Source of the DNA: Planctomycetota bacterium
GTDB taxonomy: Bacteria > Planctomycetota > Phycisphaerae > SM23-33
Direction: 5' to 3'
Assembly (NCBI GenBank): GCA_012729725.1
Contig: JAAYCO010000094.1
Location: 557-64,556 of the forward strand
Length of the DNA stretch: 64,000 bases
A program made the translations under genes and the position numbers. How positions within the stretch are numbered: position 1 is the stretch's first letter; each line of letters begins with the position of its first letter. The notes under the pieces are model-generated. The model did not search any database. It was not told where the DNA came from and saw nothing but the letters and a program-made list of their open reading frames with translations. Shown here in pieces: positions 1 to 64,000 of the stretch.

Positions 1-43
1 CCCCGATAGCCCCCATCAGGGCGTTGGCGAGCCGCAAGGGGCA

Positions 44-285
44 AAAAACGACACCAAATCTACAAGTCCCGTTAACATCAGGGGTTACGCGCGACACCAA
101 ATGGAGCGGCATGACTTCCCTGCCGCCGAAGGGCGCCAGATGCTGTTGTGTGAGATCAGGTCGGCTGGGCATCATTTTCCGGATAGCGGAAGATCAGGGC
201 GGTGGGAAACGGCGGTGGGTGAAAAACGGCACCAAATTGGCAAGTTCATATAGGCCAAGCATTTACGCGCGACACCAAATGGAGC
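44..285 (+). repeat. Two direct copies of a ~64-bp element (44-107 and 222-285), about 70% identical and 178 bp apart. Each begins aaaaacgRcaccaaat and ends ttacgcgcgacaccaaatggagc, so the core gacaccaaat occurs four times.
   Basis: Read directly. The 23-nt string ttacgcgcgacaccaaatggagc is identical at 85-107 and 263-285. aaaaacgacaccaaat at 44-59 matches aaaaacggcaccaaat at 222-237. Confidence 0.6.
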
Positions 286-686
286 CAGCGTTGTAGTCAG
301 GATTCCACAACACAATAACCCCTATGCTGCCATTGACGGCGTTGGGCTGGTCGAGTTGGTGAATCAAGTCTCGATGTCGGCAGGGCGGGTGCTTTCGGCC
401 ATGACGATGCTGGTCATCAAGGGCATAGTGGCCCAGTCGGCAGGTAACGTGTTCAGGCTCAAGATGAGCTAAAAGGCATTTCTGTCGCGATAAAACGTGG
501 AGCGGCAATGCTGTGGTCTGATGCCCCGGACAAAAAGAACGCCCTTCGCCGCTTTCGCACTTTTTGCGATTTTTCGGTGCGCCCGTCGCGAATCCCTGGT
601 TCTTGCCAATAGCTCATTCGTATGGTAAGGTGCGTCGATTCCATGGCGGCGGTGCTCCGGCCGCCTTCGCCCCATAATCAGGACGG

Positions 687-4151
<3,465 letters not shown>

Positions 4152-4158
4152 GTCATTT

Positions 4159-4827
4159 ATGACCGGTGAAGAGGCTTCGACAGAGCGACGGCGATTGCTG
4201 GTGTTCGGAGGCACATTCGACCCGGTTCACAATGGCCACTTGATCGTGGCCCGCTACGTAGCGGAGGCTCTGGGGTTCGCCAAGGTTGTTCTTGTTCCCA
4301 CCGGCGTGCCGCCGCACAAATCCGGGACGCGGGCCGACGCCAAATGGCGGCTGGAAATGCTGCGTGCTGCCGTGGCGGGGGATGACCTCTTCGTGGTGGA
4401 CGACCTGGAGATGCGCCGCCAGGGTCAAAGCTACACGTTCGACACCATCATGGCGCTTCGCCGCCAACACGGATGGGACACCGGCATCTTCTGGGTGATC
4501 GGCGCCGACATGGTCGAAGACTTGCCCAAGTGGCGACGAGTTCGCGAAGTGCTGGACGCCGCCAGAATCATCATCGCGGCCAGGCCGCCGTGGGACCAGG
4601 ACATGCCGCGGATATTGGATGGGCTGGCAGGGAGGTTGAGCGCCGAGCACGTGGCCCAGCTTCGAAAATCCGTGGTCGCCACGCCGCTGGTGGACATTTC
4701 ATCCACCGACATCCGCAGCAGGGTCCGGCAAGGCAAAAGCATCAAATATCTGACGCCCGAAAGCGTCGTCAGTATCATCGACGCCGCCCTTTTGTACAAA
4801 GAAAGGGAAATACCGCAAAAATCCTAA
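4159..4827 (+). CDS. nadD: Nicotinate-nucleotide adenylyltransferase
   Basis: LLVFGGTFDPVHNGHL is the (H/T)xGH nucleotidyltransferase motif. Size of 222 aa and position 8 nt after carB also fit. Confidence 0.85.
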   Translation: MTGEEASTERRRLLVFGGTFDPVHNGHLIVARYVAEALGFAKVVLVPTGVPPHKSGTRADAKWRLEMLRAAVAGDDLFVVDDLEMRRQGQSYTFDTIMALRRQHGWDTGIFWVIGADMVEDLPKWRRVREVLDAARIIIAARPPWDQDMPRILDGLAGRLSAEHVAQLRKSVVATPLVDISSTDIRSRVRQGKSIKYLTPESVVSIIDAALLYKEREIPQKS

Positions 4828-4845
4828 ATATGCCCTAGCTTTTCC

Positions 4846-4873
4846 TTGACATGGGGCAAATATGTTATATAAA
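4846..4873 (+). promoter_or_regulatory. Sigma70-like promoter, TTGACA-16-TATAAA, between the convergent nadD and sod genes
   Basis: TTGACA at 4846-4851 and TATAAA at 4868-4873 are read directly. No annotated gene lies downstream on this strand. Confidence 0.25.
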
Positions 4874-4879
4874 GGAATG

Positions 4880-4968
4880 TGATGCTTAACGGTGAGGCTC
4901 CTCGGTCATTGCCCCTCCTTTGACCGAGTTCCGGCGTCAGGCTCCCCTCCCCTGACGCCGATTTTTTT
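4880..4968 (+). ncRNA. Candidate short (~90 nt) transcript running from the promoter to the intrinsic terminator
   Basis: Inferred only from promoter-plus-terminator geometry. There is no convincing peptide in it; the 85-aa track ORF 4892..5149 runs through the terminator into the sod antisense strand. Confidence 0.15.
4933..4968 (+). terminator. Rho-independent terminator with a perfect 9-bp stem ggcgtcagg/cctgacgcc, loop ctcccctcc, then gaTTTTTTTa
   Basis: Stem, loop and T-run are read directly. It lies 106 nt after the nadD stop and immediately after the sod stop on the other strand, where the hairpin alone may also serve. Confidence 0.55.
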
Positions 4969-4979
4969 ACCCCCAAATA

Positions 4980-5618
4980 TCATTCTGCGGTCTTTGTTGG
5001 CCTGTATCTCCCGGCCACGTGCGACCAATCGACCATTTCCAGGAAACTGTCCATCCATCTTGATCTGTTCTGGCCGTATACGGGCTGGTATGCGTGCTCC
5101 CACATGTCGCAAACCAGCAGCGGCTTTACGGGCCAGGCCTGGGCATTGATCAGCTCGCCTGTGTGAAAAATGATAAGCTTGCCGTCCGGCTGGTAGCCCA
5201 TTATGCCCCATCCCCGGCTGTCGATGCTGGCGCACAGCGACGCAAACAGCGTCACGGCCGAAACGACGGAACCATACTGCTGCTCCATGGCCTCGCCAAG
5301 ATTATCAGGGACTCTGGGCAGAGCCGAAGGAGAAAGCACCCGCCAGAACAGGCAGTGCATTGCGTGTTCCCAGGCCCATAGCGAGAGCGTTCGAGTCATG
5401 GCTCTGGGAATGCGGCCTTCGACGCACCATTGTTCATCCCTGGCCTGCTCGACCATGCGGTTGAGCATCGACACGATCTTGTTGTGTATGCCGTAGTGCG
5501 ACGCCAGCAATTCCTCAGGATACGCCTCGCCCAGTCCGTCAGGGGCGTAACCAAGCGGCGGCAGGGCGAAACGCCCCTCCTCGGCGGCGCCGATATCGCC
5601 GAACACCGACTCGATCAT
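4980..5618 (-). CDS. Fe/Mn-family superoxide dismutase. The track ORF extends to 5744, but the SOD fold begins near the internal Met in MIESVFGDIGAAEEGRFALPPLGY.
   Basis: FALPPLGYAPDGLGEAYPEELLASHYGIHNK aligns with the SOD N-terminal FxLPxLPYxxDALEPxISxxTxExHHxKHH region. DMWEHAYQ matches the C-terminal DVWEHAYY signature. The metal ligands appear conserved. Confidence 0.8.
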   Translation of the reverse strand: MIESVFGDIGAAEEGRFALPPLGYAPDGLGEAYPEELLASHYGIHNKIVSMLNRMVEQARDEQWCVEGRIPRAMTRTLSLWAWEHAMHCLFWRVLSPSALPRVPDNLGEAMEQQYGSVVSAVTLFASLCASIDSRGWGIMGYQPDGKLIIFHTGELINAQAWPVKPLLVCDMWEHAYQPVYGQNRSRWMDSFLEMVDWSHVAGRYRPTKTAE

Positions 5619-5879
5619 CTCCAGAATGTCCGGATACAGGTCAACGGTTCCTGTTGACGCCGACAGGCTCGACAGGCGCGCCACGCATGGCCTTCCATCG
5701 CTTGTGCCTGATACACGCACACACACGATAATTCCCTCCGGCATCCCCTTATTGGCTTCTACGGTGGCGGCTTGGGCTGGTGCGTTATGCCTTCATCCGA
5801 TTGTTCCTGTTCTTTGAATAGGCAAAACCCCTATGCCAATGATCCTCACAAGGGCGTCATTTCGTATAATGCAGTGATC

Positions 5880-7223
5880 ATGCAGAAACGTTCGGCAGTA
5901 CTGGAATCGCTTCGTGAGAAGGCCGCTCAATTGCCGGCCAGTCCTGGTGTGTATCTGTTCAAGGACGCCGCCGGGGTCGTGCTGTATGTCGGCAAGGCGA
6001 AAAACCTGCGAAGTCGCGTCGGCAGCTACTTTCAGCCATCCGCCGACCTTCTTGCCGCGCGCGGCCCGGACATCGAGCGGATGATCTCAAAGCTGGTCAT
6101 GGACATCGATTACCTTGAATGCGACAGCGAAGTAGACGCGGTTCTGCGCGAAAGCAGGCTGATAAAGGACATTCAGCCGCGGTTCAACGCCGCGATGAAG
6201 GACGACAAGAGCTTTCCCTATCTTCAAATAACGACCGACGAGGATTTTCCGCGCGTCGCGATAACACGCCAGCCCAGAACCAGCGGCGTGAAGCTCTATG
6301 GCCCGTTTGTGACGCCGGCGGACCTTCGGGCTTCATTGCCGCTAATGCAGCGCGTATTCAAGTTTCGCACGTGCAAGCTGGACATATTTGACGAAGACGA
6401 ATCGCGTCGCATGTTCCGGCCCTGCATATTGCACAACATCAAGCAATGCACAGCGCCGTGCGGTGCGCGAGTAAGCAGGGAAGATTACCTGCTCCAGATA
6501 CGGCATCTGCGGCAGTTTCTGGAATCGAAAGGCTCGCAGATTCGGCGCGAGCTGACCGAGAAGATGAAGTCTGCTGCCGCCGAACTGGATTTCGAACAGG
6601 CTGCGCGTTACCGCGACGAACTGCGGGCGCTGGAGGGGCTTCAGAAGCGCGGGCTTGTTCATGAGCATCTTCAGCCTGAGGTCTTCTACATCGACGCCAG
6701 CGAGGGGCTGGCCCGGCTGCCCGGCGTGCTTGGCGTTGAAGGCCCGGTGAGAACCATCGAGGGCATCGACATCGCCCACCTCGGCGGCCAGGAGCAGGTG
6801 GGCGCCCTGGTGTGCTTCATAGACGGCAAGCCGTTCAAGAGCGCTTACCGGCGATACCGAATCAAGACCGTGCAGGGGGCGGACGATTTCGCATCTATCC
6901 GGGAAGTTGTAAGCAGGCGATATAGACAGGCGGGCATGAACGAGGAGCTGTTCCCCGACGTCATCCTGATTGACGGGGGCAAGGGCCAGCTCTCGGCTGC
7001 GAGTCAGGCGTTCGACGGCCTCGACGCAAAACCCCCGGTGCTGCTGTCGCTGGCCAAGAAGGAAGAAGAGATATACGTCCATGGAAGCAAGGCGCCGATC
7101 AGACTTTCCAGGCACGACCCGGCCCTTCGCATTCTTCAGGCGGTGCGCGACGAGGCTCACCGCTTCGCGCAGCAATACCATCACATCCTGCGCAAAAAGG
7201 CCACTCTGGAGCAGGGCGAGTAG
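5880..7223 (+). CDS. uvrC: Excinuclease ABC subunit C, short form of about 447 aa. It has the GIY-YIG, UvrB-binding and RNase-H-like domains but no C-terminal (HhH)2 domain.
   Basis: GVYLFKDAAGVVLYVGKAKNLRSRVGSYF is the GIY-YIG motif. ARYRDELRALEG is the UvrBC domain. IDGGKGQL followed by RDEAHRFAQQYHHILRKK ends the endonuclease domain, and the ORF stops right after it. Start set at the in-frame ATG 5880 (MQKRSAV). Confidence 0.85.
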   Translation: MQKRSAVLESLREKAAQLPASPGVYLFKDAAGVVLYVGKAKNLRSRVGSYFQPSADLLAARGPDIERMISKLVMDIDYLECDSEVDAVLRESRLIKDIQPRFNAAMKDDKSFPYLQITTDEDFPRVAITRQPRTSGVKLYGPFVTPADLRASLPLMQRVFKFRTCKLDIFDEDESRRMFRPCILHNIKQCTAPCGARVSREDYLLQIRHLRQFLESKGSQIRRELTEKMKSAAAELDFEQAARYRDELRALEGLQKRGLVHEHLQPEVFYIDASEGLARLPGVLGVEGPVRTIEGIDIAHLGGQEQVGALVCFIDGKPFKSAYRRYRIKTVQGADDFASIREVVSRRYRQAGMNEELFPDVILIDGGKGQLSAASQAFDGLDAKPPVLLSLAKKEEEIYVHGSKAPIRLSRHDPALRILQAVRDEAHRFAQQYHHILRKKATLEQGE

Positions 7224-7317
7224 GCGCTGTAATTCTTGCACCGCAAGGGTGTTGCACTATGCATGCGCGGGCGTTGGGGCTTACAATGCGCCGCAGGCAT
7301 GGCAACAGGAATGAATC

Positions 7318-8634
7318 ATGAAGATCGGCAGGAGCTCCACAAGCAAGTCCACTGATGCAATGCGTCGCGCGAAAAGCGTTCTCGTTGGCGGCGTCAATTC
7401 GCCCGTGCGGGCCTTCTGCGCCGTCGGCGGAGAGCCACCGTTCATCGCAAGCGGCAGAGGCGCCATAGTGACGGATGTGGACGGAAACAACTACATCGAC
7501 TATGTCGGCAGCTACGGCCCGGCCATCCTTGGGCACGCTCATCCGGATGTCGTTGCCGCAATCGCGGATGCCGCCGGCAACGGCGCCGGCTTCGGCGCCC
7601 CGACCGAGCTTGAGATTCATCTTGCGCAGGCCATCGTTTCGTTCATGCCCTCGATAGAGAAGGTTCGCTTTGTAAGCAGCGGCACCGAGGCGGTCATGAC
7701 GGCGATCCGTCTGGCGAGGGGCGTCACCGGCAGGGCGGGCGTCATAAAGTGCATCGGCTGCTACCACGGTCACAGCGATGCGATGCTGGTTTCCGCCGGG
7801 AGCGGCGCAACCACGTTGGGGCATCCCAGTTCGCCCGGCGTTCCACCGGGCGCAGCCGCAGACACGATGCTTGTGCCGTATAACGATGTCGAGGCAATCC
7901 GGCGGGTTCTGACAACCCACGACAAGCATGTCGCGGCGGTGCTGGTTGAAGGCGTGGCCGGAAACATGGGCGTTGTTCCCCCGCATGAAGGTTATCTGCC
8001 GTCGCTGCGCGCGCTGTGCGACGAGTTCCATGTGCTTCTGATACTCGACGAGGTGATGACCGGATTCCGCCTTGCGCCCGGCGGAGCGCAGCAGATTTAC
8101 GGCGTCCGCCCGGACATAACCACGCTGGGAAAGATTATCGGCGGCGGCCTGCCCGTTGGGGCGGTTGGGGCAAGCGCCCGAATAATGGACCACCTTTCGC
8201 CCGTAGGCTCGGTTTACCAGGCGGGCACGCTGTCGGGCAATCCAGTCACCATGGCTGCGGGGCTTGCAACGTTGCGGGAATTAGGCAGGGACGGCTTCTA
8301 CGACAGGCTTGAAGCCAAGTGCGCGGTTCTTGAGGCGCGACTGCGTGAGCAGATTTCGAAATGCCAACTGAGCGACGCCCTCTGCCTTAACCGGGTCGGC
8401 AGCATGATGACGCTTTTCTTCAGACGCGGGCCCATAACCAACTACGCTGATGCAACTGGCGGCAACACTGCCGCGTTTGCTGCCTTCTTCAATTCCATGC
8501 TTGATTCCGGCGTCTATCTGCCTCCCAGCCAGTACGAGGCCATGTTCATCTCGGCAGCACACGATGAACGGCATATCGAGCACACAGCTTCCGCAGCCAA
8601 AACTGCGCTCCAGGCCGCTGCAAAGGTTATGTAG
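7318..8634 (+). CDS. hemL: Glutamate-1-semialdehyde 2,1-aminomutase
   Basis: VLVGGVNSPVRAF and FIASGRGAIVTDVDGNNYIDYVGSYGPAILGHAHPDV mark a class-III PLP enzyme of the HemL type, 438 aa. Confidence 0.9.
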   Translation: MKIGRSSTSKSTDAMRRAKSVLVGGVNSPVRAFCAVGGEPPFIASGRGAIVTDVDGNNYIDYVGSYGPAILGHAHPDVVAAIADAAGNGAGFGAPTELEIHLAQAIVSFMPSIEKVRFVSSGTEAVMTAIRLARGVTGRAGVIKCIGCYHGHSDAMLVSAGSGATTLGHPSSPGVPPGAAADTMLVPYNDVEAIRRVLTTHDKHVAAVLVEGVAGNMGVVPPHEGYLPSLRALCDEFHVLLILDEVMTGFRLAPGGAQQIYGVRPDITTLGKIIGGGLPVGAVGASARIMDHLSPVGSVYQAGTLSGNPVTMAAGLATLRELGRDGFYDRLEAKCAVLEARLREQISKCQLSDALCLNRVGSMMTLFFRRGPITNYADATGGNTAAFAAFFNSMLDSGVYLPPSQYEAMFISAAHDERHIEHTASAAKTALQAAAKVM

Positions 8635-8731
8635 CGGAAGGGTCCATGAGCCCCCGCCGCCCTGACCGATAAAGCACGTGAGGCGGTTGTGCGCGCGCAT
8701 TTGCCCGCGACGCCCAAGACAGGAGCAGGAA

Positions 8732-9433
8732 ATGAACGTTCAATCCGAAAATGGCAACGAGTTCGCCGTTGCTTTGCGGTCCGCCCAAAAGGCAAGAAAC
8801 ATTGCCCTTGTGGTTCTGGCGGCAGCGCTTGTTTCGCAGATCGTCGTATTCTCGATGGTTCGCTGGGGCGGCTGGCTTGACGATGCCTGGAAGCCCGCGC
8901 TCCTGTCTGATCCGGTTGCGGCAACCGAGCCTGCAAGCCAACCGGCGCAAGTCGAGGCCGAGGGTCTTGATGCGGGGCAACGCAGGGAATTGCTCAACTG
9001 GATTCTGGCGGCTGGGAAGTTCTTCGGCTTTGCGTCGTCCGCGTTTCTGTGCGTTGTGCTGGCGTTTGCTCTGAGCTTTGTAATGTTGGGCCGGCTTGGC
9101 GGCACAGCCTCGATGGCTGGGGCGTTCTTCTGGTCTGTTGTGCTGCTTGCGGCGCTGACGCCATGGCAGCAGATATACGCCGGATCATTCGCCTGCGGCG
9201 CCTCGTTCAATCTTGGAGAGCTTGAATCGCATCTGCGGGCGGTCAAGCCCGAATGGGGCGGCGCCGAGACTTCGCTTCTGCGGCATCTGCACGTTTACGT
9301 TCGCTTCTTCATGTATCCGCTGGCGACAGTGATGCTGTCGGTGGTGGTTTGCGCAAAAACCCTGATCGGATCGAAGCGCAGCGAAAAAATCCTGCCTGTG
9401 AATGAAACTTCTTCCAGCGAGCAGAGTCAATAG
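8732..9433 (+). CDS. Hypothetical integral membrane protein with about 4 TM segments
   Basis: Hydrophobic helices are read directly. Start taken at the ATG preceded by AGGAG (MNVQSENG). No family recognised. Confidence 0.45.
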   Translation: MNVQSENGNEFAVALRSAQKARNIALVVLAAALVSQIVVFSMVRWGGWLDDAWKPALLSDPVAATEPASQPAQVEAEGLDAGQRRELLNWILAAGKFFGFASSAFLCVVLAFALSFVMLGRLGGTASMAGAFFWSVVLLAALTPWQQIYAGSFACGASFNLGELESHLRAVKPEWGGAETSLLRHLHVYVRFFMYPLATVMLSVVVCAKTLIGSKRSEKILPVNETSSSEQSQ

Positions 9434-9472
9434 TATCGGCCAAGGGTGCAGGCGTGGAATTGGATCGTGTGC

Positions 9473-9727
9473 CTACTGTTCGCGGCGAGCCAGGTATGTC
9501 TGCCGGATGTCGCGCAGGGCATAGCCGCTTTCGTTCAGCTTTCTGATCAGCCTGATGCGGCGGATGAGCGAGTGGTCGAAGAACCGGCCCCTTCCTTTAC
9601 CGTTTCGCATAGGGCGAATAAGGCCCAGCATTATGTAGTATTCAATCGTCTGGCCGCTGACCTTCGCCGCTTTTGCCGCGGCCGAAATGCGGTAGAGCTT
9701 TTCACATACTGGTTCTTCACGCACCAT
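9473..9727 (-). CDS. Minimal 84-aa MerR-family HTH protein with no effector domain
   Basis: LYRISAAAKAAKVSGQTIEYYIMLGLIRP is a MerR-type HTH. A short dimerisation helix follows. Confidence 0.55.
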   Translation of the reverse strand: MVREEPVCEKLYRISAAAKAAKVSGQTIEYYIMLGLIRPMRNGKGRGRFFDHSLIRRIRLIRKLNESGYALRDIRQTYLARREQ

Positions 9728-9756
9728 TTGTGGTAGACTTTACCCTGAAGGGGCGG

Positions 9757-10314
9757 ATGATGGAATTACTCGGACAATCTTTTTTTGACAATCCCGTTCC
9801 ACTGCTGGCGGCCTTGGGCGTTATCTGGATTGGCCTGCTGGCCGGGTGGTGGGCGAAACGCGACCGCAGGTTGATGATCGGCCTGCTTGTTACGCCTGTC
9901 GTGGGCGCCGCAGCCGTGCTGGCCTCCTGGATGGTGCAAACCCCCGAAGAAGACATAGAACAACGCACCGAGGAACTTGCCGCCATCATCATGCGCAACG
10001 ACTGGCAGAAGGTTCAATCGTATCTTGCCGACGATCTTGACGGCCCATACGGAAATAAAGAGCAAATGCTGCTGCTGGCGAAGACCGTAGTGCGGCGAAT
10101 GAACGTCAGTTCCGCCAAGATCGTCAGCAACAATGTGGAGTTCGTGGAAGACATCGCCGTCTCGCGAGTCAAAGCGAAGATCAGCTACGATGGCGAGCTT
10201 GGCCCGGCGATGTACGTAACCGGCTGGATGGTCTACTGGGCGTGGCGCGACAACGACTGGAAGATCATCTCGGTGAGCCCTGAACAGCCGTTGCCGCGCG
10301 GCGGCTTTCTATAG
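9757..10314 (+). CDS. Hypothetical membrane-anchored protein, possibly an NTF2/SnoaL-like fold
   Basis: An N-terminal TM helix (LLAALGVIWIGLLAGWW...) precedes a soluble domain. Start taken at internal ATG (MMELL). Convergently overlaps the GT4 gene by 50 nt. Confidence 0.4.
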   Translation: MMELLGQSFFDNPVPLLAALGVIWIGLLAGWWAKRDRRLMIGLLVTPVVGAAAVLASWMVQTPEEDIEQRTEELAAIIMRNDWQKVQSYLADDLDGPYGNKEQMLLLAKTVVRRMNVSSAKIVSNNVEFVEDIAVSRVKAKISYDGELGPAMYVTGWMVYWAWRDNDWKIISVSPEQPLPRGGFL

Positions 10315-11458
10315 CGCCGCCATCCTCGCGGCCGGACCTGAACTCGCTCCACTGCCGGGCGAGATATTCCGCCAATCGTCGCCTGCATAAGGCCGAGTCG
10401 AACCGGCAGGCGTTGCGGCGAATCACCCGTTCGTCCGGTCGCGGCAGTTGCTCGAAATGCTCCACCGCCTGGACAATCGCATCGGGAGTGGGGGAATCGA
10501 AGAAAACGCCGGTTTCACGGTCGATTACTATTTCCGCGCTGCCGCCGTGGTTAAGGACAATCGCCGGGCAGCCGCAGGCTTGGGCCTCCACCGTGGTAAT
10601 GCCAAAGTCTTCTGATGCGGCGAAAACAAAGGCCTTGGCCTTGCGCATGTAGTCTCGCAGGGCCTCGCGGGATTGCCACCCCAGGAATTCGATGTTGGGT
10701 CCGGCAAGACGGCGTAATTGCTTCATCTGCCCGCCCTCGCCGATAACAACCAGACGCCTGTGGGGCATCATGCCGAAAGCCCGGACAACTGCATCAACCC
10801 TTTTGTAAGGCGCCAGGCGGGATGCGCACAGGTAGAAGTTCCGGCGCTTCTGGCCGGGGGTGAAATACGCGACGTCCACCGGCGGGTAAACAACCTCGCT
10901 CTGTCGCCTGTACGCCTTGCGGATTCTGCCGGCCACGAATTGAGAATTGGCAATAAAACTGTCAACGCCGTTAGCCGTGCGCGAATCCCACATTCTCAGG
11001 TAGTGAAGCATCGCCCTTGCAAGAAGTCCGCGTGCGCCGTGGTCCAGACCGGACTTCTGCAGGTACTCGTGCTGAAGATCCCAGGCATATCTCATCGGCG
11101 AATGGCATATGCACACATGCAACTGGTTCCCTGATGTAATGACGCCCTTGGCCACCGCGTGCGAGTTGGAGATGACCATGTCATAGCCGGTCATGTCGAA
11201 CTGCTCCACGGCCCAGGGCATGAGCGGCAGATAGCTTCTGAACTTGCGCCTGGCCAGCGGCAGTCGCTGAATGAAGCTGGTGCGAACCACTCTGCCGCCC
11301 AGAAACCCGCGATGGGCATGGGGCATGAAGTCCACGATGGCGAAGACATCAGCCTGCGGCAGGACGCCAAGCACCTCGGCGAGATATCTCTCAGATCCCA
11401 GAGGCGTCTCCAGCCACTCATGTACGACTGCGACCCGCAGATGTTGAAGGTCATTCAT
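10265..11458 (-). CDS. Glycosyltransferase family 4 (GT-B fold)
   Basis: The C-terminal EDFGITTVEAQACGCPAIVLNHGGSAEIVIDRETG is the GT1/GT4 EX7E region. Start taken at internal ATG (MNDLQHLRVAVVHEW). Confidence 0.8.
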   Translation of the reverse strand: MNDLQHLRVAVVHEWLETPLGSERYLAEVLGVLPQADVFAIVDFMPHAHRGFLGGRVVRTSFIQRLPLARRKFRSYLPLMPWAVEQFDMTGYDMVISNSHAVAKGVITSGNQLHVCICHSPMRYAWDLQHEYLQKSGLDHGARGLLARAMLHYLRMWDSRTANGVDSFIANSQFVAGRIRKAYRRQSEVVYPPVDVAYFTPGQKRRNFYLCASRLAPYKRVDAVVRAFGMMPHRRLVVIGEGGQMKQLRRLAGPNIEFLGWQSREALRDYMRKAKAFVFAASEDFGITTVEAQACGCPAIVLNHGGSAEIVIDRETGVFFDSPTPDAIVQAVEHFEQLPRPDERVIRRNACRFDSALCRRRLAEYLARQWSEFRSGREDGGAIESRRAATAVQGSPR

Positions 11459-11534
11459 CGGTCGAATTGTAGCGCCAGGCGTAGTTGATCCACGCCGGAA
11501 CCTGCCGACGCGCAATGCGCCGCTTTCAAGACTG

Positions 11535-11569
11535 TTGACGGCAAGAAGGCTCATGGTAGAATCAGTATC
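11535..11569 (+). promoter_or_regulatory. Sigma70-like promoter, TTGACG-16-(TGg)TAGAAT, upstream of the regulator/Hyf-like operon
   Basis: ttgacggcaagaaggctcatggtagaat is read directly. GAGAGG SD and the ATG follow about 35 nt downstream. Confidence 0.3.
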
Positions 11570-11604
11570 CTTAATTTCCTCTAGTTGGCCACAGAAGAGA
11601 GAGG

Positions 11605-12306
11605 ATGAGAAAAATGAGACTACGTGTCCGAGATGCGGCCCAGTTACTGGACGTTTCGGAAAAGACCGTCTACAGATGGATCAGCCAGAACTCGCTGCCG
11701 GTGCACCGCGTGAACGATCAGTATCGTTTCAATCGGGCCGAGCTGCTGGAGTGGGCCTCTTCTCAGCGAATCGCCGTCTCACCCAAGATGCTGGAAGAGC
11801 CGGAGGATGCGTTTATCCCGTCGCTGGCAGAGGCGATGAGGGCCGGGGGCATTCACTACCGTGTTGACGGCGCCGACAAACCCTCCGCGCTTCGTCACGT
11901 GGTTGAGGTTCTGCCGCTGCCCGAGGGTGTTGACCGCGACTTCTTGTTGCAGGTTCTGCTTGCCAGGGAGTCGGTCGGTTCGACCGCCATCGGAAACGGC
12001 ATAGCAATTCCTCATGTTCGCAATCCTATCACATTGCACGTGGACAAGCCGATGGTTGCCCTTACGTTCCTGGCCAACGGCATAGATTTCCAGGCGATGG
12101 ACGGCAAGCCGGTGAACACGCTGTTCACGATAATCAGCCCGACGATCAAGGCGCACCTCAACTTGTTGTCTAAGCTGGCCTACGGCCTCAAAGGCTCCGC
12201 CTTTGCCGATGCCGTGAAGGCGCAGGATTCGCGCGACGAGCTTTTCCGATGTGCGGCGGACCTGGACCAGCAGATAGCCTCAGCCATGCCGGAAACAGGA
12301 AAGTGA
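11605..12306 (+). CDS. Two-domain regulator: an excisionase/MerR-type HTH fused to a PTS EIIA type-2 (fructose/PtsN-like) domain
   Basis: LLDVSEKTVYRWISQNSLPVHRVNDQYRFNRAELLEW is the HTH. ARESVGSTAIGNGIAIPHVRNP is the EIIA-2 phosphorylatable-His motif. Its stop at 12304-12306 is 1 nt before the next ATG at 12308. Confidence 0.75.
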   Translation: MRKMRLRVRDAAQLLDVSEKTVYRWISQNSLPVHRVNDQYRFNRAELLEWASSQRIAVSPKMLEEPEDAFIPSLAEAMRAGGIHYRVDGADKPSALRHVVEVLPLPEGVDRDFLLQVLLARESVGSTAIGNGIAIPHVRNPITLHVDKPMVALTFLANGIDFQAMDGKPVNTLFTIISPTIKAHLNLLSKLAYGLKGSAFADAVKAQDSRDELFRCAADLDQQIASAMPETGK

Positions 12307-12307
12307 G

Positions 12308-14290
12308 ATGAGTCCCATCCTGTTATCCGCAGCCGTGTGCTTTCTCCTGGCGGGAGCGGTTCTCTGCGCGATGCTCTCTCGCGCGAAGGCCGCCAACGCC
12401 ATCGGCGGCATAGTCGCGGTAGTTGGCGCAGCGGTGGCGATTGCCTCAGCCGTACATGCCTTGCAGACAGGCGATGAGACGCTGCAACTGCCGTGGAGCG
12501 TTCCGTTTGGCAGCTTCCACATTTCCATAGACGGCCTCAGCGCGTTCTTCATTCTTGCGATTTCGGCGGTCTGCGCCTTGGGCGGGGTGTACGGGGTATC
12601 TTACCTGCGGCACTACAAGGGCAAGAATCTTGGCGCGTCGTGGTTCTTCTTCAACCTGCTGTTCGCGTCGATGCTTATGGTGGTTACCGCGTGGAATGCG
12701 GTTCTTTTTCTAGCTGCCTGGGAGGTGATGTCGCTTTCGTCATTCTTCCTTGTGACATTTGAGCACGAGCGCCAGGAGGTTCGCAAAGCCGGCTGGGTTT
12801 ACCTGATATCGGCGCATGTGGGCATGGCGTGTCTTCTGGCGATGTTCATCCTGCTGGGTGGCCAGAATCAGGTTATGGATTTCGATCAACTGGCTCTTCC
12901 TCCGGGCGTCAGTGCCGCCGCCATCTTTCTGCTTGCGGTTGTCGGGTTTGGCGCGAAGGCCGGCATTTGTCCGATGCACGTCTGGTTGCCCGACGCGCAC
13001 CCCGCGGCGCCCTCGCACGTTTCGGCCGTCATGAGCGGCGTGATGATCAAGACCGGCATATACGGCATTCTGAGGACGCTGACGTTTTTGGGATCGCCCG
13101 CATCCTGGCCGGGGTGGTGGGGGTGGACTCTGCTTGTCGCCGGGGCTATCACCGGCGTCGTGGGCATTCTTTTCGCCTTGGCGCAGCACGACATGAAGCG
13201 CGTGCTTGCTTATTCCAGTATCGAGAATGTCGGCGTGATCTGTCTGGGACTCGGCCTGTGGATGATCGGCTCAGCAGGCGGCAACACGATTATCGCCGCA
13301 TTGGGCCTGATAGGGGCGCTTCTGCATGTATGGAACCATGCGATTTTCAAGAGCCTGATGTTCCTTGGCGCCGGGGCTGTTGTCCACGCCACAGGAACTC
13401 GAAACATCGAGCAGCTTGGCGGCCTGCTCAAGCCGATGAAGCACACTGGCGTTGCATTTGCGATTGGCTCCATCGCCATCTGCGGGCTGCCTCCGTTCAA
13501 TGGCTTTGTTGGCGAGTTTCTGATCTACGCATCCGCTTTTGGCGGCATCGTGGGCCTGGGGGGCTCAGCGCCCATAGCCTGCCTGCTGGCGATTGCCGCT
13601 CTGGCTCTGATAGGTGGTTTGGCTGCGGTGTGTTTCACCAGGCTCTTCGGCATTATGTTCCTTGGCGAGCCTCGCAGCGAGGTGGCTCGTCATGCTCACG
13701 AGGCGGGCGTTTCGATGCGGGTAGTGCTTTGGATTCTGGCTGGGGCGTGCGTGCTTGTGGGCCTCGTCGGACCGCTCGTTGCGGGCGTTGCGGCTCTTGC
13801 CGCCGAAGATCTTCTGCCCTCAACCGGCCTTGATATCGGGCCGAGTCTTGGCCTGCTGTGGCGCATCAGCGGCGCCTCGGCTGGGCTAATTGTGTTCGCT
13901 GGGGCGTTCTGGCTGCTGCGGCGACGGCTGCATGCCGGCCGGCCAATTGAAAAAGCCGGAACATGGGATTGCGGTTACGCCGAGCCTACTTCTCGAATGC
14001 AGTACACGGCGTCTTCATTCTCCTGGCCGGTGATCGACATGTTCCGCCATGTATTGCGCCCGACGCTCACTCGTCAGTTGCCATCGGGGCCCTTCCCCGG
14101 CAGGGCGCACCTGACCAGCCGGACGCATGACATCTTCATGCGATTCTTCTACGTGCCGCTGTTCGCCATGGCGCAGCGCCTGGGCCAGAGCTTGCGGTGG
14201 GTTCAACACGGCCGCAACCAGGTGTACGTGCTGTACATCGCAGTCACGCTGCTGGCGCTGCTGCTGTGGAAGCTGGGGACGGAGCAATGA
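12308..14290 (+). CDS. Hydrogenase-4 component B-like / NuoL-MrpA-type antiporter-like membrane subunit, 660 aa
   Basis: About 15 TM helices with the NuoL/HyfB core (WLPDAHPAAPSHVSAVMSGVMIKTGIYG, YSSIENVGVI). Length matches HyfB. Confidence 0.85.
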   Translation: MSPILLSAAVCFLLAGAVLCAMLSRAKAANAIGGIVAVVGAAVAIASAVHALQTGDETLQLPWSVPFGSFHISIDGLSAFFILAISAVCALGGVYGVSYLRHYKGKNLGASWFFFNLLFASMLMVVTAWNAVLFLAAWEVMSLSSFFLVTFEHERQEVRKAGWVYLISAHVGMACLLAMFILLGGQNQVMDFDQLALPPGVSAAAIFLLAVVGFGAKAGICPMHVWLPDAHPAAPSHVSAVMSGVMIKTGIYGILRTLTFLGSPASWPGWWGWTLLVAGAITGVVGILFALAQHDMKRVLAYSSIENVGVICLGLGLWMIGSAGGNTIIAALGLIGALLHVWNHAIFKSLMFLGAGAVVHATGTRNIEQLGGLLKPMKHTGVAFAIGSIAICGLPPFNGFVGEFLIYASAFGGIVGLGGSAPIACLLAIAALALIGGLAAVCFTRLFGIMFLGEPRSEVARHAHEAGVSMRVVLWILAGACVLVGLVGPLVAGVAALAAEDLLPSTGLDIGPSLGLLWRISGASAGLIVFAGAFWLLRRRLHAGRPIEKAGTWDCGYAEPTSRMQYTASSFSWPVIDMFRHVLRPTLTRQLPSGPFPGRAHLTSRTHDIFMRFFYVPLFAMAQRLGQSLRWVQHGRNQVYVLYIAVTLLALLLWKLGTEQ

Positions 14291-15201
14291 TTATCCTGGC
14301 ATCAATAATCCACGTGGTGTTGGCGCTGTCGTTGTCGCCTCTGCTGATCGGCGTGATCAACCGGGTTAAGGCGAAATTTGCCGGCAGGCGGGGCCGGCCT
14401 CTGTTGCAGCTCTATTACGACCTCTGGAAGCTGCTTCACAAGGGCGCGGTCTACAGCACAACGACAACCTGGGTGTTCAGAACAGGCCCGCTGGTTGGCA
14501 TAAGCGCCGTGCTTGTTGCGATAAGTCTTGTTCCGCTTGGAAGAGTGCCTGCGCTGGCTGCCTTTGACGGCGATATCATTCTCCTTGCATACGTTCTGGG
14601 CCTGATGCGTTTCATGACGGTGCTGGCTGCTCTTGACACGGGTTCCGCGTTCGAGGGAATGGGCGCGGGAAGAGAAGTGCAGTTCTCGCTTCTGGCCGAG
14701 CCTGCGCTGCTGCTTGGCGTTGGCGCTCTTTCCATCAGCACCGGAGACTGGAGCCTTTCGGGCATATATGGTTCGCTGTTTGCGGACGGCCTGGCCGCTG
14801 TTGCCCCCACGGCTGTGATGGTCGCCGCAAGCCTGCTGATCATCCTGCTTGCCGAGAACTCGCGCATTCCAGTTGACGATCCAAACACTCACCTTGAACT
14901 GACGATGATTCACGAGGTTATGGTGCTGGACCATGGCGGCGTTGACCTGGCGTTCATTCAGTATGCCGCAGCCCTGAAGCTGTGGGTGTTCTGCGCCCTG
15001 TTCGTCGGCGTTGCTTTGCCTTTGCAGATGCACTGGCCGCTGGTGGATCTTGCCTTCGGTATGGCAGGGGTGTTCATCGTCGCTATGGTCATCGGGGTGA
15101 TCGAGAGCACCATGGCAAGGCTAAGGCTTCTTCGCGTGCCGCAGATGCTCGTTGTCTCGGCGGTGCTGGCGATGATCGCCGTCCTATGGGCGTTGAGGTA
15201 A
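14287..15201 (+). CDS. HyfC/HycD/NuoH-like membrane subunit
   Basis: MIILASIIHVVLALSLSPLLIGVINRVKAKFAGRRGRPLLQLYYDLWKL is a NuoH/HycD-type N-terminus. The ATGA overlap with the upstream stop indicates coupling. Confidence 0.85.
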   Translation: MIILASIIHVVLALSLSPLLIGVINRVKAKFAGRRGRPLLQLYYDLWKLLHKGAVYSTTTTWVFRTGPLVGISAVLVAISLVPLGRVPALAAFDGDIILLAYVLGLMRFMTVLAALDTGSAFEGMGAGREVQFSLLAEPALLLGVGALSISTGDWSLSGIYGSLFADGLAAVAPTAVMVAASLLIILLAENSRIPVDDPNTHLELTMIHEVMVLDHGGVDLAFIQYAAALKLWVFCALFVGVALPLQMHWPLVDLAFGMAGVFIVAMVIGVIESTMARLRLLRVPQMLVVSAVLAMIAVLWALR

Positions 15202-15205
15202 TGCT

Positions 15206-15853
15206 ATGTCGATCCTGACTGACTTGCTGATGATGCTGCTGGTGTTGACGAACCTGCGGATGCTTGCCTCCAGCCGGGTCGCCGTGTGCATTCAGAACGT
15301 GGCGATTCAGGCGGTGGTGCTTGGCGCCATTACGTTCAGCTTGTCGGCGCACGCCGCCATAGCCGCCGGCGTGATAGTCGTGGCGATATCCACAGTGGCT
15401 GTAAAGGGCCTGGTGCTTCCCTGGCTGTTGCGACGGGCGATGAAGGGGGCCGGCATCGGCAGGGAGATCGAGCCGTTTGTTGGCTATGCGTCTTCCGTGC
15501 TGATCGGAGCAGTGCTTCTTGGCCTGTGTTTCGTGATAGCCCGGCCGCTCCGGGACACGTCGCACGCCGGGGCTTCAATGCTGATACCCGTGGCGATGTT
15601 CACCATCCTGACCGGCTTGTTCATCATCATCTCGCGACGCAAGGCGCTTACGCAGGTTCTGGGCTATCTGACGATGGAGAACGGCGTGTGCGTTTTTGGC
15701 GTGTCGCTGGCTGTGGAGGAGCCGTTGCTTGTGGAGATGGGCATCCTGCTGGATGTTCTGGTGGGCGTGTTTGTCATGGGCATTGTGATCCACCAGATCA
15801 ATCGCGAATTCGACCACATAGACACCGACCGACTGTCGGTTCTAAAGGACTGA
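15206..15853 (+). CDS. HyfE-like small membrane subunit, 215 aa
   Basis: Size, all-helical membrane character and position between the HyfC- and HyfF-like genes all fit. Confidence 0.65.
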   Translation: MSILTDLLMMLLVLTNLRMLASSRVAVCIQNVAIQAVVLGAITFSLSAHAAIAAGVIVVAISTVAVKGLVLPWLLRRAMKGAGIGREIEPFVGYASSVLIGAVLLGLCFVIARPLRDTSHAGASMLIPVAMFTILTGLFIIISRRKALTQVLGYLTMENGVCVFGVSLAVEEPLLVEMGILLDVLVGVFVMGIVIHQINREFDHIDTDRLSVLKD

Positions 15854-15857
15854 GCGA

Positions 15858-17318
15858 ATGCTACTTGCCGTCGTGCTGATTCCTGCTGTGGCGGGTCTTG
15901 CGGTGATGGCGCCGTTTGTGAAACGCCTGCGCCTGGCGGTTCTGCTGCTTGCAGCGGTTGGTCACGCATCAGCCGTCGCATGGATATGCAGCAGGCCGCT
16001 TGCCGACAACAACGCGGATGCGTGGATCGCCCTGGACGCGCCGGGCCGCCTCTTCCTGGCTATCACAAGCATCCTGTTTCTGGCGGCGGCGACATATGCG
16101 ATAGGCTATCTCCGAAACGAGGAAAACCGCACCACCAAGGACGCCGAGGAAGGCTTCCTCTTTCGCAACGAGCCCATGAACATTTTCATCGGCTGCCTGC
16201 TGCTGTTCCTGGCGACGATGAGCCTGGTGTGCATCAGCCAGCACCTGGGGCTTCTATGGGTGGCCGTCGAAGCCACCACGCTGGTAAGCGCGCCGCTCAT
16301 CAGCTTTCACCGTCACCATCGCAGCCTTGAGGCAACGTGGAAGTATCTGCTGATATGCTCCGTGGGCATTGCGTTGGCGCTGCTGGGCATTTTCTTCATC
16401 GCGGCGGCCGGGCAAGGCGTTGTTCATGGCATGAACATACACGCCTTGACGAAAGCCGCCGGCAAGATGGACCCCGTGTGGCTCAAGGCGGCGTTCATAT
16501 TGCTGATTGTCGGATACGGCACGAAAATGGGCCTTGCGCCCATGCACAACTGGCTGCCGGACGCTCACAGCGAATCGCCTTCGCTTGTCTCGGCGTTGCT
16601 TTCGGGCGCTCTGCTCAACTGCGCTTTTCTGGGCCTGCTTCGCGGCCAGATGGTTATGTCCGCGGCGGGGCTTGGCGAGTTCAGCGGCGGGTTGCTTGTG
16701 CTGCTGGGCCTTCTGTCCATGATCGTCGCGGCGGTGTTCATGATCCGCCAGAGCGATTACAAGCGGCTTTTAGCGTATTCCAGCGTTGAACACATGGGCA
16801 TTCTTGCAATTGGAGCCGGACTTGGCGGATTGGCTGCCACAGGCGCCATGCTTCACGCGGTGAATCATTCCTTCACCAAGGGGATGCTGTTTCTGGTTGC
16901 GGGAAATCTGCTGGCGGCCCATCGCACAAAGAATATTCATGAAGTGCGCGGCGTGCTGACAACCCTGCCAATTACAGGCTGCCTTTGGGTAGGCGGCTTT
17001 CTGGCTATCACGGGGGCTCCGCCGTTTGGCATGTTCATCAGTGAATTGACCATCCTGAAGGGCGCCTTGCAGGGCGGGCACATTGTGGTGGGTGTTGTTT
17101 ATCTCGCAGCTTTGGCTGTCATTTTCATATCCATGGCCCGGTTGATGCCGCCGATGGCGTTTGGAATTCCGGCGGCCCAGATCAAGACCAAAGAGCCGCT
17201 CTGGGCGGTTGCGCCTCCGTTGGCGCTTGGGTTGGTTGTGCTGACCATGGGACTGTACGTGCCGGAATCGCTGTGGAACGCCCTTCGAGCCGCGGCCGGC
17301 GCAATTGGAGCAAACTGA
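15858..17318 (+). CDS. HyfF/NuoN-like antiporter-like membrane subunit
   Basis: The NuoM/N family core is present: WLPDAHSESPSLVSALLSGALLN and YSSVEHMGILAIG. Confidence 0.85.
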   Translation: MLLAVVLIPAVAGLAVMAPFVKRLRLAVLLLAAVGHASAVAWICSRPLADNNADAWIALDAPGRLFLAITSILFLAAATYAIGYLRNEENRTTKDAEEGFLFRNEPMNIFIGCLLLFLATMSLVCISQHLGLLWVAVEATTLVSAPLISFHRHHRSLEATWKYLLICSVGIALALLGIFFIAAAGQGVVHGMNIHALTKAAGKMDPVWLKAAFILLIVGYGTKMGLAPMHNWLPDAHSESPSLVSALLSGALLNCAFLGLLRGQMVMSAAGLGEFSGGLLVLLGLLSMIVAAVFMIRQSDYKRLLAYSSVEHMGILAIGAGLGGLAATGAMLHAVNHSFTKGMLFLVAGNLLAAHRTKNIHEVRGVLTTLPITGCLWVGGFLAITGAPPFGMFISELTILKGALQGGHIVVGVVYLAALAVIFISMARLMPPMAFGIPAAQIKTKEPLWAVAPPLALGLVVLTMGLYVPESLWNALRAAAGAIGAN

Positions 17319-17319
17319 G

Positions 17320-18798
17320 ATGTCCGCTGAGCATCCGGCAATTATCCGAAACGCGCAGGTGGCCGATCTTGAGGCATGTCCGTGCATGTCGGCGGGAGAC
17401 TTTCGCCAGACTCTATGCGCCCGCGTGTCGGCAGGGGCAAGGCTTTCGGCGCTGTTCGCCCGGCGAAAGGCGGGGGAATCCGGCGGCAGGCTATATGCCG
17501 TGCTGGCAATGCCGGGCTCGAACAACCTGGGCCTGCTTTGCTGCGACGTGGGCGATTCATACCCTTCAATAACCGGCGATTGTCCCGCGGCTCATTGGTT
17601 CGAGCGCGAAATCGCCGAGCGTGCGGGAATTCGCCCTGAAGGCCACCCGTGGCTCAAACCTGTTCGCTTTGCTGGCAAAGATGTTGGATTGACCGACTTC
17701 TACCGCATGGACGGCAATGAAGTGCATGAAGTCGCAGTCGGCCCGGTTCACGCCGGCGTTATAGAGCCCGGCCACTTCAGGTTCCAATGTCATGGCGAAA
17801 CCGTGCACCATCTTGAGATATCGCTTGGCTACCAGCATCGCGGCATAGAAGATGCATTAATCGGCGGCCCTGACGCCAGAACGATTCATTACATAGAGCC
17901 CCTTGCCGGCGACACCACCATCGGACATGCCACTGCGTACGCAATGGCGATCGAGGCGTTGGGCGGCTCGAGGCCTTCGGCGCGGGCGCACGCCATTCGC
18001 GCCATCGCCGCCGAGTTGGAACGTCTTGCGAACCACATCGGCGACCTGGGCGCGCTTGCGGGAGATGTGGGCTTCCTTCCGACCATGAGTTACTGCGGCA
18101 GGATTCGCGGCGACGTGTTGAACTGCACGGGCGTCTTGTGCGGCAACCGCTTCGGCAGACGCCTGGTTGTGCCGGGCGGAATTATGCACGATCTTGACGA
18201 GCGGTTGTGCAAGGATCTGCTGGATCGGCTTGAAAGCATAGAGCGGGATGCAACCGATGCGATCGAACTGATGTTCAACGCGCCATCGGTCCTGGCCAGG
18301 TTCGAAGGCGCCGGCACGGTCAGCCATGAGCTGGCGAACCAACTGGGCCTCGTCGGCGTCGCGGCCCGAGCAAGCGACATCGAGTACGACGTGAGACGCG
18401 AATTCCCCTACGGCATCTACCAGTTCACGCAGATGCCGATATGCACGTGGTCCACCGGCGACTGTTTCGCAAGGGCGTATGTGCGGTGGCTCGAGGCGAA
18501 ACAATCGTTCGCCTTTGTGCGAGAGCACCTGCGGTCGCTGCCGGCGGGCGCGACGCGCCAAGGCGTTGGCGAACTTGCCGCGGGCAAGATTGTCGTCGCG
18601 CTGGTTGAAGGCTGGCGCGGCGAGATATGCCACGTCGTCGGGACCGACCAGAGCGGGAGGTTTGCGTTCTATAAGATCGTAGATCCTTCGTTCCATAACT
18701 GGTTCGGGCTGGCCATGGCATTACGAGAGCAGCAGATCTCTGACTTCCCGTTGTGCAACAAGAGTTTCAATTTGTCCTACTGCGGCCACGACTTGTAG
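17320..18798 (+). CDS. HyfG/HycE-like NuoC-NuoD fusion. It is a group-4 hydrogenase large-subunit homologue lacking all four [NiFe]-ligating cysteines.
   Basis: The NuoC part carries AHWFEREIAERAGIRPEGHPWLKP. The NuoD/large-subunit part carries GPVHAGVIEPGHFRFQCHGETV and IGYQHRGIE. Where the N-terminal RxCGxCxxxH should be, the sequence reads PLAGDTTIGHATAY. The C-terminal DPCxxC position reads VDPSFHNW. Track start 17305 is a TTG inside the upstream gene; the ATG at 17320 has a GGAG SD. Confidence 0.85.
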   Translation: MSAEHPAIIRNAQVADLEACPCMSAGDFRQTLCARVSAGARLSALFARRKAGESGGRLYAVLAMPGSNNLGLLCCDVGDSYPSITGDCPAAHWFEREIAERAGIRPEGHPWLKPVRFAGKDVGLTDFYRMDGNEVHEVAVGPVHAGVIEPGHFRFQCHGETVHHLEISLGYQHRGIEDALIGGPDARTIHYIEPLAGDTTIGHATAYAMAIEALGGSRPSARAHAIRAIAAELERLANHIGDLGALAGDVGFLPTMSYCGRIRGDVLNCTGVLCGNRFGRRLVVPGGIMHDLDERLCKDLLDRLESIERDATDAIELMFNAPSVLARFEGAGTVSHELANQLGLVGVAARASDIEYDVRREFPYGIYQFTQMPICTWSTGDCFARAYVRWLEAKQSFAFVREHLRSLPAGATRQGVGELAAGKIVVALVEGWRGEICHVVGTDQSGRFAFYKIVDPSFHNWFGLAMALREQQISDFPLCNKSFNLSYCGHDL

Positions 18799-18801
18799 GA
18801 C

Positions 18802-19575
18802 ATGGAGATTTGGATGTTGGGCATACTCAAATCGCGTTTGAGGCAGAAGCATCGGACGATGCTGTACCCCAAAGGCCCCGCGCCGCAACTGCCAGAGAGG
18901 TTTGTGGGCCGGCCCACAGTCGCCGCCAATAAATGTGGCGATTGCAATGTGTGTGCGGCTGCCTGTCCGGTGGGGGCTATTACAAAAGGCCCCGATGGTT
19001 GTCCCAGGATCGATACGGGCAAATGCCTGTTCTGCGGCGCATGCGAACGATCATGCGAAGGCGGGATCATTAAATTCACGTCGGAATACCGACTGGCGGC
19101 GGCCTCGCGCGACGACCTGGTTGTCGGCCCCGACTCGCCGCGGTACATGCCGGCAAGAAATGATCTGGCGGCCAGGCTGTTTGGCAAGTCGCTGAAACTG
19201 CGTCAGGTCTCGGCGGGCGGCTGCAACGCGTGCGAGGCCGATTCCAACGTCTTGTGCACGCTTGCATGGGACCTGGGCAGATTCGGCATAGACTTCGTTG
19301 CCTCCCCCCGGCACGCCGACGGCCTGCTGATAACGGGCCCGGTTACGAGGAACATGGCGCTTGCCCTTCGCAAAACGTACGACGCCGTGCCGCAGCCGAG
19401 GATTGTGATCGCGGTCGGATCATGCGCAATTAGCGGCGGTCCGTTTGCGGGCCTTAAAGAGCAAAACAATGGAGCGGCAGGGATATTGCCCGTGGATCTT
19501 TTCATCCCCGGATGTCCGCCGCACCCGCTGACGATTCTTGACGGCCTGCTGCGTTTCCTCGGCAGGGTGGAGTGA
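18802..19575 (+). CDS. Fusion of a compact 2x[4Fe-4S] ferredoxin (HyfH/NuoI-like) with a hydrogenase-type small subunit (HyfI/HycG/NuoB-like)
   Basis: CGDCNVCAAACP and CLFCGACERSCEGG are the two ferredoxin motifs. GGCNACEAD (CxxCE), VGSCAISGGPF and IPGCPPHP are the small-subunit proximal-cluster ligands. Confidence 0.8.
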   Translation: MEIWMLGILKSRLRQKHRTMLYPKGPAPQLPERFVGRPTVAANKCGDCNVCAAACPVGAITKGPDGCPRIDTGKCLFCGACERSCEGGIIKFTSEYRLAAASRDDLVVGPDSPRYMPARNDLAARLFGKSLKLRQVSAGGCNACEADSNVLCTLAWDLGRFGIDFVASPRHADGLLITGPVTRNMALALRKTYDAVPQPRIVIAVGSCAISGGPFAGLKEQNNGAAGILPVDLFIPGCPPHPLTILDGLLRFLGRVE

Positions 19576-19578
19576 CGC

Positions 19579-21519
19579 TCAGGGCAGGTTCTCTATGGAA
19601 AGAGGCTCGATTTCGTCGGCGGGAATGAACCCGAATATCCTGCTGAAGAAGAACAGTTCCGCCTCCAACGCTCGCAGAATATTCTGCGCCCGCCTGAAGC
19701 CGTGCTGTTCGCCTTCAAACGGCATATAGGCGGTGGGCACACCCTTCTTGCGAAGCGCGTCGAACATCATCTGAGCCTGATTCGGCGGCACTATCGGATC
19801 CTCAAGGCCCTGGAAGAATATCACCGGACGCTTGAGGTTCTCCACATGATGAATGGGCGAACGCTTGTGATACAGGTCGCGTCTCTGGGGGTATGGGCCG
19901 ATAAGCCTTTCGAGGTAATGAGACTCGAATTTGTGCGTCTCCCTGGCCAGAATCTCGCAATCGCTGACGCCGAAATGGCTTGACCCTGCCGCGAAAACGT
20001 CGCGGAATGTCATTGCCGCCAGCACCGTGTACCCGCCGGCGCTGCCGCCGGTGATGGCCAGGCGATTGCGGTCCACTTTGCCGGCTTGTGCAAGATGAAG
20101 CGCGCCGGCGCAGACATCATCAACGTCGGCTTCGCCCCAGACGGTGTTGAGGCTCTGACGATAGGCCCTGCCGTAACCGCTGCTGCCGCGGTAGTTGACA
20201 TCCAGCACGGCGAATCCTCGGCTGGTGTAATACTGTATGTCCAACCGAAGCGCCGCTGACGCCGACGAGGTTGGGCCGCCATGCACCTTCACGATCAGCG
20301 GAGGCAACTCGTCGTCGCCGCCCTTGTAGTTGGCGTTCAGCGGCGGGTAGAACAGACCATGAGCCCGTGCGCCGCCGGCGGTGTCGAATGTTATCGGCTC
20401 GGGCGGCGAAAGGTAGTTGTCGTCCCATTCCAGGTGTGTCGCCTGTCGCAGCACTTCAATATTCCTGTTGCGCAGGTTCATCTTCACTATCGAGCTTGGC
20501 TCGCGCGAAGAAGCGCCGATGAAGTAGCCGAATGCCCCGCCTACTCGAACATCGGATATTGCCGTATACGGCGTCTGAATGTCGGAAAGATCGCCTGTCG
20601 GCACGTCCAGTTCCGCCAGGCGCCAGATGCCGTCCTTGCTGTACGCGCAGAGGATGAACAGCGGATTGACAAAGTCGTAGCACGACTGTCCCAGCCGCCA
20701 AAGAGGATAGCCAAACTCGCCTTCGATCTTTGTCAACGCCTCGACCTTGCCGTCGCGCAGGCAGTGGATGTTCCACCAGCCGTTCCATCGGTCGCTGACG
20801 AAATGCAGCACGTGGTCGCCGCTCCAGCGTGGTTGAAGCACTGCTTCTCCCTCACCGCCGGCGACCTTCGCCTGCTTACCGACGCCGCCGTCTCTGAGCA
20901 GTTCGGCCGTCCATAGCTCGGCCGCGTCCCAGGGCATGTCCGGGTGGTTCCACGTAAGGTAGGCAAGCATTTTGCCGTCGGCGGAGATTCTGGGCGCTGC
21001 GTAAAAATCGTTGCCCGAAACCAGGATGTCGCCCACGCCGCCATTGAGCGTGCTTACCGAGACAATGCTGTTGAGGGGCTCGGGGCCGCCGTGGTCCTCG
21101 CGGATGCAGATGACTCGCCCCATGTAGGGGTCGAACACGCCATCGGCGTACCTCGTGCTGTCCTGTGGCGTTAAGGCTGACGCCTCGCCGATGTCCTGGG
21201 CGTGGTACAACCTCTGGTCGTCGTAGTTGCTGAACACGGCGCCGCCGTAGACGACTGCATATGAGCCGCCGCCGTATTCATGAACCCTTGTGCGGGCGTT
21301 AAGCGGCGGGGGGTTGACCTCGCGTCGCGAGCCGTCGGGCGTTCGGCGGATCACGACGTATCTGCCGCCTTCGAGAGGGCGCAACTCATTCCAGTACACA
21401 TCGGGTCCGTCAACGTGAATCTCTCCCAGGCCAAGCATCGACGATGAGATCAACTCGGCAGTAATAGGCGACTGCCATGTTCCGTACTTCGCCACAAGCT
21501 TGTCCTGACGGGCGGTCAT
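19579..21519 (-). CDS. S9 family serine peptidase (prolyl oligopeptidase/acylaminoacyl peptidase type) with an N-terminal beta-propeller
   Basis: GGSAGGY is the GxSxGG nucleophile elbow. C-terminal Asp/His regions and a WD/TolB-like propeller are present. Start taken at MTARQDKL, which gives an ATGA overlap with the upstream gene. Confidence 0.85.
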   Translation of the reverse strand: MTARQDKLVAKYGTWQSPITAELISSSMLGLGEIHVDGPDVYWNELRPLEGGRYVVIRRTPDGSRREVNPPPLNARTRVHEYGGGSYAVVYGGAVFSNYDDQRLYHAQDIGEASALTPQDSTRYADGVFDPYMGRVICIREDHGGPEPLNSIVSVSTLNGGVGDILVSGNDFYAAPRISADGKMLAYLTWNHPDMPWDAAELWTAELLRDGGVGKQAKVAGGEGEAVLQPRWSGDHVLHFVSDRWNGWWNIHCLRDGKVEALTKIEGEFGYPLWRLGQSCYDFVNPLFILCAYSKDGIWRLAELDVPTGDLSDIQTPYTAISDVRVGGAFGYFIGASSREPSSIVKMNLRNRNIEVLRQATHLEWDDNYLSPPEPITFDTAGGARAHGLFYPPLNANYKGGDDELPPLIVKVHGGPTSSASAALRLDIQYYTSRGFAVLDVNYRGSSGYGRAYRQSLNTVWGEADVDDVCAGALHLAQAGKVDRNRLAITGGSAGGYTVLAAMTFRDVFAAGSSHFGVSDCEILARETHKFESHYLERLIGPYPQRRDLYHKRSPIHHVENLKRPVIFFQGLEDPIVPPNQAQMMFDALRKKGVPTAYMPFEGEQHGFRRAQNILRALEAELFFFSRIFGFIPADEIEPLSIENLP

Positions 21520-22580
21520 GAATGCTCCTTTTGCTCCACCAACGACGAGAGCACCTGGGCCATCGAAAAGCGAGCGCCGCACACAAGGCTGTCGGATGCC
21601 CCGTAGTAGATCGTTATCTGGTCGCCGTTGACCACGTGGCCGTTGCTGAAGACCACGTTGGCGAAAAACCCGTTTCGTTCATACTCCATGATAGGTTCCA
21701 TGATGGGCTGACGGCTTCTGGCGATGACGCGAGCGGGATTCTCGATGTCCAGCAGCATTGCCCCAAGGCAGTAGCGGTGGTCAAAATCGGCTCCATGGTA
21801 GATAAGAAGCCAGCCCTTGTCGGTAAGGATGGGCGCCGCCCCCGCGCCAATTCGTTCCTCATCCCACATTCCGGGGCGGGTGCGGGCGACGCACTGATGA
21901 CGGCCCCAGTTTTGCAGGTCATCAGATGTTGAGAGCCAGATATATGGTCCGCCAACCTCAACACCCATAGGCCGGTGAAGCAGGGCATAGCGGCCGGCGA
22001 TTTTCCGCTCGAATAACGCTGCGTCCTTGTTGTGCGGCGGCAGGATCATGCCCAGCCGAGTGAAGGACTTCCAGTCCTGCGTGGTCATGAGCGCCACTCC
22101 AGCGCCGAAGCGAGACACGGCTGTGTATGTCAGGCAAAAAGTCTCATCGAGCCGGGCAACCCGGCAGTCTTCCACTCCAAACTCCTCCATCGGGCCTTCG
22201 CCGATGATGGCGGGCAAGTCATCCACGTCGAACCGTACGCCGTCGTTACTCCACGCAAGGCGAAGATGTGAAAGGGAGGTGAGATACTTCTCGCCGCGAT
22301 AACTGAAGATTCTTGGATCGCTAGCTATCAAGTCCCGGTCGTTCAGGTGGAATTCGAGCATTCTCACGCCCGCCGGGGCGGACGGGTCGCTTATCGCCGT
22401 CCGCAGGAAACCCTCAGCCTGAATCGGCTGCTGGGCCACTCGCAATAGCAGGGCGGTTCTGCCTTTGTAGACAAATGCGCCCGGGTTCATGACCCCGATG
22501 ACCCTCAGGTCGCTCCTGCTGGGCCTTACGCCGGCTGGGGTTATGATCGGGTTCTCATCAAATCTCTGCGCTATGTCCAT
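21516..22580 (-). CDS. GH130 family glycosidase/phosphorylase (DUF377 beta-propeller)
   Basis: NPGAF, WSNDGVRF, YHGA and IYYGASDSLVCGA are typical of GH130 five-bladed propellers. Start set at internal ATG MDIAQRFDENPIITP; the longer track ORF has a non-homologous leader. Confidence 0.7.
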   Translation of the reverse strand: MDIAQRFDENPIITPAGVRPSRSDLRVIGVMNPGAFVYKGRTALLLRVAQQPIQAEGFLRTAISDPSAPAGVRMLEFHLNDRDLIASDPRIFSYRGEKYLTSLSHLRLAWSNDGVRFDVDDLPAIIGEGPMEEFGVEDCRVARLDETFCLTYTAVSRFGAGVALMTTQDWKSFTRLGMILPPHNKDAALFERKIAGRYALLHRPMGVEVGGPYIWLSTSDDLQNWGRHQCVARTRPGMWDEERIGAGAAPILTDKGWLLIYHGADFDHRYCLGAMLLDIENPARVIARSRQPIMEPIMEYERNGFFANVVFSNGHVVNGDQITIYYGASDSLVCGARFSMAQVLSSLVEQKEHS

Positions 22581-22623
22581 CTGCCTAGAATTGTACGGAG
22601 GAATGTTTGTAAGGAGTAGGATC

Positions 22624-23748
22624 ATGGCAGTACTAATCAAAGAATCTCCCATCAGGCGTATACAGCTGTTTGGGCAGGACATCTGGTTGGACTTCATCGA
22701 CAGGGGACTGATTCGTAGCGGCTCGCTTGCCAGGCTGATCGAGGAAGACGGCATTTCCGGCGTAACTTCGAACCCGACCATCTTTGAGCAGTCGTTCTCC
22801 GGCGGCGAATACGACGACGACATACACGAAATGGCCGGCCAGGGACTCGGCGCCGAGGACATATACAAGCGCATAACCTCGGCCGAGATAAGATCCGCCG
22901 CTGACGTGTTCATGCCGCTGTTCGAATCAAGCAGGGGGAGGCGGGGGTTTGTCAGCCTCGAAGTATCGCCTCACCTGGCATATGATCCCGTCCGAACCGT
23001 TCAAGAGGCGCGCGAGCTGCGGGATCTGGTGGATCGGCCGAACTTGCTGGTCAAGATTCCCGCAACCATGGAGGGTCTGGCGGCAATTCGCCAGTGCATC
23101 AGCGAGGGCATCAGCATTAACGTGACGTTGCTGTTTGGCCTGTCAAGATACATGCACGTCGCACAGGCGTACATCGAGGGCCTTGAGGAACGGACGGGCA
23201 GGAACGAGTCGCCAGTTGGAGTTACCTCCGTCGCCAGCTTCTTCCTGAGCCGCATTGACGCGATGGTTGACCCGATGCTTGACCGCATCTCGCTTGGCGG
23301 ACCAGGAAGCGAACAGGCCAAGACGCTCTTCGGGCAGGTTGCAAGCTGCTGCGCGAAGATTGCATACCAGATGCAGCAGGAGATATTCGCAAGCCCGAAG
23401 TTTCACGATCTTGCGGCCAAGGGCGCGACGCCTCAGCGGTTGCTATGGGCGTCGACGGGCACGAAGAACCCGATGTTCAGCGACATCAAGTACGTCGAAT
23501 CGCTGATCGGTCTGGACACGATAAACACCATGCCGATGGCGACGCTCAAGGCCTACCAGGACCACGGCGAGCCGGAATCGCGGCTGGACATGAACCCGGA
23601 CAGGCCGGTGAGGCTGCTATCGCATCTTGATGATCTTGGCATAAAGCTTGACGAGATTGCCGACGCGCTTGAGCTTGAAGGCGTCGAAAAGTTCAAGAAG
23701 CCTTACGATGCTTCATTGGATCGCATTCGGCAGCGCGGTGCGAAGTAA
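22624..23748 (+). CDS. tal: Transaldolase (long ~370-aa type)
   Basis: GISGVTSNPTIFEQ and VTSVASFFLSRIDAMVD carry the Schiff-base lysine region of the transaldolase family. AAGGAG SD precedes the ATG at 22624. Confidence 0.85.
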   Translation: MAVLIKESPIRRIQLFGQDIWLDFIDRGLIRSGSLARLIEEDGISGVTSNPTIFEQSFSGGEYDDDIHEMAGQGLGAEDIYKRITSAEIRSAADVFMPLFESSRGRRGFVSLEVSPHLAYDPVRTVQEARELRDLVDRPNLLVKIPATMEGLAAIRQCISEGISINVTLLFGLSRYMHVAQAYIEGLEERTGRNESPVGVTSVASFFLSRIDAMVDPMLDRISLGGPGSEQAKTLFGQVASCCAKIAYQMQQEIFASPKFHDLAAKGATPQRLLWASTGTKNPMFSDIKYVESLIGLDTINTMPMATLKAYQDHGEPESRLDMNPDRPVRLLSHLDDLGIKLDEIADALELEGVEKFKKPYDASLDRIRQRGAK

Positions 23749-23753
23749 CCGGT

Positions 23754-25085
23754 CTACCACTTGAGCGATTTTCGCAGCGCTTGATAGCCAAGGTGCGCAA
23801 GGAGGTTGTCCAGCAGCACCAGGGCCGTGAAGTTCTCGGCGACGGGCCAGATGCGCCCGACTATGGTGGGGTCTCTTCGCGTTATCGCCGCAAGCTGCTT
23901 GTTCTCCAGGGTGTACTTGTCGATAGTGTGCTGGGGCTTGGCGATGGTCGGCGTCGGTTTGACCGCAAGGCGAACAACGAGGGGCTGACCGGAGGACAGT
24001 CCGCCGGTAACGCCGCCTGCCTGGTTGGTCTCAAAGACAACCTTTCCGTTCTCGCTGTGCATCTGGTCGTTGCTCTGTATGCCGGTGAGATCTTTGACGG
24101 CAAAGCCAGCGCCGATCTCGACGCCCTTGACTGCCCCTATGCCGAGCATCCTGCCAAGCTCGGCGTCGAGCTTGTCAAATACCGGTTCGCCAAGTCCAAC
24201 CGGCAGGCCTGTGGCGATCACTTCCACAACACCGCCGGAGGAATCGCCCGAGGCGGTTATTGCGCCTGCTGCTTTGAGCATGTCATTCGCCGCCTCAAGA
24301 TGCGGGCAGTTCACAACGTGATGCACACCGTACCTGGAAGCTATTTCGTCAGGAATAACCGAGGGGGCCTTGGAACGGATTTCCTCTATCTCATTCTCAA
24401 CTTTGGCCATGACAGCCGCCTTTTCCAGGAAGCGCATCTCGGGGGTGATTCTGCCCTTGACGTAGATTTCCTGGTAGAAGGGGTCGGTGTCGTGGCGCAT
24501 TTGCTTATAGCGATCGGTCAACCGGAGGGCCTCGTCATGCGAAACCTCCGGCATTCTCACACCGGCCATTTCTTTGATGTACGAAAAGACGTTGATGCCA
24601 AGCGCCTTGAGCACCTTCTTCGCCACGAAGCCTGCCGCCACGATGGTGGAGGTGTACCTGCCGCTGAAAATGCCCGCGCCCACCGCGTCGTCGGCTGGGC
24701 CATACTTGACGAACGATGCGTAGGATGCATGGCCGGGGCGGGGCGTGCGGTTGGTGTCCTGATACTGCTTGATGTGCACGAAGTGGCGATCGAGGTTGGG
24801 AATGAGGATCGTCAGCGGCGTGCCGTTGGTCTGGTTGCGGTCGCCCGCGTTCTCGATTGTGTCGGCAGCGTTTACGCCGGTGTAAATGATGGGCAGATCA
24901 GGCTCTTTGCGGGGCGAAGACAGTTCGTCCGCGCCCGGCTTTCGCAGCAGCAGGTCGCCGTAGATCTCCTGCTCGCACAGCGGCATTGCGGGCGGTAACC
25001 CCTGTATCGTGGCCGAAAGCCCTTCCTGGTATGAACCGCCGGAAACGGTCACCTGAAGAAGTCTACCGAGATGGCATCCGATCAT
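23754..25085 (-). CDS. aroC: Chorismate synthase
   Basis: MIGCHLGRLLQVTVSGGSYQEGLSATIQGLPPAMP is an AroC N-terminus. Conserved GGxSGG/RxDP-type segments occur throughout. Confidence 0.9.
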   Translation of the reverse strand: MIGCHLGRLLQVTVSGGSYQEGLSATIQGLPPAMPLCEQEIYGDLLLRKPGADELSSPRKEPDLPIIYTGVNAADTIENAGDRNQTNGTPLTILIPNLDRHFVHIKQYQDTNRTPRPGHASYASFVKYGPADDAVGAGIFSGRYTSTIVAAGFVAKKVLKALGINVFSYIKEMAGVRMPEVSHDEALRLTDRYKQMRHDTDPFYQEIYVKGRITPEMRFLEKAAVMAKVENEIEEIRSKAPSVIPDEIASRYGVHHVVNCPHLEAANDMLKAAGAITASGDSSGGVVEVIATGLPVGLGEPVFDKLDAELGRMLGIGAVKGVEIGAGFAVKDLTGIQSNDQMHSENGKVVFETNQAGGVTGGLSSGQPLVVRLAVKPTPTIAKPQHTIDKYTLENKQLAAITRRDPTIVGRIWPVAENFTALVLLDNLLAHLGYQALRKSLKW

Positions 25086-25231
25086 TGTGAAAGCCTCCTG
25101 ACCGGCTCAATGCCGGAAGAGGAATATATTGAACACCCCGTGTTCAGTCAAGAGTAAAGCAAGCGCCGCGGCGGGGGCTGGACTATGACGTCGCTTATGA
25201 TTACATTGCGACGATCTTTAGGGAGACCGGC

Positions 25232-25501
25232 ATGATGAAAGAGAAGCATACGATCCTGGGCGTTCATATCACCGATCGAGTCAAAGAGGCGGTTGCGGTT
25301 CAGAGGTTATTGACTCAGTTCGGCGAGCAGATTAAGACGCGCCTTGGCCTGCATGAGGTGGGCAGCGCAACATCCCCCAACGGCCTGCTGCTGCTGGAGA
25401 TGGTCGGCCCCGATGCGGGCATTCAGGAACTCAGCGACAAGCTTAACGCCATCGACGGCGTCGAAGTGCAATCCATGGTGTTCTTCCACCTGGCTGACTA
25501 A
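25232..25501 (+). CDS. Small ACT/NikR-C-like protein, reminiscent of the TM1266-type iron-only-hydrogenase-system regulator family; assignment is tentative
   Basis: 89 aa with a beta-alpha-beta-beta-alpha-beta pattern (ILGVHITDRVKEAVAVQRLLTQFGEQIKTRLGLHE...GLLLLEMVG). GGAGA SD precedes it. It overlaps the convergent U32 stop by 4 nt. Confidence 0.35.
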   Translation: MMKEKHTILGVHITDRVKEAVAVQRLLTQFGEQIKTRLGLHEVGSATSPNGLLLLEMVGPDAGIQELSDKLNAIDGVEVQSMVFFHLAD

Positions 25502-27924
25502 GAGGCGCCTCGCGATGGCTGTGCATCCCGTCGCTGAGCCTGGTTGAAACTGTGGATGACGTGCTGGGCGACGGCGAAATCCTCGTCCACAAACTCGATT
25601 CGATAGTCCGATACCCCTGCGGCAATCATCGCCGGCAGATGCTCCATGCCGCTGTGGGCCTGCGCGTGAAACACGGTGCAAGCCCCGTGGGCGGCGATAA
25701 CCGGATGATCCACACCCAGCCGATCGCGCAGTAGCATGTTCTGTGCTTGGCAAGCCCGGGCGCACCCCGAACAGTTGGCCGATTTGTCGGCAGCGCCAAA
25801 GAGGCAATGCGCCATGTGGAACATCGGGGCGTGCCCCCAGATGACAGGCTCAAGACTCGCGTCAGGACACGCGGCGGCCAGGGCCGCTATACCGGCATAG
25901 TCAACATCGCTGCCTGGCGATACTCTCGTTGCCCCTGCCGAAACCAGCACATTCACGCTTAACTCATTCACCGCGTTGAAGGAATGATCGGCAATGATCG
26001 CCAAGCCCGGAGCGTGCTTGAGCATCTCAAGCGTTCCGGCGTTTCTTGCCAGGAAGCATGACCAACCCGCCTGCGATATCAAACGAAGCTGCTCGTGCCC
26101 GGCATTTCGGAGCACCTGCGGACCAACGCCACCGGCGACTATGTTGTGCCGGCGAATCTGGGCAAGGGCGTCCATCGCCGACGCCATGTCGGCGATATCC
26201 ACGTATATGGTCGCAGGCGCCGGATCGTGTGACAAGGCAGCGCGAACCTGATCAATTGTTCTTGCAAGCACATGCAGCCGGATACTCTGGCGGGGTCTTT
26301 CGACGGCCAGGGCCGGCCCGCGGAGATTTTCCAGGGCGTTGGCTGTCACTTCATGCCGTGCGGATGCATGGCGTTGATTGTCCAGATCGGCCACCGCCCT
26401 TCGCCGCAGCTCGTTAAGAATGCTGGCTGGGGCCATCACGGCGCATTCGTCCACGGGCTTCCCGTCGTGCAGGATGCTGATGTTGCGAAGTTCGTACGGC
26501 GTCGCGCCCAGCCGGCCTAACTGGCGGCGGAGCACATCTTTGTCCAGGCTTTTGCCTTGCGAGGGCGCCAACGGTCCGGGCCATGATGCCTCGGCGACGA
26601 GGCCGGCGTCATCCGAAAGCACAACGCGCATCGGGCCGCCCGCCTGCAAATGCACAGTTGCATCGACCGGGCGGCGGCGGAAGACGATGTCGCGATTGAA
26701 CGTCTGGTCAAGCGCCCTGCCCAGGCTGGGATCGTCGGTCTGCCAAACGCTCGAATTGGCGGGAATGCCCGAAAGATCAACGTCGTCTCTGCCGAAGCCC
26801 AGGGCAACGACGCCACGTGAAACAAGTCTCGCTTCGTAGACTCTGCCGCCCTGAGCCTGACCGTTCTGGGGGGCGGGGTCAAATGCCAAACCATCGCCGG
26901 GTTTTGGCGGTTGCTGGCCGGCAAGCAATTCCACAACGACCGACTGTCCACTGATTGCCCTGAGGGTGGCGATCTTCACGCCTCGATTCGCCGGGTTTTC
27001 GCCCGTCACCAGTTTTCGATGATCGGCACCGTTGAGGAATCCTTCGCACAGGCCGCGGGAGAATGTGAGTTCGAGTTCTCGCAGGTGCTGTGGTTCGGGT
27101 TTCCATGGTGTGGCCGCCAAGGCGGCGTCCAGGCATTTTCGATAGAATCGCGTAGCCGCCGCCACATATCTGGCGTCCTTGAGTCTGCCTTCTATCTTGA
27201 GCGCGGACACGCCAATCTTCACCAGATCCGGCACGTGCCGCCAGGCGCAGAGGTCGAGCGGGCTGAGGGGGTAGGGCGGGGCGTCCAGTTGGCTGCCATT
27301 GCGGATGATCCGATAAGGCAGGCGGCAGGCCTGTCCGCACATGCCGCGATTGGAGCTTCGAGACCACAGCCGCCGGCTTGCCTGACACTGGCCGCTGTAC
27401 GAAATGCACATGGCCCCATGGATGAATACCTCAAGCTGCGCGCGATGTTCCTCCGCCAGGACGGCGATTTCGTCAACAGACAGCTCTCTGGCCAGAATCA
27501 CGCGTTTGACGCCCAGGTCCGCAAGCAGTGCAATGCCGTTTCCCTCGGTCTGCGTGGTCTGGGTTGATGCATGAATATCCAGGCTGGGCGCTATCTGGCG
27601 GCACAGCTTCAACAGGCCGATGTCCTGCACAATTATCGCGTCTACGCCTGCCTCGGCGGCCAAGGCAATGCTTCGGGCGGCTTCTTCAAGCTCGTCATGA
27701 AGAACGACTGTGTTAAGAGCGAGATATGCAAGGCAGTTATGGTTGTGCAGGTAGCGGACCACGTCAACCAGCTCGGTTTGGTTGAAGTTTTGGGCCCTGG
27801 CCCTGGCATTGAACCGGCGCAGGCCGAAGTAGACGGCATCGGCGCCGTTAATCACCGCTGCCTTCATGGCAGGCCAGTCTCCGGCGGGGGCTAGAAGTTC
27901 TGTAGGGGCTGACGGTTTGATCAT
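25498..27924 (-). CDS. Tandem-duplicated U32 family peptidase/hydroxylase-like protein, about 809 aa
   Basis: Two U32 cores. The first has HGAMCISYSGQCQASRRLWSRSSNRGMCGQACRLPY. The second has HAPMFHMAHCLFGAADKSANCSGCARACQ. Each carries a Cx6-7C...CxxxC Fe-S-type pattern. Start at internal ATG MIKPSAPTELLAPAGDWP. Confidence 0.75.
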   Translation of the reverse strand: MIKPSAPTELLAPAGDWPAMKAAVINGADAVYFGLRRFNARARAQNFNQTELVDVVRYLHNHNCLAYLALNTVVLHDELEEAARSIALAAEAGVDAIIVQDIGLLKLCRQIAPSLDIHASTQTTQTEGNGIALLADLGVKRVILARELSVDEIAVLAEEHRAQLEVFIHGAMCISYSGQCQASRRLWSRSSNRGMCGQACRLPYRIIRNGSQLDAPPYPLSPLDLCAWRHVPDLVKIGVSALKIEGRLKDARYVAAATRFYRKCLDAALAATPWKPEPQHLRELELTFSRGLCEGFLNGADHRKLVTGENPANRGVKIATLRAISGQSVVVELLAGQQPPKPGDGLAFDPAPQNGQAQGGRVYEARLVSRGVVALGFGRDDVDLSGIPANSSVWQTDDPSLGRALDQTFNRDIVFRRRPVDATVHLQAGGPMRVVLSDDAGLVAEASWPGPLAPSQGKSLDKDVLRRQLGRLGATPYELRNISILHDGKPVDECAVMAPASILNELRRRAVADLDNQRHASARHEVTANALENLRGPALAVERPRQSIRLHVLARTIDQVRAALSHDPAPATIYVDIADMASAMDALAQIRRHNIVAGGVGPQVLRNAGHEQLRLISQAGWSCFLARNAGTLEMLKHAPGLAIIADHSFNAVNELSVNVLVSAGATRVSPGSDVDYAGIAALAAACPDASLEPVIWGHAPMFHMAHCLFGAADKSANCSGCARACQAQNMLLRDRLGVDHPVIAAHGACTVFHAQAHSGMEHLPAMIAAGVSDYRIEFVDEDFAVAQHVIHSFNQAQRRDAQPSRGAS

Positions 27925-27997
27925 TTGTCTTGTTACGACAGGTAATAAAAAAAGGGGCCACGATTGTGGCCCCTGGTGCAACAAGGTACTGGACCGG

Positions 27998-28327
27998 CTA
28001 GTAGCGTCTGCCGCCGCCGCCAGAGCCGCCGAAGCCGCCTCTGGGGCCTCTGCCGCCGCCGCCACTGCCGCCGCGATCCTCGCGGGGCTTGGCTTCATTG
28101 ACGGTCAACGCCCTGCCGGAATAATCCTTGCCGTTTAGGGCTGCGATAGCTGCCTGAGCTTCGCTGTCCGATGACATCTCAACAAATCCAAAACCTTTGC
28201 TTCTGCCGGTCATCTTGTCCTGAATGACCGCTGCGCTCTCGACGGTGCCGTACTGGCCAAAAAGGTCCTGTAACTCGGCATCGCCAACACTGTAACTAAG
28301 GTTTCCAACATAAAGCTTCTTGCCCAT
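27998..28327 (-). CDS. RRM-type RNA-binding protein with a Gly/Arg-rich C-terminal tail
   Basis: KLYVGNLSY is RNP2 and KGFGFVEM is RNP1. A GGSGGGGRGPRGGFGG tail follows. Confidence 0.85.
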   Translation of the reverse strand: MGKKLYVGNLSYSVGDAELQDLFGQYGTVESAAVIQDKMTGRSKGFGFVEMSSDSEAQAAIAALNGKDYSGRALTVNEAKPREDRGGSGGGGRGPRGGFGGSGGGGRRY

Positions 28328-28685
28328 TGTCATCTCCTGAACGAGAGGGCACGTGACCCATTCTGCCTTTCGGGGTCGTTCGAAAGAGGCCGTCATTCCG
28401 GCCCAGGAAGTTTGGGGCGCAGGGGAGGATTCCGATCAGATGGGACATGTTTCCTATTGAACTGTATCCTGTTTCCAGCGAACCTAACATTGTCAGCTTA
28501 ACCCGGAACCATCCACTATGGAAACAAATTCTGCCGAAAAAAGCCACACGTAGACTTCTTATTCATTATAGGACCAGCGTGCGGCAAATGGACCCCGCTC
28601 GCAAAAAAGTCGCAAGGCTTGTCCCACGACCGCTTTACGGCGTAAGATAAGCATCATCCCGGCCAGACCGGAGGAGAGCAAAGAA

Positions 28686-29597
28686 ATGTCGCTACTTGTT
28701 ACCGGAAGCATCGGAATTGATACCGTTGAGACACCATCGGGCATGGCCAAAGACGCCCTCGGCGGTTCAAGCATCTACTTCGCATACGCGGCAAGCTTCT
28801 TCACGCCGGTCAGGCTTGTGGGCGTTGTGGGCGAAGACTGCCCGGCCGATTTCCTGGAACCCATGCGGCGAAACTCTCGAATTGATATGGCTGGCCTCGA
28901 GGTCCGTCCCGGCAGCAAGACCTTTCGATGGCACGGCCGATATCATGCCGACGTCAACATGCGCGACACCGTGGCGGTTGAGCTTAATGTCCTGAGCGAG
29001 CGCGGACCTGATATCCCACAAAACTTCCGCGACAGCAAGTTCGTTTTCCTTGCCAATACGCACCCTGCCCTCCAAGAGCAGTTGCTTAGCCAACTGACAC
29101 GCCCGGAACTGGTGGTGGCTGACACTATGGACCTGTATATCAACAACGAACGGGCGGCGCTGGGTGCTCTGCTTGGCAAGCTCGACGGTTTGGTCATCAA
29201 CGATTCCGAAGCCCGCCTGCTTACAGGCAGGTCGAATGTTGTGGCGGCAGGGCTTGAAATTGCCTCGCAAGTGAGAAGGTTCGTCGTGATCAAGAAGGGC
29301 GAACACGGCTGCCTTCTGTTCTGCGGCCAAAAAGTCTGCGCCATGCCAAGCTATCCCACGTTCAACGTAATCGATCCGACCGGCGCAGGCGACAGTTTCG
29401 CCGGGGCAATGATGGGGTATATCGCGGCTTCGGGATCCTTCAATCACGATACGCTGCGCCGCGCGATAGCATACGGCACGGTCACCGCCAGCATTGGCCT
29501 GGAAGGCTTTTCGCTGACGAGATTCATATCGTCCAGCAGGGGCGAGATCGACACAAGGTTCGCCGAATTTCAGGACCTTGTTCGCTTCTGGTCCTAA
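28686..29597 (+). CDS. PfkB-family carbohydrate/nucleoside kinase (ribokinase fold)
   Basis: The N-terminal GG motif (LLVTGSIGIDTV...ALGGSS) and C-terminal DPTGAGDSFAGAMMG anion hole/catalytic Asp are present. GGAGG SD. Confidence 0.8.
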   Translation: MSLLVTGSIGIDTVETPSGMAKDALGGSSIYFAYAASFFTPVRLVGVVGEDCPADFLEPMRRNSRIDMAGLEVRPGSKTFRWHGRYHADVNMRDTVAVELNVLSERGPDIPQNFRDSKFVFLANTHPALQEQLLSQLTRPELVVADTMDLYINNERAALGALLGKLDGLVINDSEARLLTGRSNVVAAGLEIASQVRRFVVIKKGEHGCLLFCGQKVCAMPSYPTFNVIDPTGAGDSFAGAMMGYIAASGSFNHDTLRRAIAYGTVTASIGLEGFSLTRFISSSRGEIDTRFAEFQDLVRFWS

Positions 29598-29649
29598 GAT
29601 GTGCGCTCCGACGATGAACTACCGGCCGCCGCCGGGGGCTCACATTTGA

Positions 29650-31212
29650 CTACTCTTCCGCTGGCTTGTCGCCCAGAACGTGATCGGCATACGCCACGTA
29701 AAGCTCATCTTCGGGCGCCAATTCCTTCAGCAGTTGGGCATATTGCCGTGCCTGCTGGGCGTTGCCCAGGTTGGCGTGCATGTAGGCGGCGACAAAGACC
29801 ATGGCTGCATCAGGCTTCTCGTCGCCTTGGCGAGCGATAACCTCATCAAGTCGCTGGAGTTGCGCCCTAACCACGTTCTCGTCAACGAATTTCGGGATAT
29901 CCAGCCTGGTCTTCATCAGCGGAGGCAGCATGGAGAACGCGGCGCGAAGCCTGGTAGCGGCGGTTATCGGTTCGCCCGCGGCGAAGTACGCCAAGCCCAT
30001 GCCCACCTGCGGCAGCGGGTTGTTCCTGTTGCCTGCCTGTGCAATCCGGTATTGATAGACCGCCTGGTAGTAATCGCCCAGCCTGAGCCTGCGGTCGGCC
30101 TCGGCCATGGCGGCATTGGCCCGATCGCTGCCGCTTCCGGTGAACCTGTTCAACACGATTATTCCGTCTACGTTCTCGACTGCGGGGTTCTCCGGCCGGG
30201 CCTGCGGCTTGGGCCGAAGCGGGTCTTCCGGCAGGCCCTCTTCCTGGCGAGCCTGCTCATTAAGCTCTTCAAGCAGATCCAGGAGCACGTTCTGTCCGTC
30301 GCCCGGAATGACGGGCTGCGGACGAGCGGGGGCTTCAAGTGGAAGCCCCGGCCTCGCTTCGACTGCCGAACGCTCATTGAGCGACGCGCCGGGAAGTACG
30401 GAGGCATCGACACCCTCATTCACGCGCTGTTGCAGCTCAAGCGTGTACAGGTCCGAGGCAAGCGCCTGACGGTCTTGCGGTGTGACTATTTCAAGCATGT
30501 CACGTACGCCGGTGGGCGTTGATGCCAGGGGTTGGCCCGGCTGGTTTGCGCCAAGAGGCTGATCGGAAGACAGAACTGGAATCAAGTCCGGCATCCAGCC
30601 TCGCGCCTCGCGAATCTCCCGAGGAGTAGGATCAAGCGGCACACGTTCAAGCGGCGTTGCCAGAAGCGTTCCGTCCGCCCTTGGCACGACCGGCGTGTAC
30701 TGCTGAACCGCCCCGTCAACATAATATCTGCTGGATAGACCAGGGGCCACGACGTTCGGCTTGGGCATGTTCGAACCGGGTTGGTTAATCCCTGCCTGGA
30801 TTGCAGCGGGGCCAACTATCGTCCTGCTGGGAGCATAATAAGGCGTTGGCGCCAGAACCTGGCCGGTCCGCACGTCTGGAAGTCCTGTTGATCTTCCAAC
30901 AAAATCACTTAAGCCTGCCGATGGCACGTCTATCCTGAATTGATCGGCTGCGACGTAGGGCACGGGGCCTTTAAAGTTGCCAAGGCCCCTTACCTGTCCC
31001 GTCACATAAAGCTGGCTTTGAATGTTGTAGGCGTTTGCGTCTATGCCCGCACCGGCGTTGGACCCGCCGCTTCCAACGCGGGGGTTTGCGTCAAGTGCGT
31101 TGCCCTGCTGCAGGGGCCTGGGCTGAACCCTGTAGGCCTGCCCAAATACAGGCTCGGCCGACCAGACAGCCAGCAATGCAACCACAAACAAGCCTACTAA
31201 CCCATTTTTCAT
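29650..31212 (-). CDS. Secreted hypothetical protein with a signal peptide, a Pro-rich middle and C-terminal TPR-like repeats
   Basis: MKNGLVGLFVVALLAVWSAEPVFGQA is the signal peptide. The C-terminal helical repeats are TPR-like, e.g. YYQAVYQYRIAQAGNRNNP. Confidence 0.55.
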   Translation of the reverse strand: MKNGLVGLFVVALLAVWSAEPVFGQAYRVQPRPLQQGNALDANPRVGSGGSNAGAGIDANAYNIQSQLYVTGQVRGLGNFKGPVPYVAADQFRIDVPSAGLSDFVGRSTGLPDVRTGQVLAPTPYYAPSRTIVGPAAIQAGINQPGSNMPKPNVVAPGLSSRYYVDGAVQQYTPVVPRADGTLLATPLERVPLDPTPREIREARGWMPDLIPVLSSDQPLGANQPGQPLASTPTGVRDMLEIVTPQDRQALASDLYTLELQQRVNEGVDASVLPGASLNERSAVEARPGLPLEAPARPQPVIPGDGQNVLLDLLEELNEQARQEEGLPEDPLRPKPQARPENPAVENVDGIIVLNRFTGSGSDRANAAMAEADRRLRLGDYYQAVYQYRIAQAGNRNNPLPQVGMGLAYFAAGEPITAATRLRAAFSMLPPLMKTRLDIPKFVDENVVRAQLQRLDEVIARQGDEKPDAAMVFVAAYMHANLGNAQQARQYAQLLKELAPEDELYVAYADHVLGDKPAEE

Positions 31213-31658
31213 GGTACACCTCCGCCCGCATGCCGACATGCCCAACCGCGTCGGAGACTCCTAATCGCCCCGCCCGAGTCTCTTACCGCGGGCACAGACG
31301 CCCTTAGCGGTAGTGCAGTGATCCAAAATACCACTACCACACCCGGACCGCAACCGCCATCGGAGCGGAACCGCGCTTCTTCTTGGCTTGCCTCTGGCGT
31401 GTCGGAACCCGCCGGGCCTGGCCTTATATAATCGTGACCTTCTCACTGGAGCACCTTTGGGCGCCCGCCCAACGGCGTCTTCAATTCGCCATCAACTACA
31501 TCGGTCAAAACCGTATCTGTCTCCTCTATCATTATATACGAAGGCAAGCATTCGGAAGATAAGGGCGGATTTTGCCGATGTAGTCTTTATGGTGCGTTTT
31601 GCAGACCGGACACGTCCGCTGGTGCGGATGTGCAACCTCCAGATTTGACGGGAAGACT

Positions 31659-34217
31659 ATGCGACCTTTGAGGACATTCACGATAGAACCTTCGCTTCCG
31701 CCGGAACTGAGCCCATTGCTTTCGCTCGCCAACAACCTGTGGTGGTCGTGGCATGGAGACGCACTGGATGTATTCCGCCGGCTGGACCAGGACAACTGGG
31801 AAGAGTGCTATCACAACCCGGTTGCCATGCTCGGAAGAATAAATCAGGCGCGCCTTGCCGAAGTGGCGGGCGATGAGGGCTTCCTTGCTCATCTGCACCG
31901 GGTCGACCAGGAGCTTCAGGATTATCTCGGCAGGCCGGGGTGGTGGAACAAGACGTACGGTAGCTTCACCCAGCCTCAAATCGCTTACTTCTGCGCCGAA
32001 TTCGGAATAAGCGAGTGCCTTCCAATCTACAGCGGCGGTCTGGGCGTGCTGGCGGGCGACCATCTCAAAAGTGCTTCGGAACTGAATCTTCCGCTGGTGG
32101 CTGTGGGGCTTCTTTACCAGCAAGGCTATTTCCGCCAGCGGCTTAACGCTGACGGTTGGCAACTGGAACTGTTTCCCAGGAACGACTTTCACAACATGCC
32201 GCTCGCCCTCGTGAAGGGCAAGGACGGCAACCCGCTGACAGTCCAGGTGGAAATGGGCCAGCGGATTGTGCGCCTCCAAATCTGGCAGGCGATGGTGGGC
32301 AGGATCAAGCTTTATCTCATGGACAGCAACGTGACGGATAACTCACCTGAGGACCGCCACATTACCGCCCAGCTTTACGGCGGCGATCAGGAGATGCGAA
32401 TCCGTCAGGAAATCGTCCTGGGCATCGGCGGCGTGAGAATGCTCAAAGCGCTTGGCATATCGCCCAAGGCGTTCCACATGAACGAGGGACACTCGGCCTT
32501 TCTGGGGCTCGAGCGCGTCCGCGTGCTCATGGCTGAAAACGGGCTGTCTTTCGACGAGGCGCTGGAAATCGTCACCGCAAGCAATGTGTTCACGACTCAT
32601 ACGCCCGTCCCTGCGGGAAACGACGCGTTTGAGCCGTGGCTGATAGACAAGTACTTCTCGGGCTACTGGCCGCAACTTGGCCTGCCACGGGAAAGATTCC
32701 TCGCTCTGGGCAGGCAGGAGCAGTCCAACAAGGACGAGCCAATGAGCCTTACCGTGCTGGCGCTGCGCCTCAGCGGCTATCGCAACGGTGTAAGCAAACT
32801 GCATGGGGCGGTCAGCAGGAAGCTTTGGACTTCGGTCTGGCCGGGCACTCCGGCGGCGGAGACCCCAATTGCCTCCATCACAAACGGCATTCACACCAGA
32901 ACGTGGCTCAGCCACGATATGGCCGACCTTTACGACCGTTACCTCGGCCCAGAATGGCACGAAAAGGCCACCGATGGTTCCCCATGGAAAGGCGTGCTTG
33001 CGATTCCCGACACTGAACTGTGGCGCACGCATGAACGAAGGCGCGAAAGGCTGGTCGGATTCGCCAGAAAACGCATGGTCTTGCAGCTTCAGAAGCGCGG
33101 CGCCGGCGCAAGCGAACTTGCCGCCGCCGAGGAAGTGCTGGACCCCGAAGCCCTGACCATCGGCTTCGCCAGGCGGTTTGCGACGTATAAACGAGCCAGC
33201 CTGATTCTTAGCGACATGAAGCGGCTGGGCGAACTGCTCAACAACTCGCAGCGCCGCATGCAGATTATCTTTGCCGGCAAGGCCCACCCTCGCGACAACC
33301 CGGGCAAGGACCTGATCAGGCAGATCATTCATGCCGCCCGTCAGGAAGGGTTCCGTCATTCGATGGTCTTCCTTGAAGACTACGACATGAACGTGGCTCG
33401 CTACCTCGTGCAGGGCGTCGATGTCTGGATGAACACGCCTCTTCGTCCAATGGAGGCAAGCGGCACCAGCGGCATGAAGGCTGCGGCAAACGGCGCGCTC
33501 AACCTGTCCATTCTTGATGGCTGGTGGGCCGAAGGATACGAGCCGGCGGTGGGGTGGGCTATCGGCTCGGGCGAGACCTACGACGACCTTGAATACCAGA
33601 ACGCCGTCGAAGGAGAATCGCTGTATGATCTTCTGGAGAAAGAAGTTATACCACTGTTCTACGACCGCGGAAGCGACAAGCTGCCCCGCGGCTGGATCGC
33701 CAAGATGAAGGCCTCGATGTCGCTGCTGGGTCCGGCATACAACACCAACCGCATGGTCCGAGACTATGCGCAGACGTTCTATGCCCCGGCAATCGCCAAG
33801 TGGGACGAGATGGCCGATGATGGCATGAAACTCACTCGCGAGCTTAGCGGATGGAAACGCCGCATTCATGAGCATTTCGGGAGCCTGAGAATCGAAAGCG
33901 TGACCGATTCCATGGATTCCCAAGGCGCTAAGGTGGGCAAGGATATCAAGGTTGAGGCGGTCGTCCAGTTGGGCGCACTCGAACCGTCCGACATTCTGGT
34001 TGAGCTGTACTATGGCCAGCTTGATGATGACGGACAACTCACCTCCGGCTGCGCTCTTGAAATGGGCATGGTTGGGCAGGAGAATGATCACCGGGTTCGG
34101 TATTCCGTGAACATGCCCTGTATGCGAAGCGGAATGACCGGATACACCGTGCGAATCCTGCCGCGACACAGGGCCTTGATAAGCGGCAGAGAACTCGGCA
34201 TGATCAAGTGGGCATAG
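31659..34217 (+). CDS. glgP: Alpha-glucan (glycogen/maltodextrin) phosphorylase, GT35, of the GlgP-type with a DUF3417 N-terminal region
   Basis: LSPLLSLANNLWWSWH..., YFCAEFGISECLPIYSGGLGVLAGDHLKSASE and EASGTSGMKAANGALNLSILDGWW carry the PLP-lysine region. Confidence 0.85.
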   Translation: MRPLRTFTIEPSLPPELSPLLSLANNLWWSWHGDALDVFRRLDQDNWEECYHNPVAMLGRINQARLAEVAGDEGFLAHLHRVDQELQDYLGRPGWWNKTYGSFTQPQIAYFCAEFGISECLPIYSGGLGVLAGDHLKSASELNLPLVAVGLLYQQGYFRQRLNADGWQLELFPRNDFHNMPLALVKGKDGNPLTVQVEMGQRIVRLQIWQAMVGRIKLYLMDSNVTDNSPEDRHITAQLYGGDQEMRIRQEIVLGIGGVRMLKALGISPKAFHMNEGHSAFLGLERVRVLMAENGLSFDEALEIVTASNVFTTHTPVPAGNDAFEPWLIDKYFSGYWPQLGLPRERFLALGRQEQSNKDEPMSLTVLALRLSGYRNGVSKLHGAVSRKLWTSVWPGTPAAETPIASITNGIHTRTWLSHDMADLYDRYLGPEWHEKATDGSPWKGVLAIPDTELWRTHERRRERLVGFARKRMVLQLQKRGAGASELAAAEEVLDPEALTIGFARRFATYKRASLILSDMKRLGELLNNSQRRMQIIFAGKAHPRDNPGKDLIRQIIHAARQEGFRHSMVFLEDYDMNVARYLVQGVDVWMNTPLRPMEASGTSGMKAAANGALNLSILDGWWAEGYEPAVGWAIGSGETYDDLEYQNAVEGESLYDLLEKEVIPLFYDRGSDKLPRGWIAKMKASMSLLGPAYNTNRMVRDYAQTFYAPAIAKWDEMADDGMKLTRELSGWKRRIHEHFGSLRIESVTDSMDSQGAKVGKDIKVEAVVQLGALEPSDILVELYYGQLDDDGQLTSGCALEMGMVGQENDHRVRYSVNMPCMRSGMTGYTVRILPRHRALISGRELGMIKWA

Positions 34218-34279
34218 ACCAGGCAAGGGGACCCCGGTGTGGGTTCCTATGTGGGCCGGGCGGGGGGTGTTAGGTTTGC

Positions 34280-34308
34280 TTGACACTACCTCGTGGCGTG
34301 AATATAGT
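34280..34308 (+). promoter_or_regulatory. Near-consensus sigma70 promoter, TTGACA-17-TATAGT
   Basis: TTGACA at 34280-34285 and TATAGT at 34303-34308 are read directly. The track ORF's TTG start sits inside the -10 element. Confidence 0.4.
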
Positions 34309-34385
34309 TGCAGGATTCACATGATGGGCTTGGCGTGGGTCGCCAGGCCTGGCTGTTAATTCTTGCACGAAACGAGGATATTTTG

Positions 34386-35015
34386 GTGGCCAAGAAAGAA
34401 AGCTCGCGTCAGTCTTCCAAACGCACTACGCGCAAGTCAGCACGAGCTACAAAAGTTGTAAAAGCTTCTGCCACAAAGACTTCTGTGAAGCCGACAAAGA
34501 AGAAGTCATCCCCAAAAAGCGTGCTCTCAGGCGCAGACCTTGAGATGTTCCGCAAAATGCTCATCGAAAAGCGGCGGTCTCTTGTTGGCGACATGAACGG
34601 CATGGAAGCGGAAGCATTCCGGGCCAATCGCCAGGATCGTAGCGGCGACCTGTCCAATATACCCATCCATCCGGCTGACATTGGCTCCGACAACTACGAG
34701 CAGGAGTTCACCATCGGCTTGCTGGAGAGCGAGAGGGTGCTTCTGGCCGAGATCAATGACGCCCTCACGCGGCTTGAAGAGGGCACCTACGGCATATGCC
34801 TTGGCACCTCCGAGCCGATAGACAAGGCCCGCCTGAAGGCCAGGCCATGGGCGAAATACTGCATTGAATATGCTCGCCTGCTCGAAAAGGGCTTGGTCCG
34901 GCCGCCCGAGGATGATCCTGACGAGCCCGAAGACGATGACGACGAGGACCATGAGCCCGTTGACGAAGAGTCGGTGCCCGAGGACAGGGTTGTTGAGGAA
35001 GAGGCAGAGGAATAA
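34386..35015 (+). CDS. DksA/TraR-family RNA-polymerase-binding factor, two-cysteine DksA2-like type, with a Lys-rich histone-H1-like N-terminal tail and a poly-acidic C-terminal tail
   Basis: The coiled-coil is followed by EGTYGICLGTSEPIDKARLKARPWAKYCIEY, a DksA zinc-finger region with only the first and third Cys retained. Its N-terminus is KRTTRKSARATKVVKASATKTSVKPTKKKSSPK and its C-terminus is EDDPDEPEDDDDEDHEP. Start placed at GTG 34386 after a GAGGA SD, because the TTG at 34308 lies inside the promoter. Confidence 0.6.
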   Translation: MAKKESSRQSSKRTTRKSARATKVVKASATKTSVKPTKKKSSPKSVLSGADLEMFRKMLIEKRRSLVGDMNGMEAEAFRANRQDRSGDLSNIPIHPADIGSDNYEQEFTIGLLESERVLLAEINDALTRLEEGTYGICLGTSEPIDKARLKARPWAKYCIEYARLLEKGLVRPPEDDPDEPEDDDDEDHEPVDEESVPEDRVVEEEAEE

Positions 35016-35018
35016 CCA

Positions 35019-35693
35019 GTGGCCCAGCCGAGCATAAAGCCTCGGTTTCTATCGCGCCTGCTGGGAACGCCAACTCCTGATCCGGCATTCAAGAGCCCGC
35101 GGGCGATAGCCATCTTCGTGCTTCTGGTGATTGCGGGCCTGGCCGGCGATCTGCTTTCCAAGCACTATGTCTTCCAGAGCATGCTTTCGAGCCCACAGGT
35201 TCGCAAAGAGCTTGAGATAATGCGCCCATATGTCGTCGGCAACCTGACCAGCAAGCAGGTTCTGCATTCGCTTCCTCCTCAGCCTGTGGGAAGGTGGCTT
35301 CAGTGGCGACTGTCGCTCAATGACGGCATTGTTTTCGGGCTTGAGATGCCGCGATCCATTGTTGCCGCTGCCTCGGTTGTGGCTATCCTGCTTACCACCG
35401 GCCTGTTTTCGCTTTCATCCCGTCGGGCTTGGGTAATGCATGCAGCTCTTGCTCTGATTCTTGTGGGCGCGCTTGGCAACCTGTACGACAGGCTGTTCTC
35501 ATCGGTGCAGATTCCCCTCGATTCGCTTGAACCCATTCGCTACCACGTGCGCGACTTCATCGATCTGACGCGAATCAGAATCGGCGGTATCTACTACAAG
35601 TGGATATTCAACGTTGCCGACATCTTTCTCGTAATTGGCGTTGTCCTGTTGATGGCCCACCAGTGGCGGACGCAGAAGAAATCCCAGCCTTAG
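35019..35693 (+). CDS. lspA: Lipoprotein signal peptidase (signal peptidase II)
   Basis: Four TM segments with GALGNLYDRL and FNVADIFLVIGV, the conserved SPase II Asp-containing boxes. GTG start 4 nt after the DksA-like gene. Confidence 0.85.
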   Translation: MAQPSIKPRFLSRLLGTPTPDPAFKSPRAIAIFVLLVIAGLAGDLLSKHYVFQSMLSSPQVRKELEIMRPYVVGNLTSKQVLHSLPPQPVGRWLQWRLSLNDGIVFGLEMPRSIVAAASVVAILLTTGLFSLSSRRAWVMHAALALILVGALGNLYDRLFSSVQIPLDSLEPIRYHVRDFIDLTRIRIGGIYYKWIFNVADIFLVIGVVLLMAHQWRTQKKSQP

Positions 35694-35818
35694 CAAGGCA
35701 CGCATGTATGGTGCTGCGCCAAGGAACTGTTGCACTGGGAGGCCGGTCACGTGGAATGAACCCGCCTGGCGGTTGACTACACTCAACCACAATTTGAGTA
35801 ATTGCGGCGATTTTGTGC

Positions 35819-35846
35819 TTGACAGTGTATCGATACTCGATACACT
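35819..35846 (+). promoter_or_regulatory. Promoter (TTGACA-16-TACACT) carrying a perfect 10-bp inverted-repeat operator AGTGTATCGA-tac-TCGATACACT at 35824-35846. A related half-site, gaCTACACT, lies at 35775-35783.
   Basis: Palindrome verified base by base. It lies 27 nt upstream of the GntR/LacI-type regulator gene, suggesting autoregulation. Confidence 0.45.
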
Positions 35847-35872
35847 ATGGAAAGCCTTCGAGTAACAACAAA

Positions 35873-36973
35873 ATGAAACCACCTGAATCACAATGCACCG
35901 GTTCGGCAGCTAAGTCAGATGTACTCAAGGAGCATCTGCTCCAGCACATTTCTGCAATGCGGCCTGGCGCCCGTCTTCCCGCCGTAAGGGAGATCATGGA
36001 TACATACAGGGTCAGCCAGGCAACGGTGTCACGGGCTATTGAGCAGTTGCGGCAGAGCGGAATCATCGAGTCCGCAATAGGCAAGGGGATGTACGTCTGC
36101 GAAAGGCCCGACAAGAAGGACCGAAAGCTTCATCGTGTTGACCTTCTGTTCTTCAGTAATCAGGAAGACATGAGCCAGCCGACTTTTCACAGCGAGTTGT
36201 TCGAGCACCTCAACCGTCAGATCGGCGAGCGAAACGGGTGGCTCAGGACGACCACTATGCCATGGTCATCAAGCATCAGTGACATCATTTCAAAGGTTGA
36301 GGCTCTCTCATGCGAGGCAGTGCTGATTGTCAACCCCAACGGCAGTGAAGACGTGTTTGACATATTCTTCCGCCGGCAGATTCCTTGCGTGGCGATGTTC
36401 CCCAGCGTCCAGATTCAGCCGGCCAACAGCTTTATGATCGACAACCGGTCGGTCGTTACGAACTGGCTGGACCACCTGTTCAACCTTGGTCATCGTCGCA
36501 TAGCCTTTCTGCACAACGTCTCGCAGGAATACTACAGCAGGGACCATTACCAGCGTCTCCAGTTCTTTTACGAGGAATATGCAAAGGCAGGCTATGTCCC
36601 CGGGCCGGAGCTAGTGCGTTACTGCGGTTTCAGTCCCGAGGATGCATATGCAGCCACGTGCAGGTTGCTTGACGATGGTGCTGATTTCACGGCGCTGATT
36701 TGCGGCGACATCAACGTTCGTGGCGTGTATCAGGCCTTGAATCGGGCGGGGTTCGAAATAGGCAAGGACATCAGCGTGATGGGCACAGACGATTGCCTTT
36801 GGGCGGAGCACATCCAGCCGCCGCTGACCACTGTCCGCATCCCGCGCGTCCAGATTGCCACGCAGGCAGTGGAAATGCTGCAAACCATGCTTGAAACCGG
36901 CCAGCTGCGATTTGCCAGCAGATTGGTGGAGTCGAGGCTGATCGTCCGGCAGTCCACCGGATCGGTGGCTTGA
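35873..36973 (+). CDS. Hybrid regulator: GntR-type winged HTH fused to a LacI/PBP1-type sugar-binding domain
   Basis: LPAVREIMDTYRVSQATVSRAIEQLRQSGIIESAIGKGMYV is the GntR HTH. A periplasmic-binding-protein-like core follows (ALICGDINVRGVYQALNRAGFEIGKDISVMGTDD). Confidence 0.75.
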   Translation: MKPPESQCTGSAAKSDVLKEHLLQHISAMRPGARLPAVREIMDTYRVSQATVSRAIEQLRQSGIIESAIGKGMYVCERPDKKDRKLHRVDLLFFSNQEDMSQPTFHSELFEHLNRQIGERNGWLRTTTMPWSSSISDIISKVEALSCEAVLIVNPNGSEDVFDIFFRRQIPCVAMFPSVQIQPANSFMIDNRSVVTNWLDHLFNLGHRRIAFLHNVSQEYYSRDHYQRLQFFYEEYAKAGYVPGPELVRYCGFSPEDAYAATCRLLDDGADFTALICGDINVRGVYQALNRAGFEIGKDISVMGTDDCLWAEHIQPPLTTVRIPRVQIATQAVEMLQTMLETGQLRFASRLVESRLIVRQSTGSVA

Positions 36974-37068
36974 GCTTTCGCCCTTGTATCCGTCCCTAGA
37001 CGTGTTGAGAGCGTGCAGTTCATAACAAGCGATGCTTTTTGAATCATGTCTTCAGCAAGGAGAAAAGG

Positions 37069-37827
37069 ATGAATCGTAAGGTGAGTCTTTTGATGGTGAT
37101 GTGTGCTGTTGTCGCATGTTCAGCGATTGTGCAGGCCGAAGTTGTCAGTTTCTGGAGTTTCGAATCGATCGAAGGAGGAACAGTAATCAATGACCAGGTT
37201 GGCGGGGTGCATCTGACGCTCAGCGGTGGTGGTTATGGTTCAAGCATTGTTGGGGGGGGCCAACAGGCATTCGGCGATGGTGCTCTGAAATCCGGTGCGG
37301 GCTATTGTGCGACTGGTAACGCCAGTTCCTATTCACTTGATGCCGGCACGCTCATCTTCTGGATAAAGGATCAGAGTCACCTTCAGTACCAGCGTGTCAT
37401 GGCAACACATGTAAGGGGTTCAGCCGTGATGGACATCCAATGGAATCCTGACGGCCAATTGTATGTTCAGGGTATTCCTGGCCAGGGATCGATCAGCGGG
37501 TCTGCCGATTCGGCTATCGCCGATGGCGAGTGGCACAAGGTTGCCCTCACATACAGCAAGGCCGAGAACAAGACCCGGTTCTACGTGGATGACAAACTGG
37601 TCGGCCAGGGCGTATATGTGGGCGCCACCACCAACACAGGCTTCATTCATCTGGGCGGCTCGGGAAGCTACAGCACCAACGCAGGATGCTACCTGGATAA
37701 CGCATCCGTCTTTGACACCGCGCTTACGCAGGAAGAAATAACAAACTATGTTCCTGAACCAGCGTCGCTGACTCTACTGGCAGCGTGCGGGCTGATTGCG
37801 ACGGCTCGTCGCCAGCGCCAGAAGTAA
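37069..37827 (+). CDS. Secreted LamG/concanavalin-like domain protein with a C-terminal PEP-CTERM sorting signal
   Basis: MNRKVSLLMVMCAVVACSAIVQA is the signal peptide. EWHKVALTYS...TRFYVDDKLVGQ is the LamG-like jelly-roll. The C-terminus VPEPASLTLLAACGLIATARRQRQK is PEP, then a TM helix, then an Arg cluster. Confidence 0.7.
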   Translation: MNRKVSLLMVMCAVVACSAIVQAEVVSFWSFESIEGGTVINDQVGGVHLTLSGGGYGSSIVGGGQQAFGDGALKSGAGYCATGNASSYSLDAGTLIFWIKDQSHLQYQRVMATHVRGSAVMDIQWNPDGQLYVQGIPGQGSISGSADSAIADGEWHKVALTYSKAENKTRFYVDDKLVGQGVYVGATTNTGFIHLGGSGSYSTNAGCYLDNASVFDTALTQEEITNYVPEPASLTLLAACGLIATARRQRQK

Positions 37828-37920
37828 AAGAGTCTACACTGTTGAGTTTCATTGCAGGCATTCCGCAAACCCTGGGAGGCGCAAGTCTCCCAGGGTTGAG
37901 GGGCCGATGAGGATCAGGTT

Positions 37921-38649
37921 ATGTTCCAACGCGCCAGAGTTATCAAGCAGCCGCGACGGGATGCTGAAAGGGCAGGCCGAATCACCGGCAAGCATGGTTT
38001 CACGCTGATTGAGCTGCTTGTAGTAATCGCGATCATATCACTGCTGGTGTCGATGCTCATGCCTGCGTTGAAAAAGGCAAGAGAGCTTGCGTGGGCAACC
38101 GTCTGCGCAGGCAATCACAAAACCGTCGGCCTGGCGATATCCTTCTACGCCGAAGACCATAAACGATCCACACCAATTGGGTATGCTCCTGAAGTCGAGG
38201 CCAATTATCGCTGGCCGAATCTGCTTGCACAGCACCAGGGGCTAATCGACGAATTGTGGAAACTGCCGCGAATCTCACATCCGTTTGACTGCCCGGCAGT
38301 TGACACGACAGACAAGTACACCGAATTCACGATGAACACCGCGTTTGCCTCTCGAAACCGCAAAAAAGCAACCGTGCTGGACAACATTGTCTCGCCGGAG
38401 AATCTGCTTGCGCTATATGAAAGCGTGCCGGACTCGGCTAACCGTTACTGCGCGACCGTGCATTGGGCTTTTCCTCCCGTCGCATTCGACGGCGCCAACT
38501 ATGCGGAGGTTCGGCTGGCCCATGCGGGAATCGCCAACTTCCTTCTGGCCGATCTGCATGTGGAGCAGATTTCAGATGAATCAAGATACATGAACATTAA
38601 CTGGGTCTGGGAAGGGTTCTGGGAATTCTGGAATGCTCCAGGTGAATAG
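37921..38649 (+). CDS. DUF1559 protein: a type IV pilin-like N-terminal cleavage/methylation segment plus a C-terminal H-X9-D(G) domain
   Basis: [25 protein letters not shown] is a prepilin N-terminus. [20 protein letters not shown] matches the HxGGxNxxFxDGSV motif. Confidence 0.75.
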
Positions 38650-38748
38650 TGGGGGCCTGTCAAAGCGACTTTGTGACAAGCCGTTGAAGAGCAAGTCGAG
38701 AGTCTTTTGATCCATGAAGTGCCGCAGTCAGAAAAAAGGCAGCGTCAA

Positions 38749-40353
38749 ATGAAGCTACCATCAGCTGTATTCTTCGCAATTGTTCTTGGTGCAGTTGCAT
38801 GCTCAGCCGTTGCACAGGACAACCTGCTTTCGAACGCCGGTTTTGAATCCGGCCAGAAGTTGCCCGATGGCTGGACTTCCACTGGCGCTGGAGCAGCGTG
38901 GGATTCCGCCTTGCGGCATGGCGGCGGCAGGTCGGTTCGCCTGAACGGCCAGAGTGGCAAGACCGCGCAGAAGTGGGAATCATCCTTTGTTCCCATCACG
39001 CCGCATGTGCCGTATGTCGCCTCGGCATGGGTTCGCACACAGAGCGTGCTTGAGAAACGCGGCTGGCTGCTGGTCAACACTTTTGATGCAAGCAAGAAGT
39101 GGATTCGCAGCTACTTCATCTATAAGCCGGATGGCTCGGCTGCCTGGAGAGAATATAGCAGGGCGTTCACGCCGAAGGACGGCGAGGTGCTCGCGCAGTT
39201 CACAGTCGCTCTTCGCGGCACGGGAACAATGTGGGCTGACGATGTTTCGCTTTCTCGGGCGATGAAATACACCGACGGCAACGGGGTGCTGCACATTGGC
39301 GGCAAGCCCGTGTTTCCTATAGGGCTGTACACGCATCCGTGCAAGACCGATTTTTTTGACGAGATCAGCCAGGCGGGGTTCAACGCGGTTCTGCCTTACA
39401 CGTCGGTTTATCTCTCGCCGACGGACGCCAAAAGCTACCTCGACGCCGCACAACGCAAGGGCATCCATGTCATTTACGCGCTGAAGGATTACATGACGCC
39501 ATGGCGTTTGGACGATCCGGAAGTCTGGACGCCTCGTCAGAAGGTAGTCGATGTGGTGTCAACGCTGAAGAATCACCCAGCCTTGCTGAGCTGGGGCATC
39601 GCGGACGAGCCCGAATTGCAGGGGGCTGGCGCAATCGACATGATCGAGACGCACAGCCTGATCAAGCAGATCGATCCACAAACGCCCACGTCGGCAGCGG
39701 TTTCCATTCCGGCAATGTACGGGTATTACGGAAGATATGTGGATGTGCTAATGCCGGATGTGTATCCTATTCCTCATTCCACTGTAGGAGCGGTTGGCGA
39801 TGCGGTCAGGGCGGCGACGGCAGCCGGCGCGTCATCCCAGCCGGTTTGGGCCGTAATTCAGGTGTTTGATCCGGCCGCCTTTGGAAGCAAACCTGAGGAC
39901 AACCCGCGAGCGCCGACATACGACGAGATACGGTGCATGAGTTACCTTGCAGTGGTCAACGGCGCCAAAGGCTTGTTCTACTTCTGCTACGACTCGCAGT
40001 ACAAGGTATACGAGCATCCTGAGCAGTGGGCTGGATTGAAGAAGATCGCCGGCGAGATCAAGACCCTTGTGCCGGTGATTCTCGCGCCACCGGCTGACCT
40101 GCATGTTTCCGTCAGTCCTGCCGAGCACGTTTCCACCACCACCAGGCTTTACGATGGAAAGGCGTATATCTTCGTAGTAAACAAGCACAATTCGCCGCGG
40201 GAGATGTCTGTGACGATATGCGGCGAGCAGAGCACATCGAGCGTGCGCCTTGTCGATACGCAGGAGCGCATCGACCTTCGCGACAACAGATTTGTCACGA
40301 CCATCCCTGGCTATGGCGCACAGATCTACAGTTTCGAGCTATCGCAAAATTAG
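38749..40353 (+). CDS. Secreted glycoside hydrolase: signal peptide, CBM_4_9-like carbohydrate-binding module, and a clan GH-A (beta/alpha)8 catalytic domain
   Basis: MKLPSAVFFAIVLGAVACSAVAQ is the signal peptide. NLLSNAGFESG...GWTSTG...AWVRTQ...MWADDVSLS is the CBM4/9 sandwich. GIADEPE resembles the GH-A NEP acid/base motif. Confidence 0.55.
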   Translation: MKLPSAVFFAIVLGAVACSAVAQDNLLSNAGFESGQKLPDGWTSTGAGAAWDSALRHGGGRSVRLNGQSGKTAQKWESSFVPITPHVPYVASAWVRTQSVLEKRGWLLVNTFDASKKWIRSYFIYKPDGSAAWREYSRAFTPKDGEVLAQFTVALRGTGTMWADDVSLSRAMKYTDGNGVLHIGGKPVFPIGLYTHPCKTDFFDEISQAGFNAVLPYTSVYLSPTDAKSYLDAAQRKGIHVIYALKDYMTPWRLDDPEVWTPRQKVVDVVSTLKNHPALLSWGIADEPELQGAGAIDMIETHSLIKQIDPQTPTSAAVSIPAMYGYYGRYVDVLMPDVYPIPHSTVGAVGDAVRAATAAGASSQPVWAVIQVFDPAAFGSKPEDNPRAPTYDEIRCMSYLAVVNGAKGLFYFCYDSQYKVYEHPEQWAGLKKIAGEIKTLVPVILAPPADLHVSVSPAEHVSTTTRLYDGKAYIFVVNKHNSPREMSVTICGEQSTSSVRLVDTQERIDLRDNRFVTTIPGYGAQIYSFELSQN

Positions 40354-40369
40354 TCGAGTCAGGCAGAAG

Positions 40370-40951
40370 CTAAGCGTCTCCGAGCGGGAATCTGGCCAGC
40401 GGGCGGTATTGGGCGCCGGTTTGGGCGAGAATGCTGGCGCAGATGACGATCTCGTCGGCGTGCTGAACGCCGAGGTCCATGGAGGCCAGTTTCTTTGCCC
40501 GATTCCGCAGGCCTTCGGCGTCGCGGCAGGAATTGATCCTCGCCATGGTTACGTGCGGCAGATATTCCCGGACCTCCGACCGAAGGCCCATAGAGCCCAT
40601 CATGCCGTTAATGCTGTCCTGAAGCATGGCCAGCCTTCCGGTGGGGTCTTCGATATTGGCCCATATCATCCGCGGGCATCTGTGCCCTCCGGGCGGCTGA
40701 CATGTTACGCCCTTTAGCTGGAAATCGAACGGCTCGATCGCTTGGCATATCGGCCTGACCTCGCGGCAGATATCGGCCAATTGCTCGTCGTTCACGCTGC
40801 CGGCGAAGGCCAGGGTGACATGCAGATTCTCCCGCACAACCCAGCGTATTCCCTTATCGTCAACGCCGTCAACCAGCCTGCGACGGGCCTCTTCAAGACT
40901 GTCGAGCACCGCGTCATCCAGATCCAGCGCCAAAAAGGTTCGAGTAGGCAT
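40370..40951 (-). CDS. thpR: RNA 2',3'-cyclic phosphodiesterase of the 2H phosphoesterase family (LigT/ThpR-like)
   Basis: Two HxT motifs (HVTLAF and HVTMAR) in a ~190-aa protein. Start at internal ATG MPTRTFLALDL; the upstream leader is not homologous. Confidence 0.75.
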   Translation of the reverse strand: MPTRTFLALDLDDAVLDSLEEARRRLVDGVDDKGIRWVVRENLHVTLAFAGSVNDEQLADICREVRPICQAIEPFDFQLKGVTCQPPGGHRCPRMIWANIEDPTGRLAMLQDSINGMMGSMGLRSEVREYLPHVTMARINSCRDAEGLRNRAKKLASMDLGVQHADEIVICASILAQTGAQYRPLARFPLGDA

Positions 40952-41170
40952 TCTCTGAATTATACGTTGCGGCTGTGAGGGTGCCAAAGGCGGCAATGTG
41001 ACAGAAAAGGCCGCTTGAGGATGTGGCCCCTCATGGCCTTGGCATCTGTGCCCGCGCCGGGGATCATGCAAAGGCGATGATTCGGCCGTCTGAAGCGACG
41101 ATTTCATATCGCTTGGTGAGAGTTCGACAGAGAAAGATGGAATCCTCCAACGTCGTTAGGAATGTCTACA

Positions 41171-41971
41171 TCAGGAAAAAAGAGGAAGGCCTGATGCCGG
41201 CTTCTTGGGCGGATAGAAGAGGCCGATTACAAGCCACTGGTTCAGCGGATGACGTGTTCCAACGAAGAATCTCGTGTCTTTGTCAGGGCCGCAAAGATCG
41301 TCAAGAAACTTCTGTTTGACGCTCTGTACGGCTGCATTTTCACCTTTGGACTCTCTTTCACGAAGGAATAAGGCTCCTAATTCCCAGTCTTCCAGCAGGA
41401 GGCGATGCGGCTCTTTCTGATCCAAGCAGCGGAAAACGTAGTGAAAACGGAAGGGGATGCGGTGGAGAGGCTTTCTTTTGCCGAACAGGAGCGGTTGCGC
41501 CATACGAGCTTCGTGCTTGGGCGCCCATTTCTTCTCGCCCTCTGTCACTTCCAGATCCAGAACTTCAGCAGGCCGGATGATCCCGAGAGATGTCCGGTTA
41601 GCAACCCATTGCCGCATGAGCTCGGTCAATGTTCTGTGGGGCATCTTGTCGATAATGAGGCGGCGCGTTTCCCATGCGTTTGATCGGGGCAGAGGTTCGC
41701 CGATAAGGCGAATCGAGTTGACTTCCGGCTCGCGGCTTTCAGGGCGGGGATCATTTTGATAGCCGCGACGGGCAAGACCTATCTCCATCCACTGCCATTT
41801 CTTGTATTGCTTTTCGACAGGAAGGTATCGATAAGGGACGGGGTAGATTCGCAACCAATCCCCCGATTCAGTAACGGCTGCTGTGCATACCGTCTCGTCA
41901 TGCTTGTCCGACGGATTCGGGTATGTCTTGACGGTTACAAGAACCTTTGTCAGCTCAAAGTCAGCTCGCAT
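41171..41971 (-). CDS. Hypothetical 266-aa protein with no recognisable family. It is the second gene of a coupled pair on a lower-GC islet.
   Basis: Clean ORF whose ATG at 41971 overlaps the upstream gene by 22 nt. Local GC is about 53-55% against about 62% in the flanks, estimated by eye. Confidence 0.5.
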   Translation of the reverse strand: MRADFELTKVLVTVKTYPNPSDKHDETVCTAAVTESGDWLRIYPVPYRYLPVEKQYKKWQWMEIGLARRGYQNDPRPESREPEVNSIRLIGEPLPRSNAWETRRLIIDKMPHRTLTELMRQWVANRTSLGIIRPAEVLDLEVTEGEKKWAPKHEARMAQPLLFGKRKPLHRIPFRFHYVFRCLDQKEPHRLLLEDWELGALFLRERESKGENAAVQSVKQKFLDDLCGPDKDTRFFVGTRHPLNQWLVIGLFYPPKKPASGLPLFS

Positions 41972-42885
41972 TCTGCACCCCGGATATCCTGCACTGGAAG
42001 ACCTGTCTGTGAAGATACCACGGCGGCCAGTCGTGTTCTATGGCACATTGCCGGATCTGCCTCCATGCATAGCAGAACGCTCGGCTTGTCAGAAACGAGA
42101 TGGCTCACCTCAGCCACTGCATCCTGCCTACGTGGTAAAAGGCTGGTGGTATATTCATCGAAGAGCGATGCATAGTCATCATCGCTTTGCAGATCTTGGC
42201 GCAGTTCAGATGGAATCCCAAGCTCCGGGAAGTGAACATATTCAAGGGCAATCCTTGATGTCAGTCGGGTGAGTGTGGACTTGTGGAATCCGTATCTTCG
42301 GGCGACGGGATTCCTGCGAACATCAATTACTCTGACGATTCCTCGACGCATCAGAGTATTGAGAAGCTGATCCACGGACCATTGCTCGTATCCGACCGTG
42401 TAGACGGCACACTTGGCCAGTGGTCGCTTACTCAGTTTGCGAATGCTGCTGTTAGATGTGTACCAAGGGAACGCATCGTAGACGTAGTCAATTAATTGTT
42501 CAGACGTGCGGGAGACGAACCGCTCGACTACGCGCGCTGCGTCAGCACGCAGACCACCGGGCATATTACCGACGCGGGCATCAACCTCGGCTGCGCGAGC
42601 CCACGCCTCACGACCATCAGCTTTGGTATCGCGCAGGTAGCCGTTGCGCACCAAGTCGTCCGCTTCATGGAATAGCGCAAACGAAAACGGCCCGTACTTG
42701 TACGGCAGGAAATCGTAAAATGACGCTCCCCCATGCGATGGCGTTTCATGCGCAAGCAAAAAAGCCCATTTGGTCAGTTCCAAGTGGGTCACCGGGCGAC
42801 CAGCCAGTTCAACCATGTACAGCAGGCACTTTTGGCGATTGAGCACTCGATGTCTCTCAGATCGTTCTATTCCTATAGTAGTCAT
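41950..42885 (-). CDS. Fusion protein: an N-terminal Panacea/SocA-like (DUF4065) antitoxin-type domain plus a C-terminal DUF488 (YeaO-like) domain
   Basis: The N-terminal half has LNRQKCLLYMVELAGRPVTHLELTKWAFLLAHE...FYDFLPYKYGPFSFALFHEADDLVRNGYL, matching the KLLYLAD...FEAWKYGPV..LY pattern. The C-terminal half has VYTVGYEQWSVDQLLNTLMRRGIVRVIDVRRNPVARRYGFHKSTLTRLTSRIALEYVHFPELG, matching DUF488. Start taken at the ATG with a GGAAGG SD (MTTIGIE). Confidence 0.5.
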   Translation of the reverse strand: MTTIGIERSERHRVLNRQKCLLYMVELAGRPVTHLELTKWAFLLAHETPSHGGASFYDFLPYKYGPFSFALFHEADDLVRNGYLRDTKADGREAWARAAEVDARVGNMPGGLRADAARVVERFVSRTSEQLIDYVYDAFPWYTSNSSIRKLSKRPLAKCAVYTVGYEQWSVDQLLNTLMRRGIVRVIDVRRNPVARRYGFHKSTLTRLTSRIALEYVHFPELGIPSELRQDLQSDDDYASLFDEYTTSLLPRRQDAVAEVSHLVSDKPSVLLCMEADPAMCHRTRLAAVVSSQTGLPVQDIRGAECELTLS

Positions 42886-43286
42886 CGGCATGCCTTCCAG
42901 CAACGCTTGATAGAACCTCGCCAGAAAAGGGCTACTCCCTCGGCATATCCCGGCTCACATCGCAAGCCGTGGCGCAACCGATTCCGTCGGCGTGCGAAGG
43001 TTTAATTGTGTGATGCCTGATTGACTTTTTTGGCTTTCGAGCGTATAAACAGCGGAATGCTCGTTTTCACTCCAGACAACATGGCTGCCGTTTACATCGT
43101 TCGCCGCAAGGCTCACGGCCGGCGGTTCGCGGTTTGGCTGGTCAAGTTGCGCACCGTGCCCGACGGCTGCCAAGACTAGTTTTGGCAACGTGTGAGGCCT
43201 CTATAAACGCCGGGCTTGCGGCCTGATTCGATGTCCGGCATTCAACTACCCGCTCCGCAAAGCGAAGCATCCGTTTGGTGAATTTC

Positions 43287-45137
<1,851 letters not shown>

Positions 45138-45206
45138 TAACGATGCTGCTGGGCGAGTGAGTCTGCAGGCGCCGTGCTGCACTGCCGGCAGGCGCGCGTG
45201 CGTTGC

Positions 45207-45704
45207 TTACCGGTCTGATGCCTTGCATGCCGCCTGGATTTCCGCGAGCACTTCTGGTGGAACCATTGACGATATGTCGCCGCCCATGCGGGCGATTTGC
45301 TTTATCAGGCTCGACGAAATGAAGGCGTATTCCGGGCCGGTCATGATGAAAACGGTCTCGATGCCGGCGACGACCCTGTTGGTCATCGCCACCTGGTATT
45401 CGAAGTTCAGGTCGGCGCTGTTGCGAATGCCTCGCAGTATCGTCGCCGCGCCGAGCCGGCGGGCCAGGTCGATCGTCAGGCCCGCATAGGCTTCAACCTT
45501 AACGTTGGCCATTGCGGCGAGGGCAGGCCTGATCATTTCGATACGTTGAGACTGTGTGAACAGCGATTTCTTGTCCGGGTTGTCTCCAACCGCAACTATC
45601 AGGCTCTCGAAGAGGTTGCTGCCGCGCCTGATGATGTCCAGATGCCCGTTTGTAATTGGGTCAAAAGTTCCTGGGAAAATCGCCAACCGTGTTTTGTTGG
45701 TCAT
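45207..45704 (-). CDS. coaD: Phosphopantetheine adenylyltransferase
   Basis: RLAIFPGTFDPITNGHLDIIRR is the T/HxGH motif. About 165 aa. Confidence 0.9.
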   Translation of the reverse strand: MTNKTRLAIFPGTFDPITNGHLDIIRRGSNLFESLIVAVGDNPDKKSLFTQSQRIEMIRPALAAMANVKVEAYAGLTIDLARRLGAATILRGIRNSADLNFEYQVAMTNRVVAGIETVFIMTGPEYAFISSSLIKQIARMGGDISSMVPPEVLAEIQAACKASDR

Positions 45705-45748
45705 TGCCTTCTCCATGCCGCGGCCCGCGGGCGAGCATCTTCAAACGC

Positions 45749-46633
45749 CTAAACCAGCGGCGTAACCTTGCCTGGTGGAATGTCCATGACCTTTCCGTCA
45801 ATGCTCACGCTTACCGGGATAGCGCTGGGGTTGTAAGCGGTTCGCTTGTTGGCGGCGACGACAAGTCGGCTGCGGGCGTAGTGGTAGTCCCACAGCTCGA
45901 TGTTGGTGCAGTACCACACATCGCTCTTGCCGCCCAGGGGTGCGAAATAGGATTCGAGTTTGTCCCAGCAGTCTCCGCGGTCGAACTCGTAACTGTGCCC
46001 CCATATGAAGAACACGCCCGACCACCGGCTGTTGTTATAGCATTCGTTCCATCGTTGCGGCATCGGCGAGGGGTTGGAAGCCTGCCAGTGCATGGTCGCC
46101 GGCCAGGCCAGCGGCTCGGCAACGGGGAAGCAGTTGGGCACAGCCTCGGTTGTTCGGGCGTAGACGATTCCGAGTTGCCGAAGCAGGGCGATGACCTCGG
46201 CGTTGTAGGCGCCGTTGGGATACGCCATGCCGCGCACGGGATAGCACACCAGATCCTCAAGCGCCTTGCGGTCGTCGATTATTTCCTGGGCGAACTCGGC
46301 CAGGGAAACCAACGTCGCGCTGGGATGCGTTGCCGAATGCACTGCAACCTCGTGCCCGGCGTAAAGCTCGGCAACTTCGCAGGCATCTATTCGCTGCTTC
46401 GCCTCGATTGGCGTGGGCTTGCCGGTCCTGCCCAATATGCCCGAGTTGAGGTTGAACGTGCCTTTGATTCCCCATCGATTGAACGCTTCGACCACTGGGC
46501 GGTCGAATACCAGCCCGTCGTCCCAACTCGTGGTCACGGCGATGCGTTTGTTGCCGGGAAAACGCGGAATAACAACCCTTGCTGGCGCAGGTGCGACAGT
46601 CACAATTAGCTCCTTTATTACAGCACTTCGCAT
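45749..46633 (-). CDS. Polysaccharide deacetylase (CE4/NodB-homology) family protein
   Basis: RIAVTTSWDDG is NodB motif 1. GHEVAVHSATH is the His-His metal motif. Confidence 0.7.
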   Translation of the reverse strand: MRSAVIKELIVTVAPAPARVVIPRFPGNKRIAVTTSWDDGLVFDRPVVEAFNRWGIKGTFNLNSGILGRTGKPTPIEAKQRIDACEVAELYAGHEVAVHSATHPSATLVSLAEFAQEIIDDRKALEDLVCYPVRGMAYPNGAYNAEVIALLRQLGIVYARTTEAVPNCFPVAEPLAWPATMHWQASNPSPMPQRWNECYNNSRWSGVFFIWGHSYEFDRGDCWDKLESYFAPLGGKSDVWYCTNIELWDYHYARSRLVVAANKRTAYNPSAIPVSVSIDGKVMDIPPGKVTPLV

Positions 46634-46720
46634 GAACGACGAACTCGGCCAGCGAATATACCGCCGTACGTGTTCTGCGTCCAGCATCGCGGGCAAGGCT
46701 CTTGCAAGGTCAGCGTGCGG

Positions 46721-48679
46721 CTATGCAAGCGGCATCCAAACCCGCATCGCCCCGCTTTGGCGATTGGCCCAGGCGTAATACGGTATCGCCTTCAGTGTGA
46801 TTGGCTCTGAAGCAGGCTGATCTGGCTTCCACGATCGATATAAACCCTCCGGCCAATCGACCTTTCTCAATCTTGCAGGAGTCTCGATCATCATCAGGCC
46901 ATCCATTACATCAGCTTGCCATGCATCTACCGGAAGATGGGAGGCATCCACGGCAACATCATCAAGTCTGCACGCGGGGGGGAGGTCGCACTGTTCAAAG
47001 CAGTAAATCAGCGGGCCTCTCTGGAGGGCGACGCAGCCGCGGATGGCGTCGATCCGTGGGTGCGGCATAATCCAGGTTGGAACCATCGCCAGGTTCAACT
47101 CGACAACGTCGTTGGGCTTCCATTGCCTGCGAATATGAACGTACCCGTTCCTTGCTTCCGCGTCGCAGTTTTCGCCGTTAATGCGAACGGTGAACCGAAC
47201 GCTCCAGGAGGGTATTCTCATTGCCAGCGTCCATGCATCCTGTTGCGTATCCTCGATCGTGATTCTGTTTTCGCCTGCCCATGGGAATCCCGACTTCATA
47301 CTGATGGTTGCTTTTGGTCCGATGCCGGAGTTGCGAATCTGGGTGGAACAATATTGATGAATCTGCAAGCCATCTTCGCTATTGGTGCAGACATAGTGGT
47401 CCATTGACGCCAGCAGGCGCATCACGTTTGGCGGACAGCAGGCAGTGCCGTGCCATCTTGCCCTGCGCCAGCCGCCCCTGTGCGTGCCGTCGCTAATGCC
47501 GTTTGGTCCCCGGCTTTGCAGGGGATTGGCGTAGAAGAAATGCTCACCGTCCCTGCCGTAACCTGCGAGCAGCGCGTTGTACAACGTGCGTTCGATTATG
47601 TCGGCATGCCGCACGTGGCCGGTGGCCAGCAGCATGCGCCAGTTCCAGAATATGCTGGCGGCAGCGGCGCATGTTTCGCAGTAGCAACGGTCGGGCGGCA
47701 ACTCGTAGGCGTCGGCGATTACCTCGCACTCGTGCCGCTGACCCACCCCGCCCGTAATGAAGAGCTTGCCGTCAGCCAGGTCTCGCCACTGCGAATCCAG
47801 CACGCTCAGCAGCGCCTGGTCGCCGCGTTCGATGTACAGATCCGTGACGCCTGCGCAAAGGTAAAGCTGACGCACGGCATGGCCGATTACGGTCTTCTGC
47901 TCGCGGATGGGCTTGTGATTCTGAAACCGCGACTCGTCGGGAACGCACATAGGCCGGCGGCCTCGCTGGTCGATGAAAAAGGCCGCCAGGTCAAGGCATT
48001 GCTCAACGCCGGTGAACCTGTACAACTCGACAAGCGCGGTCTCGATTTCAGGATGGCCGCAAGTTCCTTGAAGCTTGTCCGGGCCAAACACGGATGCAAT
48101 GTGGTTTGCCAGCTTTAAAGCCGCCTTCGTAAGTCTGCCATCGCCGGTGGCAGAATCGTAGGCGACGGCGCACTGGAACAGATGCCCGGCACAGTACAGC
48201 TCATGGCCGTAGGCTAGATCTTTCCATTTCCTGTCCGGATGCAGCACCTGGTAGTGCGTCATCAGGTAGCCGTCGTCCTGTTGTGCAGCGCATATCCATT
48301 CAATTACCTGACTTGCCATCTGGCGAAGCTGGGCGTCCTCGCCGTGGGCAAGCTCGTAGCCAATAGCTTCAATCCACTTATAAACATCGGAATCAGAAGC
48401 CAGTCGGGCGACATAGTCGCCCTTTTGCAGACCGGCAGCAACGCGGAAATTGGGGAAGTTGCCGCCTTCCTCGAACATCTTGAAGGCGTATCTAAGGCTT
48501 ACTTCCCGGCTGGTGTTTCTCAGCCGGCCCAAAAAGCCTGCCTCATGGCGGGTGTTCTGCATTGGTATGGAGCGCAGCACTGCATGCTTGCCACGTTCAA
48601 CGTTTGCCGTGTGCGTCGAGTGAACGAACCGGGGGATCTCCGAATCGCCAAAGGGTACAATACCGTTGTAATTCTGCAT
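46721..48679 (-). CDS. Glycoside hydrolase family 127-like (DUF1680, beta-L-arabinofuranosidase type)
   Basis: DSDVYKWIEAIGYELAH, HELYCAGHLFQ and YCETCAAAASIFWNWRML are a Cys/Glu cluster typical of the GH127 Zn site. Start chosen at the ATG preceded by GGAGG (MQNYNG). An alternative ATG at 48562 (MQNTRHEAG) cannot be excluded. Confidence 0.65.
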   Translation of the reverse strand: MQNYNGIVPFGDSEIPRFVHSTHTANVERGKHAVLRSIPMQNTRHEAGFLGRLRNTSREVSLRYAFKMFEEGGNFPNFRVAAGLQKGDYVARLASDSDVYKWIEAIGYELAHGEDAQLRQMASQVIEWICAAQQDDGYLMTHYQVLHPDRKWKDLAYGHELYCAGHLFQCAVAYDSATGDGRLTKAALKLANHIASVFGPDKLQGTCGHPEIETALVELYRFTGVEQCLDLAAFFIDQRGRRPMCVPDESRFQNHKPIREQKTVIGHAVRQLYLCAGVTDLYIERGDQALLSVLDSQWRDLADGKLFITGGVGQRHECEVIADAYELPPDRCYCETCAAAASIFWNWRMLLATGHVRHADIIERTLYNALLAGYGRDGEHFFYANPLQSRGPNGISDGTHRGGWRRARWHGTACCPPNVMRLLASMDHYVCTNSEDGLQIHQYCSTQIRNSGIGPKATISMKSGFPWAGENRITIEDTQQDAWTLAMRIPSWSVRFTVRINGENCDAEARNGYVHIRRQWKPNDVVELNLAMVPTWIMPHPRIDAIRGCVALQRGPLIYCFEQCDLPPACRLDDVAVDASHLPVDAWQADVMDGLMMIETPARLRKVDWPEGLYRSWKPDQPASEPITLKAIPYYAWANRQSGAMRVWMPLA

Positions 48680-48773
48680 AATGCCCGTGGACCTCCATAG
48701 GTTCAGGTGCGAGTTGCAAAGCTTCAATTTGCTGGTTATTATACAACTATCGACGTTTGGCCGAAGGATCCAA

Positions 48774-49637
48774 ATGGATACAAAAGGTGGACAAATCCGA
48801 CACGAAGCTGGGGTTGAAACGCTATGCTTGTCATTGTCCAGGCCGGTGGAAGCCTGGCAAGGGGGCCTTTTTGTTTCGATCGGCGAAGGCACGCACCCCA
48901 CGCGGGTCATAGATTCATTCGAGCTTATATTCGTGAGCAAGGGCCGGCTGGCGATGTTCGAGGAGGATCGCACTTTCGAACTTAACGAAGGGCAATGCCT
49001 ACTGCTTTGGGCGGGCCGCAGGCATGGCGGCGCCAGGCCATACGATAAGGATCTGTCATTTTACTGGATACATTTCATGCCCCCCAAAGGGCGTAGTCCA
49101 GTCGGGGGGGCCTTCTCGTTCTGCACGCCGCAAGTCGCCGCGCCCGCCAGGCCCGAATATCTGTCCACCTTGTTCCGCAGGTTCCTGGACGACAGGGAAA
49201 GAGGCGTCAAGTCTGTAATTGGTGATTCGCTCATGGTCATGCAAATGCTGTTTGAGGCCTCGCTGAGTCGGTCCCAGGCAGGCGGGAACGAGGCTGGCCA
49301 GGCGCTTGCGGGCAGGATTCAGGGATTCATTGACGAGCACAACACAGAGCCGATTGCCACATCGGACATAGCGCGGGCAATGGGCTACAATGAGGACTAT
49401 CTTGGGAGGGTCTTCACACACACAACGGGTCGGACCATCACTCAGGCCATACATCTCAGCCGGCTTCGACTCGCTAAGAGATTGCTGCAGGGGAACGCAA
49501 TGAATATCAACCAAGTGGCAATGCATAGTGGATTCAACGATCCCCACTACTTTCGCAGGCTCTTTCGGCGATATGAAGGGCTAACGCCTGCCGCATTTCG
49601 CAAGCTCTACGCCAGAGCCCACATCAACCGTTATTAA
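48774..49637 (+). CDS. AraC/XylS-family regulator (cupin sensor plus dual HTH), divergent from the GH127 gene
   Basis: Its C-terminus is INQVAMHSGFNDPHYFRRLFRRYEGLTPAAFRK. An N-terminal cupin precedes it. Confidence 0.8.
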   Translation: MDTKGGQIRHEAGVETLCLSLSRPVEAWQGGLFVSIGEGTHPTRVIDSFELIFVSKGRLAMFEEDRTFELNEGQCLLLWAGRRHGGARPYDKDLSFYWIHFMPPKGRSPVGGAFSFCTPQVAAPARPEYLSTLFRRFLDDRERGVKSVIGDSLMVMQMLFEASLSRSQAGGNEAGQALAGRIQGFIDEHNTEPIATSDIARAMGYNEDYLGRVFTHTTGRTITQAIHLSRLRLAKRLLQGNAMNINQVAMHSGFNDPHYFRRLFRRYEGLTPAAFRKLYARAHINRY

Positions 49638-49694
49638 GCTGCGCAATGCCGGCGCCCATACTGATTTACGAAGAAACCCCTATAATTGTTGATA

Positions 49695-51605
49695 ATGAAC
49701 GACGGCGACAACGCGTCCATGGATGCTTGCCACCTGATCAGTGGCGAGATGCCCATCGCACGAAGCATTCTGGATGCACTGCCCGCGCATGTCGCAGTTT
49801 TGGATAGTGCCGGCATCATCATCCTCGTTAATCAGCATTGGGTTCAGTTCGCGGTTGAAAATGATCCTGCCAATTGGGATTTACTACGCGAGGGCGCCGA
49901 CTATCTTGCCGCGTGCCGCAAGGCGGCGGATATGGGCGATTCACTGGCTCGAGAGGCGCTGAGCGGCATTGAAGCGGTTCTTGCAGGCCGAGCCCGGTCA
50001 TTCAGCCAGGAATATCCGTGCCATTCACCTACGACCAAGAGATGGTTCAAGATGGACGTCAATGCCCGAGGCGTTTCCGGCGGGGCGGTGGTAGCTCATC
50101 TTGACATAACACATCGCTACCAGGCCCAACAAGCCCTGCTGCTTAGCCAGGCAAATCTGCGTGAGGCGCAGGATATCGCACGCATGGGCCGATGGGAAAT
50201 TGATCTGGTAACGGATCATCTGGAATGGTCAGACAGCGTCTTCAACATTTTCGAAATAGAGCCGCACAGCTTCGGGGGGTGCTCCAGATCGTTTCTGGAG
50301 CTTGTTCACCCCGAGGATCGCCAGTGGGTCGAGGATGCGTTCCGAGCGTCACTGGACAACAAGGGATCATACAAGATCGAACATCGCATTGTCTTAAAAG
50401 GCGGACGTGTGAAATGGGTGCAGGAAATCGGCAGAAACGAGTTCAGCGACACCGGCAAGCCCGTGCGTTGCGTGGGCATTGTTCAGGACATCACCGAGCG
50501 CAAACTGGCTGAGCAGCAGCTGCGCCAGTCGCGTCAGATGCTGCAGGCGGTGCTCGACACGATTCCTGTTCGTGTCTTCTGGAAGGACAGAAACTCGGTC
50601 TTTCTCGGGTGCAACCAACCCTTCGCCCTGGACGCCGGGCTGTCGAGCCCCGAGCAACTGATAGGCAAGGACGACTGCCAGATGACCTGGCGAGACCAGG
50701 CCGAGAATTACAGACGAGATGATCGCGAGGTCATGGAAAGCGGTGTCGCCAAGGTCAACTATGAAGAACCGCAGACGACTCCCGACGGAAGGCGCATCTG
50801 GCTGAGAACATCCAAGATTCCGCTGATGGATACTGAAGGCAGAATCCAGGGCGTGCTTGGTGTGTACGAGGACATAACCGAACAAAAACGCGCCCAGGAC
50901 GAAATCAAACAATCAGAGGAGAGTCTGCGGCGGTCAAATTACGATCTTGAGCAGTTCGCTTACATAGCCAGCCATGATCTTCAGGAACCACTTCGCATGG
51001 TTATTGCATATATGAACCTGCTGCAAAGCAGATATCAGGGGCGCCTCGATTCACAGGCTGACGAGTACATCGGCTTTGCCGTTGATGGGGCGAATCGCAT
51101 GCATCAGCTCATAAGTGACCTGTTGACCTACTCTCGCGCGACGGCAAGGGGCATGCTGACTGAACGCGTGTCGGTTCAGGCTGTGTTGGACACGGCGATT
51201 GCCAACCTTCAGGTGATGATAGTCGAGTCGTGCGCGAAGATCACTCACGACCCGCTGCCGGAGGTGATGGCGAACAAAACGCAGATCACGCAGCTGCTGA
51301 TGAACCTTCTGAGCAATTCGATCAAGTTTCGCGGGCCCGATCCGCCCCAGATCCATCTAAGCGCTCGCCAGGAGGGCGACAAGTTGGTCTTCAGTGTCCG
51401 CGACAACGGCATCGGGATGGATTCGAGTTCGTTCGAGAAGATTTTCCAGGTGTTCAAGCGGCTGCACGGTCACGATAAGTATCCCGGCAGCGGCATCGGC
51501 CTGGCGATATGCAAGCGGATAGTCGAAAACCATGGCGGCAGCATCTGGCTAGAGTCGCAACGCGGCCACGGGACCACGTTTTTCTTTACGCTTCCGGCGG
51601 CATAG
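49695..51605 (+). CDS. Cytoplasmic sensor histidine kinase with three PAS domains, HisKA and HATPase_c
   Basis: PAS repeats carry conserved W..D cores. IASHDLQEPLRMV is the H-box. The N, G1 and G2 boxes are present (RDNGIGMD, GSGIGLAICKRIV). No TM helices. Confidence 0.8.
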   Translation: MNDGDNASMDACHLISGEMPIARSILDALPAHVAVLDSAGIIILVNQHWVQFAVENDPANWDLLREGADYLAACRKAADMGDSLAREALSGIEAVLAGRARSFSQEYPCHSPTTKRWFKMDVNARGVSGGAVVAHLDITHRYQAQQALLLSQANLREAQDIARMGRWEIDLVTDHLEWSDSVFNIFEIEPHSFGGCSRSFLELVHPEDRQWVEDAFRASLDNKGSYKIEHRIVLKGGRVKWVQEIGRNEFSDTGKPVRCVGIVQDITERKLAEQQLRQSRQMLQAVLDTIPVRVFWKDRNSVFLGCNQPFALDAGLSSPEQLIGKDDCQMTWRDQAENYRRDDREVMESGVAKVNYEEPQTTPDGRRIWLRTSKIPLMDTEGRIQGVLGVYEDITEQKRAQDEIKQSEESLRRSNYDLEQFAYIASHDLQEPLRMVIAYMNLLQSRYQGRLDSQADEYIGFAVDGANRMHQLISDLLTYSRATARGMLTERVSVQAVLDTAIANLQVMIVESCAKITHDPLPEVMANKTQITQLLMNLLSNSIKFRGPDPPQIHLSARQEGDKLVFSVRDNGIGMDSSSFEKIFQVFKRLHGHDKYPGSGIGLAICKRIVENHGGSIWLESQRGHGTTFFFTLPAA

Positions 51606-51613
51606 GCGGCGCG

Positions 51614-52732
51614 TCAGCTCATGCCCCACATCTTTTCTTTAAGATCAAGGTAGTAGAGGTAGTCAGCCGGTTTGACGTTCGGCGGGCATCGGTGATCGCA
51701 GAAGGGGATGTAACCGCCTCGCTGCACGTAGGCGTCGAGGCTGTTGAGGTACTCCCTGATGGCCTCTGGACCGGCGCCGAGCGCCATCTTGTCAACTCCG
51801 CCCATTATGCGAAGCTCCTTGCCGTATTCGTCAAGCAGCCTGCCTGGATGAACGCAGCTGTTCACCTCGTAGGGGAAGAGGCAGTTTATGCCCGCGCTGA
51901 GGAAGCCTTTAAGCAGCGGCCGGACGTCGCCGTCGCAGTCGGTGTACCAGATGTCAATGCCATGGGCGTGCAGTTTCCTGCCGATGCGCTCGTATCGCGG
52001 CACGACGACCTTCTCGAAGAAGTCCAGCGACACGATGGGGCCGTTCTTAAAACAGATGTCCTCCCAGCCGCACGCGTAATCGAAATCAACCTTGCCTAGC
52101 ACCTGATCGAGGACATCCTCCACAATAAGGCAGCATGTTTCGACCATGTCCTCGACCATGTCGGGATAATCGTAAACGGCATAGGCCAGACCTTCGAAGG
52201 TAAGCATGTCGCGGATCTTCCCGATCATCGAACCGCACCAGACCCCCAGGGGCCATGATCGGTCTGTCGGGTTGTCGTTGATTACTTTCTGAATATCCAC
52301 CTTGCGTGCGGGATCGTCCCGCCGCATGCGTTCTTCCTTCACCCGCTTCCAGTCGTCAGGAGTTGTGATTGAAGACTTGAGGAAGTGGGGTATCGAATCG
52401 TGACCGTCCACGGGCACTTCCGCCAGCAGGCCGTCGCAGTTGCGGATTACCTTCTTGGACTCGTTCTGCTCGATGACCTGTTGCTCGAAGCAGGGGTGGA
52501 TCCAGGTCTTGCCGTAGAAGCACCCGATCCTGTCGAACCCGAAGAACACGTCGGCCTGGGCATTGTTCGTAATGCCGTGTTTGACGAAGATGTCCCACTC
52601 GGTGAAGTTCTCATTCCAATAGCCGAACTCCATGTTGAAGCAGCGATCAACCGGAAGATAGTGCATCTGGTTGTGAAAACGCTGACGCGCGGTCATGGCG
52701 GACTTCCAACTGGGGCGGGGCAGGGTGGTCAT
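51614..52732 (-). CDS. Uroporphyrinogen-decarboxylase (URO-D) family protein (methyltransferase/decarboxylase-like TIM barrel)
   Basis: URO-D fold features with a C-terminal IPFCDHRCPPNVKP. Start at internal ATG after a GGAGA SD (MTTLPRP). Confidence 0.65.
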   Translation of the reverse strand: MTTLPRPSWKSAMTARQRFHNQMHYLPVDRCFNMEFGYWNENFTEWDIFVKHGITNNAQADVFFGFDRIGCFYGKTWIHPCFEQQVIEQNESKKVIRNCDGLLAEVPVDGHDSIPHFLKSSITTPDDWKRVKEERMRRDDPARKVDIQKVINDNPTDRSWPLGVWCGSMIGKIRDMLTFEGLAYAVYDYPDMVEDMVETCCLIVEDVLDQVLGKVDFDYACGWEDICFKNGPIVSLDFFEKVVVPRYERIGRKLHAHGIDIWYTDCDGDVRPLLKGFLSAGINCLFPYEVNSCVHPGRLLDEYGKELRIMGGVDKMALGAGPEAIREYLNSLDAYVQRGGYIPFCDHRCPPNVKPADYLYYLDLKEKMWGMS

Positions 52733-52870
52733 GTTTTCTCCGATGTGTACGGAAGTAAGATACTCTTTTCTGGTTACGAATTTCAACGCATCCAATAACT
52801 CCAGTATAACTTGGCCCCTAGAAGAAGGAATGCGCGTGCATTGGAATATCATGTATGATAATAACATGAG

Positions 52871-53665
52871 ATGCTCAAACTAACGTCACAGGACGTTGAA
52901 CCTCGGGTCCGGCTGGCCAACTACATTCGCACCAGTCACGGCAAATCGTCCTGGGGTCCAAGATTTATACCCGACCTTGAGATTCTTCTTATCATCGAGG
53001 GCGTGTTTGAGTTTTCCGCCGAGCAAGAGACATGCGACGTCCGTCCTAATGAAGTGCTTATGATCTGGCCGAATGAACGTCACACTTTTGCGGCAAAATC
53101 CCCAAAACCCCGCGGCCTGATCAGTTGCATACACTGCGAATTGGCGCCAGTGGGGCGTTTGGAGCAAGGCGACTACTCTCCCACGCCGGCGCCCCCGCGA
53201 GTTACTGCTGTCGAGAATAGCCAAGCCATACATGGATTGTTCAAGCAGATGGCGAAGGTCTTTGACGGCTATGCGAGGTTCAGGGAGCAGATTCTCTCGT
53301 CGATGTGCCGAGCGATCTGGCTGACTCTGGCTGGGCAGTGGGGCGCCTCTGCGGCGAATCGCTCGCCTCGCCTGGAGCAGATGCTTGAATACATCCGCAG
53401 CCGCCTGTGCAGTAGCATCACCAGGCAGGACGTTGCCGACCAATTTGCGATGACGCCGGAACACGTCAACTACATCTTTCGCCGAGAGCTTGGCCTTACC
53501 CCAACGCAGTTCATCCATCGCGAGCGGGCAATGAGGGCTTACAAGATGCTGCACGAAGACCACATGAGCATCAAGGAAGTGTCGCGCGCGCTTGGCTTCT
53601 GCGATCCGTTCCACTTCTCGCGAGTGTTCAAGCGTGTGCTGGGGTTTCCACCTCGTCAGGCGTAA
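52871..53665 (+). CDS. AraC/XylS-family regulator (cupin plus HTH), divergent from the URO-D-like gene
   Basis: ITRQDVADQFAMTPEHVNYIFRRELGLTPTQFI...FCDPFHFSRVFKRVLGFPP is the AraC HTH pair. Confidence 0.8.
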   Translation: MLKLTSQDVEPRVRLANYIRTSHGKSSWGPRFIPDLEILLIIEGVFEFSAEQETCDVRPNEVLMIWPNERHTFAAKSPKPRGLISCIHCELAPVGRLEQGDYSPTPAPPRVTAVENSQAIHGLFKQMAKVFDGYARFREQILSSMCRAIWLTLAGQWGASAANRSPRLEQMLEYIRSRLCSSITRQDVADQFAMTPEHVNYIFRRELGLTPTQFIHRERAMRAYKMLHEDHMSIKEVSRALGFCDPFHFSRVFKRVLGFPPRQA

Positions 53666-53673
53666 AAACACAA

Positions 53674-53710
53674 CGGCGAGAGCGCCTTGTGGGCGTTCTC
53701 GCCGTTTGTG
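53674..53710. terminator. Bidirectional intrinsic terminator-like hairpin between convergent genes
   Basis: Stem cggcgagagcgcc / ggcgttctcgccg has 13 bp with 1 mismatch and loop ttgtg. It is flanked by aaaaacacaa upstream and tttgtg downstream. Confidence 0.45.
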
Positions 53711-53731
53711 CTGTCCAGCCTATTCGGGCGA

Positions 53732-55885
53732 CTAGTCTACTGCGCCTGCCTGAAGAATCAAATCCTTGATCTTCTCGCTTGGCAGGTTGAGGATGCCCAA
53801 CAAACGGGCAGCCGCCTGGCGAACATCCGTGTCGCCCGGTTTCATAACCACATCAAGCACAGCCTGTTGCTGGCTTTCTGTAAGCATGTTTGAGAATCTG
53901 CGTGTTGACTCGGATGCATAGTTCAGGGCCGCAACGCGAATGGCGTTGGGGGCCTGAGCGTCCAGTCCAAGACCCGCCACGGCCTGCTGGGCCTCGGCGA
54001 TTTCCATTGCTCCAAGGGCCGCCGCGGCGGCAAGACGAACGGCTTCCCGCTGGTCGCCCAGACGACTGGTCAACGGGCCTACGGTGGCCTTGAGATCGAA
54101 CACTGTGTTCTTCGAAGATGCAAGCATCTCTATAGCATTTGCAGCTTGCACCGCCCAGTCTCCCGCTTCCTGCTCGGTCATGCCAGGTGTCGCTGCTGAG
54201 GAGAACGCGTCCTGTATCGCGGTTTTGATGATGTCGTCGGCGCTGCCGGCAGCCAGAAGCACAACGCCGGTGCGTTCGGCAAGGCGGCGGACATCGTCGC
54301 CTTCATCGGCAAGCAGGATAACCGTCGCGGCTGAGGGCAGCCGGCGAATTGCCGTCAAGCTCTCGCCGGCGTCTTTCTTGCGTGCGAAGACAACTGCATC
54401 GGCATTGGTTGCATCAGCAAGACTGCCTTCGACCAGTTGCCAGCCTCCGGCCCGAACAATGCCTTTGACCTTGTTAACCAGCGTGTCGTCGTCGCCGGTG
54501 ACCATCACCTTGTTGCGGATGCTGAGGTTGATGGCGTCATTAAGCACGGGGATTACGCCTTCCTGGCCTCCAAACCTCTGGGTGGGCAGGGCCTGGGCGA
54601 GCGTGATGGCGGCGAAGAAACGAATCCTTCCGTTCGAGTAGGCCATGGCCTCAACCAGCGGCTGCTTGCCGCCGGCAGTTGGCCGCACCAGATTCGCCGC
54701 GCCCGCAGTCTTGCCCAGCGCATCGATGGCGGCGGTGATGACGGCCAGATCGTTGTCCTTCAGGCCCCGTGCAAGGACATCCTGAAGATAACCGGCGCTG
54801 CTGGCCAGCGAATAGAATTCGGCAGGCATCGCCGTTTCGCCCATGATCGGGTCGGCCGAGCCCTTGGGCAGGCTGGCCTGCCTGCGGATATTGGCGGCAA
54901 GCCACAAAGAAACCGCCGATGCGTTTTTCGGGTCGGCCTTGAGGGCCAGGCGAGCGCAACGCATGGCGTACACATCGCAGAATATGTCGCGGGGAACCGG
55001 AGAGAACGTAAGGCCAAGGCCTTGCTTCCAGAACCACACGTTGCCAACGTCGCCGGCAGGGTTGCTTTGCAGCGACTCGGCGCGATAGTAGTACTTCTCG
55101 GCGAGATCGTAATAGAGGTTTGATACGCTCGGAGTGCTTCTGCCCGCAACTGACAGAAGGGCGGCTTCTATGGCCTGCCTGGTGCGGGGAAGCAGGTCTT
55201 GGCGATCAAGCGCCTCTCTGAGGGCGGGGGCGGCATGCGGATAGCCGATCTGGCCAAGAACCACCGCCACACGCTCGAGCAGCACCAGATCTTCGGTTCG
55301 AAGCGCCTCACACAGCGGCCGGACTGCGTCAAGCTTGAGGTTCGGCAGGAAGGCGATAATGCGGTCCTTCTGCTGCTCGGAGACCTGCTGGCTGGCAAGT
55401 TTCTGCATCAACTGAGGCATGCAGAATTCGCCGCTTTCGACAAGGCGCGCGCTCGAAAGCTCGTAGCCCTTGAGCGTGCCGCCCATAAGCGAGTCGAGTG
55501 CCTCGGCGATAACCTTTGGATCCGACTTTCTGCCGATGTATCCTTTGCCGATGACGGCAAGCACCTGCTGGCCGATGGGGCGGAATACGGCGCTCTTCAT
55601 CGCCCTTTCGATGTCGTTAAGCGAGCCGGGGGTCGTTCGCTGGAATTCAAAAACCTGCTCAGGCGTCGCGGTTGAACTCAGCAGAGCCTGACCATAGCTG
55701 GCTGCAAGTTCAGGTCTTGCGACGTTGATGTAATTGAGCATGTCCTTCCACAAATCTTCGGGAGTTTTTCCCGCTGTTTGCGCCTGGGCGTCGGCGCCCT
55801 GAGCCTGGACGATGGCGGCGGGAATCACCGCAAACGCCAGCGCCGCCGCGAATACTACCAGTCCTGTGTAACCTATACGTAACAT
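53732..55885 (-). CDS. Secreted HEAT/PBS-lyase-like repeat protein, 717 aa, hypothetical
   Basis: LRIGYTGLVVFAAALAFAVIPAAIVQAQ is the signal peptide. Repeated helical hairpins carry the pattern A..L...L.D......VR..A..ALG.IG...A...L. Confidence 0.5.
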   Translation of the reverse strand: MLRIGYTGLVVFAAALAFAVIPAAIVQAQGADAQAQTAGKTPEDLWKDMLNYINVARPELAASYGQALLSSTATPEQVFEFQRTTPGSLNDIERAMKSAVFRPIGQQVLAVIGKGYIGRKSDPKVIAEALDSLMGGTLKGYELSSARLVESGEFCMPQLMQKLASQQVSEQQKDRIIAFLPNLKLDAVRPLCEALRTEDLVLLERVAVVLGQIGYPHAAPALREALDRQDLLPRTRQAIEAALLSVAGRSTPSVSNLYYDLAEKYYYRAESLQSNPAGDVGNVWFWKQGLGLTFSPVPRDIFCDVYAMRCARLALKADPKNASAVSLWLAANIRRQASLPKGSADPIMGETAMPAEFYSLASSAGYLQDVLARGLKDNDLAVITAAIDALGKTAGAANLVRPTAGGKQPLVEAMAYSNGRIRFFAAITLAQALPTQRFGGQEGVIPVLNDAINLSIRNKVMVTGDDDTLVNKVKGIVRAGGWQLVEGSLADATNADAVVFARKKDAGESLTAIRRLPSAATVILLADEGDDVRRLAERTGVVLLAAGSADDIIKTAIQDAFSSAATPGMTEQEAGDWAVQAANAIEMLASSKNTVFDLKATVGPLTSRLGDQREAVRLAAAAALGAMEIAEAQQAVAGLGLDAQAPNAIRVAALNYASESTRRFSNMLTESQQQAVLDVVMKPGDTDVRQAAARLLGILNLPSEKIKDLILQAGAVD

Positions 55886-56125
55886 GCTGTCTCCTCAACT
55901 ACTGCTGCATCTACGTTCCAGACATAATGGCCTGCGCCTACGCGATAAGATGGATTATACAAAAGGCAGTATGTGTAAGCGAAGCGCATCTTGGACACGA
56001 ATTATAGATGGCCCCCGCGCCCTGTCAACATAATAGAAAATCCGACAACTAGCACTACCACCTCGGCCGTTTTGAAGATACAACTGTTCCAAGCGGCAGT
56101 TTATGCGGCAATTCGGAGAACGCCC

Positions 56126-57112
56126 ATGACGGCAAGATGCATCCCGGCGGCAATAGCGGCAATATTGACGTGCCTGCCCTGCGCAATAGCCGACGAACAG
56201 ACAATCGACCAGCTCGAAGCCAGAAGAGATGAGATCCAACGCACTGTTCGCCCGAAAATATGCGCCCGCTTAAGAGAAATCCGCGCCGAAGTGCTTGCTG
56301 AGCCGCAGCTTGCGCAACTTCAAACACAGATCGTCGCCGCAAGAAAAGCCATTTGCCGCACACTGGAGGAGGATGAGGACATCCTGGCTGCGTCAGCCGA
56401 TCTGAAGGCTGCACAGGATCAAATGGCCGCAATTGTGGGCGAGCGTCTTGCAGCAGATCCCGTTGTCGCCGAGCTGAAGCGAAAGGTGACGGCAATAGAA
56501 CAGCAGATCGAGACGCTTGGCCTGGAGCACCGCAAGGCCAACTTCCTGCTCCATGAGGCCCGGAGGCGGGCCTGCGCCGACCCTGCTGTGGTGCGCCTCG
56601 AGGCCCAAGTGGCAAGGGCCAGACAGGTGCTGCTGGACGATTCTCGCAATCCGGCGCTTTATGAGCAACTTCGCCTTGCGGTTCGCATGCATAACGAGGC
56701 GATCTGCAGCGCTGCCGATGCGGCCTCCATGCGGGATCTCTCGAAACAGGTTCTCCAGCAGATGCCCGAAACTCTTGGCGGACTTCGCAAGCAGCTTCGC
56801 CAGTGCCGAGAAGAACTGTATCAAGCCCGCCAAAAAGTCATCCGCGAGCATTCCGACATAGCCCGAATGAGGGACGAATGCGACAGGCTCAGACGCCGAC
56901 TCAGGTCGATTTCATTCGAGCGCACCGCCGATGACCGAAAAAAACTCGGCTCACTTGAGTTTCAGCTATCGTCAGAGCTTGCCGCCAGAATGGCTGAGCA
57001 TCCTGCCGCCGTGGAGCTTCAGCGTCAAAGAACGAGCATCCGCCAGGATCTTGCGGAAATCCGCAGCCAGATTTCCAAACGAAATCAGCAAGGCGCCCCG
57101 CTGGAGCAGTAG
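56126..57112 (+). CDS. Secreted coiled-coil protein, hypothetical
   Basis: MTARCIPAAIAAILTCLPCAIA is a signal-like N-terminus. A long Q/R/E/A-rich heptad-repeat region follows. Start at internal ATG. Confidence 0.4.
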   Translation: MTARCIPAAIAAILTCLPCAIADEQTIDQLEARRDEIQRTVRPKICARLREIRAEVLAEPQLAQLQTQIVAARKAICRTLEEDEDILAASADLKAAQDQMAAIVGERLAADPVVAELKRKVTAIEQQIETLGLEHRKANFLLHEARRRACADPAVVRLEAQVARARQVLLDDSRNPALYEQLRLAVRMHNEAICSAADAASMRDLSKQVLQQMPETLGGLRKQLRQCREELYQARQKVIREHSDIARMRDECDRLRRRLRSISFERTADDRKKLGSLEFQLSSELAARMAEHPAAVELQRQRTSIRQDLAEIRSQISKRNQQGAPLEQ

Positions 57113-57140
57113 TTGATTCAGGCGCCTGCTCTTGTAGGCT

Positions 57141-58550
57141 TTGGAGGTGCGGACTCTGTTGAGGCAAAAGAAACTCAAGTTGTTGCTGTCCTTGGCAACA
57201 CTCCTGGTTGTCGGCGGCTTTGTCTGCAAACAATCCCTTAATCACGTCCAGGTCCGACAGGAAGCGGCGCAAGCTCAGTCGGTTACGCAGAATTACATAC
57301 ATAACTTTGATCCTGAACAATACATGCGTGCCGGAACAGACTTCTTTAACCCAAGATACAGTCCGCTTCGGCTTAACAAACCGCTCGATCAGATCGACAG
57401 AACTTACGATTACCCTTTCCAGCACCTTGAGAAAATCGAGAACAGGCTTAAGCACGTTGATCGTCGAACAGCACTAAAGGGTATTTTTGAGAAAATAACC
57501 TGCGGCGCACAATCCGATCACGAACGTCATCTGGCTGTTCTGAATTTCTTGTACAGGGCGGCCTATCATAATGCCTTTGTTCAGCCAATGTACGAAGACA
57601 AGCAAGCTGTGTTTGATCCGCTGGTGCTTCTTGAGTTGGGCGAAATGCGTTGTGGCGCAGTCGCCAGAGTCGCTGCTGACCTGTTCGATGCTGCAGGCTA
57701 TCGAACCAGGCTGGTGCAAGCCTATGCACATACTACAGCGGAAATTCATTATGATGGAGGGTGGCATCTTTTTGAGGCCGATCTTGCTGGTGGTCCTCCT
57801 GTTTTAAGCGAAGGGCGCATTCCTTCGGTCGAAGAGCTCGCAGAATGCCCTTTTCTCATTGACAGAGTACCTACCCATTTTGAAGGATATGTGGCTCCAC
57901 AGCGCGTAACAGTTCTTCACCAATCCCGCAGAAAACGCATCGATTCCCATATGGCTCCGCAAAAGGCAGATGAAGGAAAATCGCCAATATATCCCTCTTA
58001 CTTTTTCTTCTCCAAGAAAGCTCTCGGTAATACTGAAGCGTCCTATTACTACAAGACCGCTACGCCTGAAGAGGCCGCTAATTCAAAATGGTATGGCTGG
58101 GATTATTACGTAACGACCACCGATCGCTGGAAGCTCACTGATTTTGAGCCAAGGCACGAACCTGACCCGCCCGAGTTCAAAGATGTGAGTGTGCAAGGAG
58201 ACAAGTTCGTACTGGAATGGCTGCCTGCTCGAGATTCAGACCATGACCTTCTTGGCTATCGTGTTTATGTGTCGAGCCAAAGCAGAGGATGGAACTATCA
58301 GGACATTCAAGCACCCGCGAATGTAAAAAAGTACTTTTTGGGCGGCTGGAAGCCCCAGATGTACGACAACTTATTCAAAGAGCCGCCAAGAGACGTGGCT
58401 TTTTTTGAAACACAGTCGACCAGCCTGGAGCTTTCTCTCCCGAATGACGGAACACCAGTTTATGTGACAGTAATGCCATTTGATAAGCATGGTGAGTCGG
58501 TGGGCAGACGTCTTTACAACATGTCCCCCGAGCTAAGACTGTCTCATTGA
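57141..58550 (+). CDS. Membrane-anchored transglutaminase-like (papain-fold Cys-His-Asp) domain protein with a C-terminal FN3-like domain, lower GC
   Basis: An N-terminal TM helix (LKLLLSLATLLVVGGFV) is followed by GEMRCGAVARVAADLFDAAGYRTRLVQAYAHTTAEIHYDGGWHLFEADL. This matches the transglutaminase-like C...H...D core. GC is about 48-50% by eye. Confidence 0.5.
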   Translation: MEVRTLLRQKKLKLLLSLATLLVVGGFVCKQSLNHVQVRQEAAQAQSVTQNYIHNFDPEQYMRAGTDFFNPRYSPLRLNKPLDQIDRTYDYPFQHLEKIENRLKHVDRRTALKGIFEKITCGAQSDHERHLAVLNFLYRAAYHNAFVQPMYEDKQAVFDPLVLLELGEMRCGAVARVAADLFDAAGYRTRLVQAYAHTTAEIHYDGGWHLFEADLAGGPPVLSEGRIPSVEELAECPFLIDRVPTHFEGYVAPQRVTVLHQSRRKRIDSHMAPQKADEGKSPIYPSYFFFSKKALGNTEASYYYKTATPEEAANSKWYGWDYYVTTTDRWKLTDFEPRHEPDPPEFKDVSVQGDKFVLEWLPARDSDHDLLGYRVYVSSQSRGWNYQDIQAPANVKKYFLGGWKPQMYDNLFKEPPRDVAFFETQSTSLELSLPNDGTPVYVTVMPFDKHGESVGRRLYNMSPELRLSH

Positions 58551-58614
58551 ACTGCGGGTAGCCTAAGGTGACGACGTGCCTCACCAGGCCGTGCTTGAAG
58601 ACTGCTGCCGCGAT

Positions 58615-59769
58615 TCAGAACGGGATATCGATTCTTTCGCCCTCGGGCTTCTTGTTGGATTCAGCGGGCTTGATCTTCCCATCTTCGATGAGCTTCTTCA
58701 AAGCCTTGGTGACCCATTCGCCCCGCTTGGTCTGAAGCTCCCGGTCTTCGGATGTCATAAGCCGAAAGGCAAGCCGGTTGGGCAGGGCGATCTCGCCGCG
58801 CGTTCTTAGCACCGCGTCGCCCTTGGTCATGATGAACTGCTTCACCAACTGGCGAAGCTGCTTGTCTTCCTGAAGAGTCCAGTCCGGGCTGAGATTGTCA
58901 TACATGTAAAGGATGGTGTTACGTTCGACGTCTTCGGTTGGAATCTCGGCGGGAAAGCTGAAACTGGGCCATTTTGTCGGGTCGTCAAGGACGTGCGCCA
59001 GAATCAGCGAGCCGATGCCGTAGGCGGCCCTTGTATGCGGCTCTTCGGCCTTGTTGACGTGAAGCGATGCGCTGCGAATAAGCATGGTGGCGATGCGCCC
59101 TTTGGGCCCGGCATGATACAGCGCCGTCATGTCGGCGTAGAATTCCTGCACGTGGAAGTACAGCAGCAGGTGGTTCTGGTAAAGCTCAATAACGTGATTC
59201 AGCGGCAAGCTGATGGATATATAGTTGTGCCCAAGCTCGTGCCAGACAATCGCATCCGCCAGATCGCCGTGGGTCAGGTTGTGCCGCTTCGCCAGCCAGC
59301 CGTCGATCTTGGTGGGGCTGTCCACCATGCCCGGCTTCCAGGTAACGATTACCATTAGCTTGCCCTGGCGGACACCCACCGGCGCCTGTGCGCCAAGCTC
59401 CTCGGTGGGCATGTAATTTGCGGTGAACTGGCGATTCCATATCTTCGCGCCAAAACTGATGTTGGAGGTCTTCTTGCAGTTGGTCCACCATCCGGGACGA
59501 TGCTCCGGGGCTGTTGTTCTGATGTAGACTATATCCTTGCGCTGTTCGGGAGTTAGTTTAGAGCTGAATCTGGGGAACGCCTTCAGGTCGGCCGCAAGAG
59601 GCGCCCAATTGCTGGTGAGGTAATTCTTGATTACCTTTTTGTAGTACTCGTCGCTGTCGGGGGCGCCTGCCGAGGCATCGCCCGCCTGCTGTGCGTGCGC
59701 TGTGCCGAGTGTCCAGAGTGAAAGGACAACAACCGTTACTACCCGCCAATACCCTTTTGTCGCCACCAC
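58615..59769 (-). CDS. Secreted putative zinc metallopeptidase with an HExxH motif
   Basis: VVTVVVLSLWTLGTAHAQ is the signal peptide. AIVWHELGHNYIS is HExxH. No close family recognised. Confidence 0.5.
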   Translation of the reverse strand: MVATKGYWRVVTVVVLSLWTLGTAHAQQAGDASAGAPDSDEYYKKVIKNYLTSNWAPLAADLKAFPRFSSKLTPEQRKDIVYIRTTAPEHRPGWWTNCKKTSNISFGAKIWNRQFTANYMPTEELGAQAPVGVRQGKLMVIVTWKPGMVDSPTKIDGWLAKRHNLTHGDLADAIVWHELGHNYISISLPLNHVIELYQNHLLLYFHVQEFYADMTALYHAGPKGRIATMLIRSASLHVNKAEEPHTRAAYGIGSLILAHVLDDPTKWPSFSFPAEIPTEDVERNTILYMYDNLSPDWTLQEDKQLRQLVKQFIMTKGDAVLRTRGEIALPNRLAFRLMTSEDRELQTKRGEWVTKALKKLIEDGKIKPAESNKKPEGERIDIPF

Positions 59770-59909
59770 TTATCTCCTTTGGCCGATCCAAGACATGTGC
59801 GTCCGAAACAATTAGAGCCTGCTATCTATGGCATGTCAAGCAGTTGTGCAACCGCACATCATCAGTTAAGCTGCCCCGATCTGACAAACGTAATTAGTGA
59901 AGGTGCAAA

Positions 59910-61190
59910 ATGGATTTCTTCAGTTACAGGAACGGCAGGCTCTACTGCGAGGAATTGGCGGTCGCAGACATTGTCGCCCGCGAGGGTACTCCCGCGTACG
60001 TTTATTCCAAGGCAACGCTTGTTCATCATTATACATCCATAGCGAGTGCTTTTGCCGAGCTCAAGCCGACCATCTGCTATTCGATCAAGTCGCTGGCGAA
60101 TGTGAACATACTGCGCGTGCTGCGGGATCTGGGCAGTGGTTTTGACGTAACCAGCGGCGGCGAGCTGGCTCGTGCGCTCGCGGCTGGGGGCCAGGCTGAC
60201 AAGATCGTCTTCGCCGGCGTCGGCAAGACCGATCGCGAGATTTGCGAGGCCATCGATGCCGGAATCATGGCCTTCAACGTTGAGAGCGAAGAGGAATTCG
60301 CCAACCTGTCACGACTGGCCGGGCAAAAGGGAACACGAGTTCATGCCGCACTGCGAGTGAACCCGGACGTATACGATCCAAAGACCCACACCTATACCGT
60401 CACCGGTAAGAAGGAAACCAAGTTCGGTGTGGACATCGAACGGGCCATGAAGTTCTTCCAGACGCTCGGCAAGGACAAGAACGTCCTGCTTGATGCGATT
60501 CATATTCACATTGGATCGCCCATTTACTCGTCCCAGCCGTACGTGCAGGCGATCACCAAGACCCTGGAACTGATAGACCGTCTTCGGGAAATGGGCTTTC
60601 CTATCGAAATGCTGGACATTGGCGGCGGGTTTGCCGCCGACTATGAAGAAGGCGCAAGCCCCAGCGCACTTCAGTACGCCGGCGACATCGTGCCGCTGCT
60701 CAGAGGCAAGGGTCTGCGCATCGTGATCGAGCCGGGCAGGTCCATATCGTGCAACAGCGGCGTATTGCTCAGCGAGGTGCAGTACGTCAAGAAGGGCGGC
60801 GACAGGAACTTCGTCATTGTAGACGCCGCAATGACCGACCTCATCCGGCCGGCGTTTTATGGCGCCAAGCATTTCCTTTATCCTGCCCAGCTTGAGCCTG
60901 GTCAGGAACCGCCGCCGAGGAAGATGGAATACGTTCCGCCGGGCGCGGTGAAGGTCGATATCGTTGGCGGCGTGTGCGAAAGCAGCGACTTCCTGGCCAA
61001 GGATCGCATGCTGCCGCCGATGAAGCGCGGCGACCTGCTGGCAGTGTTCTCTGCCGGGGCTTACGGATTCGTGATGTCAAGCCAGTACAACACGCGCCCC
61101 AGAGCGCCGGAGATACTGGTTGACGGCTCGGGCTACCGCGTCATCCGCCGCCGGGAAACCTACCAGGACGTCATTGCGCCGGAACTATAG
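59910..61190 (+). CDS. lysA: Diaminopimelate decarboxylase
   Basis: TPAYVYSKATL..., ICYSIKSLANVNILRVL is the PLP-Lys region, and EPGRSISCNSGVLLSEV plus CESSDFLAKD are the fold-III decarboxylase signatures. Confidence 0.9.
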   Translation: MDFFSYRNGRLYCEELAVADIVAREGTPAYVYSKATLVHHYTSIASAFAELKPTICYSIKSLANVNILRVLRDLGSGFDVTSGGELARALAAGGQADKIVFAGVGKTDREICEAIDAGIMAFNVESEEEFANLSRLAGQKGTRVHAALRVNPDVYDPKTHTYTVTGKKETKFGVDIERAMKFFQTLGKDKNVLLDAIHIHIGSPIYSSQPYVQAITKTLELIDRLREMGFPIEMLDIGGGFAADYEEGASPSALQYAGDIVPLLRGKGLRIVIEPGRSISCNSGVLLSEVQYVKKGGDRNFVIVDAAMTDLIRPAFYGAKHFLYPAQLEPGQEPPPRKMEYVPPGAVKVDIVGGVCESSDFLAKDRMLPPMKRGDLLAVFSAGAYGFVMSSQYNTRPRAPEILVDGSGYRVIRRRETYQDVIAPEL

Positions 61191-61982
61191 CGGCCCGACG
61201 TATCGCTCGAAATTCCCGCGCATAACCGCCTCCAGAACATCAGGGGCAAGCCCTGCATGCGCCAGTTCAGTGATGGGGCACTCGGGCGAGTTTATCGGCC
61301 AAAGCGACCCAAACACCAGATGGTCTTTGATGCAGCGGGGCTCGATGCGCTTCAACGCCTTCCATCCTGCCTGAAGGCGCGACGTGTCAAAGAACACATT
61401 TGGCGAGGCTGATTCGACGAATGTTGAAATGCCGGGCAGGCTCAGGCCCGAGACAAGCAGCCGCACGTCTTCACCCGCAAGGCGCACCGCGTGCGACAAA
61501 TCGTCCAACTTGGGCTCTGCTGCGATAATCCCGTGCTGCATGCGGATATCCTGCATTCTTGCGAACACCTGCACAGGCAGATTGTTCTCGCGGGCGAAGT
61601 CGAAAACGCCCCCGGCGGTTCCAGAACCGAATGTGTATCCGTGGTACAGGCTCGCAAGCCTGATGCCCGCGACGGGCCATTCCTGCATCGATCGGCGAAG
61701 TTCCTCGGGCCACCCCGGCTCGGCGGGATTGACCACCTTGAACTGCACCAAGCGCGGAGGGTTCAGAAGCTTGGCGAGCATCGATTCGGAGATATGTGCG
61801 TCTTCGTGGAACACCGCCTCTATCGGCGACACTATCGCACGTTCAATTCCCAGCTTGCTGAACATGCGGGCGGTATCGTCCAGTGTCGCGGATGCAAGCT
61901 GCTTAAACGGGTGGTTGCCTACGAACACGTTGGCGTCGCAGATGCGGGACTTCACTTGAATATCCTTTCGGCGTTGCCGCAC
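61185..61982 (-). CDS. Amidohydrolase-2-like metal-dependent hydrolase (TIM barrel)
   Basis: The fold features are weak. It is a paralog-like neighbour of the following gene and overlaps it by 31 nt. Confidence 0.55.
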   Translation of the reverse strand: MRQRRKDIQVKSRICDANVFVGNHPFKQLASATLDDTARMFSKLGIERAIVSPIEAVFHEDAHISESMLAKLLNPPRLVQFKVVNPAEPGWPEELRRSMQEWPVAGIRLASLYHGYTFGSGTAGGVFDFARENNLPVQVFARMQDIRMQHGIIAAEPKLDDLSHAVRLAGEDVRLLVSGLSLPGISTFVESASPNVFFDTSRLQAGWKALKRIEPRCIKDHLVFGSLWPINSPECPITELAHAGLAPDVLEAVMRGNFERYVGPL

Positions 61983-62686
61983 AGTATCAGCCGCTGCTGG
62001 TCATCACTAAGCTCTGCCGCAAAGACTTTGCCAAGGTTGTGATAGAAGTTGGATGATGGCATGTCTGTGCCGAACAGAACGCGATGCGCGCCCAGCCTGC
62101 TGACGGCATAATCCACCATGCCTCGCTCGCCAAAAGATCCACAAATGTCAACATAAACATTGGCGTACGGCATCACCGCATCAACGCCGGCGACAAATTT
62201 GGCCGCGACATGCGCCATGATGAACGTGCATTCCGGATACCGCGCCGCCGCAGCCGACACGTGATGCGAGCGAGACTCATATTCCAACGCACCCACGCTC
62301 TTGTTCATCGCATGCAAAAGAACGGGAACGTCTCGTTCGATGGCTGCCTCGTATATGGGGTAGTTTAGCGGATCATCCGCGGTAGTCGCCGTCCACAGCT
62401 TAACGCCCGAAAACCCGGCATCGAGCCTGCGTTTCAGTTCATCCATTGCCTCGACGCCGTGGCGCGGATTAAGGTAAACCAGACCGCGGGCCTGCTGACA
62501 CTCGTTCATGAGTATGGCGACTTCATCGTTCATCAGCGCAACCGTGCTGGCATTGTCCAGGTGGCTGCACAGGCCGGATACGTAGAGCCTTTTGAGTGGC
62601 GCCTCGTCGACTTCTTCACGCAGGGCCGATCTGTTTTCAGCAGCCAGGCCAAGCCACAGGTGCGCATGTGCGTCGATTATGTCCAT
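61952..62686 (-). CDS. Amidohydrolase-2 family (PF04909-like) metal-dependent hydrolase
   Basis: MDIIDAHAHLW is an N-terminal HxH metal motif. GTDMP is a C-terminal Asp-containing strand. Confidence 0.65.
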   Translation of the reverse strand: MDIIDAHAHLWLGLAAENRSALREEVDEAPLKRLYVSGLCSHLDNASTVALMNDEVAILMNECQQARGLVYLNPRHGVEAMDELKRRLDAGFSGVKLWTATTADDPLNYPIYEAAIERDVPVLLHAMNKSVGALEYESRSHHVSAAAARYPECTFIMAHVAAKFVAGVDAVMPYANVYVDICGSFGERGMVDYAVSRLGAHRVLFGTDMPSSNFYHNLGKVFAAELSDDQQRLILCGNAERIFK

Positions 62687-62698
62687 CGTGTATTTCCG

Positions 62699-63925
62699 TC
62701 AATCCCCGAGTTCGGCGATAGCCTTCTTCAGTCGATCCAGCGCTTCACGTATATCAGCTTCCTTGTGACTGTAGTTGACATAGCTGACCCTGTAGAGGCT
62801 GACGCCGTTTCTGTACGCTGCCCTGAAGAACCGTTCCTCAAGATCAGGCGGGGCGTCTTTGCCAATGACGAACTGCGGGCAAGGCCAGAAGCCCTTTATA
62901 GTGATCGGCAGCTTGTGTTGCTCGAAGATGCGGTTCAGGCTCTGCCACATCAACTCGCCGATCCGCCACAGATGATCGACAACGTTGTCTCTCTGGTAGA
63001 TGGCGATGGTTTTCCTCGCCGCAGCCAGCGACAGAGTCTCGCCGCCGTATGTTGACGATACTGTCACCTGCTGCAGCCTGTCCATCACCTCCGCTCTGCC
63101 GCAGTAGACCGACAAAGGCAGGCCGTTGGCCAGTCCTTTGGCGAAGACGGCAAGGTCAGGCATAACGTTGAAGTGCTGCTGCGCGCCGGCAAGGGCGATT
63201 CGAAAGCCGGTCACTATCTCGTCCATGATCAGAAGCGCGCCATATCGTTCAGTCAGTTCGCGCAGGGCCGGCAGGAACGTGCTGCCGGCGTCCATGCCGG
63301 CGTAATCCGCTGCCACTACGACCGCGGCAATACCGTCGGGAAGCGCCTTGAACCATTGCTCAATCTGCGCAATGTTGTTCCATTCTCCGGCATGGTGCAG
63401 GGCGCTGATGGCCGCCGGGATTCCGGGGGGGAGGGCGCCGGGCTTTGCGCCCGGCAACGACAGACCACCTGGGGCAATGACGTTCAACCAGCCGTTATAA
63501 CCGATCTGGACGATGTGATCCCTGCCCGTGTACGCGCGGGCCAGGCGTATGCAGGCCGAGATGGCCTCACCGCCTGTTTTGAGGAATCTGACTTTCTGGG
63601 CGCATGGAATTACCTTGCTGATGAGTTCCGCCGTCTCACATTCAAGCGTATGCGGATGCCCGAAAACGACGCCTTGCTCAAGCATAGCGGCGATGGCGTC
63701 GTTCACTTCCTTATACGCATACCCCAGCGTTACAGGCCCCAGGCCGTTGCGAAAGTCGATGAACTCCCTGCCTTCCACATCCCAAACTCGACAGCCTTTG
63801 CCGCGAACCATGGCTGCGGGCTCATCTCCCGGCCATCGCGCTGCCTTTGAGCATGTGCTCGATCCCCATGGCATGACCGCAAGCTGCCTGGCTGCCCACT
63901 TTTCGTTCAAACTCCCATTTTGCAT
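62699..63925 (-). CDS. Class-III (ornithine/GSA-type) PLP aminotransferase
   Basis: GCRVWDVEGREFIDFRNGLGPVTLGYAYKEV and LLIMDEIVTGFR are fold-type I class III signatures. The PLP-Lys region is conserved. It leads a three-gene operon with the two amidohydrolases. Confidence 0.8.
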   Translation of the reverse strand: MQNGSLNEKWAARQLAVMPWGSSTCSKAARWPGDEPAAMVRGKGCRVWDVEGREFIDFRNGLGPVTLGYAYKEVNDAIAAMLEQGVVFGHPHTLECETAELISKVIPCAQKVRFLKTGGEAISACIRLARAYTGRDHIVQIGYNGWLNVIAPGGLSLPGAKPGALPPGIPAAISALHHAGEWNNIAQIEQWFKALPDGIAAVVVAADYAGMDAGSTFLPALRELTERYGALLIMDEIVTGFRIALAGAQQHFNVMPDLAVFAKGLANGLPLSVYCGRAEVMDRLQQVTVSSTYGGETLSLAAARKTIAIYQRDNVVDHLWRIGELMWQSLNRIFEQHKLPITIKGFWPCPQFVIGKDAPPDLEERFFRAAYRNGVSLYRVSYVNYSHKEADIREALDRLKKAIAELGD

Positions 63926-64000
63926 CTATTCACCTCTTCATGCAGTTTCATGGCTGCAATACTGATGCTACCTCCTTTTATCGCGCAGACAAGCGGCCGG

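Follow-up and report, generated by a model that had tools for sequence, protein, structure and literature searches.

PDC-M19 in PADLOC is the closest described counterpart of the locus analysed here. PDC systems are 145 defence candidates that were proposed by guilt-by-embedding from genes lying in BREX, DISARM and type I restriction-modification (RM) loci (Payne et al., 2024, preprint). Embedding in a defence locus was the discovery criterion of PDC-M19 and is no detection rule, and in the literature that we searched PDC-M19 is not mentioned, nor did we find a tested activity or a proposed mechanism. Toxin-antitoxin (TA) modules are the other obvious point of comparison. DarTG combines the ADP-ribosyltransferase toxin DarT with DarG, which carries a macrodomain or NADAR domain and a C-terminal domain that tethers DarT, while type II TA modules are small overlapping two-gene operons with a DNA-binding antitoxin. 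As for DUF488, the domain that characterizes one of the two proteins described below, a ParB-DUF488-HTH fusion has been reported to bind CTP. To our knowledge, this very widespread domain has no experimentally known function.

The two genes and their products

Within the window (the whole stretch of DNA analysed, 64,000 nucleotides), two minus-strand genes, here called gene A and gene B, overlap by 22 nt between a LigT/ThpR-type 2H phosphoesterase gene (thpR) and the TypA/BipA gene (typA), which confirms the arrangement among housekeeping genes described in the initial annotation (Table 1). The ATG of gene B (41971) lies 22 nt ahead of the gene A stop (41950), and the homologue alignment begins at the same methionine. 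The overlap suggests translational coupling; it is also 22 nt long in the relatives L005 and L006, and 1 to 4 nt long in L007 and L178 to L182. In the list of open reading frames the frame of gene A spans 41950 to 42903 (317 aa counting from the first TTG), but ATG 42885 or GTG 42846 is more likely to be the start than this TTG, with the GTG giving the best fit to the homologue consensus MLNRQKCLLYM. The other neighbours in the window are ordinary genes (DksA-like, LspA, GntR, CoaD and glycosidases), so a defence-island context is absent at this copy.

Table 1. Position and description of the cassette features (coordinates of the window)
Feature	Position	Strand	Description	Evidence
Gene A (PDC-M19A-like)	41950..42885	-	311 aa from ATG 42885	ORF list, PADLOC, homologues, AF2
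Gene A, alternative starts			TTG 42903; GTG 42846 (298 aa); ATG 42816 (288 aa, public annotation P0121)	
Gene A, N-terminal domain	42421..42885	-	aa 1-155; winged-helix based, DarG C-terminal (DarT-binding)-like	
Gene A, DUF488 domain	42019..42375	-	aa 171-289; cysteine-phosphatase-like Rossmannoid fold	
Gene A, predicted DUF488 active-site loop	42037..42069	-	C273-M-E-A-D-P-A-M-C281-H282-R283	sequence, alignment, model
Gene B (PDC-M19B-like)	41171..41971	-	266 aa	ORF list, PADLOC, phrog_25907, AF2
Gene B, first OB fold	41702..41959	-	aa 5-90	
Gene B, second half	41216..41674	-	aa 100-252; OB-like, beta-rich, inserted helical hairpin	Foldseek
Gene A end/gene B start overlap	41950..41971	-	22 nt	
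Upstream intergenic region	42886..43020	-	expected site of cassette promoter/operator	

Both products match the components of PDC-M19 almost over their full length, gene A with PDLC04505 (E = 5.2e-74; residues 21 to 300 of 317 against profile positions 2 to 285 of 294) and gene B with PDLC04508 (E = 1.7e-73; residues 7 to 258 against positions 3 to 264 of 269). With the two genes adjacent and on the same strand, the cassette is already catalogued as the defence candidate PDC-M19 and is not a new find, and the defence- or TA-like domain content proposed earlier is borne out. The resemblance extends to relatives, which have type I RM and further defence genes as neighbours, whereas the window copy lies outside any defence locus.

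Gene A (1184 homologues; pLDDT of the AF2 model, 89.9) codes for a winged-helix domain resembling the C-terminal domain of DarG fused to a DUF488 domain. For the N-terminal domain we found no family in Pfam or NCBIfam and no match to Panacea/DUF4065. The DUF488 match (PF04343) scores 82.9 bits against a gathering cut-off of 22.2 and is present in all 69 aligned homologues, and the residues invariant among these (C273, E275, C281, H282, R283, D188, R190, R196, R197 and H201) are intact in gene A. The domain has a PTP-like fold, and the secondary structure of the model has C273 at the end of a strand and H282 at the start of a helix. However, the predicted active-site loop is of the form C-X7-C-H-R (C273-X7-C281-H-R283) and not the canonical HCX5R P-loop, so gene A is not to be classed with the canonical PTPs. 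Sequence searches found no solved or biochemically characterized relative of DUF488, and PDB searches with single sequences and profiles gave no relatives of gene A or gene B. Compared to DarG, gene A lacks both the macrodomain and NADAR, with DUF488 in their place, and the domain order is reversed.

Gene B (2560 homologue clusters at 50% identity, E ≤ 1e-3) matches phrog_25907 (1.6e-44) and has no family in Pfam or NCBIfam. It is a stand-alone protein that is confidently modelled (pLDDT, 93.0) as a tandem OB fold, and it has no DarT match in PADLOC or Pfam. Foldseek aligns the whole protein (260 to 300 columns) to CTC1, Oxytricha TEBP-alpha, Teb1, RPA70, POT1 and AIM2/p202 HIN, with E values of 1e-5 to 1e-3 and TM scores of only 0.3 to 0.43. 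The two-OB arrays of POT1, TEBP-alpha, RPA70 (DBD-A/B), CTC1 and the HIN-200 proteins align across the full length of gene B, and its invariant aromatic residues (W39, W61, W100, W149, W196, W246, F176, Y178 and F180) would suit base stacking, as in these tandem-OB binders. In contrast, there is no sequence similarity between them, and gene B has three invariant cysteines and a helical hairpin, both of which the POT1, TEBP, RPA, CTC1 and HIN proteins lack. Judging from the model, gene B is likely a single-stranded-DNA-binding protein.

Composition, flanks and promoters of the cassette

The GC content of the region from 41100 to 43270 is 53.9%, while thpR and typA have 0.599 and 0.592 (flanks of about 59 to 60%) and the entire window has 0.582, so the drop amounts to about 5 points and not to the fall from about 62% to about 53% that had been estimated by eye. 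Among windows of equal size, the region ranks in the lowest 3.8%. The dip is mainly found at third codon positions, where it is real: GC3 is 0.581 and 0.550 in the two cassette genes (0.68 +/- 0.06 in 46 window ORFs), and their codon-adaptation indices are 1.3 and 2.3 SD low. The entire 34- to 44-kb stretch is already low in GC (0.55 to 0.56), several other window genes have an equally low GC3, and tetranucleotide usage, which had been proposed as a companion check, is not an outlier (distance to the window at the 82nd percentile) and was rejected as a sign of foreign origin.

The cassette had also been described as inserted between thpR and typA, but a conserved junction of these two genes did not emerge. 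Neither thpR nor gene A nor gene B was found beside typA in any of about 160 related typA loci (TypA scan of genome contigs and metagenomes), and a metagenome scan with ThpR gave no match. With no thpR beside typA in these loci, an empty site is not demonstrable. In the closest relative (L009), a tRNA-Tyr and no cassette lies upstream of the unit formed by typA and a small ORF; thpR is missing there as well, and the contig breaks off 413 nt further on. The nearest-relative typA loci are only 87% identical (TypA) and on short contigs. The search for flanking direct repeats or att sites yielded just short imperfect matches, as chance predicts. The window contains no tRNA and, near the cassette, no integrase, transposase or other mobility gene, so that the features of an integrative genomic island (integrase or transposase, direct repeats and tRNA target) are all absent here. 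Element genes (integrase, transposase, relaxase, repeats) are likewise absent near the copies in L004, L005 and L007, and an Rfam scan of positions 40000 to 44000 gave no match.

The sigma70-like promoter noted upstream of the cassette, TTGACT (43021-43026) and TATAAA (43044-43049) with a 17-nt spacer, is indeed present on the plus strand, but it does not belong to the islet. A conserved small ORF of 40 aa that precedes typA, with a putatively leaderless start at 43057, follows it at a distance of 7 nt, both hexamers and their spacing are identical in the nearest relative, and the homology to the typA upstream region of that relative begins at 43021. The promoter is that of the small ORF and not that of the cassette. 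A 63-bp conserved element was considered as an RNA and rejected, as it is coding. Between 42886 and 43020, no match to a minus-strand sigma70-like promoter for gene A was found. Downstream, thpR has its own near-consensus promoter, TTGGCA-17-TATAAT (40987-40959), 7 nt before its putatively leaderless ATG at 40951, and never accompanies the pair elsewhere in the metagenomic contexts inspected, so it was rejected as a third component.

Relatives on chromosomes, plasmids and phages

Other Phycisphaerae contigs carry homologous pairs with 59 to 82% identity at loci unrelated to that of the window, and in three other genomes the cassette lies 7 to 9 GC points below its flanks. Together with contexts that differ between relatives, these data make the horizontal mobility of the cassette well supported. 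As for the acquisition proposed for the window copy, the unrelated loci, the lower GC and the plasmid and phage copies speak for it, but no integrase, att repeat or empty site was found.

The two genes keep together over much larger distances. Among the top matches of the two protein searches, 27 agree in the length of their longest contig, DUF488 and gene B homologues are adjacent in 7/7 distinct metagenomic contexts, and a gene B homologue touches a DUF488 gene in all nine plasmid or phage records inspected; DUF488 homology was confirmed in eight of them (by tblastn, Pfam or record annotation) and in Fischerella L176 was only inferred from a Calothrix-like layout. In these replicons, the DUF488 gene can be upstream of, downstream of or convergent with gene B. 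We conclude that the conserved core is a DUF488 protein plus a tandem-OB protein, encoded by neighbouring genes across bacteria, archaea, plasmids and phages. Some of the surroundings are typical of defence, with the pair of L179 directly behind a complete HsdR-HsdS-HsdM type I RM system and that of L180 among NACHT/Mrr, AbiEi/AbiEii and transposases, while near the pair of L182 there are a DDE_3 transposase and an HNH gene.

Plasmids with the pair come from four bacterial phyla and from Sulfolobales, and 11 of the 23 plasmids with homologous pairs are conjugative and 4 mobilisable. The copy on a Pseudomonas plasmid adjoins a gene for a HEPN/Toprim protein, and the one on a Sulfitobacter plasmid adjoins ssb, radC and DUF932. 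The domains fused to DUF488 also vary, being an XRE-HTH in Streptomyces, ParB_N plus HTH in Saccharolobus and a winged helix in gene A, and on Sulfolobales conjugative plasmids DUF488 is fused to a ParB CTPase-HTH. Both cassette genes have PHROG families, and temperate phages of Gordonia carry the pair in their lysogeny region. In phage Eviarto it abuts the immunity repressor and integrase genes; there and in Nymphadora and BatStarr, the gene B homologue (gp43) comes directly after the immunity repressor (gp44), and the convergent DUF488 gene (gp42) is near the integrase. The repressor gp44 was considered as a gene A homologue and rejected as unrelated. Defence genes expressed from prophages of actinobacteriophages reportedly also lie beside the immunity repressor.

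Possible roles of the cassette

We estimate at roughly one in two the probability of our preferred reading, in which the two genes form a lone, horizontally mobile cassette of the PDC-M19 family whose most likely role is defence against phages or mobile genetic elements (MGEs), possibly of an abortive, TA-like kind. In such a system, the target of gene B may be the single-stranded DNA (ssDNA) or the DNA ends of an element that is invading or replicating. For its part, the DUF488 domain, with its cysteine-phosphatase fold and arginine-rich pocket, could act on a phosphate, be it that of a nucleic-acid terminus, a nucleotide or an ADP-ribose-type sugar, and this action would either block the invader or restrain the activity of gene B. 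By analogy with DarG and DarT, the N-terminal domain of gene A might tether A to B and/or bind DNA to autoregulate the operon. We infer this combination of DNA-end or ssDNA recognition with phosphate processing.

It is possible, if rather improbable, that the pair is a type II or type IV TA (addiction) module without a dedicated defence role, in which B would act as a toxin by coating or blocking ssDNA and A as the antitoxin, its DarG-C-like domain binding B, its winged helix repressing the operon and DUF488 perhaps reversing the effect of B. Like a type II operon, the cassette is a small overlapping gene pair with a putatively DNA-binding, antitoxin-like partner, and the putative antitoxin comes first. 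The swappable DNA-binding heads of DUF488 recall type II antitoxins, gene A has an N-terminal domain similar to the part of DarG that binds the toxin, and the cassette is solitary and found at many unrelated chromosomal sites as well as on plasmids. However, about half of the replicons inspected have the two genes in convergent orientation and a DUF488 protein that lacks a DNA-binding domain, which is unusual for type II TA, and gene B lacks a known toxin fold.

A reading of PDC-M19 as a novel type of immune module seems doubtful: gene B would be a prokaryotic tandem-OB sensor of the ssDNA or free DNA ends of phages or plasmids, similar in architecture to POT1/TEBP or HIN-200, which directs DUF488 to modify these ends chemically. 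Removal or transfer of a terminal phosphate, for instance, would then leave a genome that could not be ligated, circularised or primed.

We regard as unlikely a third alternative, a module for the establishment or maintenance of mobile elements or for anti-defence, where the OB protein shields or marks incoming ssDNA or ends, DUF488 processes them, and the window copy is the remnant of a lost element. The conjugative and mobilisable plasmids, the ParB CTPase-HTH fusion in Sulfolobales, the Gordonia phages with the pair in their lysogeny region and the PHROG families are consistent with it, and, given the ssb, radC and DUF932 neighbours of some plasmid copies, element establishment fits as well as defence. 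Against it, no element genes lie near the window copy or those of L004, L005 and L007, the PADLOC family goes back to genes lying within RM, BREX and DISARM loci, and the surroundings of L179 and L180 are classic for defence. Last, a vertically inherited housekeeping pair for nucleic-acid repair, with ordinary gene variation in place of an islet, is hardly credible: the modest GC dip, the GC3 of other window genes, the unremarkable tetranucleotides and the RNA-end-healing enzyme ThpR encoded directly downstream on the same strand would suit it, but the pair is absent from all of the roughly 160 related typA loci, differs in position in each relative carrying it and shows the larger GC deficit in three other genomes, and thpR has its own strong promoter and never travels with the pair.

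For the genome itself, the message of the proposed PDC-M19 cassette is modest, namely, a lone mobile cassette of a defence- or TA-like kind and not a defence island. For the family it reaches further. No family name exists for the obligate partner that DUF488 has here, gene B and its homologues (about 2,500 clusters at 50% identity); the DNA-binding or adaptor heads of DUF488 are exchangeable (DarG-C-like, XRE and ParB-CTPase), and the module moves between chromosomes, plasmids, phages and archaea. The composition of the core, the head swapping and the travelling of the module together provide a concrete and testable model for a defence candidate, and, if the sensing and modification of DNA ends were true, this would be the first function for DUF488 and would add DNA-end chemistry to the mechanisms of defence.

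Layout, family and linkage of the gene pair

Both minus-strand genes of the cassette are present as predicted in the initial annotation, and the 22-nt overlap that it reported was reproduced, with the stop of gene A at 41950 and the ATG of gene B at 41971, the same methionine at which alignments with homologues begin. The start of gene A is ambiguous (TTG 42903, ATG 42885, GTG 42846 or ATG 42816), and translation from GTG 42846 gives MLNRQKCLLYM, the consensus of the homologues. The flanks are, as described earlier, a LigT/ThpR-type phosphoesterase on one side and TypA/BipA on the other. The thpR gene has its own near-consensus promoter (TTGGCA-17-TATAAT, 11/12) ending 7 nt before ATG 40951, so it is a unit apart from the cassette. 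We therefore place its probable start at 40951 (193 aa rather than 245 aa), as public gene calls also do, with a probably leaderless mRNA transcribed independently of the cassette.

Both proteins, which are biochemically uncharacterised, match the components of the PADLOC candidate PDC-M19 nearly end to end (gene A to M19A, 5.2e-74; gene B to M19B, 1.7e-73), which bears out the proposed defence- or toxin-antitoxin-like content. The cassette family is already catalogued as a candidate and is not new. PADLOC lists 145 such untested PDC candidates, picked out because their genes lie inside loci for BREX, DISARM or type I RM; PDC-M19 was not mentioned in the literature searched.

Within the Phycisphaerae-type clade the A-then-B order recurs with overlaps of 1 to 22 nt, and 27 top matches of the searches with A and B fall on contigs of equal size. 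In distant lineages the partner of gene B retains only DUF488, while the rest of it changes. DUF488 stands alone and convergent with the B homologue in Pseudomonas, Rhizobium and Arthrobacter plasmids and Gordonia phages, and alone upstream of it in Sulfitobacter; it lies downstream in Calothrix (Fischerella has a similar layout, with the downstream ORF taken as DUF488 by layout alone). Fusions also occur, with an XRE HTH in Streptomyces and with ParB_N and HTH_ParB in a Saccharolobus plasmid. The adjacency is obligate, and that it is kept while order, orientation and fusions are shuffled strongly indicates that A/DUF488 and B are functionally coupled as a unit.

In Saccharolobus shibatae plasmid pBEU9E1, the fusion gene directly upstream of the B homologue is annotated as a ParB/RepB/Spo0J partition protein, a label that is probably misleading; an archaeal ParB-DUF488-HTH fusion has been reported to bind CTP. 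On two independent metagenomic contigs (L180 and L181), a conserved 126-aa ORF directly adjoins the end of the B homologue. It has no Pfam match on record, is absent from the window and may serve certain variants of PDC-M19 as an accessory third gene.

Coordinates of the features discussed
Feature	Location	Strand	Remarks
Flagged region	window 41100-43270		between thpR and typA
Gene B	window 41171-41971	-	266 aa
Gene A	window 41950-42885	-	N-terminal domain (aa 1-155) and DUF488
thpR promoter and start codon	window 40951-40987	-	TTGGCA-17-TATAAT
sORF promoter	window 43021-43049	+	TTGACT-17-TATAAA
sORF	window 43057-43179	+	40 aa, MLVFTPDNMAAVYIVRRKAHGRRFAVWLVKLRTVPDGCQD, ~100 nt upstream of typA
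sORF counterpart	L009 378-536		
sORF counterpart	L106 about 3560-3700		
sORF counterpart	L092 about 50-190		
tRNA-Tyr and truncated second tRNA	L009 1-123		
317-aa ORF	window 45656-46609	+	antisense to the next feature
Polysaccharide deacetylase gene	window 45749-46696	-	
Two ORFs (373 and 469 aa)	window 55991-58550	+	no Pfam family
ParB_N, HTH_ParB and DUF488 fusion	L172 3933-4982		plasmid pBEU9E1
126-aa ORF	L180 8799-9179		
126-aa ORF	L181 2151-2531		

Domains of the two proteins

DUF488 (PF04343, 82.9 bits) lies in the C-terminal half of gene A. Residues C273, E275, C281, H282 and R283 are invariant among 69 homologues and kept in gene A, with D188, R190, R196, R197 and H201 likewise invariant, and the loop differs from the canonical CX5R. 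Because the motif residues are invariant and intact, the enzyme is probably active. No family in the Pfam search covers the first ~155 residues. Positions 157-237 of the PADLOC DarG profile, which fall beyond the DarG macrodomain, independently match aa 16-100, and the C-terminal 120 positions of a type I S-subunit profile match aa 42-160.

Gene B has no sequence relative in Pfam, NCBIfam or the PDB. Its family comprises 2,560 clusters at 50% identity (E<=1e-3), nearly all of 255 to 285 aa, with six tryptophans, several further aromatics and three cysteines invariant. In Foldseek the full chain aligns with tandem-OB binders of ssDNA or DNA ends (CTC1, TEBP-alpha, Teb1, RPA70, POT1 and HIN domains), at E values of 1e-5 to 1e-3 and TM scores of only 0.3 to 0.43.

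Mobility, composition and the typA junction

The core idea of a coupled, horizontally mobile, defence- or toxin-antitoxin-like module proved sound. Three other contigs carry close homologues of the A-B pair (59 to 82% identity) at unrelated loci, with GC 7 to 9 points under their flanks. More distant copies are found in defence islands: the one in L179 immediately follows a complete type I RM system, and the one in L180 has NACHT/Mrr, AbiEi/AbiEii and transposase genes around it. In L182 the neighbours include a DDE transposase and an HNH gene. B homologues are found on 23 plasmids (Actinomycetota, Pseudomonadota, Cyanobacteriota and Sulfolobales) and in seven Gordonia temperate-phage records, adjoining the immunity repressor and integrase, and PHROG families exist for both proteins.

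In the window the neighbours of the cassette are ordinary genes, no att-like repeats were found at the cassette, and the full 64 kb contains no tRNA gene. The proposed insertion between thpR and typA is not demonstrable, since these genes are adjacent in 0 of ~160 related typA loci. In the nearest relative (L009, TypA 87% identical), homology with the window begins exactly at 43021 and a tRNA-Tyr lies upstream of typA; this tRNA and a truncated second one directly precede the sORF-typA unit, a place taken in the window by the cassette and thpR.

The GC drop exists but amounts to ~5 points, not the 9 estimated (62% to 53%): the flagged 2,171 bp have 53.9% GC, compared with 59.9% for thpR, 59.2% for typA and 58.2% for the window. 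This is within the lowest 3.8% of same-size windows, and the entire 34-44 kb stretch is already at 55 to 56%. Third codon positions carry most of the dip (GC3 of 0.581 in gene B and 0.550 in gene A; 0.68 +/- 0.06 in 46 window ORFs), and on a codon index trained on the window gene B is 1.3 SD and gene A 2.3 SD low. Tetranucleotides did not single out the region (82nd percentile only). The better compositional islet is the stretch with the two ORFs lacking a Pfam family, which has the strongest tetranucleotide deviation in the window and, in one ORF, its lowest GC3 (0.49). The 317-aa ORF, whose codon statistics are atypical, is almost certainly spurious and inflates ORF lists.

The TTGACT-17-TATAAA promoter is present, but its attribution to the cassette was wrong. 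L009 keeps the same hexamers, spacer length and 7-nt gap to the ATG of a small ORF (sORF) ahead of typA, and, as this geometry and the sORF are conserved in relatives, the promoter belongs to the sORF-typA unit; the 7-nt gap suggests a leaderless mRNA, and the unit is probably leaderless. Across sORF codons 15-37, 11 of 12 nucleotide differences between the window and L009 are synonymous, and L106/L107 and L092 also have the peptide core GRRFAVWL ahead of typA. The sORF has no match in Pfam or Rfam, and its peptide may have a leader or regulatory function for TypA/BipA, the translational GTPase.

Proposed function

DUF488 has reportedly been placed by Burroughs and Aravind in 2023 in a RapZ-C/DUF488/DUF4326 clade, and is said to be predicted there to process DNA ends, ADP-ribose or sugar phosphates in conflict systems. 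Gene B would bind ssDNA or DNA ends, the DUF488 domain would act on a terminal or sugar phosphate, and the N-terminal domain of gene A might tether B, bind DNA, or both. DUF488 has been found near prophages and defence islands, according to a preprint apparently drawing on Burroughs and Aravind 2023.

We give a conflict or defence module a probability of about one half. That the overlapping pair is a plain toxin-antitoxin or addiction module seems unlikely, and a role in element establishment or anti-defence, for a pair also carried by plasmids and phages, slightly more so. A housekeeping role is very improbable.

Follow-up and report, generated by a model that had tools for sequence, protein, structure and literature searches.

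A predicted dual OB-fold protein and its DUF488 partner form a copy of the candidate system PDC-M19 in a Planctomycetota contig

Identification of the gene pair

Judged from the sequences of their products, two overlapping genes on the reverse strand of the window (the whole stretch of 64,000 nucleotides that was analysed), here called A and B, are a copy of the PADLOC candidate system PDC-M19, an already catalogued but uncharacterised mobile module. Both PADLOC models were matched nearly end to end, and gene B directly follows gene A on their common strand. The preliminary description of this DNA had proposed a two-gene module of the defence type, and this was a reasonable reading, as PADLOC lists precisely A plus B under this name. 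PDC stands for ‘phage defence candidate’ and denotes a set of 145 single- or multi-gene cassettes that were discovered inside BREX, DISARM and type I RM loci and entered into PADLOC as candidates only (Payne et al. 2024, 10.1101/2024.01.29.577857). PDC-M19 itself is cassette CAS_00089, FAM_02799>>FAM_02993, with 174 occurrences (Payne et al. 2024, supplementary table, 10.1101/2024.01.29.577857). A literature search returned no paper on PDC-M19 or DUF488-N3, and the DUF488 literature that was searched contained no characterisation of the B/DUF488 pair. As to function, the explanation that we tentatively prefer, while giving it somewhat less than an even chance, is that B may be the ssDNA- or DNA-end-binding subunit and DUF488 the catalytic part of a mobile conflict module, probably directed against phages, in which the N-terminal domain of A probably docks on B.

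41171..41971, reverse strand: gene B, predicted dual-OB protein (PDC-M19B; PHROG 25907; putative distant relative of Pfam DuOB)
41950..42903, reverse strand: gene A, DUF488 protein (PDC-M19A), longest ORF of 317 aa from TTG 42903
41950..41971, reverse strand: out-of-frame overlap of 22 nt between the stop of A (TGA 41952-41950) and the start of B (ATG 41971-41969)

By the same kind of evidence, gene B is a real gene, far beyond a chance ORF. In the ORF listing of the window it begins with ATG, encodes 266 aa and occupies 41171..41971 of the reverse strand, exactly as it had been described. In a database clustered at 90%, 780 homologues were found at E≤1e-3 (best 9e-180 at 98% identity), and a profile search of a library clustered at 50% gave a family of 2,579 clusters (about 2,600), with 481 at E≤1e-30. 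Nearly all clusters of the family represent stand-alone proteins of 255-290 aa. The mean column identity in an alignment of 40 members was 64%, and the annotated start is supported by the conservation of the N-terminus from the first Met onwards. This ATG sits within the last 7 codons of the gene A ORF, and the resulting overlap implies co-transcription and probable translational coupling. The coupling asserted in the preliminary description is thus confirmed as that of a conserved, probably co-translated pair, both by the overlap and by the close spacing of the two genes in 70 of 80 related loci.

B has no significant match in Pfam or NCBIfam, and as far as these two collections are concerned the earlier statement that it belongs to no recognisable family was right. 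It was wrong in general, since B matches PADLOC PDC-M19B (PDLC04508) at 1.7e-73, with residues 7-258 aligned to positions 3-264 of a profile of 269, and PHROGs phrog_25907 at 1.6e-44, the function of which is unassigned there.

Predicted fold and conserved residues of protein B

The AlphaFold2 model of B, for which the alignment of 40 sequences was the input, has a pLDDT of 90.9 and a pTM of 0.87. With high confidence, B is predicted to consist of two OB folds of the RPA/POT1/CST/HIN type, joined by a linker that forms two helices in the model (residues 100-125).

41702..41959, reverse strand: predicted OB fold 1 of B, residues 5-90, five strands (DSSP of the model)
41597..41674, reverse strand: predicted helical linker of B, residues 100-125, with conserved W100 and R103 (model and conservation)
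41216..41584, reverse strand: predicted OB fold 2 of B, residues 130-252 (model topology, Foldseek and conservation)

In the second domain, strands were assigned to residues 136-144 (beta1), 174-181 (beta2), 189-193 (beta3), 234-240 (beta4) and 245-252 (beta5), and helices to residues 196-226. This order of beta1-beta2-beta3-alpha-beta4-beta5 identifies the modelled domain as an OB fold. Two peptide segments had been singled out in B beforehand, a beta-rich one near the N-terminus and a basic/aromatic one near the C-terminus. Both are present, at residues 9-50 and 170-207, and in the model they correspond to strands beta1-beta3 of OB fold 1 and to beta2, beta3 and the beginning of the helix in OB fold 2, respectively.

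A structural search had been recommended in the preliminary description. The whole-length Foldseek alignments of B were to tandem-OB proteins, over 260-315 columns, with TM-scores of only about 0.3 and sequence identities of 4-14%. A fold likeness to RPA, PriB, RecO and SSB was also seen in the structural search. The B profile had no match among PDB sequences. Comparison of OB fold 1 with OB fold 2 by hhalign detected no internal sequence repeat (probability 0.2%), and the predicted duplication appears to be visible in the structure only, not in the sequence.

The commonest weak Pfam match in the family was DuOB (PF22557, ‘Dual OB-containing domain’), which was obtained for 17 of 119 diverse B members with a best value of 4.5e-5; the homologue from a Gordonia phage matched it at 0.0021 (18.6 bits). 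The B protein of the window did not match PF22557 even at E≤5, and among this protein and its close relatives DuOB matches were rare (2 of 40, best 0.084). No reported B member reaches the PF22557 gathering score of 27 bits. From the model and the sub-threshold DuOB matches taken together, we infer that B is probably a dual-OB protein, related to DuOB only distantly and below the threshold. The Pfam families DUF488-N3a, PTP-NADK and DuOB presumably derive from the work of Burroughs and Aravind published in 2023; a literature search on DuOB and dual OB domains found nothing relevant.

The residues of OB fold 1 that are conserved family-wide are K15, Y17, P18, E26, C29, R41, R48, K58, D74, R76, E78 and S79. 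Among 110 diverse members, R41 was present in 100%, C29, R76 and R103 in 99%, D74 in 97%, H189 in 81% and C182 in 80%, and W100, S128, D195-W196-E197 and G238 were conserved as well. The aromatic and basic residues among these would suit the binding of nucleic acids; OB folds are also known to bind RNA, proteins and sugars. B is, moreover, unusually conserved for a passive binder, and simple binding does not explain its invariant Cys and acidic residues. Metal binding or catalysis is hinted at by the combination of invariant C29 with the acidic residues E26, D74, E78, D195 and E197. A zinc site composed of C29, H112, C182 and C227 was considered. Conservation of H112 and C227 is confined to the close subfamily, whereas that of C29, C182 and H189 extends more widely.

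Domains of protein A

Most A homologues begin with MLNRQK, which corresponds to GTG 42846 in the window, and one close homologue begins at the equivalent of ATG 42885. The real start of gene A is probably one of these two codons. An identical NCBI protein (P0271) starts at ATG 42816 and has 288 aa, a start with which conserved residues would be lost.

42424..42846, reverse strand: N-terminal domain of A, residues ~20-160, winged-helix-containing and apparently similar to the C-terminal domain of DarG
42004..42411, reverse strand: DUF488 domain of A, residues ~165-300, with a PTP/rhodanese-phosphatase-like fold

The preliminary description had labelled this gene ‘Panacea-DUF488’, and the two halves of that label fared differently. 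The DUF488 half is secure: residues 177-295 match Pfam DUF488 (PF04343) at 3.7e-23, with 82.9 bits against a cut-off of 22.2. A match of A to the Pfam entry ‘Active DUF488-N3 subclade’ stayed below the threshold, and all 28 A homologues scanned matched both DUF488 and the DUF488-N3 subclade. The Panacea half is not supported at threshold, and the A protein of the window had no PF13274 (SocA_Panacea/DUF4065) match. Weak PF13274 matches were obtained for only 3 of 28 A homologues, all at E≥0.013, and precomputed PF13274 annotation was present for none of the 120 A homologues listed. The N-terminal domain appears to resemble most closely the DarT-binding C-terminal domain of DarG and is at most a remote relative of Panacea.

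Within the homologue alignment, T169-G171-Y172-E173, D194, R196, R202-R203, H207, C279, E281 and C287-H288-R289 are invariant in A. C279 lies at the end of a strand and is followed by the loop C279-x9-R289 (CMEADPxxCHR) and then by a helix. A also matches PADLOC PDC-M19A (PDLC04505) at 5.2e-74 and PHROGs phrog_14939 at 6.9e-39, to which no function is assigned there. The RapZ-C/DUF488/DUF4326 clade was reportedly predicted by Burroughs and Aravind in 2023 to include enzymes of virus-host conflict systems that process DNA ends.

Residues 42-160 of A match the C-terminal ~120 positions of the PADLOC ‘Specificity_I’ model PDLC03184 at 3.6e-11, which suggests that some HsdS-like proteins carry the DarG-CTD/Panacea-like domain of A. 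Searched against the PDB as a single sequence, A had no match, and a ribosomal match of the A profile at E 0.97 was dismissed as chance.

Partner types across genomes

The linkage between the two genes was assessed in 80 B loci taken from one-genome-per-species contigs of Planctomycetota, Acidobacteriota, Chloroflexota, Verrucomicrobiota, Poribacteria, Nitrospirota, Sumerlaeota and other phyla, and an A homologue was found in at least 8 phyla. Altogether, 72 of the 80 loci contain such a homologue, and in 70 it is located directly upstream of B in the same orientation; in tblastn terms, the end of the A match falls anywhere from 18 nt inside the B match to 54 nt ahead of its start. On IMG/VR contigs, DUF488 was directly upstream of B in 10 of 10 cases, with the N-terminal domain present in 7 and absent in 3. 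A DUF488-only partner also occurs in one of the genomic loci (L053), and a DUF488-only gene is convergent at the 3' end of B on Rhizobium plasmid pRL8, on a Pseudomonas conjugative plasmid and in Gordonia phage Nymphadora.

In the remaining 8 of the 80 loci, mostly from Chloroflexi/Anaerolineae, DUF488 is replaced upstream of B by an ASCH-like gene. Its product has 165-190 aa and begins MIFAHTL..G.K.QTRRL, and Pfam ASCH was the top match, at sub-threshold E values of 0.001-0.085, for five of five proteins tested. The ASCH-like ORF extends 100-190 nt into the dual-OB gene in a different frame, and no PADLOC model covers this variant.

L024:5613-6170, forward strand: ASCH-like gene
L032:1642-2139, forward strand: ASCH-like gene
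L037:5589-6104, forward strand: ASCH-like gene
L044:5577-6092, forward strand: ASCH-like gene
L047:5613-6188, forward strand: ASCH-like gene
L049:5595-6140, forward strand: ASCH-like gene
L068:127-633, forward strand: ASCH-like gene
L071:5592-6149, forward strand: ASCH-like gene

Two further arrangements were seen. Archaeal conjugative plasmids also have a dual-OB homologue. On the Sulfolobus islandicus plasmid pSOG2 (L083), this homologue (4992-5858, forward strand, 25% identity, 96% coverage) is followed by an overlapping gene for a 168-aa protein (5846-6352, forward strand), for which Pfam gave nothing significant, neither DUF488 nor ASCH nor any other family; this protein may be a third kind of partner. 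In a Thermoguttaceae locus (L061:5641-6777, forward strand), the dual-OB match lies inside a longer ORF of 378 aa. Its distance from the DUF488 homologue upstream is 2.7 kb, and an oppositely oriented gene of 744 aa separates the two. This locus is a rearranged or fused variant. The constant core of the system is B plus a small enzyme, which is DUF488 or, rarely, ASCH-like, and the DarG-CTD-like domain is an optional addition.

These findings bear on the comparison with Panacea toxin-antitoxin pairs on which the preliminary description had been built. Its premise that the Panacea antitoxin is usually the distal gene is contradicted by Kurata et al. 2022: there, the Panacea-like gene first and the partner second is the commoner PanAT order, so that the order seen in the window would be the usual one. 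The Panacea-based logic itself is not supported either, as the B family also pairs with DUF488-only and ASCH-like proteins that have no N-terminal domain. For the same reason, a PanAT-style arrangement in which the toxicity of B is neutralised by A is indirectly disfavoured.

Another toxin-antitoxin reading, doubtful in our view but the main rival of the explanation that we prefer, is a DarTG-like one. B would then be a toxin directed at ssDNA, either as a new OB-fold enzyme employing the invariant Cys/Asp/Glu/Arg residues or as an ssDNA binder that blocks replication, and A would be a dual antitoxin, sequestering B through its DarG-CTD-like domain and reversing its action through DUF488; a DUF488-only or ASCH-like ‘eraser’ would suffice in other lineages. 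The invariant polar residues of B agree with such a role, as do the eraser-like nature of the partners and the fact that B was never found alone. However, no catalytic fold or known toxin family was detected in B in Pfam, PADLOC, NCBIfam, PDB sequences or the structural search, and the convergent orientation of B and DUF488 in plasmids and phage is atypical for toxin-antitoxin pairs. It also counts against this reading that both DUF488 and Panacea-DUF488 are missing from the searched portion of the PanAT text of Kurata et al. 2022; DUF488 is likewise not mentioned in those supplementary files of the paper that were covered. A more specific proposal, which we regard as unlikely, is that B is a new OB-fold enzyme that modifies or covalently traps ssDNA via the near-invariant Cys29 together with Asp74, Arg76, Glu78, Ser79 and Asp195/Glu197. 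PDC-M19 would then be a DarTG-like system of reversible modification with interchangeable erasers (DUF488 or ASCH-like), to which some lineages have added the DarG-CTD-like domain as an ssDNA-mimicking plug.

Mobile elements and genomic surroundings

Homologues of B were found on 23 plasmid records, 11 of them conjugative, including plasmids of Sulfolobus. The family ranges over Planctomycetota, Acidobacteriota, Chloroflexota, Verrucomicrobiota and Actinomycetota (including Mycobacterium and Nocardia), and it also occurs on plasmids of Pseudomonadota, Cyanobacteria and Sulfolobus and in phages. In the Gordonia phage Nymphadora (NC_031061.1, L081), the start of the gene for the B homologue, gp43, coincides with the stop codon of the immunity repressor gene gp44, so that the end of gp44 is overlapped; the position is between the integrase and cro genes. 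Prophage defence genes are often located in the immunity region that is expressed in lysogens, and we interpret the placement of gp43 as such a lysogen-expressed position, a typical spot for genes of this type. The neighbouring gp42 (4834-5286, reverse strand), convergent to gp43, is annotated as ‘HipA toxin, toxin-antitoxin system?’, yet Pfam shows it to be a DUF488 protein (1.2e-29).

The same elements raise the possibility that the pair serves the mobile element itself rather than the defence of the host. B as an ssDNA binder and its partner as a DNA-end-processing enzyme would then shield or mature the ssDNA of that element while it enters by conjugation, replicates as a phage or integrates, or the pair would be used for anti-defence. 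The conjugative records among the plasmids (11 of 23), the Sulfolobus conjugative plasmids, the Gordonia phages, the IMG/VR contigs and the PHROG families would fit such a role, and on pRL8 B is found near toprim/DUF3991 and helicase genes. We nevertheless consider it quite unlikely. Most of the 80 genome copies, that of the window included, lie among unrelated housekeeping genes with no recognisable element genes; the Nymphadora copy is placed with the immunity repressor, in what we take to be the typical position for prophage defence; and the PADLOC pair was derived from its embedding in RM and BREX loci.

The preliminary description had also raised the case of a housekeeping enzyme family with a conserved genomic context. 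The pair does not conform to it, as its neighbours proved to be highly variable: among two genes on each side in 37 loci, 148 ORFs represented 118 Pfam families, none of which occurred more than twice. RM genes, among them type I RM subunits and methylases, were near the pair in only about 2-4 of the 37 loci, and no defence island was seen for the window copy or for most loci. In the window, the pair is surrounded by thpR, glycoside hydrolase-like genes, typA/bipA, coaD and a deacetylase gene. There is no tRNA gene at 30-52 kb of the window, the flanks of the pair contain only short two-copy repeats, and the GC content of the pair (0.53-0.55) shows no marked change relative to the flanks (0.55-0.60). 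The window copy shows no signs of insertion. Upstream, at 37039-38649 on the forward strand, the translations reveal two secreted or surface-type proteins typical of Planctomycetota/Verrucomicrobiota, one of 262 aa with a PEP-CTERM-like tail (VPEPASLTLL...RRQRQK) and one of 242 aa with a prepilin-type N-terminal segment.

The gene next to B, thpR (40370-41107, reverse strand), encodes an RNA 2',3'-cyclic phosphodiesterase ThpR/LigT (TIGR02258, 8.9e-37). Its listed ORF has an N-terminal extension of ~52 codons, the family match begins at residue 56, and a promoter-like site with 11 of 12 matches (TTGGCA-17-TATAAT) is located at 40987-40959, just upstream of the probable start. The true start is therefore probably near 40951 (MPTRTF...). 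As a third gene of the module thpR was rejected, since it is absent from 80 of 80 related loci and has a promoter-like site of its own. That the window copy adjoins this gene, and that the predicted fold of B resembles RPA, PriB, RecO and SSB, might suggest a housekeeping accessory of DNA repair or replication, namely an SSB/RPA-like protein with a repair phosphatase. We judge this highly improbable in view of the same two observations on thpR, the patchy distribution across phyla, the variable context, and the lack of any sequence match of B to the SSB, PriB or RPA families in Pfam, NCBIfam and the PDB.

Possible mode of action

In the explanation that we prefer, B is assigned the sensing or targeting part and A the catalytic part, because it is A that has a recognisable catalytic fold and B that has a recognisable nucleic-acid-binding one. 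The ‘effector’ role that had been suggested for B is not supported: B is predicted to be a tandem OB fold of the type that binds ssDNA, with no recognisable catalytic domain, and the sole recognisable enzyme is the DUF488 domain of A. When an element invades or replicates, B would bind its ssDNA or its DNA ends and would recruit the DUF488 enzyme to the bound DNA. DUF488 might then act on a phosphate or sugar-phosphate at the terminus and in this way prevent replication, ligation or packaging of the DNA. By analogy with DarG, the DarG-CTD-like domain of A may dock on B, and it may even fill the DNA groove of B in the manner of DarG ssDNA mimicry, in which case the complex would remain idle until real ssDNA competes. 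Several points count against this preferred explanation. OB folds can have ligands other than ssDNA, the TM-scores to tandem-OB proteins are only about 0.3, and the conservation of B is unusual for a passive binder. Neither DUF488 nor its ASCH-like replacement is a typical toxic effector, and the pair in the window lies outside a defence island.

Significance

Taken alone, the window is of modest interest, being one more copy of a catalogued candidate that stands by itself among housekeeping genes. The pair is widespread, however, and a candidate system is here given a concrete anatomy: a predicted dual-OB, ssDNA-binder-like B, a DUF488 domain with an intact Cys/Arg loop and, in the lineage of the window, a DarG-like domain, the fold of which has been reported as an ssDNA mimic. 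New in the present analysis are the predicted fold for this branch of B proteins, the DarG-CTD-like domain, the ASCH-like alternative partner, the placement in a prophage immunity region and the conserved Cys/Asp/Glu set. If confirmed, the preferred explanation would provide a role for DUF488, a large orphan family with stand-alone members in model bacteria, and would add a mechanism centred on DNA ends or ssDNA to the defence repertoire.

Comparison with known systems

PDC-M19 is a bioinformatic candidate for which no mechanism has been stated. Its source cassettes come from within BREX, DISARM or type I RM loci; the copy described here, by contrast, has housekeeping genes around it.

The pair resembles PanAT in being bicistronic and overlapping, with the gene for the putative binding domain in first position. 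PanAT loci are defined as two genes no more than 100 nt apart, and here the spacing is -18 to +54 nt in 70 of 80 loci. It differs from PanAT in that the PF13274 domain of the antitoxin is not matched by A at threshold and in that B is also partnered by proteins without a Panacea-like domain. In comparison with DarTG, B has no DarT or ADP-ribosyltransferase match in Pfam, PADLOC or NCBIfam and is predicted to be an OB-fold protein, and A has no macrodomain match but a DUF488 domain instead. Relative to the antitoxin DarG (PDB 7yk3), the domain order of A is reversed, the binding domain being N-terminal, and the gene order is reversed too.

With DuOB proteins, B would share the presence of two predicted OB folds in one polypeptide, although the B family is at best a distant branch outside the coverage of PF22557. 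Two consecutive OB folds, like those modelled for B, are also found in tandem-OB binders such as RPA70 DBD-A/B, POT1, TEBP-alpha, Teb1, CTC1 and RADX and in the HIN proteins AIM2 and p202. Compared with these binders, OB fold 2 in the model of B contains a long insert of two helices that separates beta3 from beta4, and the invariant Cys/Asp/Glu set of B is not typical of them.
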